A stretch of DNA of 63,216 nucleotides, filler included, from Phoronis australis (Eukaryota > Animalia > Phoronida): assembly GCA_002633005.1 (NCBI GenBank). It is 12 parts of 12 records of this genome, joined end to end, with 100 filler letters (N's around TTAATTAATTAA, not from the genome) between each part and the next. Parts side by side here need not be neighbours in the genome. Positions count along the whole stretch, not along the records: positions 24,723 to 27,414 come from NMRA01003491.1; positions 27,515 to 36,060 come from NMRA01001882.1; 10 more parts are not named here. One strand, given 5' to 3'. Under the pieces are notes generated by a model. The model was not told the origin of the DNA. It made no database searches and saw nothing but the letters and a program-made list of their open reading frames with translations. Positions 1 through 63,216 of the stretch are shown here, piece after piece. Each line of letters begins with the position of its first letter. Position 1 is the stretch's first letter. A program made the position numbers and the translations under genes.

Positions 1-265
1 GGCAAAATTAAATGAAGACGACGTCGGAGATGATGACGCAGATGACAAATATGATGATAGTGGTGGAGATGATGAACAACATTGTAACATTCATATGACG
101 AACTTAGATGTCATAAATCAATAACAAATAGGCTAGTCTAGTTCAATAGAAGCTAAACCAACATCAATGCAGCAAGAGCGCTCAACAAAGGAACAGCGTT
201 ATCAGAAAATCTCAAATAACTCGAAAAGTAGACATCTTAGCAAAAAAATGGAAAACATCTTCTGA

Positions 266-1060
266 AAGCCCGTTCAAAATTCTATCTAAATTGATAGTAT
301 CCCACAATTCCGTTAATTTTTTTGAAAAAAATGAAATTTTGCATTTTTTTAAAGAAATTTAAAGTCAAATATATCGAAAACGGTAAGTCTGAGAAAAAAA
401 TTGTTCCAGTTCATTTGAAAGAATATACGTTAGAGAATCCACATGCAAAAATTCACGTCATTTTCTTTTCCCGTTTAAGTGGCACCTCAGCACGACTGAA
501 AATAGGTCAACATGCGCCAGAACCGCCATCTTGGAAGCAACTTCTGGTTTTTTGGCCTTGTATAATAGCAAATCATAAAAAACTAATAACTGCAAAAATT
601 CAAAGGAATTGGCCCTATACGGCGCCCTCTATAGGAGGAAACGTTTTTTTCCCGAAATCGAGGTGCGCATGCGCGAATGCCAATATTTCCGCCATCTTAA
701 ACCGGAAGTAAAAAATTTCCGGTACACATGTAGTGCACATCCAGTCCATTAATTGTGCAGAGTTTCAAATCTGTACGTAAAAAAATTGTAACCTCCAGAA
801 GCCTTTGAATCTTAAAATGGAAACAAAATGGCCGCCACAGCCGCCATCTTGGATGCGGTTATGACCAAAAACAATAGGCTTCCAGTACTTCCGGAACTAC
901 GTGTTATGTGTAAATTTCGTGATGATCGGACGAAAATTGCGACCTGTATCGTGCGAACAAACAAAAAAATGAAAGCGCTCCGANAACAAAAAAAACAAAA
1001 AAAAAACAAACTTAGTGTCAGAGCAATATACTTGGCGAAATTTATTTCCCCAAGTAATAA
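266..1060 (+). mobile_element. Non-autonomous Helitron/Helentron-like (pearl/HINE-type) repeat
   Basis: AAAATGGCCGCC/GCCATCTT motifs, an AACA-rich tract (~955-1010), then a 12-bp terminal hairpin TACTTGGCGAAA-ttta-TTTCCCCAAGTA (1029-1056, 1 mismatch). Left boundary approximate. Confidence 0.4.
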
Positions 1061-1466
1061 TTTAATAGTTGGGGTTTAAACACAACGTCACTCCGTTTAC
1101 TTCCAGTGACGTGGAAGTGGTCAATTTCATATTTACAGAGTTTGTGTGTCCAGGCGTGTCACTGTAACAGCCTGGATCGCGAGATGGTGGTTACCTAAGT
1201 ACCAGAAAACACCTCGGCTCGGCAGCAAATCGCATTTGCAATATCTGATTAAGTACACGTCATATCTTTAAATAGCTAAAAGTCCCTGCATCAATATTGG
1301 GAGGTCATCAGTAACTTGAACCCGCTGCACTGATCTAAGTTATAGTCTGTTTGCTCTAGATATACATGCCGTCCGTAGTTTCTTTGCGTAGTGTGTTCGT
1401 GTGTGTGTGACGAAATTGAAATCGCGTAGTCTCTTGGTTCGAGTAATATCAGCCGCAGATCTTGAT

Positions 1467-2472
1467 ATGGCTTGTCAAGTCTTGAATTTGTTGCTGACAA
1501 GCCTTGCAATTTCTGCATTGCACGTTGGAGGGGCTTCGGTGTCATTGGCGAGGTATGGATCAATCAAAGGCATCTTCGATTCCATTGAGGGAGTGACCCG
1601 TTTTCTCGGCGTGCCCTATGCCCAGGCACCGGTTGGTGAGCACAGGTTTTCCGCCCCGGCAGAGTTAAAACCATGGATTGGCGAACTAAAGTGTACGAGT
1701 TACAAACCTGCATGCCCTCAAGTTGTGGGTTTATTTTCTCCCACGTCTAACTTTCCGTCCTCGTTCAGTGAAGATTGCTTGTATTTGAACATATTTATTC
1801 CCAATCAAGTTGACCCAAAGAAGTCTTTGCCCGTCTTGGTACATTTTCATGACGGTATGTTTCAAGTTGGCTCGGCAGAGGGCGTGGATGGGACGAAACT
1901 GGCAGCGAGAGACAATGTGATTGTGATCACATTTAACTACAGGTTAGGTGTTATGGGCTTCTTGGGGAGAGATAACTATGGACTATGGGATCAGAATATG
2001 GCTCTCAGATGGGTTCAAGATAATGTGGGTCATTTTGGTGGGTCACCTGAGCAGGTTACTTTGGCGGGATCAGGATCCGCGGCATTCGCTGTTGGACTGC
2101 ACACTCTCGCCGATGTGAGTAATTCATTATTCAGAAGGGCTATTATGCTCGGAGGTTCTCCGTACCAAAATGATTACATTGTGTCTATCTTACGAGCCAA
2201 GAATGCTACAAAATTGTTCTATGAAAAAGTCAGTTGCAAAGTTGGCGACATACATTGTCTTCGAAAATTGCCCGTTGAGAAAATCGTTGAGACACAAAAA
2301 CAAATCTCGGGCTCTGAAGTCTTGTTTACCGTGAGAGAAGACGGGCAGTTTGTCCCAAGACCATCACGTGACCACTTAAACAGAGACGATTCCGAGAGGA
2401 CGGTCTCCGAATGCATACTTGGACTTAATGTCAACAATGGCGGCATTGAACTAGTGACTGACTCCATTCCTA
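1467..2472 (+). CDS. Secreted type-B carboxylesterase/cholinesterase-fold protein, non-catalytic neuroligin-like; truncated by contig end
   Basis: ATG at 1467 followed by a signal-peptide-like segment. Family motifs FLGVPYAQAPVGEHRF, SEDCLYLNIF, NYRLGVMGFL, NYGLWDQNMALRWVQDN. Nucleophile elbow reads GSGSA rather than GESAG. Confidence 0.92.
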
Positions 2473-2572
2473 NNNNNNNNNNNNNNNNNNNNNNNNNNNN
2501 NNNNNNNNNNNNNNNNTTAATTAATTAANNNNNNNNNNNNNNNNNNNNNNNNNNNNNNNNNNNNNNNNNNNN
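2473..2572. other. Artificial contig linker N44-TTAATTAATTAA-N44
   Basis: Identical 100-bp linkers also at 14999-15098, 17401-17500, 24623-24722, 27415-27514, 36061-36160, 41753-41852, 51519-51618, 53997-54096, 56144-56243, 59785-59884. The 12-mer has stops in all six frames. Confidence 0.98.
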
Positions 2573-5500
2573 CTGGTGTCGTGGTGAAAATCATTCATGG
2601 GAGCTTATATGTCTTCTTTTCAACTTTAAAGAGAAGCGGTGAATAAAGTTGCATCACGGTTCACACGTCAGGTACAATCATGAATTTCTTGATCCACAAT
2701 GGCATTTGTTTGAGTTTCAGATTCGGAACATTCCGCTCACAGTTACATCTTCTTTCTCCTGCTCTCCAACATCCCTCTTAATCGGTACGATGGTTCAATC
2801 TCCTCGAAGCTCAGCAGAATAATCTTTCTTATAAAGATTGTGAGATCAAGGTTCTTGTTTTGCCTTAAATATGTAAAATGAGATGTTGTAATCGCTTGCT
2901 ACGAAAACATTTCATACAAGTCACTCGATCAAGACACTGAAAAACATGCACTAGATGACTACACTCAGTGAACGTGTGACAAAAATGCTTAAAGTAGGTC
3001 ACAGATTCTCCCACCTAAAAATGCCCAGCATCAGCTTTTTCAACACAAAACATAACATAACTTGTCTGAGCAGAAATGACACATTGATTTCGGCACAACA
3101 GCAACTTTCTTTTAGGCTCTTGTTATTTAAACTCCAGAGTACCTTCAGAGTCTTTTATACGTTGAATACTTTTTGCTTCTGCAATTTTCCAAAAGCTAAG
3201 GATATCTTTACAAACATGGAACAGCAACGCAAAAACAATAAGTTCATTAAATTAGCATTCGTTTTATCCTCATGTGGTCCAACTATGTAATTTTAACAAG
3301 TCAAATTCTGTTAATGACAACTAGATGCCACTGTCAGGTAACTTTTCAGCAAATACTAAATAGAAATTGAAAAAGTCCAATTCATCTAGTTTAAATCCAT
3401 AGCAACTTATTGATTTTATAGCTCTACATCTTCGAAATATTTAATCATTTTAGGCTCTTTGGTGCGACACAAATTTTATGCTTTACAAATCTGGAAAGGA
3501 AAAAAATAAAACCTTACATTTTTTGGTGGCTGAAAAATTGCAATTGCATGGGTTTGTCTGACTTCACTGCCTGAGCTATCTCAGGTGGTCTGTGTCCGCT
3601 ATAGTGCCGTAGACCTAGTCATGATTCAAGTGTTTGTACTTTCAGCCATACACACCAGCCTGTAGGCTGTTTTTCATGATTCATGATACATGCAATCTGG
3701 CACAGCTTAATATGATGTAGTAATACGCTGGAAGTTGCTCTGCACATCATCCTTCACCATATTATGTCAGTATTTTTCAAAGTTTGAATGTCCACCTGAT
3801 TGCACGAAACAAGAGCTTTAAAATGGTCCCTTCAATGTTTACCCAGGATCATCATTAATGGTGTTTCTCAATTTTCTTTTCAAAGGTTATAAAATGTTTG
3901 TGTTACTAAAGCTTATCAATACAGCTGTGATGTCAATAGTTAGTCAACATGAGGTTTAATTTGCGTACAAGACGTTCTTGAAATAGCACATAATAAGTTT
4001 TAGAAGAAGTCATGAAACCATTAATCTCCCACTGGCTGACAAAAACGGACAAGACTGCCAAAGTCTTGGGTGTCATTTCAACATATAAACAAATATGGCC
4101 GCTGATGCTGAAGCAATTGAATTCAGCAATTTCACCCAGCACTAAAATTGAATTGCTGCCCTTAACTGCGGTGACACTTTCCAGAAAAATTCTTGAAATA
4201 TTAATTTTTTAGCAGCCAGTGACTCTAGCGAATGAGGGGGACTTTCAGTGCATAATCACCATAGTGTGTGTCAAAATTAGCCTGGAACTATTGCTGAACG
4301 GATACTTCTTGGCACATGGTAAATGATATACAGTGGCTTTACAATTCTACATAGATATTTTTCAAATGCATGAGGACCTTTAGAAATTAAATGATAAAAA
4401 GTAAATCTTAACTTCATGGCTGCGAAAGATGGTCACATTTCTTACAGTACAAATTGTTACAGATGTGACTTAATGTTTTTGGATTTTTGGGAACTGGATT
4501 GAGATACCCTTGAGAAATTTTGCTCAGTTATATCGACTAGAGTGAACAAGGAGAAAATTAAATTGAGTTCAAATTGATTTCCTTTTTTTTCTGATATCAA
4601 AACTTTTGTTATTTAAATGTTACAGATGTGACTTTCACTAATTGGAAAGGTTAATTAGAAATATTGATTGTCAAACATCAGGTAGTTTCAACTATTAAGT
4701 AAATATAATTCTTATGTAGCAAATGATATATTAAAACCATTCTGGCATTAATTTCTTCAAGTCTGTAGCAAAAATTATGAAAAAGTTGTGTCTCATCAGT
4801 AACACATTTTACAAATAAGAGAAAAGCCTTTAAATAAAAGCAAAATTTTCAAGACTAGCAGAAAACAGACCTGCAAACAACAAAATTCAATGATTAAACT
4901 TTGTGTAAACATCAAAATAGAAAGTTAATGGGCTGATTTCAAATTTTTTAGTCCATGGCACAAATAACAGTAAAATATGTTCCTTTTGTTCCAACTTCTC
5001 AGTGCAATGATGTGATTTCTATACAAAACTTGCACACACTTGGAAACCTTTCTTGCATAGTGGTACATGTTGAGCATTTCCGTGTAGCTTCTGTAAAATG
5101 TGTGCTAATTACGAAAATGAAGGGTTATTGCATAAACTCTGTGACTGGTTATTTCCTGACAGCAAGTGCTGTAATTGTTGTAAAATACCTCCCACCTTTG
5201 GTATAACCACCTGTCACTACCTTTTGAGCATAGAGGGTGGCTTTGTTGAGGCCATAGGTGTGTTTAAATTCTAACTCAAACAAGTATTCCCGCAATCATT
5301 TGTTAACTGAGTCTGAACTCCACTAGTCAGTGCTCTTGAAGTGAATAGAAACGTATTGAGGGTTATCCGGGGAAGTCACCCGTCTGTCAGCAATGCCTAG
5401 AGAAGGCACTATAGTTACGACTTGTCTAGGTTGACGAGTGTTGTGTGACAAAGGCTTTTTACCCGATTCACAAATATGACTAAAATATATGACTAAAACA

Positions 5501-7149
5501 CTTGTAAGGTTTTGCTGCTTTAACTTATTTGCTTGTAGCAAAAAAGTAACATGAGCAGTTGTAATTTTCGTTGACTGACACCTTGCTGTAGTTTTGAGTT
5601 ATCCCACTCCACTCAAACCAAGAGCTCTCAGCACATTCACATCCACTGTTTTGAGCAAGTGTCCTTTGTCACTAAATAGTAATCCAACTCTGGGGAGTTA
5701 AAACAGCTGACAACATCCCTGACGAGTCTTCAGAGGCTTTTGTTTTTAAATGTCTTCAACTCTTACAAGTAGGGGTCTTGGCTTAAATAGCTAGGAATGA
5801 TAGGAACTTGACAGTAGTACACGTATGGATATTTCACCCTCTGCTGTGTCACCCGATGTCAATGTTTTCCCCTTTCACTTATTCTGTAATCGTTTTGGGT
5901 TCTAGTAGGCATCAGTCTAAGGGCTATTGTCTTAGGTAGGGTTTAACTTCATTCCAATGGTTTTGTTCAAGTTACCATTTTCGCTGTTGCCCAGGTTTTG
6001 TGCTGGTATGGGTTTTGAGTGTACAATAGAGCCAAATACTTTACTACCATAACGGAATTCGGGTATCTGTAAATCTTGATCCCACTTTTTGTGGTTCTTA
6101 AATTCTGCACAAAAATGATTGCTGGAACTGGCATTGTCCATTTGTCTATGGCTAATTGTGGTGTCAAAATGCGTGAAACCTTTGTTGTGGTCTTTGTTTC
6201 ACTGTAATGGAAAAGAAAACATTCTCTAAGATTTTTATTTATCATTTTAGCTGATAAGTTTAACAAATAGAAATTTCACTCATTCAGCACTCAAATTTGA
6301 TTGTCAGAATCACGCACCCAAGATCCTCAAAGTTTGGAAATGACGCGCCCTTCAAATCTTCAAATAAACTGTTGGAACATGCACCAGCAGAGAACAAGAA
6401 TTCAAATTTGATTATTTTAACATTACAAACTTAAATAACAACATGTAACAGAATGAATTTCCAGTGAACACCAAAGATGTATATTTCACCTCATTGTACA
6501 GTTCATTAATTTTGCACATGACAGACGCTCAATTCCATTGGCCAAGTAAGGAAAACCCACCCTTCTTTGAAGTCTGTCGTCAGCGGAGTGCCAGACACGT
6601 ACAGTCTCGCCTGCATGGTCCAGGTAATAAAAGCTGTACAGCACCCTAAGACGCAACAAAGACAAACATATCAATAGATGAACAATTGCTACTAATGTCT
6701 CAAACTTAAAGTGCATGAACCTGCCTTCCATCACAAAAAAACTTTCGATTGAGACTGCTTATCATGGTGAAATTCATCGCAAATTTTTCCTTAGTTAAAT
6801 TGGAAGCAATTTCAGTGCTTCAGAAAACTGACAGTTTACTAATTTTTTGAGACCATGATAAACAAGTGGCCATATCACAGCGGGTCACGGTACGCATAGT
6901 CACAGGTGCTTAAACAACTGTCACTTGTTTACCAACCCAGAAATCTGTTCCCATCTAAAGAAGGGTTAGTTTGTTAGGTGATGGATGTTCCCATTCATTC
7001 CAGGCACTGTAAATTTCTAGAATGATGCAAAAACTTTGAATCACACCTTCCTGACATATTGGAGCTCTCAAACTCCTACTGGGGATTAATGACTGACTGG
7101 TTCCCGCAAAAAATTGCACTCTGCCTGTGGTCATAGACAGCAACTCAAA

Positions 7150-7585
7150 AGTCCTGTACCATGAGTTAGACAACTAATCTGACCCCTCTGTCTATTCAAA
7201 GAGGGATTCTTGGCTTTCACCCAAACAGGTTCTTTGTCACTTTGCTCTAACTAGGAACTCTCTGTCTGTCGGTCACCTTCGCATCAACTGTCTTGAATGA
7301 GTGTACTGTATCACTAAGGTGATCAATTGCTATGGACTTAAAACACTGTGATATTTGCCCTGAGGTCTTGCACCATGTGCTTTCAAAACAGCTGCTTTAT
7401 ATCACCAATGTAAGTCTTCACATTTGTCGAAGAAAATGCAATACACCACTCCATTGACATAATCGTGCTGTTGTGTGTCTGTGGAATGCACAACTACTTC
7501 TGACCATGTCAACAGGGTTTTACGCTATTTCAATACGATTCGCATTAACAATCTACGCAAATCTTTACTTTTTTAATGTGCCGAC
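7150..7585 (-). mobile_element. Decayed Penelope-like retroelement, GIY-YIG endonuclease region
   Basis: Minus-strand translation across frameshifts: DLRRLL...VHSTD...NGVVYCIFFDKCED/YIGDIKQ...IDHLSDTVHSF...VWVKAKNPSLNR, the typical Penelope C-terminal pattern. Confidence 0.7.
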
Positions 7586-7683
7586 AATGGTTGAAAACGC
7601 TCTGAAGTCTCTGCTGGTATGGAAGACATGAGGCTGATGGTGTGAGGCTCTGTTATACACCAACCAGGGTATCCACAGTTGGA

Positions 7684-7960
7684 GCACTGGCAGGATCTCA
7701 GTGTCATGTGATCACCTGTGGGTGGTGCCCGGCAGACGTCACACCCCACCTGGTGGCTGTCACTTGAGAAGTGGCATTGCGAAATGGCAGGTAATGCGTA
7801 ACCACAAATCATGAGTAACAAGAGTTAAACAGAGACGGTGGTTAGAAATTATCTCTCATTTACCAGCACCTCCTCTCAAGTGGCAGCCACCAGGTGGTGT
7901 TTGACGACTGCCAGTCACCGTCCACAGGTGACCACGTGACACGGAGATCCCTGCCAGTGC
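7684..7960. repeat. ~87-bp inverted repeat (Penelope pseudo-LTR arms)
   Basis: 7684-7769 aligns to the reverse complement of 7874-7960 (shared GCACTGGCAGG, TCACCTGTGG, CCACCTGGTGGCTG, CACTTGAGA). Confidence 0.85.
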
Positions 7961-8000
7961 CTCGACGAAGAGTCCAAGATGGTCCCGAAAGCTAGGCTCT
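7956..8000 (+). ncRNA. Degenerate minimal hammerhead ribozyme of Penelope type
   Basis: AGTGCC-TCGACGA-AGAGTCC-aagat-GGTCCC-GAAA-GCTA-GGCTCT: stem I, mutated CUGANGA core, imperfect stem II, GAAA, palindromic AGCT, stem I'. Confidence 0.5.
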
Positions 8001-8169
8001 CAAATATAACCAGGCTGCCAATAGGTAACAGTCATTTCAATTGAATCAAATAGTAAATACTGGTCTGTGTGTGCCAGCTTCATATAGATAGAATCAGTTA
8101 GTACATTCAGTAAGGCCCGGTTGTCTGCTACAAGGACCAACATGCTAAAAAATGTATACTTTGCATGTT

Positions 8170-8575
8170 AAACATGTGAGGATCTACGCAAAATTATTAA
8201 TGCAAAGAGCATGCTAGCTTGTTAACATGCTCTGGAATAAATTACTGCACCCGAGGAATAACCTAAGCTTGGTGATATCAGTATGTACAGTGGTGTATCC
8301 CAGTTTGTGTAATGGTGACAAATGTGTAGACTCTTACATTGGTGTGGCAGAACGGGCAGTCAGAAAATGCATGGTGTAGCACAGCTAGACTAATGTCTGT
8401 GGTTTAAATTATGCGGTGTTTGATCACCGGAGTAAGACATGGCATTGATTGCTGGCAGTGGATGTCATGTGACGATGCTAGATAGAGTTCTTGGTTTGAC
8501 AGGGGTATTTGTGTGAAAGCCCTTTTTGAATTGACATGAAGGGGTCAGATTTAATATGTCTGACTAATGATCCAG
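8170..8575 (+). mobile_element. Decayed Penelope-like retroelement, GIY-YIG region (second copy, opposite orientation)
   Basis: EDLRKII...KLLHPRN...VVYPSLCNGDKCVDSYIGVAERAVRK...AVFDH...SWFDRGI, with stops and frameshifts. Confidence 0.7.
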
Positions 8576-8784
8576 GGTTTTACAGTGATTGTTTATGAAT
8601 GCCAGCAGAGGGCGATACAAGTTTTGAGGAAATCAGTCAGTCATAAAAAGAAGCAGACAGGAGGCTCTGCATTGTTTGGAAAATTATGTAACATTAAGTA
8701 AGAATCATTAGTCTTTATACAACATGCCATATGTTGGTCACATGACGTGGCTTACTTGTATAATTTGTCTGAAAGGGTCTCTTT

Positions 8785-8856
8785 CCTGTCTGGGACTTGA
8801 ACCCGGAATGTTCTACATGCTATACAGACGCTCTAATCCACTGAGCTGTTGGGACC
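8785..8856 (-). mobile_element. tRNA-derived SINE head / pseudo-tRNA
   Basis: Minus strand has A-box-like CAGCTCAGTGG and B-box GGTTCAAGTCC at tRNA spacing. Stems imperfect. Confidence 0.6.
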
Positions 8857-9031
8857 ACCGTTCATTTACAGAAATCCAATGAGATGTTTTAGAAATGATC
8901 GTACCCAAGCTTGGGAGTGCACGTACATGCATACAGTATGTTGTTACCAATGAGCGCATTGTTATGATATTAGACTTAATTAACATTAGTTTTCTTACAT
9001 GTCATGTGGTGGTCATCTGAAATGATCTCTG

Positions 9032-9103
9032 CCCTGACTGGAGTTTGAACTGGGACTCTGCTATTACAGTGCAGTTGCTCTAGTCCACTGAACTATGAGC
9101 GCC
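9032..9103 (-). mobile_element. tRNA-derived SINE head / pseudo-tRNA, second tandem copy
   Basis: TAGTTCAGTGG and GTTCAAACTCC. Flanks resemble the copy ~248 bp upstream. Confidence 0.55.
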
Positions 9104-9476
9104 ACAGGCGGCTAGTAGAAATCCAAACAGACTTAATAAAAACATCCTACATTTATGTGGCCAGCTGTGGGCTATGGTTGTAAAAAGCGGATTCAAAATT
9201 AAATTGAACATAAAATGTTCCCAGATAAATTTAACATTTGCCAAAAAGTTCTTAATTTGCCTGATATCCTTTAATTTTCTTAATGTGAAAAACTGGTTGG
9301 CTAGCTTAATAAGTGGCTACCAAAATTATTTACCAAGATGACCTTAGGTCTGGACGAACGGGAACAACACTATGCAAAAGAGTTTGGTAAGTTCCTAGAC
9401 AGAAAGATAAAAATTTTCAACATAGTAAATTCGGAAACAATTTATTCATCTGTTTTGTTATATATTTTTCAGGTTC

Positions 9477-10880
9477 ATGGAAGATTCTTCCATGGTCAAC
9501 CTGTCTCAGGGGAGTGGCAAAACTGGATCATCCACTATGGTTTTAGCTGATGAGAGTGGTGAGGCATGCAGTCTTGTGTCTACTCAATCTGGTCATGCAG
9601 ACTGTGCTGATTCACAAGTGAGATGTGATGTCAAAGAATATAATTCTGGCACACTGGTGACCCTTGGAAACAAAGCGTGTAACATAAGTATGTCAAACGA
9701 GATGCCATTGGTGCTAAAGATGGAAGTTGAAGATGATGGATACAATGTTTGTGCACTGGATCATGACAGTACAATACCAAATACCTGGGATAAAGCAATC
9801 TCTGAGATTTCGTGTGAAAATAGGATGGTGCAAAAAACTTATAATGATGGGGATGATTCAGAGACCAGTTTACACGAAACTAGTTTGAATGATGACTTTG
9901 TAGCGGATCGTAACTTTCCAACTGGCAGTGATTGGGAGGGACGTAAAAAGTGTTCTGTTTCCATATTTCATCATAAGGACACTCAAGATGACCCAGATTT
10001 TGTGCAAAGTGAATCGGATGACTTGGAATATGAAGATGATGTCAGTGGAGATCCCGACTTCACGAATTTTAAAAAACAAAAGGTGAAGAAGAAACAAAAC
10101 CATCCAAAAGAACCGAAAGTTAAAACTCCTAAGACTAAAAAGTCAAAGAAGGAAAAGCCTTATAAAGAAAAGACCATTAGCAAAGGCTTTTACATGTTGG
10201 ATGATGGTTGTCACACTATTGTGAGTGTAAAATTCCAGCCATACTTGGAAGTAGTTCGAGAGGATGTTGATACCAGTGCTCCTAGTGGTCATTCTTCATC
10301 AGTGGAACCTTGTGAGAATGGAGCAGTGGGTGTTGTTGGTGGACAATCTGAACGTTGTAAAGCGGATGCATCATGTCCTAAGCCACCGGTTTCGTTGGTT
10401 AAGTACCGCTGCAAAGTTTGCGGATACTCGTCGAAATCTTTGAGTGTAACTCGCTGGCATATTTCAAGGGTGGAGTTGCAGGAGCCATCTATGTGTTCCG
10501 AGTGTGGGGACGTGTTACCCAATAACCACCAGCTCTACGTTCACAAGAAGCAAGAACATGAGAACCGTAAGGTGGTCAAGAAGATATACCCGTGCTCTTA
10601 TGAGGGCTGTAGTTTCACTGCCAAAAACAAGCTGCAGACTAAGAAACACATGGATTCGGTGCACGAGAACAGGCGTGACCACCCATGTACGTGGGAAGGA
10701 TGCGAAAAGTGTTTCAAGGACCCGTATGCATTGCGAGTTCATATGAGGATCCACAATGATGACAAGCCCATTATTTGTTACTTATGCGGTTTTCGATGCC
10801 GTCAAAAATCATCACTCAATTGGCACATGAAAACAAAACACCCAACAGACAATGATGGGCGGACAAGAGAGAATGTCTGA
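9477..10880 (+). CDS. C2H2 zinc-finger protein, ZFP91/ZNF653/ZNF692-family-like last finger
   Basis: 467-aa ORF after acceptor tttttcag (9472). Acidic and Lys-rich regions, then C2H2 fingers ending CGFRCRQKSSLNWHMK. An upstream coding exon is possible. Confidence 0.88.
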   Translation: MEDSSMVNLSQGSGKTGSSTMVLADESGEACSLVSTQSGHADCADSQVRCDVKEYNSGTLVTLGNKACNISMSNEMPLVLKMEVEDDGYNVCALDHDSTIPNTWDKAISEISCENRMVQKTYNDGDDSETSLHETSLNDDFVADRNFPTGSDWEGRKKCSVSIFHHKDTQDDPDFVQSESDDLEYEDDVSGDPDFTNFKKQKVKKKQNHPKEPKVKTPKTKKSKKEKPYKEKTISKGFYMLDDGCHTIVSVKFQPYLEVVREDVDTSAPSGHSSSVEPCENGAVGVVGGQSERCKADASCPKPPVSLVKYRCKVCGYSSKSLSVTRWHISRVELQEPSMCSECGDVLPNNHQLYVHKKQEHENRKVVKKIYPCSYEGCSFTAKNKLQTKKHMDSVHENRRDHPCTWEGCEKCFKDPYALRVHMRIHNDDKPIICYLCGFRCRQKSSLNWHMKTKHPTDNDGRTRENV

Positions 10881-11530
10881 TTCTGCTTGCACACGCATGT
10901 TTGTGATCATTTGGCTCAAAGTGTTTGCATGTTGAAAAGTTAGGCTGAGAGTAGGTTTCAAAAAGTTGGCAAAAGTCTTTTGTACCAAAAGTGGATTAAG
11001 TTCCAAACCAGAAATGTCTGACAAATTTTCATTTTTACCTGGCCAGTATTTTATGTTTGGTGTCCTCGGTTTTCACCATGAATTTGGTGAAGCCATATGA
11101 ATTTTGACGAAATGCAAAACTTTTCATGTTACTGCTTACGTGAATATTTACCCTCTGTGCTGCAATGTAAGGTTTGCTTCAATAGAAACAAACCGTTACC
11201 AATGGTCTCACAGGTGTCAAGGACCCTCATTTCCAATCGCATTCAGGGACTCTTTCCACAAAATGTAACTGGACTACGTGTATAATATTGTTCCTGTTAC
11301 AGACTTATACAGATTGTCATGTGACACGCACTTCCAGGTTTTGATTTCATGGAAAGGCTTGTTAGTTGATACTAGGCAGATTTTCTTGTGGTACCTCTAT
11401 GTGCCATTCCATAACAAGTTTTTAAGAAATGGCGATTTTTGATACTTTGTACTGTAAATCACAAATATACAAGGTATATATTTATAAGAGAAAAAACAAT
11501 TTTCTTTTGGATGAAGCGCTCTCTTCTTGG

Positions 11531-11660
11531 GCTGTTCCTCCACTCAGGGTTTGCCCTTCATTCGCTCAGGGTTTTTTGTCCATCCGTTTGGGTTTTCTGT
11601 TCGTCCAATCAGGGTTTTCTGTTCGTCCACTCAGGGTTTGCTGTTCGTCCACTCAGGGCT
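11531..11660. repeat. 22-bp minisatellite, ~6 diverged copies
   Basis: Unit GTTTTCTGTTCGTCCACTCAGG. Confidence 0.85.
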
Positions 11661-13473
11661 TGGCTGAGTGAACCCCAAGTGCTCAGACAGACGTCCTAAT
11701 CATGGACTTTTCCAAAGCATTCGATCAAATCAATACCTGCGATTACTAATTAACTTCGTGATATATGGCGTCAGAGGACAACCTAAAACCTGGTAGTTAA
11801 AATCATTCCTCAGTATTATATCTTAATAAGTGTTTTTAACAGTAAGACATAACGAAGTTCGTGTCTATTTAAAACTGACTGGTCAATGCAAACACTAAGC
11901 TAAGTTTAAACAGAAACATTAGAGGTGGAGGTTGGTGAAAATAAAGATAGATGAAACTACATGTACTTTTCATGGCCTGACTGTAAAAGTAAAATGTACA
12001 ATCCATGAAATTGAGTAGTGGGACAAGTTGAGAAGTTAGGGTTATGAAGGCTTTTATTGAGAAGTTTGTGCATGTAGCCAAATCTATATAATATTGAACT
12101 TAGCTCTGTAAAATTATATCATCTTTTGGTTTTCGCTTGACGCAATCCAAACTTTTTAATTGCTATTCCACAAGAGCACCAAAAGATCGACGCAATGGCC
12201 ACCAACTCAGATTTTGAAAAAAAGACTATGTGTTTCTACTTCTTGGCGAGATATGTTAAAAATATTTCTTTAAAAATTCTTATGCCATTATTTTTGCCGC
12301 TAGGAGTGCTAGTGTGTTTTGTGCCAAGAGTCTGGTTCCCTTAGACATACATGTAATTGACTTGTCGAAAAATGTCCCCTCGTGCACCCCCCGGACTTCA
12401 ACTTCAAAGTTGCATTTTTATGAATGTGAAAACGGAAAACTGATGTTTACAAGCCGAAAAAAATGTCCCTCGTATGTTTTTATGCAAATTAGTACCCCCA
12501 TTACCGAATTTGCTATTCGCAATATCTACGCGACTATTTCCTATAATTGAAAGGGCTAAATGTCTGGGCTTATGTTTTGTGGGTCAAACATTACATTAGA
12601 ACTGCAAGTAAGTGATAAAATTATCTTTTACATGGTACCGGTCCAAACAAGCAACATATGGAACAGAAATGCTGTGTGAGGTATGAAAATCCGCTATTTT
12701 TATTCAAATTCAGAACTTTATTGTTGACGGCATGAATGAAAACAAACTGTGACAGTATTTTTAGGTTGCAGTCCCATAACCAAAAATATATTTTAGGTTC
12801 ACTAAATGAAACAATGTTTCTCATCAGCTACCTAGGCAGATGTAAAAATCATGCAAAAAAGAAAACGAGGTCGAAACTTGTCTACTGAAGGCAAAGATCG
12901 ATCTCTACCCTTATGCATTCTTCATTTAGATTCTGTTAATGAACATTGCAATTTTACAATGTGAGAGTAACAGGAATGCACAGAACTACCGCAGCTTTAA
13001 ACTCACATTGTCCAACAAAATAATATCACCAAAGTTTCTTCCTTCCGCTTGCTTTGCGTTGAGGAATTAAAACGGAACGGGTAAGGGAATTATAGGTACC
13101 GTTCTGGGGAACTATTGAATCGTTTTAAAAACATGTCCTTTGCAAAAGCAGGTAAACTTCACAAAAATTGACAGAGGTGATACTATCATTTTGACTGTCT
13201 TATAAATGAAGTATATCCGTTTCCTCTGCTTTAGTACAAGCACATTGTTTAGAAAGTACACATATTAAACGTCTGAAAACTGCGCTCCCTCATCAAGATG
13301 ACATTGCAAAAGCATGCAAACAGTCAGCAGAACTACCGCGGCCATTAACGACCGATTATGTGGAACTCGATACCCTAAAACTTGCCTCCAGAACGCATCC
13401 CATTTCTAAGTTTGTTAATGACCGTCTGGGGTTGAAGGTCTCCAAAAAGTGAAATATTCAAGAGACTGATTTC

Positions 13474-13628
13474 CTAGGGTTAGGGTTAATCGTGAGGTTA
13501 GGTTTAGGGTTAAGGCTAAGGTTAGGTTAGGGTTTGACGGGTTTTTCAAGGGTTTAGGGTTAGGGTTAGGGTTAGGGTTGGGATGGGGTAAGGGTTAGGG
13601 TTAAGGTTTTTCATGGGTTTAGAGTTAG
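13474..13628 (+). repeat. Interstitial telomere-like (TTAGGG)n tract
   Basis: Perfect TTAGGG run at ~13554-13577 within degenerate variants. Confidence 0.85.
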
Positions 13629-13734
13629 AAGCGCAAGTGTGTTTTTACAAAATTTGCGTCGTGTGGTTGAAGTTTTAGACACGTCGAGTTTTTCAGCAAA
13701 AAGATCGTTTTTACGGTTCATGTGAGAAAACAAA

Positions 13735-13834
13735 TCCTACACTCGTCTCAGATTGATGACATGGGCAAAACCTCTTGGAAATTTCGTCAAAATCCCTCGG
13801 CAGCCCATGTCATAAATCTGAGACGAGTGTAGGA
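13735..13834. repeat. 32-bp inverted repeat (31/32) with 36-nt spacer
   Basis: TCCTACACTCGTCTCAGATTGATGACATGGGC ... GCCCATGTCATAAATCTGAGACGAGTGTAGGA. Confidence 0.9.
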
Positions 13835-15836
13835 ATTTTTTTTCCTTATTCAGTCACTCGCAGTTGTGAAGAAAATGTAGAATTCCCTTTGTCGAGTCCC
13901 CACAGCGCACAGTTTGAATATCAGTACTGCGCATGCGCCTAGGCATGTGCAAATTGGAACCATGGAAGAGGTGATTTTCGAAAAGCAAGTTTCTTGCGAG
14001 TTTAGCAAGTTCACGATGATTAAAAACTGGTGCTTGGCGACTACGCTAGCGACCTAATAGGTACATTTGCAAAAGGGTCGTTACTCAAGTGATTTGCGGG
14101 AATATTGAATTGTGGAAGAAAATTGTACAGAAACTCACCATTCCGTTACTAAAGCAAAGCGACTGACCTTTCACTGTAGTTGCAGACGTTAGCACCGCCA
14201 GCAGAATTTGCACGATCATAATCACAACGCGTTTGTAACAATGACACGTGAAGAATGGGTCGTCAAGTCTAAACAGTTAAGCCACAGCGTCCAATCTCGT
14301 AATTTGAACAAGGAGAGAAAACGTTGTTGTACAATGTAGTGCACGCAAGAGTAAGCAGCCTGGATTTATCTCTACCCATGTCACAATTTACATGTGGTTT
14401 ATCAACAACAGGTGAAGATAATGCATTTGGTGTGCAGTGCCAATGTTATATGTTTTTACATGAATGTTAGTACAAAGAAAATTTCTGTGTAGAATATTTG
14501 GAATTTAGTATATATACTAATGTTCCCACTACTGGACATTGTAAACATTTTCTTAAAAATCCGTTGTTAGAACTGAACTGCGTAAATCCTTTTCGATTGT
14601 AGCGTACGCTTAAACCAAGTCTTTGTTTATCACACGCATGTTAAAAAGACCTGTTTGCTTTAGAAGATGATTTTACAGTCAAAGAAAAGTAACAGCTAAA
14701 ACAGTTGCAGAAACAACAGTGGTGCTTGATTTGAAGGAAAGAGTGACGGTACATGAGCTATGTGATATAGCCATTGGAAGCGAATATCTTGCAGTGAATC
14801 TCACGGAAGCTTAGAAGTTACTTGTGAGTTGAGCATATATGAACCATTTATTTAATCATTTATATTTTTAATAATCTGTTATTAAAAATAATAACCATTA
14901 GATGAAAGAAAATATATGCAGACAACAAAGCATCGTGTACACACACACACACGCGCACCTTCATACACATACGTCATTTAACATATATATGAAATTATNN
15001 NNNNNNNNNNNNNNNNNNNNNNNNNNNNNNNNNNNNNNNNNNTTAATTAATTAANNNNNNNNNNNNNNNNNNNNNNNNNNNNNNNNNNNNNNNNNNNNCT
15101 TTCTCGTTTTACCATTTCACTGCTCCACTTGAAAGTAACCAAACACATCAAGTAGTATTGCAACCTAGTATGTTTTTCCAATACAAAGGTCTGTCCTTTG
15201 TGTGCACCAACGTTTACGTTATTTAACTCAATGAAAGCGAATTTTTCACCAGTGACAGAAAGTGCGCGAACACATTGTTTAAGAATTTAACATCATTATT
15301 GTTCATTTTGTGAGGAACACCTCTGTAGAGAATGTCCTATATGTCTAAGAATGTTTAAATTAGTGTAGAACGTGTTTAAGTTCAATTTTCTGGAATCAGT
15401 ATTTATTCCATAATAAATGCCATTCGAGTTTCAGAAGTACGTACTTTATTTCGAGGACGACTTTGGATTAAATCATGAAAATGCAATTACAACTTTACAG
15501 TGGATCTTTTAACACTCCAATGAATATTCATGATATCTTACTTTTGCTGTCAAAGTTATTAACCAAAAGTACTATAAATTAGCAACTCTGCAAATAACTT
15601 CAGGGTCTATATTCTGCCAAATTATACAAAGATCCTGCAAAGGGTTTAGAAAATAAGACAATACATGCGGAAAAAATCGCTAGTGATTACCTACAACGTA
15701 GTCGAGCATGTCCAAACATTAACGTCAGCTGCCACATTCTCATTACAAACAAATCTGGCANCATAAATTTTACTGTATAACCTGTTGTGCTCTTAACCTG
15801 TTTTTGTTCTTATACTTTTCACTACTTCTTTTACAG

Positions 15837-16030
15837 TAACACAAAAGTCAACAAAACGCCTTATAAATTTAGCCGTGTTGGAAAACACGAGATTGGACAA
15901 TGAACGGTTGAAGTTACTTATAGAATTGCTGAAGCAAGAAAAAGAAGTATTATTGCTTAAAAAAATTCAGATATCTAATGAAATTCTCAGAGACTTCCCC
16001 AACATTATGGTTGGACCTGACCAAGAGTGA
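15837..16030 (+). CDS. Terminal exon of a coiled-coil protein, probable Harbinger Myb/SANT partner gene
   Basis: Long pyrimidine tract plus ttacag acceptor. Open 64-codon frame TQKSTKRLINLAVLENTRLDNERLKLLIELLKQEKEVLLLKKIQ...DQE*. Convergent with the transposase. Confidence 0.55.
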
Positions 16031-16807
16031 AAGTCAGAAGTTTTTTTTTTCCAAAAAATAGAACGTTTTTGTATTTCGGCCAAAAAGAGGAGTGGGGTCA
16101 CACCTTGGGTGCGGGTGAGAATTATATTAGGGTATTACCAATACTAATTATCACCTTAAAATGTTTTAATGCATATTTTACTACTGTTTATTAATCTGTA
16201 TGAATTATGGTTTCAAATTTGAAATATTTTAATTTATTGTTATCTAAGTTAAGTAGTCTTATTATAATTTCATCTCTATAATCTCGTTAGGTATTTCATA
16301 ATTCATGATGTGTTTGTGAATTACTTAAAGTCGTTTGACATTGTTTTTGAAGAACTTTTGACCGGTTTAATTGATAGATAGTTCAAATTTTGACACTTGG
16401 TCAGTATTAATTGAAATTTTTAGCTGTCCAGAATAAAAACAATGTTAGACAGATCATTCGTGCATGTGTTTTATTTAACTCCCTTTTAAAGAACGCCAAT
16501 CGGTCAGCAATTCACAAACACAGCTACGATGTTTTTCGGCACAAATCGCCTGTTTCAAAATTTAATAAAACAAATCTGTGGATCTGACAGCGGGAACAGT
16601 GGATAGCGCAAGAACATTGAGGGAACTTTTAACAATCGGTTTTGGCCATAGCATAAACAAAAAATATCAAGCAAATTTCAAGAAATTTATTTATTATTGA
16701 CAATGTTTTGAGGGACAAAACAGAGCGAGTGATCTTACTGTAAACAAGTAAATATCAAATCGAATTAAAAACGTTGCTTGATATATGTTTTTGCTATCAC
16801 GAGAGAG

Positions 16808-17193
16808 TTAACTAAAATGATTTCGTACGACTTGCTGCCGAACTTGTCGACCATCCTCCAGCTCTTGAGGGACCCTCACGTCCTCTTCTTCCTCTTCATC
16901 ATTGCCTTCCGCCCACGACTCACATATGTCCCCCCTCTCGATTCCTACGTTATGAAGTATTGCGCACGTAACTACAGCTTGACATGCCTTTTGAGGGCTC
17001 ACTCGTAAACCACTATGTAAGCAAGCAAACCGTCTTTTCAAAATTCCAAATGTCTGCTCTATGCAAACTCTTGCTCTGCACAGCGCTGTGTTGAACGCTT
17101 CTTCGGCATTGTCGGCAGTGTTCAGAAAGGGCGTCATCAGGAATGGTCGACACGGGTATCCTGAATCCCCTACCAAATAACCTCTATGCTCCC
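16808..17193 (-). mobile_element. PIF/Harbinger (HARBI1-like) DDE transposase, last exon
   Basis: Acceptor tgcag, then YLVGDSGYPCRPFLMTP...FNTALCRARVCIEQTFGILKRRF...CAILHN; intact to the stop. Confidence 0.92.
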
Positions 17194-17959
17194 CTGCATT
17201 AAACAGAAAACGAAAGAGTCTGTGAATGGAATATCAAGAAGCACGAACGAAATGGTCCCTAAGTAATGCTTGTAGCGGGGGGCACGGTTCTGGACGTACT
17301 ACTCGTCTAGTACTTAAGGTCCCTCTTGGCAAGCATTTGGCGACCGCCTGCAAGCGGGACTCACACCCATGGGAATGTGCTGTAACCTGTTTAACAAACA
17401 NNNNNNNNNNNNNNNNNNNNNNNNNNNNNNNNNNNNNNNNNNNNTTAATTAATTAANNNNNNNNNNNNNNNNNNNNNNNNNNNNNNNNNNNNNNNNNNNN
17501 ACTGTGTAGGCTACCAGGACATGCAGCTGTTTTCTGCACAAACGTTTGTGACACCTCTTCTTCTTTTTGATCTACTGATCTACAGAGTTCCACAGTCAAT
17601 CAGCTTTCGTCAGGAAGCTTTCCTAAACTTCTTTAGGCTCTGACATCACAATTTTGTGCTGTTTGATAAACCTTGAATTATACAGGCATCACATTCCATG
17701 GGAGCAGCCATATTGAAGTAACTAAGCACAACAATACAATCTGGCTCTCTGATTGGTCAATTCACTAGAAAAGCGCCATCATGTGGCAGGAATGTGCATC
17801 ATATTTTGTGCAACAAAAACACCTTTTTTTAGAAAAATGTGCAAGTGTAGACGTGGGAACTTTTTGGAATTTGATTTATAGGTATATTATCTAGCCACAT
17901 AGAAAAAACTAGGTTGCCCCCCCAAAGTACTCACAAGGATGAACGCTATGAGATCTGGC

Positions 17960-18710
17960 CCACCGACTAATAGCTCGTTTACAAAATCAGAACTATCGAA
18001 GTTACGGTACGAGCGGGTAGTTATTACCCGAGCTGGATTTTTCGGATGTATAGATTTGTAACTTGTGTATATCATGCTGTGATCACTGAGACCGGTACTG
18101 ACCACTCTACGAAAGTATACCTTGTTAACATTAGACACAAGAATTAAATATAAGCAAGTTGATGTTTTGTCAGTTACTCTGGTTGGCATGTCTGTTACAT
18201 TTTGTAAACCAAGCGTGCGCTCCCAAAATTTAATCTTAGTACTAGATTTTTGGAGAATGCATTTAGTTAATATCACCAGCAATAACAAAGTCACTGGCTT
18301 TGCAATTTTGATTACCTAAAATCTTTTTAAAATGATATGTTAGCTTTTTCAGGTGATCCGCATTGGACGATGGTGGTCTATAAACCGCAACGATGACCAG
18401 GCTCTTTGATTTAGGGATCTTGATTTCCAGCCATAGTGATTCAATTTGATCATCCTGGTGATCTAATATGCGAGTTGCTATTGAGAATCTGGAGTATATA
18501 GCAACACCACCACCATTTCTGTTTCTGTCACGTCTTAGACGATTAAAGCCGTCTATATTAACTTCAGAATCCTCTATCATTGATGAGAGCCGAGTTTTAT
18601 TTAAACACATGATATCGGTAGTGTTCTGGCTCATAATCAGTCTCAGATCGTCAACCACATCTAGGAGGGAAACGATGTTTAAATGAGCAATACGAAGACC
18701 CTTAGTGAAC
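17960..18710 (-). mobile_element. CR1/L2-type LINE AP-endonuclease fragment, disabled
   Basis: RRDRNRNGGGVAIY, VYRPP, GDIN, PTRVT, LSDHSMI. In-frame stop or frameshift near 18263. Conserved E replaced (NKTRL). Confidence 0.9.
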
Positions 18711-19402
18711 TTTAATGAAGACAGTTCGGAATCGCATAGTTCTCTTTCTGAAATGTCAATTGATGCACTGGTAGAATCTTTTTGTCGTCACTGTGAGGTA
18801 CATATTCTCGTGGTTTTAGAATAAGCAGTCATCAAAGTCAAAAATACTTGACAATGCACTTTCACGTTGGTATACGACTGCTGTTGTATCATCATGTAGA
18901 GCCCCATGGTTTTCAGTCATTGCTTAATCTGGAGTTTTTATTATGCCATTGTTTAGGCTTTCAGCCAAGTTGTGCATTATATGGGTAGATGACTGTACAG
19001 AGGTGAGGCTGCATTGAATAGACTCACATTGATTGTCCCGCCAAGTGACGTCACAGCCCGATTTCAGTGGATTTTCTTGAGCCGACAAAAAGGTGGTCAA
19101 AATCAAGAGCGTGAGATGATGGGTCGTATCAAATGTTACCATAGTTTTCTAAGAGTCATATGCACGTAGATACAAAAATCGGTGTAATAAAGCTCGTTTT
19201 GGCGATTTACATGTTGACGTTTTGATTTGGAAAGCATGGACGGCAATATCCAAACAAGCTGGCGATCACATCGTTAATCATAGTCCTTCCGCCAGCAGCC
19301 TCTGCAGACGACAGCGGCACAGCGGGAATGCGACCCACTTGTTTTCCAACCGTGAACAGAACACACAAAATGAAATATTATTGAATAAAAAATAATCCTT
19401 AC

Positions 19403-19500
19403 CTTTCTGGATTCTTAGAAAACGTAAAAAATGACAGCTCCGGTGTTTTCATTTGTGAGTTTGCTCAATTTAATGCACTGCAAGGGCGACTTTCCCTATT
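19403..19500 (-). pseudogene. Decayed THAP-domain first exon (transposon-derived)
   Basis: CSALN*ANSQMKTPELSFFTFSKNPER followed by a gtaagg donor. Confidence 0.5.
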
Positions 19501-22380
19501 GTTCAAGCGCTTCGTATTTGACCGTAGTTTATTCTCTACTTGGTGGCACTAGTAGTAACGATAACAGCGAATTCATCAGTGAAAATTTCTTTTTATAGCT
19601 ATAATCCTTGATCAAACTGGCTAACGAGGTCGAGTCGACATTGACCTACCTTATGAGCTTTCCATGTCTGAGGGCATTGCTGAAGTAGTCGGGGAGGGGA
19701 ATACGGAAAACAATATCACATGGCCGTATTGCGCTCGACTTATTCAACGCGTATGGGATAATAAGAAAGTTCTTTATATTTTTAGCACAAAAACTTGAAA
19801 ACAATACACAGTTAGTTTTTATAACATCGTTTATCAAAAGGTATCATTGTTAAATATTCATCGATTAGAAAGTAGCCGGTCAAACATGTCTTTCAGTTCA
19901 GAAAAAGTCGCCATGTTATCGGTGCCGGAGTTGTCGTGATCTCTTGATCACTTGATAAGTAACATCTGTGCGACTATATTCTGGTGAAAACTGTTGAATT
20001 GTACGCAATAAGAGTTAAATATGCCTCACTAATTTTCTCTGTAAAATATTGGTGAAAAAAATTAATTTAACTCGTAACTTATGCCGCTGTCGTCCACGCT
20101 GGCCAACCCGATCCAAACAAGTGACACAAATTTTGCCAAAAAAGTTGCAATAACTGTACTGCTTAACCCGATTTTGATACTTTTTACTTTTATTGTTTGG
20201 AACGCGCTATCTTTTCGACGATATAAAGGAATTTCTTCAAAAAGAAAAAAATTGGTTCAACAACGCTATTCAGAGACAACTCAGTGTTTGGTCTTTTCCT
20301 CTCAATGGTCAATAATGTTTGGAAGTAAATAGAACTGCGTAACATCTCTATCAGCCTTGCTCGAGCAGCCAACTATTGCACAAAAAATCACCGTTAGACT
20401 TTTATTGAGTAAAGAGAGAGAGAATTCATCTAAAATATGTCTTTGCTCTTCACGATACCACAACCATACTTAGTCATTTGTCCTCCAGCAATGCGGATGA
20501 CTGAATTCATGACGTCATGAGCAAACACTCCATAGACCAGTCTAGTCATCTCAGTAGTCAACGGGGAATCAACAATTTTTCGGACTTTAAAACCACTTGC
20601 TCGTACTTCAAAATCAGTACGCGGGACTGCAAAACCAAATGGTCGATGACCACACAATTTGCCCGGACTTCAAAAAACGCGATGGTCTTTCCCAAAAAAC
20701 TAGTTGACTGGACCTAAAACACGATGGCCAGCGCTATAACCAGTTGGCCGGTAATCAAACGCGACGGTCGGATTTCCTCAAAGTCTCGCTTTGAGTGTCT
20801 CGAAGGATTCAAGTGACATCTAGTGTTTATTTCTTCTTACCCATTTGTGCGTTGTGAAAAATTACAAACGTGCTCTGTATGTTTGATTGGATACATCTGC
20901 GAATAGTCTACGTTGGCTTCAGTTGCTTTGGATAGTCAGTACTGAGTTCTCTCACTTAACTTATGGTCCTCGATGTTACAAATTATTCGTCAGTGTTCAT
21001 TAACAAAAAAGCGGATTGCAGCTACTCTTAAGCGATTTGAAGATGCACACTTGATGTTTGGTGACGATGAATCAGGTCGATAAAGTAGTCTTTCAACGAA
21101 GAATTAACGATTTGCTGTATTTCTACAATCTCATTAGCTAGCAAGGCTTCTAGAAGTTCTCACCAGTTAAAACACACCTGCTTGAGCCTGAATAAAACCC
21201 AATCTAGGTGCGCATCCTTGATGGCCAGATTGCAAGCTGAAAGACTGCCGGCAGTCACCTGATAGCAGTTCAAATAAAACAAACATCCAGGGAACCATAA
21301 AACTGAAAACTCACAAGATTACGCAGAAAGGTCAAGGACGAATGATGTCGACGATTAAAACATTTCCATCCTCCCAACAAAAAGCGTTGGGGCACACCCG
21401 GCAATCCACATCATTCGCCAAATATGAAAAAACATTCCAAAAATTTTACAAGAGACCTTCACTTATGAGGAGAACACGAACAATAATGGACAAGAATAGA
21501 GTAGATGTTATTGCCCTGGTTTAAGTAAAAATCAATGTATGGCTGTCGAGGGGCGACAACGTCTCCTCGTGGACAATTATGAAACTAAACAACTCCAGTA
21601 ACGATAAACTGAGTGCTAGCGCTTACTCAAAAGAAAGACCCTAGAAAGTAGGCCAAGAGTGTTATCACGACACGGAAACTTCCTCTGAAAGCAGATAATA
21701 AGGGCCATCGGTTACATACAGAAGCACCATAAAATAATAAAAAAATCAGAATGCCAGCACGTCATAAACACGTGACTGAATCAAATCACAAACAGAAAAC
21801 CTAACAGGGTCCAAACCCACCTCTCGGGGAGGGAGAGCAGTCATCTAGCAGAAAAAGTACTCGCTAAGGAGAAACCCCGGGCTTTTCACTATGCCTGCTA
21901 CGGTACGCGTGCGTTGCTAGAGGACAAGAGTTCTCCAAAATGAACTCGCCGTTACAACGATGCACGCTTGCCAAATACATCACATTCACGTTCTTCGGGT
22001 GAAGTCAGACACGTTTTTCAATCCGAAGGGAACGATTAGGTTATTTCTTTAACAGACCTAAAATGGACAGGATCACAGAGAACTGTGTCTCCCTCCACTT
22101 AACGTACTGGCAAGTGGGTCGGACATGGCAGTACCGAACCCATGATAACCACACCAGGGATATAATAATACACAAGGAACTATGTAGTAAGGAGAAAGTA
22201 TTTGGTGAATAAATTGTCTGCAAAGACATGTGTTCGTCCATGTGCGTCTAAACAGGAACGCTTGGTCTATCTGTTCTCCGGTGACTTACTGGGTTTTCCA
22301 CTGAATGCGGGATCTCTGTTTATCATTTGTGATACCTAATGAGTACAGAAAAAATATAGTTGTTAGTTAATATTTCTTAG

Positions 22381-22598
22381 GTTTTAAGACCAAAGTGGAG
22401 AGTGACCAAGGTCGGGGCGACGACACAGCATTAAACGCCATCGAGCTAGTTTGTGCATCTCTTGCTAGTGACAGGAGGAAAAGCTACGAAGGTCATATAT
22501 CATCAAAAGAGGGGGAGTGGGGGACTTGGTCCGACTGGAAGTACTGTGAAGACGGTGCATTTTTGACTGGTTTTGACTTACGAGTTGAGAGGCCACAG
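22381..22598 (+). CDS. VMO1: Vitelline membrane outer layer protein 1 family, internal exon
   Basis: ttcttag acceptor and gtatgt donor. FKTKVESDQGRGDDTALNAIELVC...GEWGTWSDWKYC...FLTGFDLRVERPQ. Confidence 0.88.
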
Positions 22599-24044
22599 GT
22601 ATGTAATGTATGTGTACTCTACATCAAATGCTACGTATGTTTATTATACATCTAACAACAATGAATAACCCATTTGACGATCTCTTAGATTTTTAAAAGG
22701 ATATGTTTAAGTGTTAATACCCCCGATTATTCGCTGAAACCAAAACAAGAATAATTGTGCGTCACAGGCAGACATAAAACTGGATCAGGCAATGTAAGAA
22801 TCCTATGAATGATTTGGTGCGCGCAACGTGTGTGGAACGATGATTCGAAGAACGAGGATGAAACTGAAGAACACAGACACTACCGACACCACTGCACACG
22901 GACAGCAAGGAGCTGGGATGTCTACTTAGAGCAAAGCTCAGTGAGAGCTCACGTCAAAACGCGTACAAGTGAATGAACTAGCGGCTAGTGTATAATTTTG
23001 TTCCATGCACTCTATTTTCACATCTAATATTAACCTGCACCACGTCGAATTTACATGTAAGATGGCAAGAACACGTTTTCTGTCAGGCTTTATTTGGCCA
23101 CTGGCTTTTATTCACATCTCTGCAAAGGTATAGTAGTATGTAGCAGTAGTAGTAAATTTATTTATTAAAGTAACGTGTGCTATAAATTTTTAAATTTATA
23201 GCACACGTTTAAAAACACTGAAAGCAGAATTTGAAAGAAATCACCCAGCGCACTGGGGTTATAAGCCACTGATTACATGAGAGTATGTATGCAAGCGTTG
23301 CCTTTAAACATTTAGTTTTTACAAGTACTGTATGGTACTATTAGATATTTAAAAATAAGCGCTATACATTTTGAATGGTAGCTACGCAGGTGAAAGAAGG
23401 ATTGGGAGCAAGGATATTTACAAAACGTTTACAACGACTAATAAACGTATACGCAATTTTACAGCAGAGTGTCCAGTTTTAGTTTTCCGATTTCAATTTT
23501 GAAGAATAGAAAGCTACCTAAACGTTTAATGCCGCATCGTCTAGAGTGTTCCTTAATCATTTAGGGGCGAGATATTTGAAACTATGAAGTCCGTATGTGG
23601 TCGCATTTACTGATGATACACATGTGTATGAAGGGTTAGGTTTCTTCGGAACTTGTTTGCCAAGTCTCGTACGGATATGAAATCGCTGATCGCTATTTGG
23701 GAGCCTGATGATGACTGATAAGTTTATTTCATTATTACAATATATAACACAAAGAAAGTACAATAATTTTTCAAGTCAAAATTAATTAGGCCTACCTTCT
23801 TATGAACTTGGTATTTTTTGTAGTTTCATTCCATAAAGGTAGCTTTCATTTAATTTTGATGGTAGCATGATCAATAAGTCGTGGTATGGTTACAAAAGAT
23901 TACAAGTCTGGTGTGGTAGTTGCAAAAATAGGGTATTTACAAAAATAACTCAAATTCTTTTTTAAAGCTTCATAAATCTAAATATCATGCTTGAACAACT
24001 TTAAAATGAGCTCTCTCTAACTCTACAGACAAAGTGTATACTAG

Positions 24045-24596
24045 AGGTACACGTCAAAAAGTAATTCAACAGTAATTCACAATGCTGATAATGTAACGTC
24101 TGAGGTTACTAGTACCTTCCAACACGTAAAGAAGCAAACTAGGAGTTGTAATAACTGCTCAACAACAAAGGAAAAAACACAGATAGACTGGGAGTTGACC
24201 GTCTACCTCCCAACGCTAAGGAAAGAAATAACTATGCATGAGTTGTGGCACAGCTTGTGGACGTCGTTGGACATCGAGGACTTTAGTTGCCCACACTGTA
24301 ATAGTCTCAGTGGCCAGCTCACATGGTCATTAGTAAAACCGCCAAAATACCTTTGTATTCATATCTTACGAACCACGACTAATGGTGAAAAAATCAATAC
24401 AAAGATTTCCTCGTATGACCTCTCCGGCTACAAAATAAAAGCAGTCATTGAACACCATGGAAGAAACACGACGGGTGGTCATTACACATGCTGTGTTAAA
24501 TCGTCAGCATGGGAATGGATAAATTTTGACGACTCTACAGTCACAAGTACATCCAAGCCTCCCCTGGATGCCTACATTGCAATATATGAATTATAA
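24045..24596 (+). CDS. Compact ubiquitin-specific protease (C19) C-terminal half; Cys box not seen
   Basis: Open frame with CNNC...CPHC zinc ribbon, PPKYLCIHILR, His box HHGRNTTGGHYT, WINFDDS, AYIAIYE*. Confidence 0.75.
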   Translation, partial: RYTSKSNSTVIHNADNVTSEVTSTFQHVKKQTRSCNNCSTTKEKTQIDWELTVYLPTLRKEITMHELWHSLWTSLDIEDFSCPHCNSLSGQLTWSLVKPPKYLCIHILRTTTNGEKINTKISSYDLSGYKIKAVIEHHGRNTTGGHYTCCVKSSAWEWINFDDSTVTSTSKPPLDAYIAIYEL

Positions 24597-25145
24597 ACCA
24601 ACAAAGGAAATCAACATAAAAANNNNNNNNNNNNNNNNNNNNNNNNNNNNNNNNNNNNNNNNNNNNTTAATTAATTAANNNNNNNNNNNNNNNNNNNNNN
24701 NNNNNNNNNNNNNNNNNNNNNNGACTTGTTTCGTGAAGCTTGCACGCCAGTTGTCCTAGTGAATTTCTGTTTTGACGAGGGAAGAGAGGTGTCTCTTGCT
24801 ACACGAGGTTATCGCTGTGACAACACGAGGGCCTGACTGACTAATCGTCCACTTCTCCAACATTTGAAAGCTCACTAACTAGGCGAGTTTTCTTGTATAT
24901 TACTCTTATTTACGACCTAACTGCATGCAATGATTGAAGAACACACTAAAACATTCATTTGGCGAAATAAATTTGCCTATTTGACTTGCGGAACTGTCCT
25001 GTGAATTGTCTTATGCGTCAGACCGTCACTGATCGAAAGTAACGACCATCTTGACAATTTCAGGTTTCATAAAAGATTGGTTATCGACTGTATTTTTAAA
25101 ATGTTAAGTTTGTCACATTTCCCCCGTGGATAGGTGGGCGCAGGT

Positions 25146-25709
25146 TGTCACTGACCGGTCGTGATAAAAAGAATACTGGGTCGAGTTAATCACGACCATA
25201 CGTATACAAGTCTACCCAAACAAAACGCTCGACGCAATGTCCTTTCTATGCTTCAGCTAGTGCTTCGAAAGCTTGACTTGCGATTGACTCTTGAGACTCT
25301 AACGGCAACTGCTACAATCGTTGATTCAATATCCTACTGTCTCTATACATGTAGCTGACTTTCACTTGAATAACGCTGTAACTGCTGATTCTGTAACTGC
25401 AACCCAACTGTAACAATAACTCAATTTCAACCCAACGTATTCACGCTAACCTATGCCAAGCAAATTCTAGAACTTTCCACAATCTATCCTATCCTTCTCC
25501 AAACTGATACTAGGCTCTAGAAAGTATGACGCTTTTATAATATTTTGCTGGAATCTACTAAAATTTTCAAGCATTCTGTTGTATCCGAATTACATCAGCA
25601 ATGGCCTGACCTCTTGAGTTTTGACAACCACGTACTATCTGCTAGTAAACGAATAGAACAGCACAATAAAACTTATAGAACCACAATCAGTATCAGACTA
25701 CTACTGACA
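25146..25709. mobile_element. Possible solo LTR
   Basis: TGTCA...TGACA termini, 564 bp, flanks AGGT/ACGT (3/4 match), strong strand skew. Confidence 0.35.
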
Positions 25710-25728
25710 ACGTTATCGTAGAAAGTTG

Positions 25729-26530
25729 TTAAAGTGCCCCCTACAATGGATATTTGCAATTTTTGAGGTTCTAAATCGCGTATGATGATTTTATAGCACG
25801 AAATCTAACTAGATATGCGCTTATATTAGGGAAACGTTGAGGAATTTTGAGTTTTAAAGAAAAAAAATGATGATTTTTTGGCTTCCCGCTTCGTGATGTC
25901 ATCAGTGGACAGAATATATGCAATGGCAGGTAGTAGTGATTTTGTAAGTTACGAAGACTTAGAGAGCAGACTTGACGGGTATTATGAATACAAGTATGGA
26001 GACAGGGTGAAGACGATACTCAGGCCATAAGTAAAACAGGTAATGGATAGGACCTCGCCATTACGGCAGACTGCCTGTTTGAGGCCGTACGAACTTAACC
26101 CTCCCGCTTACCGGTGTATTCGGCGAGTGAATCCGAGTCGAAATCCAGTCAGTTTGCGGACTGTTCTGATTACAGAATGGTAATTAAAACCTGTTATTGA
26201 ATCACGATTTAATTTTCTAACCACATTAGTGTCAAATAATATGTATCTCGAACTATAAATCAAACCGAAGCTTTTACACACTGACTGGCAAAGCCCACTT
26301 CTGCCATTTCTTCGAATGCCGAGTGCGTTTGTCAGGAACGATGATATATAATAATAGTGATGCTAACTAGATTTTATTTATAGTAAATGATATTAGTTTC
26401 TGTCTTGTCTGTTCCAAAATTATGAAAAGTTTGTACCGTTGTTATTCGTTGATTATTTAGGTCCAAAATGTCCGCCTCTGCCTTGTGGGCTGCGATCGTG
26501 ACCTCTTTTCCAATGAACTATGGTACACTC
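25729..26530 (+). mobile_element. Possible decayed Kolobok element
   Basis: Begins TTAA-AGTGCCCC. Internal LRPYELNP...TEW|gtaatt resembles the PYxFEP...W start of the Kolobok accessory ORF. Right end not defined. Confidence 0.35.
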
Positions 26531-27090
26531 TAATCCAATGGAATGACTCAAATCGTTCCAAAATACGATTTATTAAGTGAACATACTATGCGAACACACG
26601 AAAAATGAACATTAAGGTATTATTAAACTACAACACTCAATTTAATTCAAACACACGGTAACCAATAAAACGGAGGAACTATGATGCCAACACAAAACAG
26701 AGCAAAACTATCTAACCACACGTTGATAATGTACAGACCAAGAGTCGCAGAAACCCTAGAAACAGTTCTTCTATTTGGCGCATCATTTTACGATACCTGT
26801 TGTGAAGTTATATAACTGATTATATTTGGCGCCAAAATTCGAAGATTATTGTTCTGCACAATGGCAGTCAAATGTGGCAGTCTTTGCAACTTCTTAGCTC
26901 TGCAAAACACACTTTTCATGAGGCGGAGTCTCCATAAGCTTTAATTTGTATTAATTGTACTTTAGTCTTACTACTACTACTACAAAATTGGTCTCAAGTT
27001 GTTCCTTAGTCGGATAAAAAGCGATTTTTGAGTTCGCAAAAGCTAACAGCTCGTTATTCCTCGAAACCATGTTAGACGCTTAAAATTACA

Positions 27091-27165
27091 TTAAAAAGCG
27101 GACAGCCGCCGCACAAATAAAAAAGTTCATGTTCATTATTTGTGCGGCGATTGTCCGTTTTTTAA
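27091..27165. repeat. 75-bp hairpin bounded by TTAA
   Basis: TTAAAAAGCGGACAGCCGCCGCACAAATAA-15nt-TTATTTGTGCGGCGATTGTCCGTTTTTTAA. Confidence 0.85.
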
Positions 27166-27894
27166 TCTTATTATGGCCAAAAAGTGATGTAATTAACATA
27201 ACATATGCCGTGACACATCAGCTTCTAGAGCTCGGTCTGCTGCAAGTTCTTTCGAAGTGCTGAAGTGGCCTCTAAGTCCACTGCAGAACAATTTAAAACC
27301 AATTTCATAATCGTTTTTTTGTGAAAATCAAAAGTTATTTTTTATAATAGAAGGCGAACTTGCAGCCGTTTTTAATATGTAAACCACAATTACACGTAGT
27401 TCCCAGTTAAACCTNNNNNNNNNNNNNNNNNNNNNNNNNNNNNNNNNNNNNNNNNNNNTTAATTAATTAANNNNNNNNNNNNNNNNNNNNNNNNNNNNNN
27501 NNNNNNNNNNNNNNTTCTCTGAAAGGAGATGTTGGTAGGGACATGCCGTCAATTCAGGTTAGTATTTTTGTCTCTTCGATATAATCTACAGGATTATTTT
27601 GCTTATTAAGTAGATATTTTGCCATCCTGATTGAGTATTTTGGCTTGTGGTATCAGCTAAGATGGCAGGCAAAAGAAAAAAGTTTATGGAAGTGCTTTAT
27701 TGTCTGGGATAGGGTTTAAGGTCCTTTAATACCCTACGGCAATCATTTCTCAATTGCATAGGTGCTGCAAGGTTCATGATTTGAGAAATGACAGCATCTC
27801 CCTATCCGTTAAGCGGAAGGGTATTCTTGTTGAGGGTCACTTTGGGATGACATCAGACAGTGAGTGAATTAGTGACACACTACAAGGAGCTTGC

Positions 27895-27942
27895 CTTCTG
27901 TAGTTGTAGTTGTAGTACTATTATTATCAACTACTGGAAAAC
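27895..27942 (-). CDS. Microexon, 48 nt, (G)FPVVDNNSTTTTTTE
   Basis: ttctttccag acceptor, AAG|gcaagc donor, phase 1-1. Confidence 0.75.
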
Positions 27943-28653
27943 CTGGAAAGAACCAGTCACCAAATTACCCTAGAACAGTGCAAAGTTTATCAAGTCATGA
28001 ATTGTGCTGTCAGTTGTTAAGTCACATTGTCAACCCCTGATGGCACTTTACAATCAATGGAAGCGACACATTCCTCAAAAATGCAACAAAAGAGTACAAA
28101 AATGTCACAACATAGGACTGCGGTAATTAGATTATACAATACAATACAATCAAAATTAACCAACCTGCATTGTGGAGTTTAATAAAATATAAATGTGATT
28201 CAAACACATATCTAAATACCTGAGAGCCAGAATTAAAGAAGTAGATTCAGGATTTGAGTGAGGATTATTCAGTGCCTGGGGGGAGTGGGGGGGTTTCTCT
28301 GAAAGGTGATGTTGGTAGGGACATGCCGTCAATTCAGGTGGGTATTTTTATGTCTCCCGATATAATTTCTAGCGATATGTTGCTCAAGTAGATATTTTGC
28401 GGCTTGGTGGTATCCGCTAAGATGACAGGCAAAAGAAAAGAAGGTTGACAGAAGTACTTTTGTTCGGGATAGTTTTACATCCATTCATAGCCTTTGATAA
28501 TCATTTTCTCAATGACCTAGGTACTGCACTAATCATGATTTGAAATATGACGGCATCTCCCTATCCGTTAAGCGGAAGAGTATTCATGATGAGGGTCACT
28601 TTGGTATGACATCAGACAGTGCATGAATTAGTGACACACTACAAGGAGCTTGC

Positions 28654-28707
28654 CTTCTGTAGTTGTAGTTGTAGTTGTAGTACTATTATTATCAACTACT
28701 GGAAAAC
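28654..28707 (-). CDS. Microexon, 54 nt, (G)FPVVDNNSTTTTTTTTE
   Basis: tttctttccag acceptor, AAG|gcaagc donor, phase 1-1. Confidence 0.75.
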
Positions 28708-29457
28708 CTGGAAAGAAACATTCATCAAATTACTCGAGAACAGTGAAGACAGTGCAAAGCTTATCAAGTCGTAAATTCTGCTGTTAGTGTTAAGTCATAC
28801 TGTCAACCCCTAATGGCACTTTATAATGAGAGGAACTAACACATTCCTCAAAAATGCATCAAATGTGTGCAAAACTATCACAACATATGATTATGGTAAT
28901 TAGATTATACAATACAATACAATTCAATACAATCAAAATTAACCACCTGTTGAGCTAATTTGTATTGTGGAGTTTAATAAAATATAAAGGTAACTCAAAC
29001 ATATATCTAAATACTTAAGAGCCACAATTAAACAAGAAGGTTCAGGATTTGGGTGAGGATTATTCAGTGCTTTGGGAGGGGTGAGGGTGTTCTGAAAGAT
29101 GTTGGTAGGGACATGCCGTCAATTCAGTTGAGTATCTCTCTGACATAATCTCCAGGGCTTTTTGCTCATGTAGATATTATGCCATCCTGTGTGTGTATTT
29201 TGGCTTTGTGGTATCAGCTCAGATGGCAGGCAAAACAAAAGAAGATTCATGGAAGTGCTTTATTGCCCGAGATAGGGTTTGAGATCCTTTAATAGCCTAC
29301 GGTAATTATTTCTCAGTTGCCTAGGTACTGCACTGATCACGATTTGAAATATGATGGCATCTCCCAATCCCTGAAGCGGAAGGGTATTCGTGATGAGGGC
29401 CACTTTGGTATGACATCAGACGGTGCATGAATTAGTGACACACTACAAGGAGCTTGC

Positions 29458-29511
29458 CTTCTGTAGTTGTAGTTGTAGTTGTAGTACTATTATTATCAAC
29501 TGAAGGAAAAC
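29458..29511 (-). CDS. Microexon, 54 nt, (G)FPSVDNNSTTTTTTTTE
   Basis: tcctttccag acceptor, AAG|gcaagc donor. Confidence 0.75.
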
Positions 29512-30224
29512 CTGGAAAGGACCAGTCACCAAATTACCCTTCAACAGTGAAGACAGCGCAAAATTTATCAAGTTATAAATTGTGCTGTAGTCAAGAGATA
29601 TTGTCAACCCCTGATGGCACTTTGCAATCAGAGGAAGCGATACATTCCTCAAAAATGCACTAAAAAGTACAAAAATATCACAGCATATGACTATGGTAAT
29701 TAGATTATACAATACAAACAAAATTAACCAGCCTGTTCAGCTAATTTGCATAGTGGAGTTTAATAAAATGTAAACGTGATTCAAACACATACCAGAGCCA
29801 GACTTAAAGAAGAAGATTCAGAAGCTGGGTGAGGATTATTCAGTGCCTGGGGGGAGGGGGGGGGTTTCTCTGAAAGGTGATGTTGGTAGGGACATGCCGT
29901 CAATTCAGGTGGGTATTTTTATGTCTCCCGATATAATTTCTAGCGATATGTTGCTCAAGTAGATATTTTGCGGCTTGGTGGTATCCGCTAAGATGACAGG
30001 CAAAAGAAAAGAAGGTTGACAGAAGTACTTTTGTTCGGGATAGTTTTACATCCATTGATAGCCTTTGATAATCATTTTCTCAATGACCTAGGTACTGCAC
30101 TAATCATGATTTGAAATATGACGGCATCTCCCTATCCGTTAAGCGGAAGAGTATTCATGATGAGGGTCACTTTGGTATGACATCAGACAGTGCATGAATT
30201 AGTGACACACTACAAGGAGCTTGC

Positions 30225-30278
30225 CTTCTGTAGTTGTAGTTGTAGTTGTAGTACTATTATTATCAACTACTGGAAAAC
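30225..30278 (-). CDS. Microexon, 54 nt, (G)FPVVDNNSTTTTTTTTE
   Basis: Same splice signals, phase 1-1. Confidence 0.72.
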
Positions 30279-30851
30279 CTGGAAAGAAACATTCATCAAA
30301 TTACTCGAGAACAGTGAAGACAGTGCAAAGCTTATCAAGTCGTAAATTCTGCTGTTAGTGTTAAGTCATACTGTCAACCCCTAATGGCACTTTATAATGA
30401 GAGGAACTAACACATTCCTCAAAAATGCATCAAATGTGTGCAAAACTATCACAACATATGATTATGGTAATTAGATTATACAATACAATACAATTCAATA
30501 CAATCAAAATTAACCACCTGTTGAGCTAATTTGTATTGTGGAGTTTAATAAAATATAAAGGTAACTCAAACATATATCTAAATACTTAAGNTAATTGCTT
30601 TGGCTTTGTGGTATCAGCTAAGATGGCAGGCAAAAGAAAAGAAGGTTTATGAAAGTGCTTTATTGTCAGGGATAGGGTTTTAGATGCTTTAACAGCCTTC
30701 GGTAATCGTTTCTAGATAGCCTAGTTATGATCACCGTTTGAAAAATGACGACATCTCCCTATCTTGTAAGTGGAAGAGAATTTATGATGAGGGTCACTTT
30801 GGGATGACATCAGACAGTGAGTGAATTAGTTACACACTACAAGGAGCTTGC

Positions 30852-30899
30852 CTTCTGTAGTTGTAGTTGTAGTACTATTATTATCAACTATTGGAAAAC
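30852..30899 (-). CDS. Microexon, 48 nt, (G)FPIVDNNSTTTTTTE
   Basis: Same splice signals; conservative V-to-I change. Confidence 0.75.
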
Positions 30900-31645
30900 C
30901 TGGAAAGAACCAGTCACCAAATTACCCTAGAACAGTGAAGACAGTACAAAGTTTATCAAGTTATAAATTGTGCTGTTGTCAAGTCATAATTTCAACCACT
31001 GATGGCACTTTACAATCAGAGGAAGCAATACATTCCTCAAACATGCATCAATAGAGTACAAAAATGTCACAACATATAATTATGGCAATTAGATTATACA
31101 GTACGATACAATCAAAATTAATCAGCCTGGTGAGCTAATTTGCATTGTGGAGTTTAATAAAATATAAATTTGATTCAAACACATAATCTAAATACCCGAG
31201 AGCCAGAATGAAATAAGTAGATTCAGGATATGGGTGAGGATTATTCAGTGCCTGGGGGAGGGGAGTTCTCTGAAAGGTGATGTTGATAGGGACATGCCGT
31301 CAATTCAGGTTGGTATTTTTATCTCTCTTGATATAATTCCTGGCGATATGTTGCTCAAGTAGATATTTTGTCATCCTGAGTGTGTATTTTAGCTTGGTGT
31401 TATCAGCTAAGACGGTAGGCAGAAGAAAATGAGGTTGGCAGAAGTACTGTTGTTCGGGATAAAGTTTTACATCCATTAATAGCCTTTGATAATCATTTTC
31501 TCAATGGCCTAGGTACTGCACTAATCATGATTTGAAATATGACGGCATCTCCCTATCTGTTAAGCGGAAGAGTATTCATGATGAGGGTCACTTTGGTATG
31601 ACATCAGACAGTGCATGAATTAGTGACACACTACAAGGAGCTTGC

Positions 31646-31699
31646 CTTCTGTAGTTGTAGTTGTAGTTGTAGTACTATTATTATCAACTACTGGAAAAC
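31646..31699 (-). CDS. Microexon, 54 nt, (G)FPVVDNNSTTTTTTTTE
   Basis: Same splice signals, phase 1-1. Confidence 0.72.
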
Positions 31700-32452
31700 C
31701 TGGAAAGAAACATTCATCAAATTACTCGAGAACAGTGAAGACAGTGCAAAGCTTATCAAGTCGTAAATTCTGCTGTTAGTGTTAAGTCATACTGTCAACC
31801 CCTAATGGCACTTTATAATGAGAGGAACTAACACATTCCTCAAAAATGCATCAAATGTGTGCAAAACTATCACAACATATGATTATGGTAATTAGATTAT
31901 ACAATACAATACAATTCAATACAATCAAAATTAACCACCTGTTGAGCTAATTTGTATTGTGGAGTTTAATAAAATATAAAGGTAACTCAAACATATATCT
32001 AAATACTTAAGAGCCACAATTAAACAAGAAGGTTCAGGATTTGGGTGAGGATTATTCAGTGCTTTGGGAGGGGTGAGGGTGTTCTGAAAGGAGATGTTGG
32101 TAGGGACATGCCGTCAATTCAGTTGAGTATCTCTCTGACATAATCTCCAGGGCTTTTTGCTCATGTAGATATTATGCCATCCTGTGTGTGTATTTTGGCT
32201 TTGTGGTATCAGCTCAGATGGCAGGCAAAACAAAAGAGGATTCATGGAAGTACTTTATTGCCTGAGATAGGGTTTGAGATCCTTTAATAACCTACGGTAA
32301 TTATTTCTCAGTTGCCTAGGTACTGCACTGATCACGATTTGAAATATGATGGCATCTCCCAATCCCTGAAGCGGAAGGGTATTCATGATGAGGGTAACTT
32401 TGGGATGTCATCAGACAGTGAGTGAATTAGTGACACACTACAAGGAGCTTGC

Positions 32453-32500
32453 CTTCTGTAGTTGTAGTTGTAGTACTATTATTATCAACTGAAGGAAAAC
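32453..32500 (-). CDS. Microexon, 48 nt, (G)FPSVDNNSTTTTTTE
   Basis: Same splice signals, phase 1-1. Confidence 0.75.
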
Positions 32501-33247
32501 CTGGAAAGGACCAGTCACCAAATTACCCTTGAACAGTGAAGACAGTGCAAAGTTAATCAAGTCATAAACGGAGTTGTTGCAAATCCTATTTTCAACCCCT
32601 GATGGCACTTTACAATCAGAGGAAGGGACACATTCCTCAAAAATTCACCAAAAGAGTACACAAATATCACAACATATGACTATGGTAAATTAGATTATAC
32701 AATACAATCAAAATTAACCAGCCTATTGATCTAATTTGCATTGTGGAGTTTAATGAAACATAAACGTGATTCAAACACATTTCTAAATACTTGAGAGCCA
32801 GAATTAAACAAGTAGATTCAGGATTTGGGTGAGGATTATTAAGTGCCTGGGGGGAGGGGGGCTGGGGTTCTCTGAAAGGTGATGTTGGTAGGGACATGCC
32901 GTTAATTCAGGTTGGTATTTTTGTCTCTTCGATATAATCTATAGGATTATTTTGCTCAAGTAGATATTTTGCCATCCTGAGTGTGTACTTTGGCTTTGTG
33001 GTATCAGCTCAGATGGCAAGCAAAAGAAAAGAAGGTTCATGGAAGTGCTTTATTGTCTGGGATAGGGTTTTAGATCCTTTATTAGCCTACGGCAATTATT
33101 TTTCAATTGCCTAGGTACTGCACTGTTCACAATTTGAAATATGACGGCATCTCCTTATCCGTTAAGCGGAAGGGTATTCATGATGAGGGTCACTTTGGAA
33201 TGACATCAGACGGTGAGTGAATTAGTGACACACTACAAGGAGCTTGC

Positions 33248-33301
33248 CTTCTGTAGTTGTAGTTGCAGTTGTAGTACTATTATTATCAACTACTGGAAAA
33301 C
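33248..33301 (-). CDS. Microexon, 54 nt, FPVVDNNSTTTATTTTE
   Basis: Same splice signals, phase 1-1. Confidence 0.75.
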
Positions 33302-33639
33302 CTGGAAAGAACCAGTCACCAAATTACCCTTCAACAGTGAAGACAGCGCAAAGTTTATCAAGTTATAAATTGTGCTGTAGTCAAGAGACATTGTCAACCC
33401 CTGATGGCACTTTACAATCAGAGGAAGCGATACATTCCTCAAAAATGCACTAAAAAGTAAAAAAATATCACAGCATATGACTATGGTAATTAGATTATAC
33501 AATACAAACAAAATTAACCAGCCTGTTCAGCTAATTTGCATAGTGGAGTTTAATAAAATGTAAACGTGATTCAAACACATACCAGAGCCAGACTTAAAGA
33601 AGTAGATTCAGAAGCTGGGTGAGGATTATTCAGTGCCTN

Positions 33640-33709
33640 TCTGGTTCTTACAGTTTTCTTCATCCAACTTGCACTTGTTGGCGTAAGTCATACCATCAGT
33701 TCCACACAC
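33640..33709 (-). CDS. Kazal-domain exon of agrin-like follistatin-repeat protein (cut by N at 33639)
   Basis: ttttgtag acceptor; VCGTDGMTYANKCKLDEENCKNQ; phase 0, matching the preceding exon. Confidence 0.9.
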
Positions 33710-34549
33710 CTACAAAATAACTCATCACTGAATTATAGGCACTGTTACTGCAAAAAAAAACTCCAAAAGTAAGTCTGTCACCTGCCATCAGGCTCGTTGG
33801 GCCAACTGGTAACTAGTTTTGTAGCGAGGAGGGATGTGACACTTTTAACTCCACCTGAACGGCAAGCTGGTACATTACAGTTATGTCCAAGAGATGGACA
33901 GTTCTTACTCCTATAGCAAAGTCAACTGGAGTAACCCAGGTTAACAGCACAGCATTACCCAAGACACAGACTTAGAGAATACGATTGATGCTCGTTAATC
34001 AGAAGAGGAAACTGGTTCTCAACACACAGGACCCTGTCAGTGACCGCTACCCTTGACAACTACATGTATCAGCCACGGCCAACCACTGTGCTGAATAGCC
34101 ACTGTCAAACCCTCAAAAACAAGATCAATCGCTATTTTTGAACACATGCAAGAACTCATACAGAGGAGTTGTTGTACAGTTTTAGAGTGTTTAAGCTAGT
34201 AGGTGATGTCTACACAAAGAGGATAAGAGTATACGAAGACACATCACTAGATTACAATGCGTTGTAGACCTATGAATGATCATATATGATTTTTAGAGTA
34301 CATGAGTTAGGTTAGTCACATAGTTTTACTATTTGGTTTGTGCAATGTAAGCATATAATACCATGAGCACAGACGCATCCTAGCTACGTGACGGTCACAT
34401 TAACCATGATCAATGGCTTCCAGGACAATCGAATTCAAAGAGTACATATAATGAAATATGTACCTAGCTAATGAAACTTAAAACGTAACAGTTATGTTAA
34501 CAAGCACGATGACCAAAGCTCAACACCCAAAAAGTAACTATATACTTAC

Positions 34550-34659
34550 AGGCTTGTGTTCTTCTGAGCATTTAGGACACTCACAGATGGGCTTGTTGTT
34601 CCTTACTTTACACTCGGCTCCATAAGCACATTTAAAATCTACACAGAGACCACCATCAG
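34550..34659 (-). CDS. Follistatin-N/Kazal exon, agrin-like
   Basis: ttgcag acceptor and gtaagt donor; DGGLCVDFKCAYGAECKVRNNKPICECPKCSEEHKP; phase 1-0. Confidence 0.9.
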
Positions 34660-35259
34660 CTGCAATAAAGGAATAACATGGCAATAAACAGACACTAAGC
34701 TGAAATAACTGACAGCTAATTTGATATTTACAAAAGTAAAACAAAACCGTTACAAGGAACTCTAATACAATGTCTGGGATGTTTAACACAAACATAAGAA
34801 ACAGCAGACTGTCACAAATCTAATCACATGAGTTCGGTTTGCGTACGATTTAAAAATTGTGACTGATTACTACTGTAATGATATGCATAATACCACATAA
34901 CAGTACCCACTTCAAGTTGATGTGTATTATAGCTCACAACTGACTACAAGTTGGCAGGCTGGTATACAGCTGAAAAGTGGGTGCATATTGACGTGTATCA
35001 TAGTTAGAAACAGAATGTTCATTGACGAGTATTATAGCTAAGAACAAACAGACTATGATTTGGATAGTATTATAGTTGACTATTACAGCTAAAACTAGTT
35101 TTAATTTGATGTCCATCACAGTAAAACCCTGAGGCAAGTTGAACTGATTGCAATGGGGAGATGTATCATTGGCAAGAACTAGATGGAAGTTGATCTACTG
35201 GTAACTGGTTGGAAGTTGGCATGACAACTCATCCATGAGTATTGCAGCAGAGAACTCAC

Positions 35260-35472
35260 CACAAGTTCCAACAAATTTGATAGTAAGATCTTTGTTCGCT
35301 TTACAAGACTTCTTCATCAGATCACAACTATTCTCATATGTGACACCATCTGATCCACACACAGGCCGGTAGTAGCGCGACTCACAGGTTGGACATTCAC
35401 ACTGTGCAGGTCGTCCACTATTAATCATGCACTCAGCATAACGTCTACACTCCAAGTTGCCACAACCTTCAC
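35260..35472 (-). CDS. Complete follistatin domain exon, agrin-like
   Basis: ttacag acceptor and gtgagt donor, 213 nt, phase 1-1; CGNLECRRYAEC...CECPTC...PVCGSDGVTYENSCDLMKKSC...GTC. Confidence 0.93.
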
Positions 35473-36160
35473 CTGTAATAAAAAGACCAAACAAACGGTA
35501 AAATTGTGAAGTAACTTAACACACAATTAGATGCCAGCACAAACCACCTCCAGCAATAGTTGAATAAAGAAATTATGACAGTGATTTTGATGCATTGGTT
35601 TAAAAATTTGATAGAAACAAAGATGAGTATAATTAAGTATGAACACGTTCAAGATGCTCAAGTGTTTGCCTTTTTCCTATTCCAAAGTGTTGTTCAACCC
35701 CTTTTACTTAATATTTGCCTGGTGTCGAATCTGAAGATGACTTGAATCAAATTTTGCATGGATATCAGTCATAATTACACTTGCTTTGCAACAAACCACC
35801 AATGATTTAATTACCATTAGTCATTAGGATACAATGTGAAAGTGAACAGTAATTCCTGAGGCAAGTTATTTGTCATCACTTCTTAACCAAGTAAACTTAA
35901 GAAAGAGCAAAAATAATTCCCAAAATTACCCTTTTTTGTTTGGCATGGTCTTCTGCATAGTTTTAAATGCCAATAATTTTTCAAAATATTCTCTGATGGT
36001 AGCTACGGTACAGAACATGAATAATATTCTCTGATGGTAGCTACGGTACAGAACATGAATNNNNNNNNNNNNNNNNNNNNNNNNNNNNNNNNNNNNNNNN
36101 NNNNTTAATTAATTAANNNNNNNNNNNNNNNNNNNNNNNNNNNNNNNNNNNNNNNNNNNN

Positions 36161-39100
36161 GGCACACCGTACTTCTCTTCATGGTCTGGGTCAAACTTGG
36201 GCAGACAACCTGCAATTATTTGGATTGAGCACAATGCGGAGTGTAGGTGACTATTGGCTATCTTGATTTTGCTACTGCACTAACCACTTTCAACAGCGAA
36301 AAAATTTTTATTTTGACTATTAACATAATGAAATTGGTCTCAAATTGTTTCTCAGTCAAAACAAGTGGTGTGATTTCCAATGGGATTGGAAAGAACTGCC
36401 AGACTTGTTATTGGTTGAGACCAAACTCTGCGCAATGACTGGTCATGGTGTGTCACTTCCTCCACCAAGCACAGCCTTAAGGAAATCATTTCTCATCTGA
36501 GTATGAACAAGTTGAGAGCAACTTCATGGCCGCAAGTGGGATAAATCAAAAGCTAATTCCTTTGAAAGAACATAAGTTTACATTTGCCTAAAGAGTTCTG
36601 TGTCTGCTTTAAACTAATGAAAGATCACGAACCTAAGGCAAAAATTTGCTTACACATCAACATCTAAAAAATTAAGAAATTTACAAGTTAGTAATTTTAT
36701 GGCAAAATTTCAAATTGCTCCTCGGTCCATACAGTGCACATTCATGATTACTCATACAAAAATGATTTGCCAAATCATTAAACTCATCAAAACATTCACC
36801 AAACTGATTTCATCAACCATCCTCATTATATAACACTGCTGCTTTTGAGGAAGTCATTGAACACAGTAATACAAACCCATGAAGTCTTCACTTGAAGGGA
36901 TTCTTGCAGGTTTTGGAGGGGGCCCAATCTGAGACAAGACAGTCTGGAACCGTTGATAAGTCAGTGGAGGGTTGCCTGAGTTCTTGGCAATTATCCTGGA
37001 AGATGTGGAACAACAACTTAGACTGGAAAACCACCACCTGACAATGTTTGACTTTGAGCCGCAGTGATTAGTGCACAGCTCCAGTATCTAATCTCTATAC
37101 TTGAACTTGAACTGATAAAAATAAAAGAGGTCGGGCCCACATGCTGCAAATAATTCAGTGTCCACTGTATTTAAAGTCTTGGCTGAATAAACTGATCAGG
37201 CTTCAATAACTTGGCTTGACATGATCAAATAGTGTTGATGATGTAATGTTGATGATGTAGTGTTGATGATGTAGTGTTGATCATGCAATGTTGATCATGT
37301 AGTGTTGGCCATGTAGTGTTGACCATGAAGTGTTGATCATGTAGTGTCGATCATGTAGTGTCGATCATGTAGTGTCGATCCTGTAGTGTTAATCACATAG
37401 TGTTAATTATCATGTAGCGTTGATCATGTAGTGTCGATCATGTAGTGTCAATCATGTAGTGTTGATCATGTAGTATTGATCATGTATTGTTGATCATGAG
37501 CTGAACCAATACCGTAAAGTTTCTTCAAATAAGAACGCAATATGGCAGAATGGTAAAATTAAATTTCGTCAAAATTTTCAATGAGAGTAAACAACAAGAC
37601 TTGATTGTTTGAAAACCATATTAAGTACTGGTGTCATCAACAAAAACGTGGTGACATTTTGAATACAATTCAAAAATTGAAAATATTACAATTTTGGCCA
37701 TCATTTTTGTTCGAATGTGAGGTAACTATACCGAACGTGTCAGTCCACAAATTGTTTTGTGAGATAGGAACAAGCTGAGACAAAAATTACAACAACAGTA
37801 AGTGATCAATGTCGAAACCTAAAGGTGCATCTCACTCCATTTAGCCGGCTAAAAAGTAAAAATTAAATTTGAAGTACACCAGCATTTTCATATTTGTAAT
37901 TTTAGTGTAAACCATATCGCAGTACGGAATATCATGATGCCAATTTCACAAGAGTATAAGGCATACTTCAATTTTTGCTTTTTAGCCAGCATTATATCTT
38001 TTTGACAGTAGGTTGCTTTTAAGTGTTTATCTCGGTACTAAACGCAGAACTGAACACTTATACCTGATTAACTGGTTTCCACGGTGCCCGATTTAAGAAC
38101 ACTGTCATGCACATTCACAATCCTCACTGTACAAATGGAATGGACGACATAGGCAGTATCAGTAAAGAAACACCATCTCTTTACTATTTGACTAGGTTGA
38201 AAACAGAAAACCCTTCATCAGCACAGGGTCGTTTGCGCAACTCCCGTGTGACAACTTGAATGCAAGGACTGGACTGTAACTGTAAAGCGCCACCTAGTGA
38301 CTGCCATACCCCTGTTGACATGCTTACCGTTCAGGATTGTACAAGGTGTGTGATGTCTCTGTAACCACTTCAATGTTATGCTGCAGCGCCATCTGTGTGA
38401 CCAGACTGTCACGCTCCCTAGCGTACGGCTCTGTGTCCACCTCATAGCCCAGCCGAGTGACCCCCCAGTCTTTGAACACTCTGGGAAACACCTCTTGAGG
38501 ATCCCCTCGCAGCACATACAACCTGAAACAGTTTCATACAAGATGATAAATTGATTAACGGGACGAAATAATCTTCCATAGGGGGGAGAAGGGCCCAAGT
38601 GTGACAACAGCATAGGTCAGTATCGCAGGGCGTATGCCATGCAGTGGTTTAAACTCAGCAGTGTTTGATCAGCTTAGTGGAGAGAGGGTTCTGGACAGTG
38701 GGCAAAGAGAGAGAGAGAGAGTTCTTGGTTTGAGAAAGGTGTCATTGCTGAATGTCTTTTCTCCATGGCCATCTTTACTGACACAGACTGATGTAAGTTA
38801 AGTATGTCACATTCTTTTATTTTTGTCACAAGGTTTGCAAGATACCTTGTGAAGCGCTAATTAGTTTCAACTATTGCAGCAGAACCTTAGTAATTCGTTA
38901 GTGTATTATAATGCCTTTGAATGGAAATGGAGTTATTTTGTTAGTGGCTAACGCATATAATTGTACAGTCAACTGGACATACAAATCACAAACATTTTAA
39001 GTCAGGTCTGAACACCATCTGTTGGCCACATCCCATGACCTGCATGCCGGTTCAAGATGTACATATATTTCAACATACAAACGTTTTGTATATTTCAGTT

Positions 39101-39385
39101 GAACTACGCTTTCAACGGTTTTTGCCACCAGAGGTACTACAAGAGGTTGAAGTACCTAGAATTGAGTGCCTTCAATTTCATATCCAGAGCCTTGAGAGAC
39201 TGAAGAAGAAAGCGCCATCTGTTGAGTCCAACTTTGGCGTTCTTTACAAACCACGGATCCAAAATAAAGATGGGTCGAAATGTTTTCACATCATCTGTAC
39301 ACATCTTCAACAAAGCAGGATTGTCATGGAGACGTAAACCTTTTCTGAACCAGTAGATGGCACTGTGGGTCCTATCTTTTGCCAT
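36161..39385 (-). CDS. (6-4) photolyase (cryptochrome/photolyase family), N-terminal four coding exons: 39156-39385, 38328-38522, 36877-36995, 36161-36209
   Basis: [76 protein letters not shown] sites with consistent phases. PIFILD, EPY and GPP favour (6-4) photolyase over vertebrate-type CRY. Confidence 0.93.
37222..37499. repeat. 14-bp intronic minisatellite, ~20 copies
   Basis: Unit GATCATGTAGTGT(T/C). Confidence 0.93.
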
Positions 39386-39834
39386 GTTCCAATCCTTATG
39401 ACTTAAAAGTCATCTGAAAAATGCACAAATGGCGGATATAAGTGTAACTAGGGTTTTCAGGTTCGTTTTAACTAACTGGACCAACATACAGTTTTGGTAA
39501 TAAATCATCTTCCTTAAACACAAACAACTTTTTTATCACATAAATGCAAATAGGCCACTTCATTGGCACTCCATTATTGACAGGTCGCCTGACTCAAGTT
39601 GTGATCTTCACTGCAAGAAAACTTGTCTGTGGACGACAGGAACTCTAATCAGCCGCTTGACGTTAATAGTGCCATGACAAGCAGCTGAGGTTTTTTTAAC
39701 ATGTTTAATAGTATTGGCTCTAAATTGTGAATCTTGCTGGGTCACATTGAAGTCCATCAGTCAGGGCCTGATTGAATTATACAGACAGTACCTGAGTAGC
39801 ACAGTCTGAACTGTGCCAGTGCAATTGGCACATT

Positions 39835-40630
39835 AGGCCTCGAAATTAAAACTATTTTTCATTATTTTCAATTCTACTTTGATATGAAATCAAGATGAGT
39901 GTCTTTTATGCTCAGGCATGTCATCTGGTTTATGTGGATGATAATCCCATATTGCACTTGATGACCCTACAGCATATTTATGTCATAAGTTGGAGTCTGA
40001 GCTCGTAATTTCGAGTTTTTACTTGAAATTCAGAGTTTTCCTAAAATTTGTGACTCGGATCTAGGGGTCATTAAGTGCGAATTTAGACTTAACAGTGCAT
40101 GGTTAGTATAACTTCATAAGTTAACTCAAGCACAGAATAATAAATAGATATCTTAATTTTGTATTAAATTGGAAAATTAAGTGCCATTTATATTTTTGAT
40201 TTTGGTTTCGAAAAGGGCCCAGGTCTAATGTTTGCGCTTGAAATCAAAAATATTTTTGGCCTACTTATCTGCTCTACTTTCATGCGAATTCAGGATAAGT
40301 GGCTCAGGCTATTACTACATTAGTCTATCATTGCAACAGTACATTCTGGTTTACTTATATGAGGCTCTAGTCCAAGTTTGCACCTGATGACCCCTATGTT
40401 AGTACTGAAAACTCAGAAGCACTCAAGATTTTTGAGTAAAAACTCGAAATTTCTGGTTCGGACTCGAACTTTTAGACTCCATTGAGGTTATCAAAAGCAA
40501 ATCAAGATTAGAAAGTTAATCACGTAAGCCTTTACATACTTGAGCACACACTAATTGACACTTACTTTAATTTCATACAAATGTATAATAGAAAATGCCA
40601 CAAATAATTTGAAGTTGGGCTTCGACTAGG
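39835..40630. mobile_element. Old foldback/MITE pair (two inverted, internally palindromic ~390-bp copies)
   Basis: AATTTCGAGTTTTTACT (~40007) is inverted at ~40435. GCACTTGATGACCCT pairs with GGGGTCATTAAGTGC, and a related GCACCTGATGACCCCT recurs at 40380. Confidence 0.55.
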
Positions 40631-40747
40631 GTAAACATGGTAGGCCTAATCGGCCGGGGGTCGGGCATTGGAATCGGTGGACTCAGGGTTCACGAAGTCG
40701 AAAAAGTCCTCCACCTGACTCTCATGCCTCTGGCTTTCAGCACTTAC

Positions 40748-40860
40748 CAAGAGATTTGGATCGCTTGTGGAACCTATTCAATTAATGAGGTGGGTCAAAG
40801 AACAGGCAATTTATCCTCAAGGGCTGGCGTTTTTTGACTGCACATACGACAGCGACACCA
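40748..40860 (-). other. Probable non-coding first exon of the photolyase gene
   Basis: TTG|gtaagt donor at 40742-40747 next to a CpG-richer stretch; matching acceptor tttttcag at 39414-39416. The 5' end is a guess. Confidence 0.5.
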
Positions 40861-41852
40861 CGAACTGAGCGGGCAAGTTTAAGAAGCGCCGCAGCGACGT
40901 CTACCGGTCGCAATGCTGTGCAAAAATGCAGGTGTGTTGCAGTACGTGAACTTGGAATCCTGCTTAATCTTAAGATTAAGCGGATAGTGAGTGTTGCGTG
41001 AACTTGGAATACGCGAGGTTACTTGACAACTTCACTCAAATAATCACGTTCATGTTCATAAAAATTTGTACTGCACTAAATCAAGTTACATTTGAATAAA
41101 ATTATGTCACTAAATTTTAACCAACCTCTTGAAGTACACCTCGTTATTCACGGTGGACGTTACATGTATTTCACTTTACGGAGAATCTTAGCATATAAGG
41201 TCATGACCTTATGTTCTGGGTCATTTAAATTTTGGTGAAAAATTAATTCAAAAATGAATCTTGTTATACATTGTATTATTTGCTGATTGGTATTTTTTCT
41301 ACTATTGAGTTTATGAAACGAAAACCAGTCAACATTTTATCAAATTGAAAGTATACAAGTATACTTATCATAGGCAAATGTTGAGTTGGCTTACTTAGGA
41401 CAAAATGGTATGGACTTATATTCGAATGTAAAGCCTAGTTTCAGTTATGTTTAATTGTTCCCATATTGCATTATCTGTTTATTTGCAGTGAATGTCTGAG
41501 ACTGGGTAACCACCTCAGTCAGTAAATCCTCTCTGATTCCCGAGAAGACTTTGTTAGAATGTGAGCATCAAGTTAAAATGAGATTATTTCTCAGTAACAT
41601 CAACATATAAATTATTTGTTAGTCTATAATGTCCATGGGCTTTTTTGCCGGGATTTGTAGTTGATTTAAAGATTCTAACGCCTGAAAATTAAAGCTTGTG
41701 AAGCATTTGTACAAAATTAAATTTTCACAACATCAACAGTGGGAATGTATAGNNNNNNNNNNNNNNNNNNNNNNNNNNNNNNNNNNNNNNNNNNNNTTAA
41801 TTAATTAANNNNNNNNNNNNNNNNNNNNNNNNNNNNNNNNNNNNNNNNNNNN

Positions 41853-42164
41853 GATCGCCGTCTTTGCTAAGTTTTCGGGTGGAGATATTGGTTTCAATAA
41901 ACCGTTTTTGGTCTATTGAAGGAACGTAGTCTGAAGTCATTACTCGATATGGTTTCCCTGCTCCAGGTCTTGGGCGGCTCCTATGCCAAGGAACCTTGGA
42001 CATGACGCCACCGTAGCTCTTACTGTGCTCGCGGATGTCGTCAGGATAGCGACTTTTCAGGTCGTTATTAACCAAGTCTGTTTCTGGCGCCTGCAATCTT
42101 GATTGGCGACTAAGCTTACTCTTCAAAAACACAAATCGGTGACACAAGTCCAGCAAACTTCTAT
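41853..42164 (-). CDS. Possible coding exon, unknown product
   Basis: tctttgttgctcag acceptor, then about 104 open codons to the contig end. No motif recognised. Confidence 0.3.
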
Positions 42165-45100
42165 CTGAGCAACAAAGACTTTCATCCACACCCAAATGGA
42201 AGTTGCACGAAAGACACGTGGAAACAGAGTTTATGTCAAAATTGCATACGTTTTCTGCTTGGTTTGCGTTTTCAATTGGGGGACGAGCATAGCTAACGAT
42301 TGCTATCGCAGCGATGTATACCTAAAATTGAAATCATGTGCTTATTTCTTAACAGTCATTTTCAATCATATAGAACTTGATTTTGACAATTGCCAGTTTA
42401 CAGAGAAAGTTGAAGGCCTGCTAAGATATCTCATTCTGTAGATATATGAAAAATGGTGTATAAGAAGCAAAATTTAAAGATAATAATTTAGCTTCTTATC
42501 ACGTACATAAGTCAGTTTTAAATATTCTTTGAACTTTGGTACACAGAAAAATTGAAGGGCAGTGAACTTTACGCTTATTATCAGTTAACTGTAACAAGCA
42601 GGACTATATTTCGTGACATAGTCCTATTTGACTGATTTCTGTCAAACGGTTAAAATGAAAGAAAGCGGGGTTCACAGTTTACTAAAATTCCCGCTTTCCG
42701 GTCACCATCACACTCGCACAACCTCATCCCGACCACGGACTTTTTGATTTCCAGATGGACATGGCACCACCACTGTCCGTATCCTTTGCCATCAGTTATC
42801 AGAATCTTAAACACTTCCGTTGTCAATCATTCTGGAAGCCATTTTCCTGATCATCTTCCACATTTTAGCCGTAGATATTGCCAGTTTGCAGGGCGTCATT
42901 TAATACACATGAATGTTTGCATCCCTACACTTTTGAAAGTATCACCTCTGACGTTACAAATTATTGGAAGATATGGGCCACCAACTACCAACCTTTCGCG
43001 AGCCGTGTTTGTGTGCGTGCATGAATACCTGAGCTTGCACTTGCGGGTTTGCTTGCGCATGTATATACGCATGTGTACGCGAAAGTGGGTATGCATTGCC
43101 GCCATACTTCACTCATTGTTTATTGTTCTTCTTGGCTCTATCATTGCCTTCTTGTTTCCTACGGGATGAGTTCTCCTAGTGAGATTCATCTGTCTAAAAA
43201 CTTGAATTATCTTGCGGCAACGGGTGACAATCATCAAAGTAATTACTCATCACCAGCGTATTAAGATTTCCGCATTGTCGAATAGTCACGGAAGCGAGTT
43301 ATTACAAGCAAGTAGCTGGCACGTGTCATCTATAGCAATGCATGTCGCTCATTTTCATGGCTAAGTGGTTATTGGTGTAAATAAATGATGAATGCTTCGA
43401 ACACCAATCAATCTTTGAGAAATTTGCGCATTACGCTGGGGGCAGGAGGGGGTGCAGATTCGAGCGTAAGATTATGAAAAATTCGAGCCGAACAATAAAC
43501 GAACAGGACAGCACAGACTGCCTCCAGTGGAACACACTAGGAAAACAAGAACAGCAACTGCATCGACAGCAACATCAAGAGAATCATATGCATTAGATAA
43601 AAAATAGAACTTCGGTTTGTCAATTATTCTCGCAAAAACATGTAGCAATGTCTCCGAAAATCACTCAGGATTTTTATAAAAATTGGTAGATCATCAAACA
43701 AGGACTCAAAATTTCAAAAGAGACTGTTATAATACGATGGCAATAACCAGAGTTCGAGGAATGACTGTACGCGAACCTTTAATGCCCCTGTTCCTGAATA
43801 GTGCCCGACAGCCTTGTTATAGCAGAATATCGATATATTCGCCAGAGGACTTCTAAGAGTAACATTTCTTTTTTGAAAATAGTTGCTTGGACATTCGTGT
43901 ATTATTTATAAGGCGGGGAATTTTTGTGCGACATTAATTGTGTGGATTAGGCTGTCTAGGGTGATGTTTGGGAGTCACCATTACGATTAACCGGCAGGTT
44001 TAAAGGTCCTCAAAGCTTTGACAGCGATTGATACGGGTATTTTTGGAAAACAATTCACCAGTGGATTTCGCAATGTTAACTGACCAAATTTCACTTTAAA
44101 ATGTTGGCAAGTCGTTGATGTTCTTACGTTTATAATACTAATAATGATAATGATAGTGACTAATATTATTGTAATGTTATTATAATTTTATGTACTAGTA
44201 CTATGCTTGTACTTTCAGCTCTTTATTAACCGTTCTTAGTGGAGCTACATGTTGTTAATATTTCATGATCAATATTATTCGTTATTTCTTGTAAAGTTTA
44301 CATTTTAAAGTTGCATTTTGCCTTATGTAGCAGGCTAGGAATCGAAAATTGAATTCGCGCTTTTAATCTCACAGAATATTCTTTACTGTGATGGGGTTAA
44401 ATTTCCATTATCAACTCAAGTCACAAACAGTACATGTACGCTTATTACGAATTCACAATTTTATTGCTACCAACTCCAATAAACTCTGATGAGCTTTACT
44501 GAGTTGCTGACGATTTTGGAAATAGAATCCAATCATGAGGTCGATTATATGAGGGTAAAAAGTCTTATTCGATTTTCATTTTAACCAGCTAAACAGGGCA
44601 GTTTTAACTTGCAACCACAAATATCGAGTCAGTGCTTTGTCTTCTTATTCACTGCCTTGTAGAAGGGGAGGCCGTGGGTTTATTGTCGGTGTAAAACTTC
44701 TGGCGTAAAACAGCCGATGTGCAATCAGTGTTTCCCGTTGGTTCATAGTGAACGAATACAAGTTAATCATTTCATCTTAAAGTGGATCTGGACTGACTCA
44801 TCAATTATCACTATGTTGTCTTGTATTATGATTTTTTCATCAAATACATGTACCATTCAGGCGCCACAAAGCATTAAAGTCGTGTGGCATCCTACAAAAA
44901 TGTTCAGAACAATGTATCTCAGATATGCGTGCATGGATTCAAATGGAGCTTTCAAATTGTACATCTATGCATTATGTACTCTGAAGTGTTGCTAGGATTA
45001 TTTTAAAATGAACCACTTGGGTCATGCCGTGAACAATACACTTACACGAAAGTTACGCATTTCTAAAGATATGCGTGGCTTTTCACCGCTTGTCCTCCTG

Positions 45101-48100
45101 AGCGGCTTTTACCGGGATCAAAGAGCGCGTCGCCATAGTTGGACTCAGTTGCGATGGCCGCATTGTCCGGTGCGAGCAAGTCGCAATTAAGTGGAATTAC
45201 CTGACCATAAACTGTAGTAAACATCTCTGCCAGTACATAATGGCGAAATTTCAAAATTCATTAACCAACAGTTTTCGTTAAAAACAAATACCACAGCACA
45301 GCTGTATTCAGATGGAAAAAACCAAATTTGGTTTTCGTTTTTTAAAAATCGATGAACTATTAAGCCAAGAACAACAAACATTGGGTATGATTGAAGATAA
45401 ACGACTGTGCATATTGATAAAGTCGGTGACTTACAAACGCTGGTCAGAGTTAACATACATGTACAACTAAGCTACATTGAGACATTTATAAACAACACAC
45501 AATGACTAAATTAGATGTCAATAACTTTTAAAACATAACTTATGGCCCAGTGCATGCCGAACTACTTTACTCCAGGAGTAGTACACTAACCGGAAAACTG
45601 CTATTCGCTTACTTGCGGTAATATTTCAATGGTTAGCTTGTAGTTGTAATGGAACACCTGTGAAGACGGCTAAGATGGCTAGCTTTGTAGTAAAGGAGAG
45701 AGTGCAAGCAGTGGATGAGGTTGGTCGGTGGGCAAGAGCTGTGATTTCATTTTTTATGACTGAGAAAAGGCTAGAACAGATATGTAGTTACTGCAACCAA
45801 AGTTGTCCAGAGGTTATAAACCTTCAAGTTGGCAATCACTAATTGCACTTTTATATATATTTTATGATTTTAGTTTTAATAAAGATTAAACAGAATTACG
45901 TAACTGACTTCTAAGTTGTTTTGATACTTTATTTAAATAGAAAATAAAAAGATAACAATCCTAACCGGTAAGAAAAAAACAAGTAGACAAGTAATGTAAA
46001 CAGGTGTGAAACATATTTAAAACCAACGTTCCTTTAGGAAGTGGTCCTTTGTCAAGATCAAAATATACCAAGTTAAAACTGCTCTCCATTTGCCAGAGAA
46101 AAACAATTTGGGTGTAATAACAATCACCATTGTTAAGAAATTAGTGCCAGCTATTACCTTAGCACTTCATTAGCTCAGATCTACAACAATGCAAAGGGCG
46201 TGGTTAGTAGGTATCGTAGAAGTTGTCTGAGGCTTAGGGAATCGGAGCGGTGATCAGTGTAAGCGAGAATTTCTCCAGATGTAACAATGACAAACAAACA
46301 TTGGATTTTTTGTTTTTATGAAAAAAATCAAAGTTGCGGAAAACGAAAATGACATAATAATTTAGAAAACGGTAACAGGGTTTTATATATTTCATTTCGA
46401 AAGTTTATACCAGACAAAATTTGTTCATTTTATTGATGCTGTTTTTATCTAAAGACGTGTTCACGTGACCTAATTAAGTGACTTCAAATGCATTACACTC
46501 ACGAGTTCAGATACACGCATAATCCCTTAATTGAATGTTATGACAACCGGTGGTGTAATTATAAACAAATGAGGAATTAAATGATTCATCCTTTTATCCA
46601 TCGACGTGAGTGGCGAACGAGATGACCAACCCGATTAGTGGTTGTATTCTTACGCGATGTGAAGCTGTAGAACGCTATATATTGGGAACAGGTCATTACG
46701 AACCAAAATGAGTGCGTGAAGCTATGCTAGTCTGCAATAAAAATGCTAATGACATATCCACCGTTTGGCGTCAGAGGATTGGAAAATTGTCGCAAGAAAT
46801 TGTTAATGTTTAATACTTATATGTTAAATTATGAATCGACATATGCTTATTTCCCACCACGTCTCCAATTACGATTTTCATTTACATCGAATCTTTGCAT
46901 TTGCGGAGAATGGCTGTTGGAAACGCCACATTTGGTTTTCTTTTTGAAAATTGGCTTCAACCGCGATAATCTGAATTTGGTCACGCCCGTCACACAAAAA
47001 TGACGCAGTTTTTATCCTTCGCACATTACACTTAGTTTCCAGACTTAGCCACGAGTTTTGATAAACGTTTGTGTTAGCAATATACGTGCTTACCTTATTT
47101 CGTGAGGAAACTTAACTCATGTGAAAAATGCAGCAGCGTTCAGTTCATGGAAGTACAGTCTGAAGCGTTTTTGGTGAGCGTCACTTGCTTCAGGAGAATC
47201 CAGCTGCCCACCTATGAGTCTCCCAAAACCTCCTTGAAGTTATTACGCCATTAGTTGCTCGGTCATCGGAAAGCAGTTGTTTGACGTTTGGCATAATCCC
47301 GAATTAATTTGAACCAAAACAACAAATCGACAGTTATGAGATTATTCGTAAACGCTTCATTGATCTATATGTTTTGAATGACACTTGCCTAATTGTTACC
47401 ACTAACACTTCACTCAAATAGGACCACGGACATTGATAAATACATAAAGACATAAATACTATGCGGCTAATCATTTCCCGTTAGGTTATTGTTTTCCTTA
47501 ATGTCCTGTCGAACGTTTTCCGCACTGAACTATTAGTCAGAAAACTGTCACCAACGACAGGATATGTACACGCATCTGTCATTTAGTTTCTTGCCTGTTT
47601 CATTAACTTATCCAGTATTCGAGGAATGATCAGACGACCCACTGATTTGAGAAATTAAAAAAACAAGTTTGCTCGTGCGAAGCGCTACGTCAACAGTGAC
47701 AGGTACGTGTAGTTTGTCAACTCGGCGTCGTCGCTGCCTTGTCCACGTGCGCCGACACTCGAGTACCGCTAAGGGAATAAAACTAGTAAGTAAGTCAACG
47801 CTAACTTAGAAGTTGTTCTCATACCTTGTATCTGAGAACATGCTTAGCGCGGTCGTAGTCAAAAGTAAAGCTAGCAAAGCTAAATCGCACCTCGAGAACT
47901 GTCAAAGTATTTTAAGAGTTCAACAAAAAGATTTCTTTACCAGTTCAGAGCTGATAACTTAAAACATTTACCAATGTAAGCAATAATCCAAAACCGGCGT
48001 TTTTTGGCAGCGAAACCGCTAATTTTCTTTAGAGCTTCTCACTATTAGCTGCCTGACGAACCGAGTTCAATCACGCCACGCGGACGAGGTCATACAGAAC

Positions 48101-48805
48101 ATTCCGCGTACTTTTGCAAATTTTAATGAAAACGGCAAAGTAGTCTGCCCAAGAGACGTCTAAAATCATGATTTAAGTCAACTGACAAGTCGCAAAATTA
48201 CGCGACTGTCATGCTCTAACCTCGGCCTGCCTCAGTGCTGTCATGTTTTGTTTAAAACCTGTTTTCAAGGGAAATGCCAGCCCATGCAGCGACATTTTCT
48301 CTCATTATCGAGAGCCATGCGATTAGCTGTTATCCCCGAACTTTGCACATGTGTATATAAAATACCCCGAGGGATTCTGGATGGAAGACTGCATCTGTGA
48401 CAGCACGCGAGCCGGCGTGGCTAATCGTCCCCTTCTCTAACCTTTCAAAGTCCCGTCACAAAATGTGGTTTTCCTATCATTAACTATGAGTAAAGAACAT
48501 TTTTATCTACTGTATCTATCTATTTGTAACAAATATTCAGGGCAAAATCTTTTAGTCACGAAGTCGAACGCCAGAAATAATCGACAGAATACGCGTAATT
48601 CTCTAATATGACGGCTATTAGCAAACCGAATTCCCCGTTTTGACGGCAGAACTGGAGAGAAATTCGTCATCAGAGTAGCTGGAAAGACCTGTGCTGTATC
48701 TACAGTAGCTTCATTCTGGCTTCCAGCAAGCTGAAAATACAGTCGAGAACTTGACTGCGCTGATTTTCTTTCCTGGAAGGTCACGTGAAATTATTAGGCT
48801 GATAA

Positions 48806-49058
48806 AAACACCGTTTAAGAAGGCTCTAACGTATACATCAAACACCGCTTAAGAAGGCTGTAATGAATACATCAAACACCGTTTAAGAAGGCTGTAACGA
48901 ATACATCAAACACCGTTAAAGAAGGCTGTAACGAATACATCAAACACCGTTGAAGAAGGCTGTAACGAATACAACAAACACCGTTAAATAAGGCTGTAAC
49001 GAATACATCAAACACCGTTGAAAAAGGCTGTAACGAATACATGTACATCAAACACCGT
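48806..49058. repeat. 34-bp minisatellite, ~7 copies
   Basis: Unit AAACACCGTTTAAGAAGGCTGTAACGAATACATC, head-to-tail with no spacers. Confidence 0.95.
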
Positions 49059-50932
49059 CTATTAGCAAGTTTGTTAATATTCCGTATATAGTGACATTTT
49101 CCAAATCAGCCCTTGCAAGAATAGCCATCGTTCCTTGCAGTGACCGATCATGAACAAGAATAGATCGGAGTGCCTTAGTGGTTAAACTAGTCTACTATCT
49201 ATGCAGAGTCTTGGACGCGGCGGACCTCGGGCATATCTTTCTTAATCACCTTTTACGTTTTTGATCAATGCATAAACTTATAAGCCGAAGTGTTCTCTTA
49301 TGGAAATTAATGCCGCGGGTGACATACCACTTTTTCTGTAAGCAGAGCATACACTGTACGTGTATGTTACTGACTGCAGTGTATTCAAAGATAAGGTTGT
49401 TTGAAACAGGATACTGCTCAAGAGCTGCATGTAATCACTTACAGAGGGTGGATCGGTTGAGATACATTTGTAGCCCATATTGAGTACGACAACGCGACCT
49501 GTGGGTGTTTTTATTCTCTATATTCACTGAACTATTTTTGTCTAGAGAATGAAAATAATTGTGATGACGCTGGTATGTGAAACTGTATCATAAATAAATG
49601 ATACACAAATTGCCTATGTTTAAAAAACTGTTTTGTAACTCCTCAGGTATTATGAGAGCAAATGTTACTTAACTCCGCTACTGACCAATGATTGATGTAG
49701 CGTTTCCCTACATGTTAGGTAAATCGGAGAGGGCTTGTGTGAACAATTTACAAGAATGTGCGCGCTAAGGGGATTGCGGAACGTTCTTGTAGTCGGAATG
49801 TTCCCACAACGTGGATAAAGTCGAAGAATACGCACCCAATCGTTTACGTTCAAGAGAAAGTATTTTGACTGATCCGCTGTCGAAGAACGTTGTGTTACAG
49901 TCACTGACAGCTTATTCATTGTGGACTTTTTGTGACGTAGGAGATCACGTGACAGTCCCCGCGTTTTTAAAATTTTTCAAAGTAATTGCACTTGGAAATT
50001 TCAAGATCTTGTGTAGTGATGAAGAGTCGCATACCTTATCTAAAGGAGATACACAGTGTATCTGCACAAAAAATTAGAATCTAAGAACTGCAGTAAAAAT
50101 TATGATTCGGCTGTGCTGATTTCTGGGAACATTGACTTTCCATCAATTATTTTAACTGCTAAACAATACAGAAATAACATTCCTCACCCAAATTCTCCCC
50201 AGTGGAATTTGAATCATGCTCTAAGCTGAATTATTAAAGCTCCGAAAAAGGTGGTTCGTCACTGAAACCACGACAGTCACGCCAGGAGATTTCGTGATCA
50301 GCCACAATCACGTGATCCCTTAAGGAGATGACGTAATAGATACATGTACGCATTGTCTCGCCGACGACAGTCACGTGACAACTTGCGGCTGAATTGCTGT
50401 CATCTGTTCCACGTTTATCAACAGAAGCCAATGTACACTTGGACACACTAGACATGAATGAGGCTGATTATTAAAGAGACTCAATGGATTATCATTGTCA
50501 CGTGGTCTCCTGACATGAAATTTTCTCCTTGCAAGGAATTCTATGTCCTGGCGCGATAAATTTTGCTTTCTGGGGTGATTTCTTTTTGGTCCTGGGCTCC
50601 TGGCGTGTTAAATTTTGGCCCTGACGTGATAAGTTATAGGTTCTGGCGTCATCAATTTAAGTTTTAAGTATACTTTTGGTCCTGAAGAGAATTTAATTCT
50701 TTAATAGAAAATGTGTGTCCTGTAATTTTTTTCGCTTTGGGTTCTCATACATGTACAGTATGATTAGACAATGTTACTTGTAACTCGGAGACTACCACAA
50801 CCGCTTTGGACGTATGATCGTGATGTCTCAAATCAGGTTTGGTACCTTATTCAGTGCTCATCGGATACGATAACGAATACATTTTATTGTCAAAAAGTCT
50901 AAACAGTTCAGAGCGTCAATTCAGGTGAGTGG

Positions 50933-51033
50933 GCAGGGCGGATCTGGGATTTTGAGTTGGGAGACGCAGGGCAGAGTACTAGCGAGGATTTTGCCCGTCA
51001 GATATCTGCCCCCTCCCCCTAAATCCGCCACTG
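50933..51033. mobile_element. Short MITE with CAG(T/G/A)GGCGGAT termini
   Basis: CAGGGCGGATCT...AATCCGCCACTG. Related ends near 51672, 53298-53383, 55899, 59913, 61043, 62250. Confidence 0.65.
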
Positions 51034-51419
51034 GTGGTGGACTTAAGTTGCAAATTATAACTTTTCAACCCAGTTATGTACCAGTTATGTTGCCATTTGT
51101 CATGAGTTCGCCCTTTTGGTGGAAGTATTGTAAGTATTAGAGAGGCATTATCGTCAACACAAGTGAATTTGTAAGATGGGAATTGAATGCAATGCCTGCG
51201 TTTGCAACCTAACGCTCTGCTGGCGTAGCTGAGCCCCACTCGATCAATAACAAAGTGTTGTTCACGCAGTTTAAACTAGTAAAGTTAGCACACTCGATTT
51301 CAGCAATGAGAATAGCGGATTTGCAGCGACGCCATATTGAAATTAGGTTAAAATGGTGCATTGTGGGTGCTATGGTCAGGATTCCGAAAGCGGCCATAGT
51401 AACAAGCATAATACGCGAT

Positions 51420-51518
51420 ATGAGCGTGAAGAAAACTTACGGCGGATCCACTTGTGTTCCTGGCTGCTTCAAAAACAACAAGAGAGATAAAAATCTGAGT
51501 TTTTATGTGTTTCCTGCA
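51420..51518 (+). CDS. THAP domain N-terminus (probably P-element/Harbinger/Kolobok-associated), truncated
   Basis: MSVKKTYGGSTCVPGCFKNNKRDKNLSFYVFPA: CVPGC...LSFYxFP signature. Confidence 0.65.
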
Positions 51519-54096
51519 NNNNNNNNNNNNNNNNNNNNNNNNNNNNNNNNNNNNNNNNNNNNTTAATTAATTAANNNNNNNNNNNNNNNNNNNNNNNNNN
51601 NNNNNNNNNNNNNNNNNNCCTGGCCCGAGGGGGGATTTAAACCCCGTGAACCCCCCGTAGATCCGCCACTGCTGCTTGAGACAGAATGAGTCGTTAGTAA
51701 GATTTATGAATCACGATAGGCAGTGTTTGGAACTGAGCTCATTTTTAAACAACGTAATCAAAGTTTTAAGAAGTTTTCAACTTTTAAACACCCTTTAAAT
51801 AATTGCTAAATGGACACAAATACAGTCCTTTTCTCGATCATGTCAGTTCCGACTCATTAGCAGATAAGGGGCCTGTCGGATGTAAGTTCAGAATTGTGGA
51901 CATTCGAAGTGGTGAATTTTCAAGGATAGCAAACCTTCGGAGTAACTTCGAAGTAACAGACTCAAAGTTAGTAGTGAACCTTTGGAATAGTAACATGTAA
52001 CATTGGAAATCTTTTCCATCAAGTCTGTTGTTCGTATTATTACTGCGAGGCTGTGCACCATTGGCGCTGATTGACAAGGAAAGACCAAAGTTTTTATTAG
52101 GTGTAGACCTACTTTTTCCTAATACTATGAACATGCGCGTCGGGGTTTTCTTACAGCAAGAAAATAGACAGATGAATGTCTGAGTTTTGCGTAACGACGG
52201 AGGATTGCCTGTAGTGAACTTAATCATCATCGGCATGTCTAGCACTGAGTTTGAAAGAATGAAAACGCACACACGTGTAACGCATGCATGGCATCCACCA
52301 CTCCACAGCCAAAGTGTAAATTTAAAAATGTCTGCACATTACTGTTCTCTGCCACTATACCAAAATAGCTGATAACACTTTTTGCTCTTGTTTCTTGGTC
52401 GATTCACACGGCACTAGTTTTTGGGAGCTCACTCGCTGCTATGTAGACTAGCTAGGTATAGACATTTACTTCTAGACTCCCGTGTTACCCCCCTCGTGCA
52501 TGGGTGCGCGCAAACAAACACAAAAATGGCGTGTGTCCTCGCTTCCTACGGTTCTGCAACTGATTCCAGTGTTGGAAATTTGCAAAGTGCGTACTAAACT
52601 TTAGATTCTTATTGAACATTCTATACGCAAACGGCGCTTAGTCGACTAAAGTAATTGTAAATTTTTTCGATACATTGTGATCAGATGGGATCGGATCATG
52701 ACGGAGATCCGAAAATATAAGAACTGATACTTCGCGCTCACATTCACGTCAGTCAAAATCGACCTATCTTCCCTGGGAAATGTACGGTCTTACGACAGTT
52801 TATTCTTCTACAATGTATATGAAGACTTTAGTTACTTTGACTTAGGCTTCAGTGATATCGATTGTAGCATTTACCACCCCAAGGGAAGTTGGAGTTATTT
52901 CAATGACGGTAGCAACCAGGTCGATTAGGAATTGTATCAATATGGAAACTGATCTTAGACGATCATAAATTACGGTGAACGTGCTTTATTTAACAAACAG
53001 TTGACTTTTGACGAGTCCTGTCTATTCACTGCGGTCAGGCAAGAGCCACGGGTAAGCTGCATAATTGATGTTTAATTTGAGATCACTCTTTGATATACGT
53101 GGTGAAAAAGAGCTGATCGGAAAAGGTACGTTTCCGGTGCTTTTAAAGCTTGGCAACGCGTGAGATTATTCAACACGGTGATTACAATAAAAGCAGCCTA
53201 AAACACGTCGCGTTGCCGGGGAAAACGACTTAGTCTAACACCGAATCGATCATTCTACAGCCAGAAAAAACGCGTGTAGGACTTGTATGATTATAAGCAA
53301 TGGCAGATCTACGTTTTCAGCAAGGGGNAGCACCTGTACCGAGGAAGCGGGGTTTGAACCCCCCCCTTGTAGATCCGCCTCTGATAAGGAAAACTACCCG
53401 TGCAGGGAAACCTGGACAGTTTCGCAGACGCAGAGCTCGGTCAGTGCTAGTGCTTCACTTTTAATACACCACGGCAATATCTCGTGAAGTTTTACGAGTT
53501 CTCGTTTTTCTTGGTTTACGGAGGCAGGGCGCTCTTATATGAACGACAGAATGAAATTGTGTAACAATAGTGACTTCCGTGTATATACAATGAATGCGAA
53601 TGACGCTACTGCAAGGACAACGGGGCCCAATGAGCTATGTACATGTATATACAATGAATGTGAATGCGCCACTTGCGCGGACAACGGGGCCGAATGAGCT
53701 ATTTTTTAGCGTAATTTCTTGGCCAATAATCAAATCCATGCTATTATATTGGTGGTTTAAGTCATTGAGTAAATTTAAACGTGTTTCCAAACACAAGAGA
53801 ACTGAGGCGCTGCTATTTTTTCAGATAAAGAAATCTGTCAGTGAGATGCGGGGTTTAATTGCTTTCTAACACAAAGCCTCAACTGGACACGATCGCAATT
53901 TTCAACTCGCTCGATTTGGAACGATGGCAAGAAGGTCAGAACATATGATCCTAAACGCATCTATGGAGGCAGATGACTCGGCGGGGGACACTCTTCNNNN
54001 NNNNNNNNNNNNNNNNNNNNNNNNNNNNNNNNNNNNNNNNTTAATTAATTAANNNNNNNNNNNNNNNNNNNNNNNNNNNNNNNNNNNNNNNNNNNN

Positions 54097-54940
54097 TACA
54101 TTATGCAAATTCACGATGTATCAACCAGCAAGCAAACTCCATTAAATTCACTGACCAGGGAAAAATGGTAAAATCATTAAAGTAACCTGCCTGCAGCGCT
54201 TGGTATGGGCATTATAAGCAAAATGTAATTTTGAATAATCGTGGCCTTAATTTGCATTAATTATGCAAATTTATTGTTGTGTATCTTACTTTGTCAAATA
54301 AAGTAGACACTCCATTAACTACGCAGTGAAAAGAAACAGAATTGAACTGAACACTGAAGTGTTTTATTCCACATATCACAACAATATATATACACACGAC
54401 CACATAACAACATATGATGCGTTACCTATCACACACTTCCTATACTAGGAATCGCATGACATAGTACCAATTAAACTACTGAACTCATAAACAACAACAA
54501 TCTACAAACATCCTGTTATTGTGTGACTAAGTACACAACATTTATCATGCGCCAACTTCATTTCATTGAACTAATTGACCATAACGGCATGATTATTTAC
54601 CTGTAATGATTGGTACCGTAGCTATTAGAACAAGTCAACGTTCGAATAATGGCGGTCTTAATTTATATAAATTATGAAAATTCACAACGTATCCCAAAAA
54701 AATTGCACTATTAAATTCGTTGACCATGGAAACATGGGTGAAGACATCAAAATAATAGTAAGGAAATTATAAGTAAAAATAGAACGTTGCATAATGGTCG
54801 CCTTAATTTGCTCAAGGGTTGAGAACCGTCACCCCCTTAAATCATGATCAGCTATGTCTAGTCTACAAAAACAGCAAAGAAAAAACTTTATCCAGCAAAT
54901 CCAAGTTAAGCAAAAAAACAGCGTTTGGCTCCCGGACTTA
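54097..54940. mobile_element. Non-autonomous DNA transposon fragment with repeated ATTATGCAAAT motifs
   Basis: Internal diverged direct repeats (~54100-54270 vs ~54650-54810). Ends GTTTGGCTCCCGGACT. Confidence 0.4.
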
Positions 54941-55160
54941 CACTAGTTTGCAAAATGGCTCGCTGTGATTGGTCGGTAAAGCTGGATTATTGCATTATGG
55001 GATATCGGAAGGAAACTCATGATTCCATAGTCCCAGATTCCTCGTTGTAACCGTCTCGCATATGCATTACCAAACGCAACCCCTGTTGTTTGCACTGAAT
55101 CTCATAATTAATCACAGTNTCGTGCGTTTCAAAGTCTTTCTGTTATTTACAATAACGTAC

Positions 55161-55700
55161 TTTTGTTGGGATCGTTCACTGATCCGCCGATCTGACAATT
55201 TCTGGAACCATCGGGACATAGACACTGACACGTCTTGTCAACAAAACCACCATCTTTGCAGTGTGGTACATTCTTGCAGTGACCTCGGTGTAAAGAACGC
55301 AAATGGTTGGTTTTATATCTCCAAGAAATAAAAAATTCTATTCGATCATGCATCAATGGACGATTTTGCTTTGTCTTATTTTGTCTCAATTGTTGGGTAT
55401 TTTCCCTAAATTGAGTGACTAACAAACTACGCCAGGCACTCCGACACACTTGTCTCAGTTACAGTGCATTAGATCTGAGTGTAATAACTGACCCTGATAA
55501 TTTACCGTAATCAGAAATAATTATCAAACAAGAATGTAATCGAGCAAATTACGTCACATACTGTTGCAACTGTAAAGCAAATTTACGGTTTTCACATCGC
55601 TGAACGACAACGTGGTCCCTTTCCCCATATAATCTTCATTTCTGGAATTGTAAGCAAATATGGTCTGTAACCTTTTGGACCCTTCTTTTTTGCCGAATGC
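55161..55700 (-). CDS. Astacin (M12A) metalloprotease: C-terminal exon 55562-55700 and EGF-like exon 55161-55283
   Basis: AFGKK...QTI...MGKGTTLSFSDVKTVNLLYSCN, then HCKNVPHCKDGGFVDKTCQCLCPDG. Phases match (1/1). Confidence 0.82.
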
Positions 55701-56689
55701 CTGTAGATCAAAGAAAAATGTGACTGTGTTAGTGTGTGTGTGTTTGTGTGTGAAGGAAATTTAAAGGCCCAATTTGTGTGATTTTTAAGTTAAATATGTA
55801 AAGACAAACTCTTCCATACTAACGCCGCAACACAAAATAAATTGTTGTGCAAGTGGACGCCATTTCCAAAGTCTGTGTGCTGCAGTTGGCTGGCCGCGCA
55901 GTGGCGGATTTAGGGAGGGGGTGCCAAGGTGGCCATAGCCCCCTACAAAATTCTCCTATATTCCATAAATAGATAGTCGCGCATTGCGTTTTAACGGTTA
56001 ATTTTGCATCCAAATCGAAGAGAACCAAAATGGATTTAAAGGGGAAGAGGGCCATGTATAAAGAAGGAATCGCACATTTTGCTTTAATCTAAAAATAACC
56101 TCAGATTTGCAGTAAATAGGGCACACGTGCACCGGAGAGACTCNNNNNNNNNNNNNNNNNNNNNNNNNNNNNNNNNNNNNNNNNNNNTTAATTAATTAAN
56201 NNNNNNNNNNNNNNNNNNNNNNNNNNNNNNNNNNNNNNNNNNNCATGTACATGTTTGCGATTATGGAAGCTACACCACTGCTACCACATAGGAAATTACC
56301 TGCCTGAAGCCGCAATTTAACAGCGACCAAACACCCGAACTGCGAACAATCTCGAATTGCTGTGCTTGAATTTGGAATTTTGCTTAATCTCAAGATCGCG
56401 TATGCGAGAACTTGGAGTACCTGAGGAAACTCGCCTTGTTAACACAAATAATCACGTTCACCTTGAAAAATGCACTAAATCAAATCAAATCCCATGTTAA
56501 CAAAATAACTTAAATTTCAAGCAAACTTCATTCTTCCTTGTGTTTTTCAACTTTCATTCATTAAAAAATAATTGCTTTATTGCCTTTACCATTCACATGG
56601 TGGCCTCCGTGACACAAGTTCCGTAAAAGAATAAAATGGGTAATCGTTGGGCCAATAACTAGAAAAGTTCTTTACAAGGAACAAGAACC

Positions 56690-56822
56690 GTCACGTGATT
56701 ACTTTCATAAATTTTTATTTCCAAACTCACACATACGCGATCTTGATATGAAGCGAAATTCCAAGTTCACGCACACAAAGCAAAAAGAAGCAACTTATAG
56801 AGGTCGCTGTATAACTTCCGGT
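56690..56822 (+). promoter_or_regulatory. MTO1 proximal promoter motifs
   Basis: GTCACGTGAT E-box at 56690 and ACTTCCGGT ETS-type site at ~56814, within 190 bp of the ATG. Confidence 0.4.
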
Positions 56823-56872
56823 GTGATTTTAATCGCTCACTTTGAAAAGCGTGAGAGGACGCGTGCTGGACG

Positions 56873-59761
56873 ATGCATGCTTCCAGTTGGAAATTGTGTT
56901 CGAATGAGTCATATTTCAAGAAGTTCTTGCATTTTGTTAGGCACTTTCATCAAGCATCTAAAGAAGCATATGATGTAATAGTTGTTGGCGGCGGGCATGC
57001 AGGAACGGAAGCAGCATGTGCGGCTGCACGCATGGGCGCTAACACAGCCCTCATTACGCACAAACTGGAAACCATTGGTAGGCTTACACTCGTCAAGGCC
57101 GTCTACTATTGTCTACACTATTGAGAGTTAGACTACAGTTTTCCAGTTTACAGTCTCTGTTGTGACTCTTAGGCTGAAACTAGCACAGGCTCCATGCGCG
57201 CACCCAGCCTTTATATTAGGGGCTCGAATCTCTGACAAAATGGACCTTTTGCTAACAAAAAAGCGGGAGGACTAAAAAAAAAACAGGTATGAACTGTGCG
57301 TCCGCGCCTTTTAGGGGATTTTTGTCTCATTTTATTGGACTTTTTCTTTCTCTGAAGCGGACCTTTTTACCCACTTCACCAAATGGGGGGGGGGCTCATT
57401 CGAGTACCCCCTGGGTGCGCACATGGGCTATCTTGCATTCGACACTGGTTGGATACAGCAATCCTTACTACTAGCTCGGGTACCTTTATCAGTGGCTCCA
57501 CGTCAATCATCATACTATAATTATATATCAAACAGCTGTCAAGATAGCCAGCCAGCTAGCTGTATGAAGATTATCGTCAAAATACAGCTCGATACCACTG
57601 TGTGTTGAGTTCCGACAAACCTCGAAATTCCACACTGGGTAGTTCTGGTCGTCATCTAGCTGTGTAACTTGTATCAACATATAGAGCTAAAGACCGGCAA
57701 GGGAGCATGCAAAATCTGGGAGTCAACGGACACTCACCTTGTCAGTTACAGCCGTTTAAATAAAAAAACAATCTAATAAACATCATTTTCTTGCATACAA
57801 ACAAAAGTATGTCATTGTTTTGAAAACATTATGCTCATGACATGCCCATGCACCATTTCCTAAATTTTTGCGACATCTTTCGAGAGGTGATGACAGATTC
57901 ACAGCAGCAAAATTTGTTCTGAAATTCGGTTTGCTGGTAACAAAATTCAAAAAACTTATAATGAAATGACCAGATCTGATAATTTGTTGTGACATATTCG
58001 CAGCCTTGTGAAAGAACAACAGTTGATTGAAGAATTGTCGAAAAAAGAAACTGGCGAAAAGGTGACGCAGTATTTCTTGGTGCCGAAAGCCGACGGTTTT
58101 GTGTCCACAAAGCTATATATTTAGTATACAGCTTTGCGCCAAGGATAATATCAAGAATGCCCGTGCTACTAGTAACTGTCTCATGGCCTGGCTTAACTGA
58201 CCAATCAGAACGCAACATTCTTGATACACCTTTGTTTCCAAGCCACCATTTTACCCGGGAAACAACATGTTGCAGGGTAAAACTTATTGCTTGTTTGTCA
58301 ACTTTTCGGAAAGGAGTGGAACTTGCAATAGGTCAATTTAGAGAACCAGACATTCCGTACCACTGGATAGCGAATAACGTTTAATATTTGTTATGGTCGA
58401 TTATTCAGTGGACGAAACTTGCTCATTAAATTAGTGACTGCAATGTGTGATCAATGCCCTTGCATTCTTTTACGACTACCGTGTAGTGCCACTTTGACTC
58501 CTAGTTGCAATTTTATTTCTTCCCATTTTCGTGTGTATCTTTGGACTTCATTGACATATGTTTTGGAAGTTTGACAAGTACCTAGTAGGTTTCTATTAAA
58601 AACGGCATTGGATCCTTGTCGTTTTCAGGTAGATTTGTAGTGTATGCCTAGTGGTCCTTAGTTTTGAGTGTGTTTTTGTTTTTGGCGTCCATTTCTCTGT
58701 CGGCCAGACATGAAACCACTCCAGGAATCATTATGAAAATTGATATATTTGAGTACGTTCTTACTGAGAAGAGCATGGGTGATAAAGATTTTTGGACAAT
58801 TTTGACAACTGTGGCACTCCCTAATGACAGTTCTGCTTTTTTGCATCCACAGTTGTGTTTCCTAGACTCCTGCAGGATCCTTGTGAAATTCGGCAATTGT
58901 ATTTCTACGAACGTGACAGTTAATGACATTGTCTTTTTGACGTATCTGGCTATACTAAGTTTACTAGCATTGTTCGCTTTAGTGGAAATATTTGAAATTT
59001 AGTAATTATCTCTTGTATGTGCGCAGTGGGCGTTGTTCTTGTCTGCTTTTGACCCATATGAGTGAAAGCATGTTCCAAAGTGATACATTTTTAGCAGTAA
59101 AACTGGTAGTGACATGTCCAGTAAGTGAAAATAATATTTAATTTTGTTTTGTTTTTTCGTGAATTCACAAAAAGAAAGATTACGAGGCAAGAATGTTACT
59201 GCAACACTCGAATCTCGCTGTATTTACCCACAATGCCGTAAACATCAGTCAGGCGCATTTGCTGCTTTGTGTTCATGTCACTGGAGTTTCACATGTTATT
59301 TGTTGTCTGATTGTTCACATATTTTTCTCGGTTGCATTACTCTATTCATCCTTCTAATAGCAACAAAGTATTACTGCTGTGCTGTGAGCTGCAAATCCGA
59401 TGAGAAAAGGTTTGATAAACTGGACAAACGCATGTGGGTGCTTGATCTGAAATTCTTCGCCTTCTCAACATCAATGAGGGACACGAAAATGTGTCAGATT
59501 TCCAAAATTAGGTCACGCTTTTCTTATGTCCATTACGAAAGAGAGTTCTGTGGCCGTCTAATCCGAGATGGCCCTATTGTCCTGGAAGAACCCTGCAATC
59601 ACTGTTTTCAATATTGATTCATTTATCGGCAATTTTATATAATTGCTTCAAAATTGTTTTTCTAGGTGAGATGTCTTGTAATCCATCATTTGGAGGTATC
59701 GGGAAAGGACACTTGATGAGAGAGATTGATGCCTTGGATGGTGTTTGTGCTAGGATTTGTG
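56873..59761 (+). CDS. MTO1: Mitochondrial tRNA modification enzyme MTO1 (GidA/MnmG), exons 56873-57077 and 59666-59761
   Basis: Transit-peptide-like start, [49 protein letters not shown]. Phase-1 GT-AG junction. Confidence 0.96.
57198..57425. mobile_element. MITE in MTO1 intron
   Basis: TIRs CATGCGCGCACCCAG / CTGGGTGCGCACATG. Confidence 0.6.
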
Positions 59762-59911
59762 GTATGTTGAATTTCACCCTGCTCNNNNNNNNNNNNNNNN
59801 NNNNNNNNNNNNNNNNNNNNNNNNNNNNTTAATTAATTAANNNNNNNNNNNNNNNNNNNNNNNNNNNNNNNNNNNNNNNNNNNNCCTGAACCCCCCCCGT
59901 AGATCCGCCTC

Positions 59912-60900
59912 TGTTGTGTACTTTTTCACTCGTTCGAATCGCATACGAGAGAACTAAGAGAGAAGTAGATAAATATACTGAGTTTATTATGCGCTAAATA
60001 TAAAATACAAAGCTATACAAATTTACAACACATCATTAGTTTCCGTCGTCATTGTACCCTCACTAGGTGTAGAACGGTTCCCAAATCGCCTAAGTCAATA
60101 CCCAAAGTCAAATAAAGCTTAAGTAAGAACTAAAAAGTTGAGAAGTTCAGACTCTAACCGGATAGTAACGAGACTCGATAGAGTTAAAAAGTTGAGATTC
60201 TTACCAGATAGAAACGAAACCCGGTAGAATCCGAAGTTTTATCGTGGAGTGGCCCATTTTTATAGGCGTATTCGCACCGCGAATGTTCCAAATAACGTTA
60301 AAATAGCGGTCTCAAGTTAAATGTAAAAACCAATCAAAACACAACTAAAAATTTCGTCATCGGAAGTTCCAAATAAGGAATTGACCATCTTACACCCCTT
60401 TAAAATATAATATCCCACTCTAGCTTCTGGAACTAAACTGACGACTCGTTTTTACTTACGACTCCATCAATAGACGGCGCTCCCGTCATACTTATACGGC
60501 CAGTCTGTTCTTAGGGCAGTCTGCGGTTCGCGGCGCCTGTGGCCTGGACCCTTAGGGTATCGAATGTAGGGCAGCTCTGCAGTAAATGCTCAGGTGTCTG
60601 GGGGCCAGGGCCCAGTGGTGTAGTGGGGCGTGGGCGCACGTTGGCACAGCCTACCACCTTTTGGCATTTGAACGTAGCGCCTACGCATCTAGTTACTTTC
60701 AGTGCTCAAGGTATGACGGTGGGCTCTGGGCGCCTACTTACGTCTAATTTTACCTCTAGAGCACTGGCAGTGCCACAAGATAAGTGACTACCGTATTACT
60801 ATTCTGTGCTCGAGTACACGTGGATGCCGACTGTCTTATAAACTCTGGCTTCCATTTTAAGACCTCAGCCATCATAACGCGCACGCTATGATAATTGTGT
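59912..60900 (-). mobile_element. 3' end of a decayed LTR retrotransposon (Gypsy-like): LTR 59912-60394 with PPT
   Basis: Minus strand: AAAAGGGG polypurine tract abutting TGTAAG, TATAAAA at ~60260, AATAAA at ~59985, ending CAACA. Upstream remnant SVRV...KWKP...GKIRR. Confidence 0.55.
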
Positions 60901-61255
60901 AAGTTCGCGTCTGAACTTTCGTCTGAAAGCAAAGACTTATCGCGGTGGTAACTCCTTGACTGAACTGCTGCTCCGCGGAATTTTAAAACTCCCGTAAACT
61001 ACGTGACGTCACTACTGTATGTGCGCTGGAGAGCGTTCACTACAGTGGCGGATCTAGGATATCACAAGGGGGGGGTGCAACATTTTGTCCGGCTGTAAGC
61101 ATTTGCGCAAACTGAACCACGATTGTAGATGCGCATAGCACCTGCTTTTACCTCTAAAAATCAAGCATTTTCCTTGATTCCTGGAGTATTATCCAAGAAA
61201 AAGAGGAAAAAAAAAACACGGAGAACGTCGTGTCAAACAGGAAAACCTGAACGTA

Positions 61256-61316
61256 CCAAAGACTCGAAATCACAACCTGGCGGATAGAGAGCGCGTGCGT
61301 TACCACTACACCACCA
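61256..61316 (-). mobile_element. tRNA-derived SINE head
   Basis: GGTGGTGTAGTGGTAACGC (A box) ... GATTTCGAGTC (B-box-like). Confidence 0.5.
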
Positions 61317-61454
61317 CGATTCAACTACTAATCTCATACTAAAAGACCAACTTGTTTATGATCCACAGCGTTTGCGCGCGAAACCTACTTCTTTTCGTAA
61401 TGCTTATTACACGTTTTATATTTTGTGCCATGAATTCTTAAGAAATTTGTCGTA

Positions 61455-61693
61455 NNNNNNNNNNNNNNNNNNNNNNNNNNNNNNNNNNNNNNNNNNNNNN
61501 NNNNNNNNNNNNNNNNNNNNNNNNNNNNNNNNNNNNNNNNNNNNNNNNNNNNNNNNNNNNNNNNNNNNNNNNNNNNNNNNNNNNNNNNNNNNNNNNNNNN
61601 NNNNNNNNNNNNNNNNNNNNNNNNNNNNNNNNNNNNNNNNNNNNNNNNNNNNNNNNNNNNNNNNNNNNNNNNNNNNNNNNNNNNNNNNNNNNN
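61455..61693. other. Scaffold gap (239 N)
   Basis: Run of N without a linker. Confidence 0.99.
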
Positions 61694-63216
61694 AAATAGT
61701 CTTCAAATGCCCAAAAGACCAAATCCGTTTTTCGTGTTGGCAATAATGACGGGATTGCTTTGGAAATCGTCTTAAGATAAGATTGACAAAGAGAGTATTG
61801 CGAGTTTCTGAGTGATTCACTAAGGCTTCGATTAAAATTCACATCTTACCAGCAGCTTCTGTTTTCTCATCGTCACTCAGGTTCCATTCTCTTCAAAAAA
61901 TGAAGTAAATTTTCTTCATTGCACAGTGGAGCAGACGACGAAAACGGAGTCGTAGTGCGCAGCGTCACTGCTGGTCGCCTGGGATATCGCGGGAGAGCCT
62001 ATATACTTAGCCATAGTTCCGTTACGAATGCGCCGTGTTCCGAATTTGACACTTGAAATTGGGGTTTGAGCCCCCTCCCCCCCAAACACTAAAACTGCAC
62101 ACATTTAAATCTTCTTTCATCCGTATAATTTTAATTACCGGGGTTAATTAATAAACTCACCATTTCCCCGACGCTCTTACTGTTTTATTTTTTTTGCGGC
62201 AGCCAAGGGAGGGGACCGGGCCCCCTGGCCCCCCCCTAAATCCGCCTATGCACTACCGAGCTGCAAAGCACATGCTCAAAATAAACTCGCATAAAGTGAA
62301 AACAACAGGGTGCGCGACACAGTTAATTGTGGATGTTGAATGGTTAAAAGTTTTGAGCCTATTTATTTGGCAGATGCGCGAGTCGAAGAGGTGTGCTACC
62401 GGGTATTTTATCGGGGTTGGTTAGCCGATGCAGATTTAAAACTACAATCTGGAGAGCCACCGACTTTTAATACCTTGTATATAAAGATCATGTTCGTTTG
62501 AGTCAAGTGAAAACACGGAAACGAAGTGGCTGAATATCAGTGGATATTGTGATGTGCACTTGTTCCAAGAATACGTGATCTATTATTTACTTTTGTGACC
62601 AATGAGCTTTATTTACCCTGGTATGAGAACCTCACCCGAAGATGCACCACCTGAACAATGTTTATTTAAACAATGAACAATGAACAATTTTTATTTCTCT
62701 AAAAAGTACTCTACTGTGGTACAAGAGAACTTCTTAGATACAGTACAAATACCATACAAATATCAAATGGCAAGGCAACAAGTATGTACGGTTGCTGGGA
62801 AAGGACATGCTCATTTATCCTTATCCTAACTAGAGTACTCACTTATAAGTCCCGCGCCCAGTTCTCAGTCAGGTGGTGGAGTTATAAGTTGGGAGTCCCA
62901 GTTCATAAATGGGGCGCTCGACTTAAAAGTCGGGTTCTTGTGTTAGGAAAAATAAATTAACATGTCCTTTCCCAGCCATGAAAGTAAATATAACTAAACA
63001 AAATCACATAACAAAATAAGTAAGGACTTATGTTCCTCATTTTCTCAACCTTAATCAGGCCGATAACTATGCAGTGTACGATATATCGAAAAGACAACAA
63101 AATTACACCACAGTAATAGGTGGTGAATAGGTTCTACTTTATGTTGTATCTTCTTCAAAGTTGAAATGAGGGTAGCTTTCGTGCAATTTGATTTGGAGCT
63201 CTCTCTCTCTCCCTCC

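Follow-up and report, generated by a model that had tools for sequence, protein, structure and literature searches.

Spliced Thr-rich mini-exons in an apparent satellite array of Phoronis australis, likely within the FS5/FS6 linker of an agrin-like protein

A tandem repeat in the genome assembly of the phoronid Phoronis australis (GCA_002633005.1) resembles satellite DNA and lies beside exons for follistatin/Kazal modules, raising the question of whether the repeat is itself coding and, if so, what it contributes to which protein. The stretch of DNA analysed here (the window; 63,216 nt, filler included) is composed of separate scaffolds with N-linkers between them, and both the array and the Kazal exons are on the scaffold at 27515-36060. 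We found that the apparent satellite is a series of duplicated mini-exons that are spliced. These likely sit at an internal junction between two follistatin modules.

Layout and sequence of the mini-exon array

The preliminary description of this locus reported eight units of ~790 bp, each with one 48- or 54-nt minus-strand exon of phase 1-1. Eight such units and exons are present (Table 1), although mini-exon spacing is not uniform, at 621-804 bp. Joined, the mini-exons give 414 nt (138 aa) with zero stops, as claimed, and the frame is intact in all eight copies, free of stops and frameshifts. The mini-exon motif has no further occurrence within the window outside these copies. Tandem Repeats Finder (period limit 500) does not detect the array, and a mini-exon pattern search of metagenome contigs returned 0 matches. 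As the sequence is mid-unit after 33639, after 30591 and at the scaffold end, both array edges are unassembled and eight is a minimum copy number; the shortened unit across 30591 implies a gap of unknown size there. The N at 33639, noted earlier as a caveat on the join to the Kazal exon, is a real break, since read and contig ends past 33640 carry sequence absent from the window.

Table 1. Coordinates of the array, mini-exons, assembly breaks and Kazal exons in the window
Feature	Position	Strand	Description
Tandem exon+intron unit array	27515..33638	-	Units 663-809 bp, 84-99.7% alike; both ends unassembled
Mini-exon 1	33301-33248	-	54 nt, GFPVVDNNSTTTATTTTE; used as single reference copy for head-to-tail joints
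Mini-exon 2	32500-32453	-	48 nt, GFPSVDNNST6E
Mini-exon 3	31699-31646	-	54 nt, GFPVVDNNST8E
Mini-exon 4	30899-30852	-	48 nt, GFPIVDNNST6E
Mini-exon 5	30278-30225	-	54 nt, GFPVVDNNST8E
Mini-exon 6	29511-29458	-	54 nt, GFPSVDNNST8E; unit is a unit-1/unit-2 recombinant, switch at exon
Mini-exon 7	28707-28654	-	54 nt, GFPVVDNNST8E
Mini-exon 8	27942-27895	-	48 nt, GFPVVDNNST6E; final assembled copy
Single N	33639	.	Conceals a real gap: remainder of exon C, an intron, probably more units
Second single N, inside array	30591	.	Unit spanning it is ~180 bp short
Exon A	35472-35260	-	213 nt, phase 1-1, whole follistatin/Kazal module, 10 Cys; extra FS5/FS6-like module
Exon B	34659-34550	-	N-terminal half of agrin FS5-type module, phase 1-0; joints both sides in RNA
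Exon C	33709-33640	-	Kazal half of FS5-type module, cut by N; Pfam Kazal_2 E=1.8e-08

Every mini-exon is bounded by a TTCCAG acceptor and an AAG/GCAAGC donor (8/8; the slash marks the cut), making the array introns GC-AG. The 138-aa concatenate contains 57 Thr, 10 Ser and 8 Pro (together 75/138) and 16 N-glycosylation sequons; from these sequons and the Thr runs, the repeats are predicted as likely glycosylated. Like one-exon-per-repeat mucin-like domains, the repeats are frame-symmetric and rich in Thr, Ser and Pro.

The suggested comparison of exon with surrounding-unit divergence bore out the contrast: mean pairwise divergence was 3.2% for the mini-exons versus 11.0% and 12.1% for the two flanks. 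Among the five distinct units, 3/48 exon columns vary, compared with 153/524 flank columns (Fisher p=2.8e-4, with non-independent units). Gaps among the exon copies are 6 nt in 15/15 cases, and flank gaps are a multiple of 3 in 23/248. The 6-nt gaps are a weak point, given that 6 nt is also the microsatellite period of the Thr run, and we rejected the length steps as proof of selection since a hexamer microsatellite alone yields them. Invariance is equal at synonymous and coding sites, and conservation reaches ~25-50 nt beyond the exon into its intron; such conservation of exon and intron edge is also what gene conversion or splice signals would produce.

Several units are mosaics that change partner at the mini-exon. 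Unit 6 combines the 5' half of unit 1 with the 3' half of unit 2, and an identical 5' half is common to units 3, 5 and 7, patterns for which an assembly artefact is possible in both cases. The mosaics fit the earlier suggestion of unequal crossover among units, and exchange between units, by unequal crossover or conversion, is likewise a property of SmPoMuc/Muc13-type domains.

RNA reads across the mini-exons

RNA runs X1-X4 were chosen by species label; X1-X3 are read runs, and 18-19% of each was read. A single mini-exon copy served as a reference that pools all units, such that joints running back from its end to its start cannot say which copies were joined. The splicing anticipated from the genomic sequence was observed: 29 head-to-tail joints, in two of the three read runs, used the AG acceptor and GC donor that had been predicted. 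With exon 6 as reference, the joint 29510->29457 was found in 10 reads of X1 and 6 of X2, and its 48-nt form in 13 reads of X1; exon 1 as reference gave 8+3 and 3 reads. No mini-exon joint was listed in X3. Joint geometry equals the predicted sites, and by inspection just that one of four allowed cuts yields GC..AG; a GT donor farther downstream was rejected because the joints place the cut at AAG/GC. The tandem unit is thus spliced with one exon per repeat, as in the SmPoMuc/Muc13 type.

Eighteen reads (13 in X1, 5 in X2) contain a terminal variant, GFPSVDNITAE, followed by a Cys-rich start, DGCEKL; both motifs are absent from the window, and the variant retains a sequon (N-I-T). The exon preceding it is of the 48-nt type in 10 X1 reads, and X2 has only 54-nt joints. 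This contrast may reflect skipping or an allelic difference; short reads cannot count repeats. Array reads and Kazal reads all share one orientation, in agreement with their assignment to the same strand.

The direct Kazal-to-FPVVDNNST junction that had been predicted was not seen: exon C goes on past the N, for at least ~180 further nt without a mini-exon piece. Nor did any read enter the array, whether from exon C or from another unique exon, at a depth of 7-18 reads per run for neighbouring joints (X1, X2). The proposed 138-aa product is likewise in no read or contig. Reads on the pooled copy numbered 28, 37 and 5 after a mapping-tool filter that drops reads; by rough arithmetic these counts are several-fold below expectation for eight included exons, which suggests few repeats per transcript, or frequent skipping or retention.

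Follistatin-type modules on either side

Exon A is a complete module with symmetric phases, as described previously (Pfam Kazal_2 E=3.5e-11), and RNA joins A to B (25 reads) and B to C (30 reads), with a loose end ...VLHKGPCDG upstream of A. Beyond 33640, exon C continues KMIHVSYQGA (22 reads and one contig). Laminin-EGF-pattern anchoring of the position HMMs was noisy, and alignment to one reference agrin was used instead. B+C scored 79.9 bits on the protostome FS5 HMM (next best position, 61.5) and has 9 Cys, the tenth presumably lying just beyond the read-derived ...SYQGA. Exon A is ambiguous in position, at 67.9 (FS5), 62.8 (FS6) and 62.1 bits; with B+C clearly FS5, an extra module is implied.

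The identification of a follistatin-repeat, agrin-like gene is upheld by the FS5-type B+C and by agrins as the best sequence matches and best PDB match. As in agrin, 10-Cys follistatin (FOLN+Kazal) modules occur in tandem, and RNA shows adjoining modules on either side; the Phoronis gene differs in its extra FS5/FS6-like module (A) and, probably, in an insert at the FS5/FS6 joint. Passages in PMC2874008 and PMC1939731 describe agrin FS modules growing in number by tandem duplication. NtA, LE, EGF and LamG domains are absent on scaffold 27515-36060. We found no near-identical protein to exon A: there were 13 matches among 27 candidates for longer proteins and none at similar length, and of 4046 representatives the best 150 were distant throughout.

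In other agrins, FS6 starts with xGC in 29/35 protostome sequences, and the FS5/FS6 linker measures 1-5 residues in 116/118 mapped agrin-search matches and exceeds 26 in none of the 118. An FS5-type module before the array, an xGC-like DGC start after it and this short linker elsewhere together indicate that the array is likely the internal FS5/FS6 linker of an agrin-like protein. The conserved FS5-FS6 order is also evidence, separate from the assembly itself, that exon C, the array and the DGC module follow one another as on the scaffold. Exon A begins with xGC as well, so the motif is not unique within the gene. Two earlier interpretations are not sustained. The array does not form a terminal stalk, as the DGCEKL reads place it before another follistatin-type start; nor does it correspond to agrin's Ser/Thr-rich regions, which according to text in PMC1939731 flank the SEA module.

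Interpretation and comparison with known systems

We consider it likely, at a probability of roughly 0.6, that GC-AG mini-exons spliced head to tail at the FS5/FS6 junction add a Thr-rich linker of variable length that is likely glycosylated. A rather less probable account is that the array belongs to this gene and is mostly skipped, leaving a short-linked mature mRNA (C to the terminal variant or FS6), with the spliced mini-exons deriving largely from RNA that is slow, incompletely spliced or a dead end, the output of a near-neutral expansion of exon and intron. Consistent with this are the lack of junctions into the array and an X4 contig that extends 214 nt beyond exon C without a mini-exon piece. 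Sense-strand intronic depth reaches ~10 in the array and ~20 beside exon 6, versus 0 over most of the Kazal introns; beside exon 6, the flanks in X2 are for the most part covered to a depth of 11-20, the same as the exon, and X2 array reads are therefore mostly unspliced. DNA contamination was rejected as the origin of intronic reads, which are single-stranded in orientation. Read-through from a mini-exon into its intron meets a stop after 9 codons, and in 6 reads the last exon base is altered, which would weaken the donor. However, the reads leaving the array through the terminal variant into the follistatin-type start number 13 in X1 and 5 in X2, of the same order as the 7-18 and 10-17 at Kazal joints that are spliced constitutively, so that transcripts including one repeat or more are not rare; the open frame of all eight copies and the retained sequon of the diverged terminal copy also argue against predominant skipping.

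Another unlikely account is that the array is a real coding linker whose scaffold join at 33639 is wrong, or which is separated from exon C by intervening modules, so that it belongs elsewhere in the gene or in a paralogue with follistatin repeats. The link spans an N of unknown size that no read bridges; a second A-like module is seen in X2 and X3 reads, which means that there are near-identical modules or paralogues; and the several agrin-like genes of octocorals are difficult to assemble, as part of PMC7853314 reports. Against this, the array and Kazal exons share a strand, and an FS5-type module before the gap with a DGC start past the array reproduces the conserved FS5-FS6 order. That the array is non-coding satellite DNA whose splice sites arose by accident is very improbable: many array reads are unspliced and a hexamer microsatellite suffices for the 6-nt steps, but exact joints at one site pair, the in-frame exit to a Cys-rich module and exon conservation largely refute it.

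For the spliced FS5/FS6 linker that we favour, a short symmetric linker exon may have gained a Thr microsatellite, with GFPSVDNITAE as a terminal survivor; unequal crossover, in which exchanges were centred on the exon, would then have multiplied it together with its intron. Because all mini-exons are phase 1-1, any subset preserves the frame. The weak GC donors likely slow the array introns, so that a transcript could carry anything from no repeat to several. With every repeat that is included, the protein would gain one N-glycan site as well as 6-8 potential O-glycan sites, and the insert would hold apart two follistatin modules that adjoin closely in other agrins. More tentatively, this may be an agrin with a splice-tunable glycan ruler, in which recently amplified GC-donor mini-exons set, per transcript and per allele, an FS5/FS6 spacer of 0 to >140 residues between follistatin modules that bind growth factors. 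Of the length tuning proposed earlier, the crossover component fits the mosaics; exon skipping is plausible, though unproven.

One-exon-per-repeat Thr-rich domains are already known (SmPoMuc, chicken Muc13). In the literature searched, whose coverage excluded most subscription titles, we found no Thr-rich mini-exon array inside agrin. SmPoMuc of Schistosoma mansoni, as portrayed in parts of PMC2576457, likewise repeats a short exon with its flanking intron (~1 kb, 27-bp exon, up to 20 copies), with S/T/P-rich repeats, unequal crossover and conversion, and an assembly-resistant repeat region. SmPoMucs form a multigene family of a parasite, their repeat is N-terminal and their introns are >93% alike, whereas the Phoronis units are 84-99.7% alike, have GC donors and N-sequons, and lie between follistatin modules. 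Sections of the respective papers give one exon per mucin repeat for the chicken Muc13 PTS domain (PMC1552070), where splicing was proposed to control length, Xenopus Otogl (PMC5789918) and FIM-C.1 (PMC7177656), polymorphic via alternative splicing. Those are mucins with an ancestral PTS domain; the Phoronis repeat is a recent insert in a tight matrix-protein joint. Schistosome MEGs, in the portion of PMC4015677 concerned, also have runs of symmetric short exons skippable in frame; these exons make up as much as 75% of small secreted proteins, unlike the near-identical, recent Phoronis copies embedded among the follistatin modules of a modular protein. Cryptococcus CNN00420, per an extract of PMC2395259, similarly duplicated exon ends with an intron, creating new introns in strain-variable copy number, but from a fungal 107-nt unit in few copies.

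The locus represents a young, datable birth of a mucin-like segment in an old matrix protein through amplification of one exon and its intron, and would therefore permit a direct test of the idea, put forward for chicken Muc13, that within one individual the length of a spacer is set by splicing. As the N-terminal follistatin region of agrin binds BMP/TGF-beta ligands, according to a portion of PMC2874008, a variable glycosylated insert could alter reach or ligand binding. More generally, GC-AG coding exons can hide in arrays masked as satellite DNA.

Mini-exon sequence and splicing

The mini-exon array is a real, expressed feature. Eight minus-strand mini-exons, each 48 or 54 nt long (at or above the customary cut-offs for microexons, 27 or 51 nt) with acceptors TTCCAG and donors AAG/GCAAGC, would together encode 138 amino acids with 57 Thr, 16 sequons and no stop codon. 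Mean divergence between the tandem units is 3.2% in exons versus 11-12% in flanks; across the five distinct units (units 5, 6 and 7, as near-duplicates, were omitted), 3 of 48 exon columns vary versus 153 of 524 flank columns (p=2.8e-4). Near-invariance also extends to synonymous sites and to the first 25-50 bases of the introns, a pattern that splice signals or conversion would explain no less well than protein constraint. Nor do the 6-nt length steps call for selection, since the Thr run consists of a hexamer microsatellite.

We aligned raw reads from three RNA runs (X1-X3; 18-19% of each run) and one contig set to two single-copy reference stretches, the first being 32860-35980 (Kazal exons and mini-exon 1). 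The single mini-exon copy, pooling all units, collected 28, 37 and 5 reads (X1, X2, X3), all oriented like the Kazal reads; intronic RNA is likewise from the sense strand. GC-AG splicing between copies appeared as head-to-tail joints, that is, backward jumps across one copy: 8+3 reads (54 nt) and 3 reads (48-nt form) on mini-exon 1, and 10+6 reads (54 nt) plus 13 reads (48-nt form) on mini-exon 6; the counts for the two mini-exons share reads and are not to be summed. X3, with only 5 reads aligned there, had no mini-exon joint listed. Observed joints coincide with predicted splice sites, bearing out the mini-exons of the preliminary description.

From a mini-exon, 13+5 reads run on through the variant GFPSVDNITAE, which would be a separate 33-nt exon, into the follistatin-type, Cys-rich start DGCEKL; neither sequence was found within the window. 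Four reads share one synonymous variant present in 0 of 8 assembled copies. At 29458, the last exon base is altered in 6 reads (X2, X3), a change that would weaken the GC donor and possibly derives from a silent copy among unassembled units. At 33489, 7 of 8 X1 molecules start at one spot inside the unit, either an alignment edge at a between-unit indel or an RNA end.

The host gene

The window comprises separate scaffolds with N44-TTAATTAATTAA-N44 linkers between them; array and Kazal exons lie together on scaffold 27515-36060, which carries single Ns at 30591 and 33639. Features outside the array are tabulated below; a degenerate TTAGGG-like repeat occupies 13475-13608, within a scaffold.

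Features of the window outside the mini-exon array
Feature	Position	Strand	Remark
Kazal exon A	35472-35260	-
Kazal exon B	34659-34550	-
Kazal exon C	33709-33640	-	cut by N
Photolyase/cryptochrome exon	39158-39385	-	next scaffold; Pfam DNA_photolyase E=1.9e-18
Photolyase/cryptochrome exon, second	about 38330-38520	-	next scaffold; recognised by eye
Long ORF, linker-interrupted	1392-2470	+	open frame; presumably carboxylesterase/cholinesterase-family-like
483-aa open frame	9429-10880	+	terminal repeats, which we take to be C2H2 zinc-finger-like
Fragment	16808-17233	-	presumably Harbinger-type DDE nuclease-like
Fragment	17887-18787	-	presumably like a broken LINE endonuclease region
Fragment	24045-24596	+	presumably like a ubiquitin-protease C-terminal box

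RNA joins exons A-B (7+17+1 reads) and B-C (18+10+2 reads) at GT-AG sites, and reveals another module upstream of exon A, ending VLHKGPCDG. At 35260-35366, 7+4 reads (X2, X3) agree with exon A over its 3' portion but have a different 5' portion (CPSCEAGAH...), and 2 reads splice a variant end onto exon B. These reads point to another A-like module, an allele or a paralogue that the window lacks. About 30 bp at 35910-35941, with opposite-orientation reads and loose ends on either side, are probably a short repeat common to another transcript.

The top matches of exon A are agrins. Scored with HMMs of agrin modules whose mapping left out the window's own sequence, exon A has no clear position and resembles an additional copy of FS5 or FS6 (agrin follistatin modules); B+C scores 79.9 bits with protostome FS5, the next best being 61.5. 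FS6 begins xGC, like DGCEKL, in 29 of 35 protostome agrins (29/118 overall), and in an earlier protein set an xGC start follows 18 of the 28 best B+C matches versus 30/306 modules overall. FS5-type B+C and the xGC start of DGCEKL thus make the order FS5, array, xGC module consistent with the scaffold. The FS5-FS6 linker spans 1-5 residues in 116 of 118 mapped agrin-search matches (120 proteins given) and 15 and 26 in the other two; three B+C matches from the earlier set have linkers of 12-37 residues, so this joint tolerates inserts. A Thr run of at least 5 between Kazal cores occurred in one of the 272 multi-Kazal proteins retrieved, and the displayed part of that protein had no follistatin-type architecture. 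The host gene may be agrin proper or, as described in red coral (PMC7853314), a poly-follistatin gene resembling agrin.

Array growth and mini-exon inclusion

Similarity between units ranges from 84 to 99.7%. Unit 6 is a mosaic (5' half as in unit 1, 3' half as in unit 2), the 5' half is identical among units 3, 5 and 7, and switch points between units fall at the exon. Such mosaics suggest unequal crossover, or may come from collapsed or allelic assembly. Since the sequence past each single N begins mid-unit, further copies probably lie within the assembly gaps.

The preliminary description had exon C joined directly to a mini-exon, yielding a 138-aa mucin-like stalk. Exon C instead extends past the N with KMIHVSYQGA (9+8+5 reads and one contig), and the contig continues 214 nt further with no piece aligned to mini-exon 1. 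Among the joints and loose ends listed (threshold 3 reads; both reference stretches), none links a unique exon to a mini-exon downstream of it. Mini-exon-only reads are few. In X2, flank depth equals mini-exon depth, whereas across the Kazal introns the depth is 0 in most bins; read depth is soft evidence because the alignment filter can discard reads. The 138-aa product is therefore unsupported by RNA; the direct junction and, given the exit into DGCEKL, the stalk are wrong or unproven. Mini-exon skipping or intron retention looks common.

Known systems and proposed role

Thr-rich domains in which every repeat is its own exon are a known kind. SmPoMuc has units of ~1 kb, each with a 27-bp exon (PMC2576457); in chicken Muc13 each repeat is a single exon, and control by splicing has been proposed (PMC1552070); Otogl (PMC5789918) and FIM-C.1 (PMC7177656) are related cases. 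Also described are symmetric exon skipping in schistosome micro-exon genes, MEGs (PMC4015677), intron gain by repeat expansion in Cryptococcus CNN00420 (PMC2395259), expansion of agrin follistatin modules through tandem duplication (PMC2874008), and agrin's own Ser/Thr regions on either side of SEA (PMC1939731). Literature searches found no Thr-rich one-exon-per-repeat array inside an agrin.

We propose that the array sits at FS5/FS6 and grew via unequal crossover. GC donors are weaker, and here may make mini-exon splicing slow or optional. Translated mini-exons would form a variable-length linker, with predicted N- and O-glycosylation, that would alter the spacing of modules.
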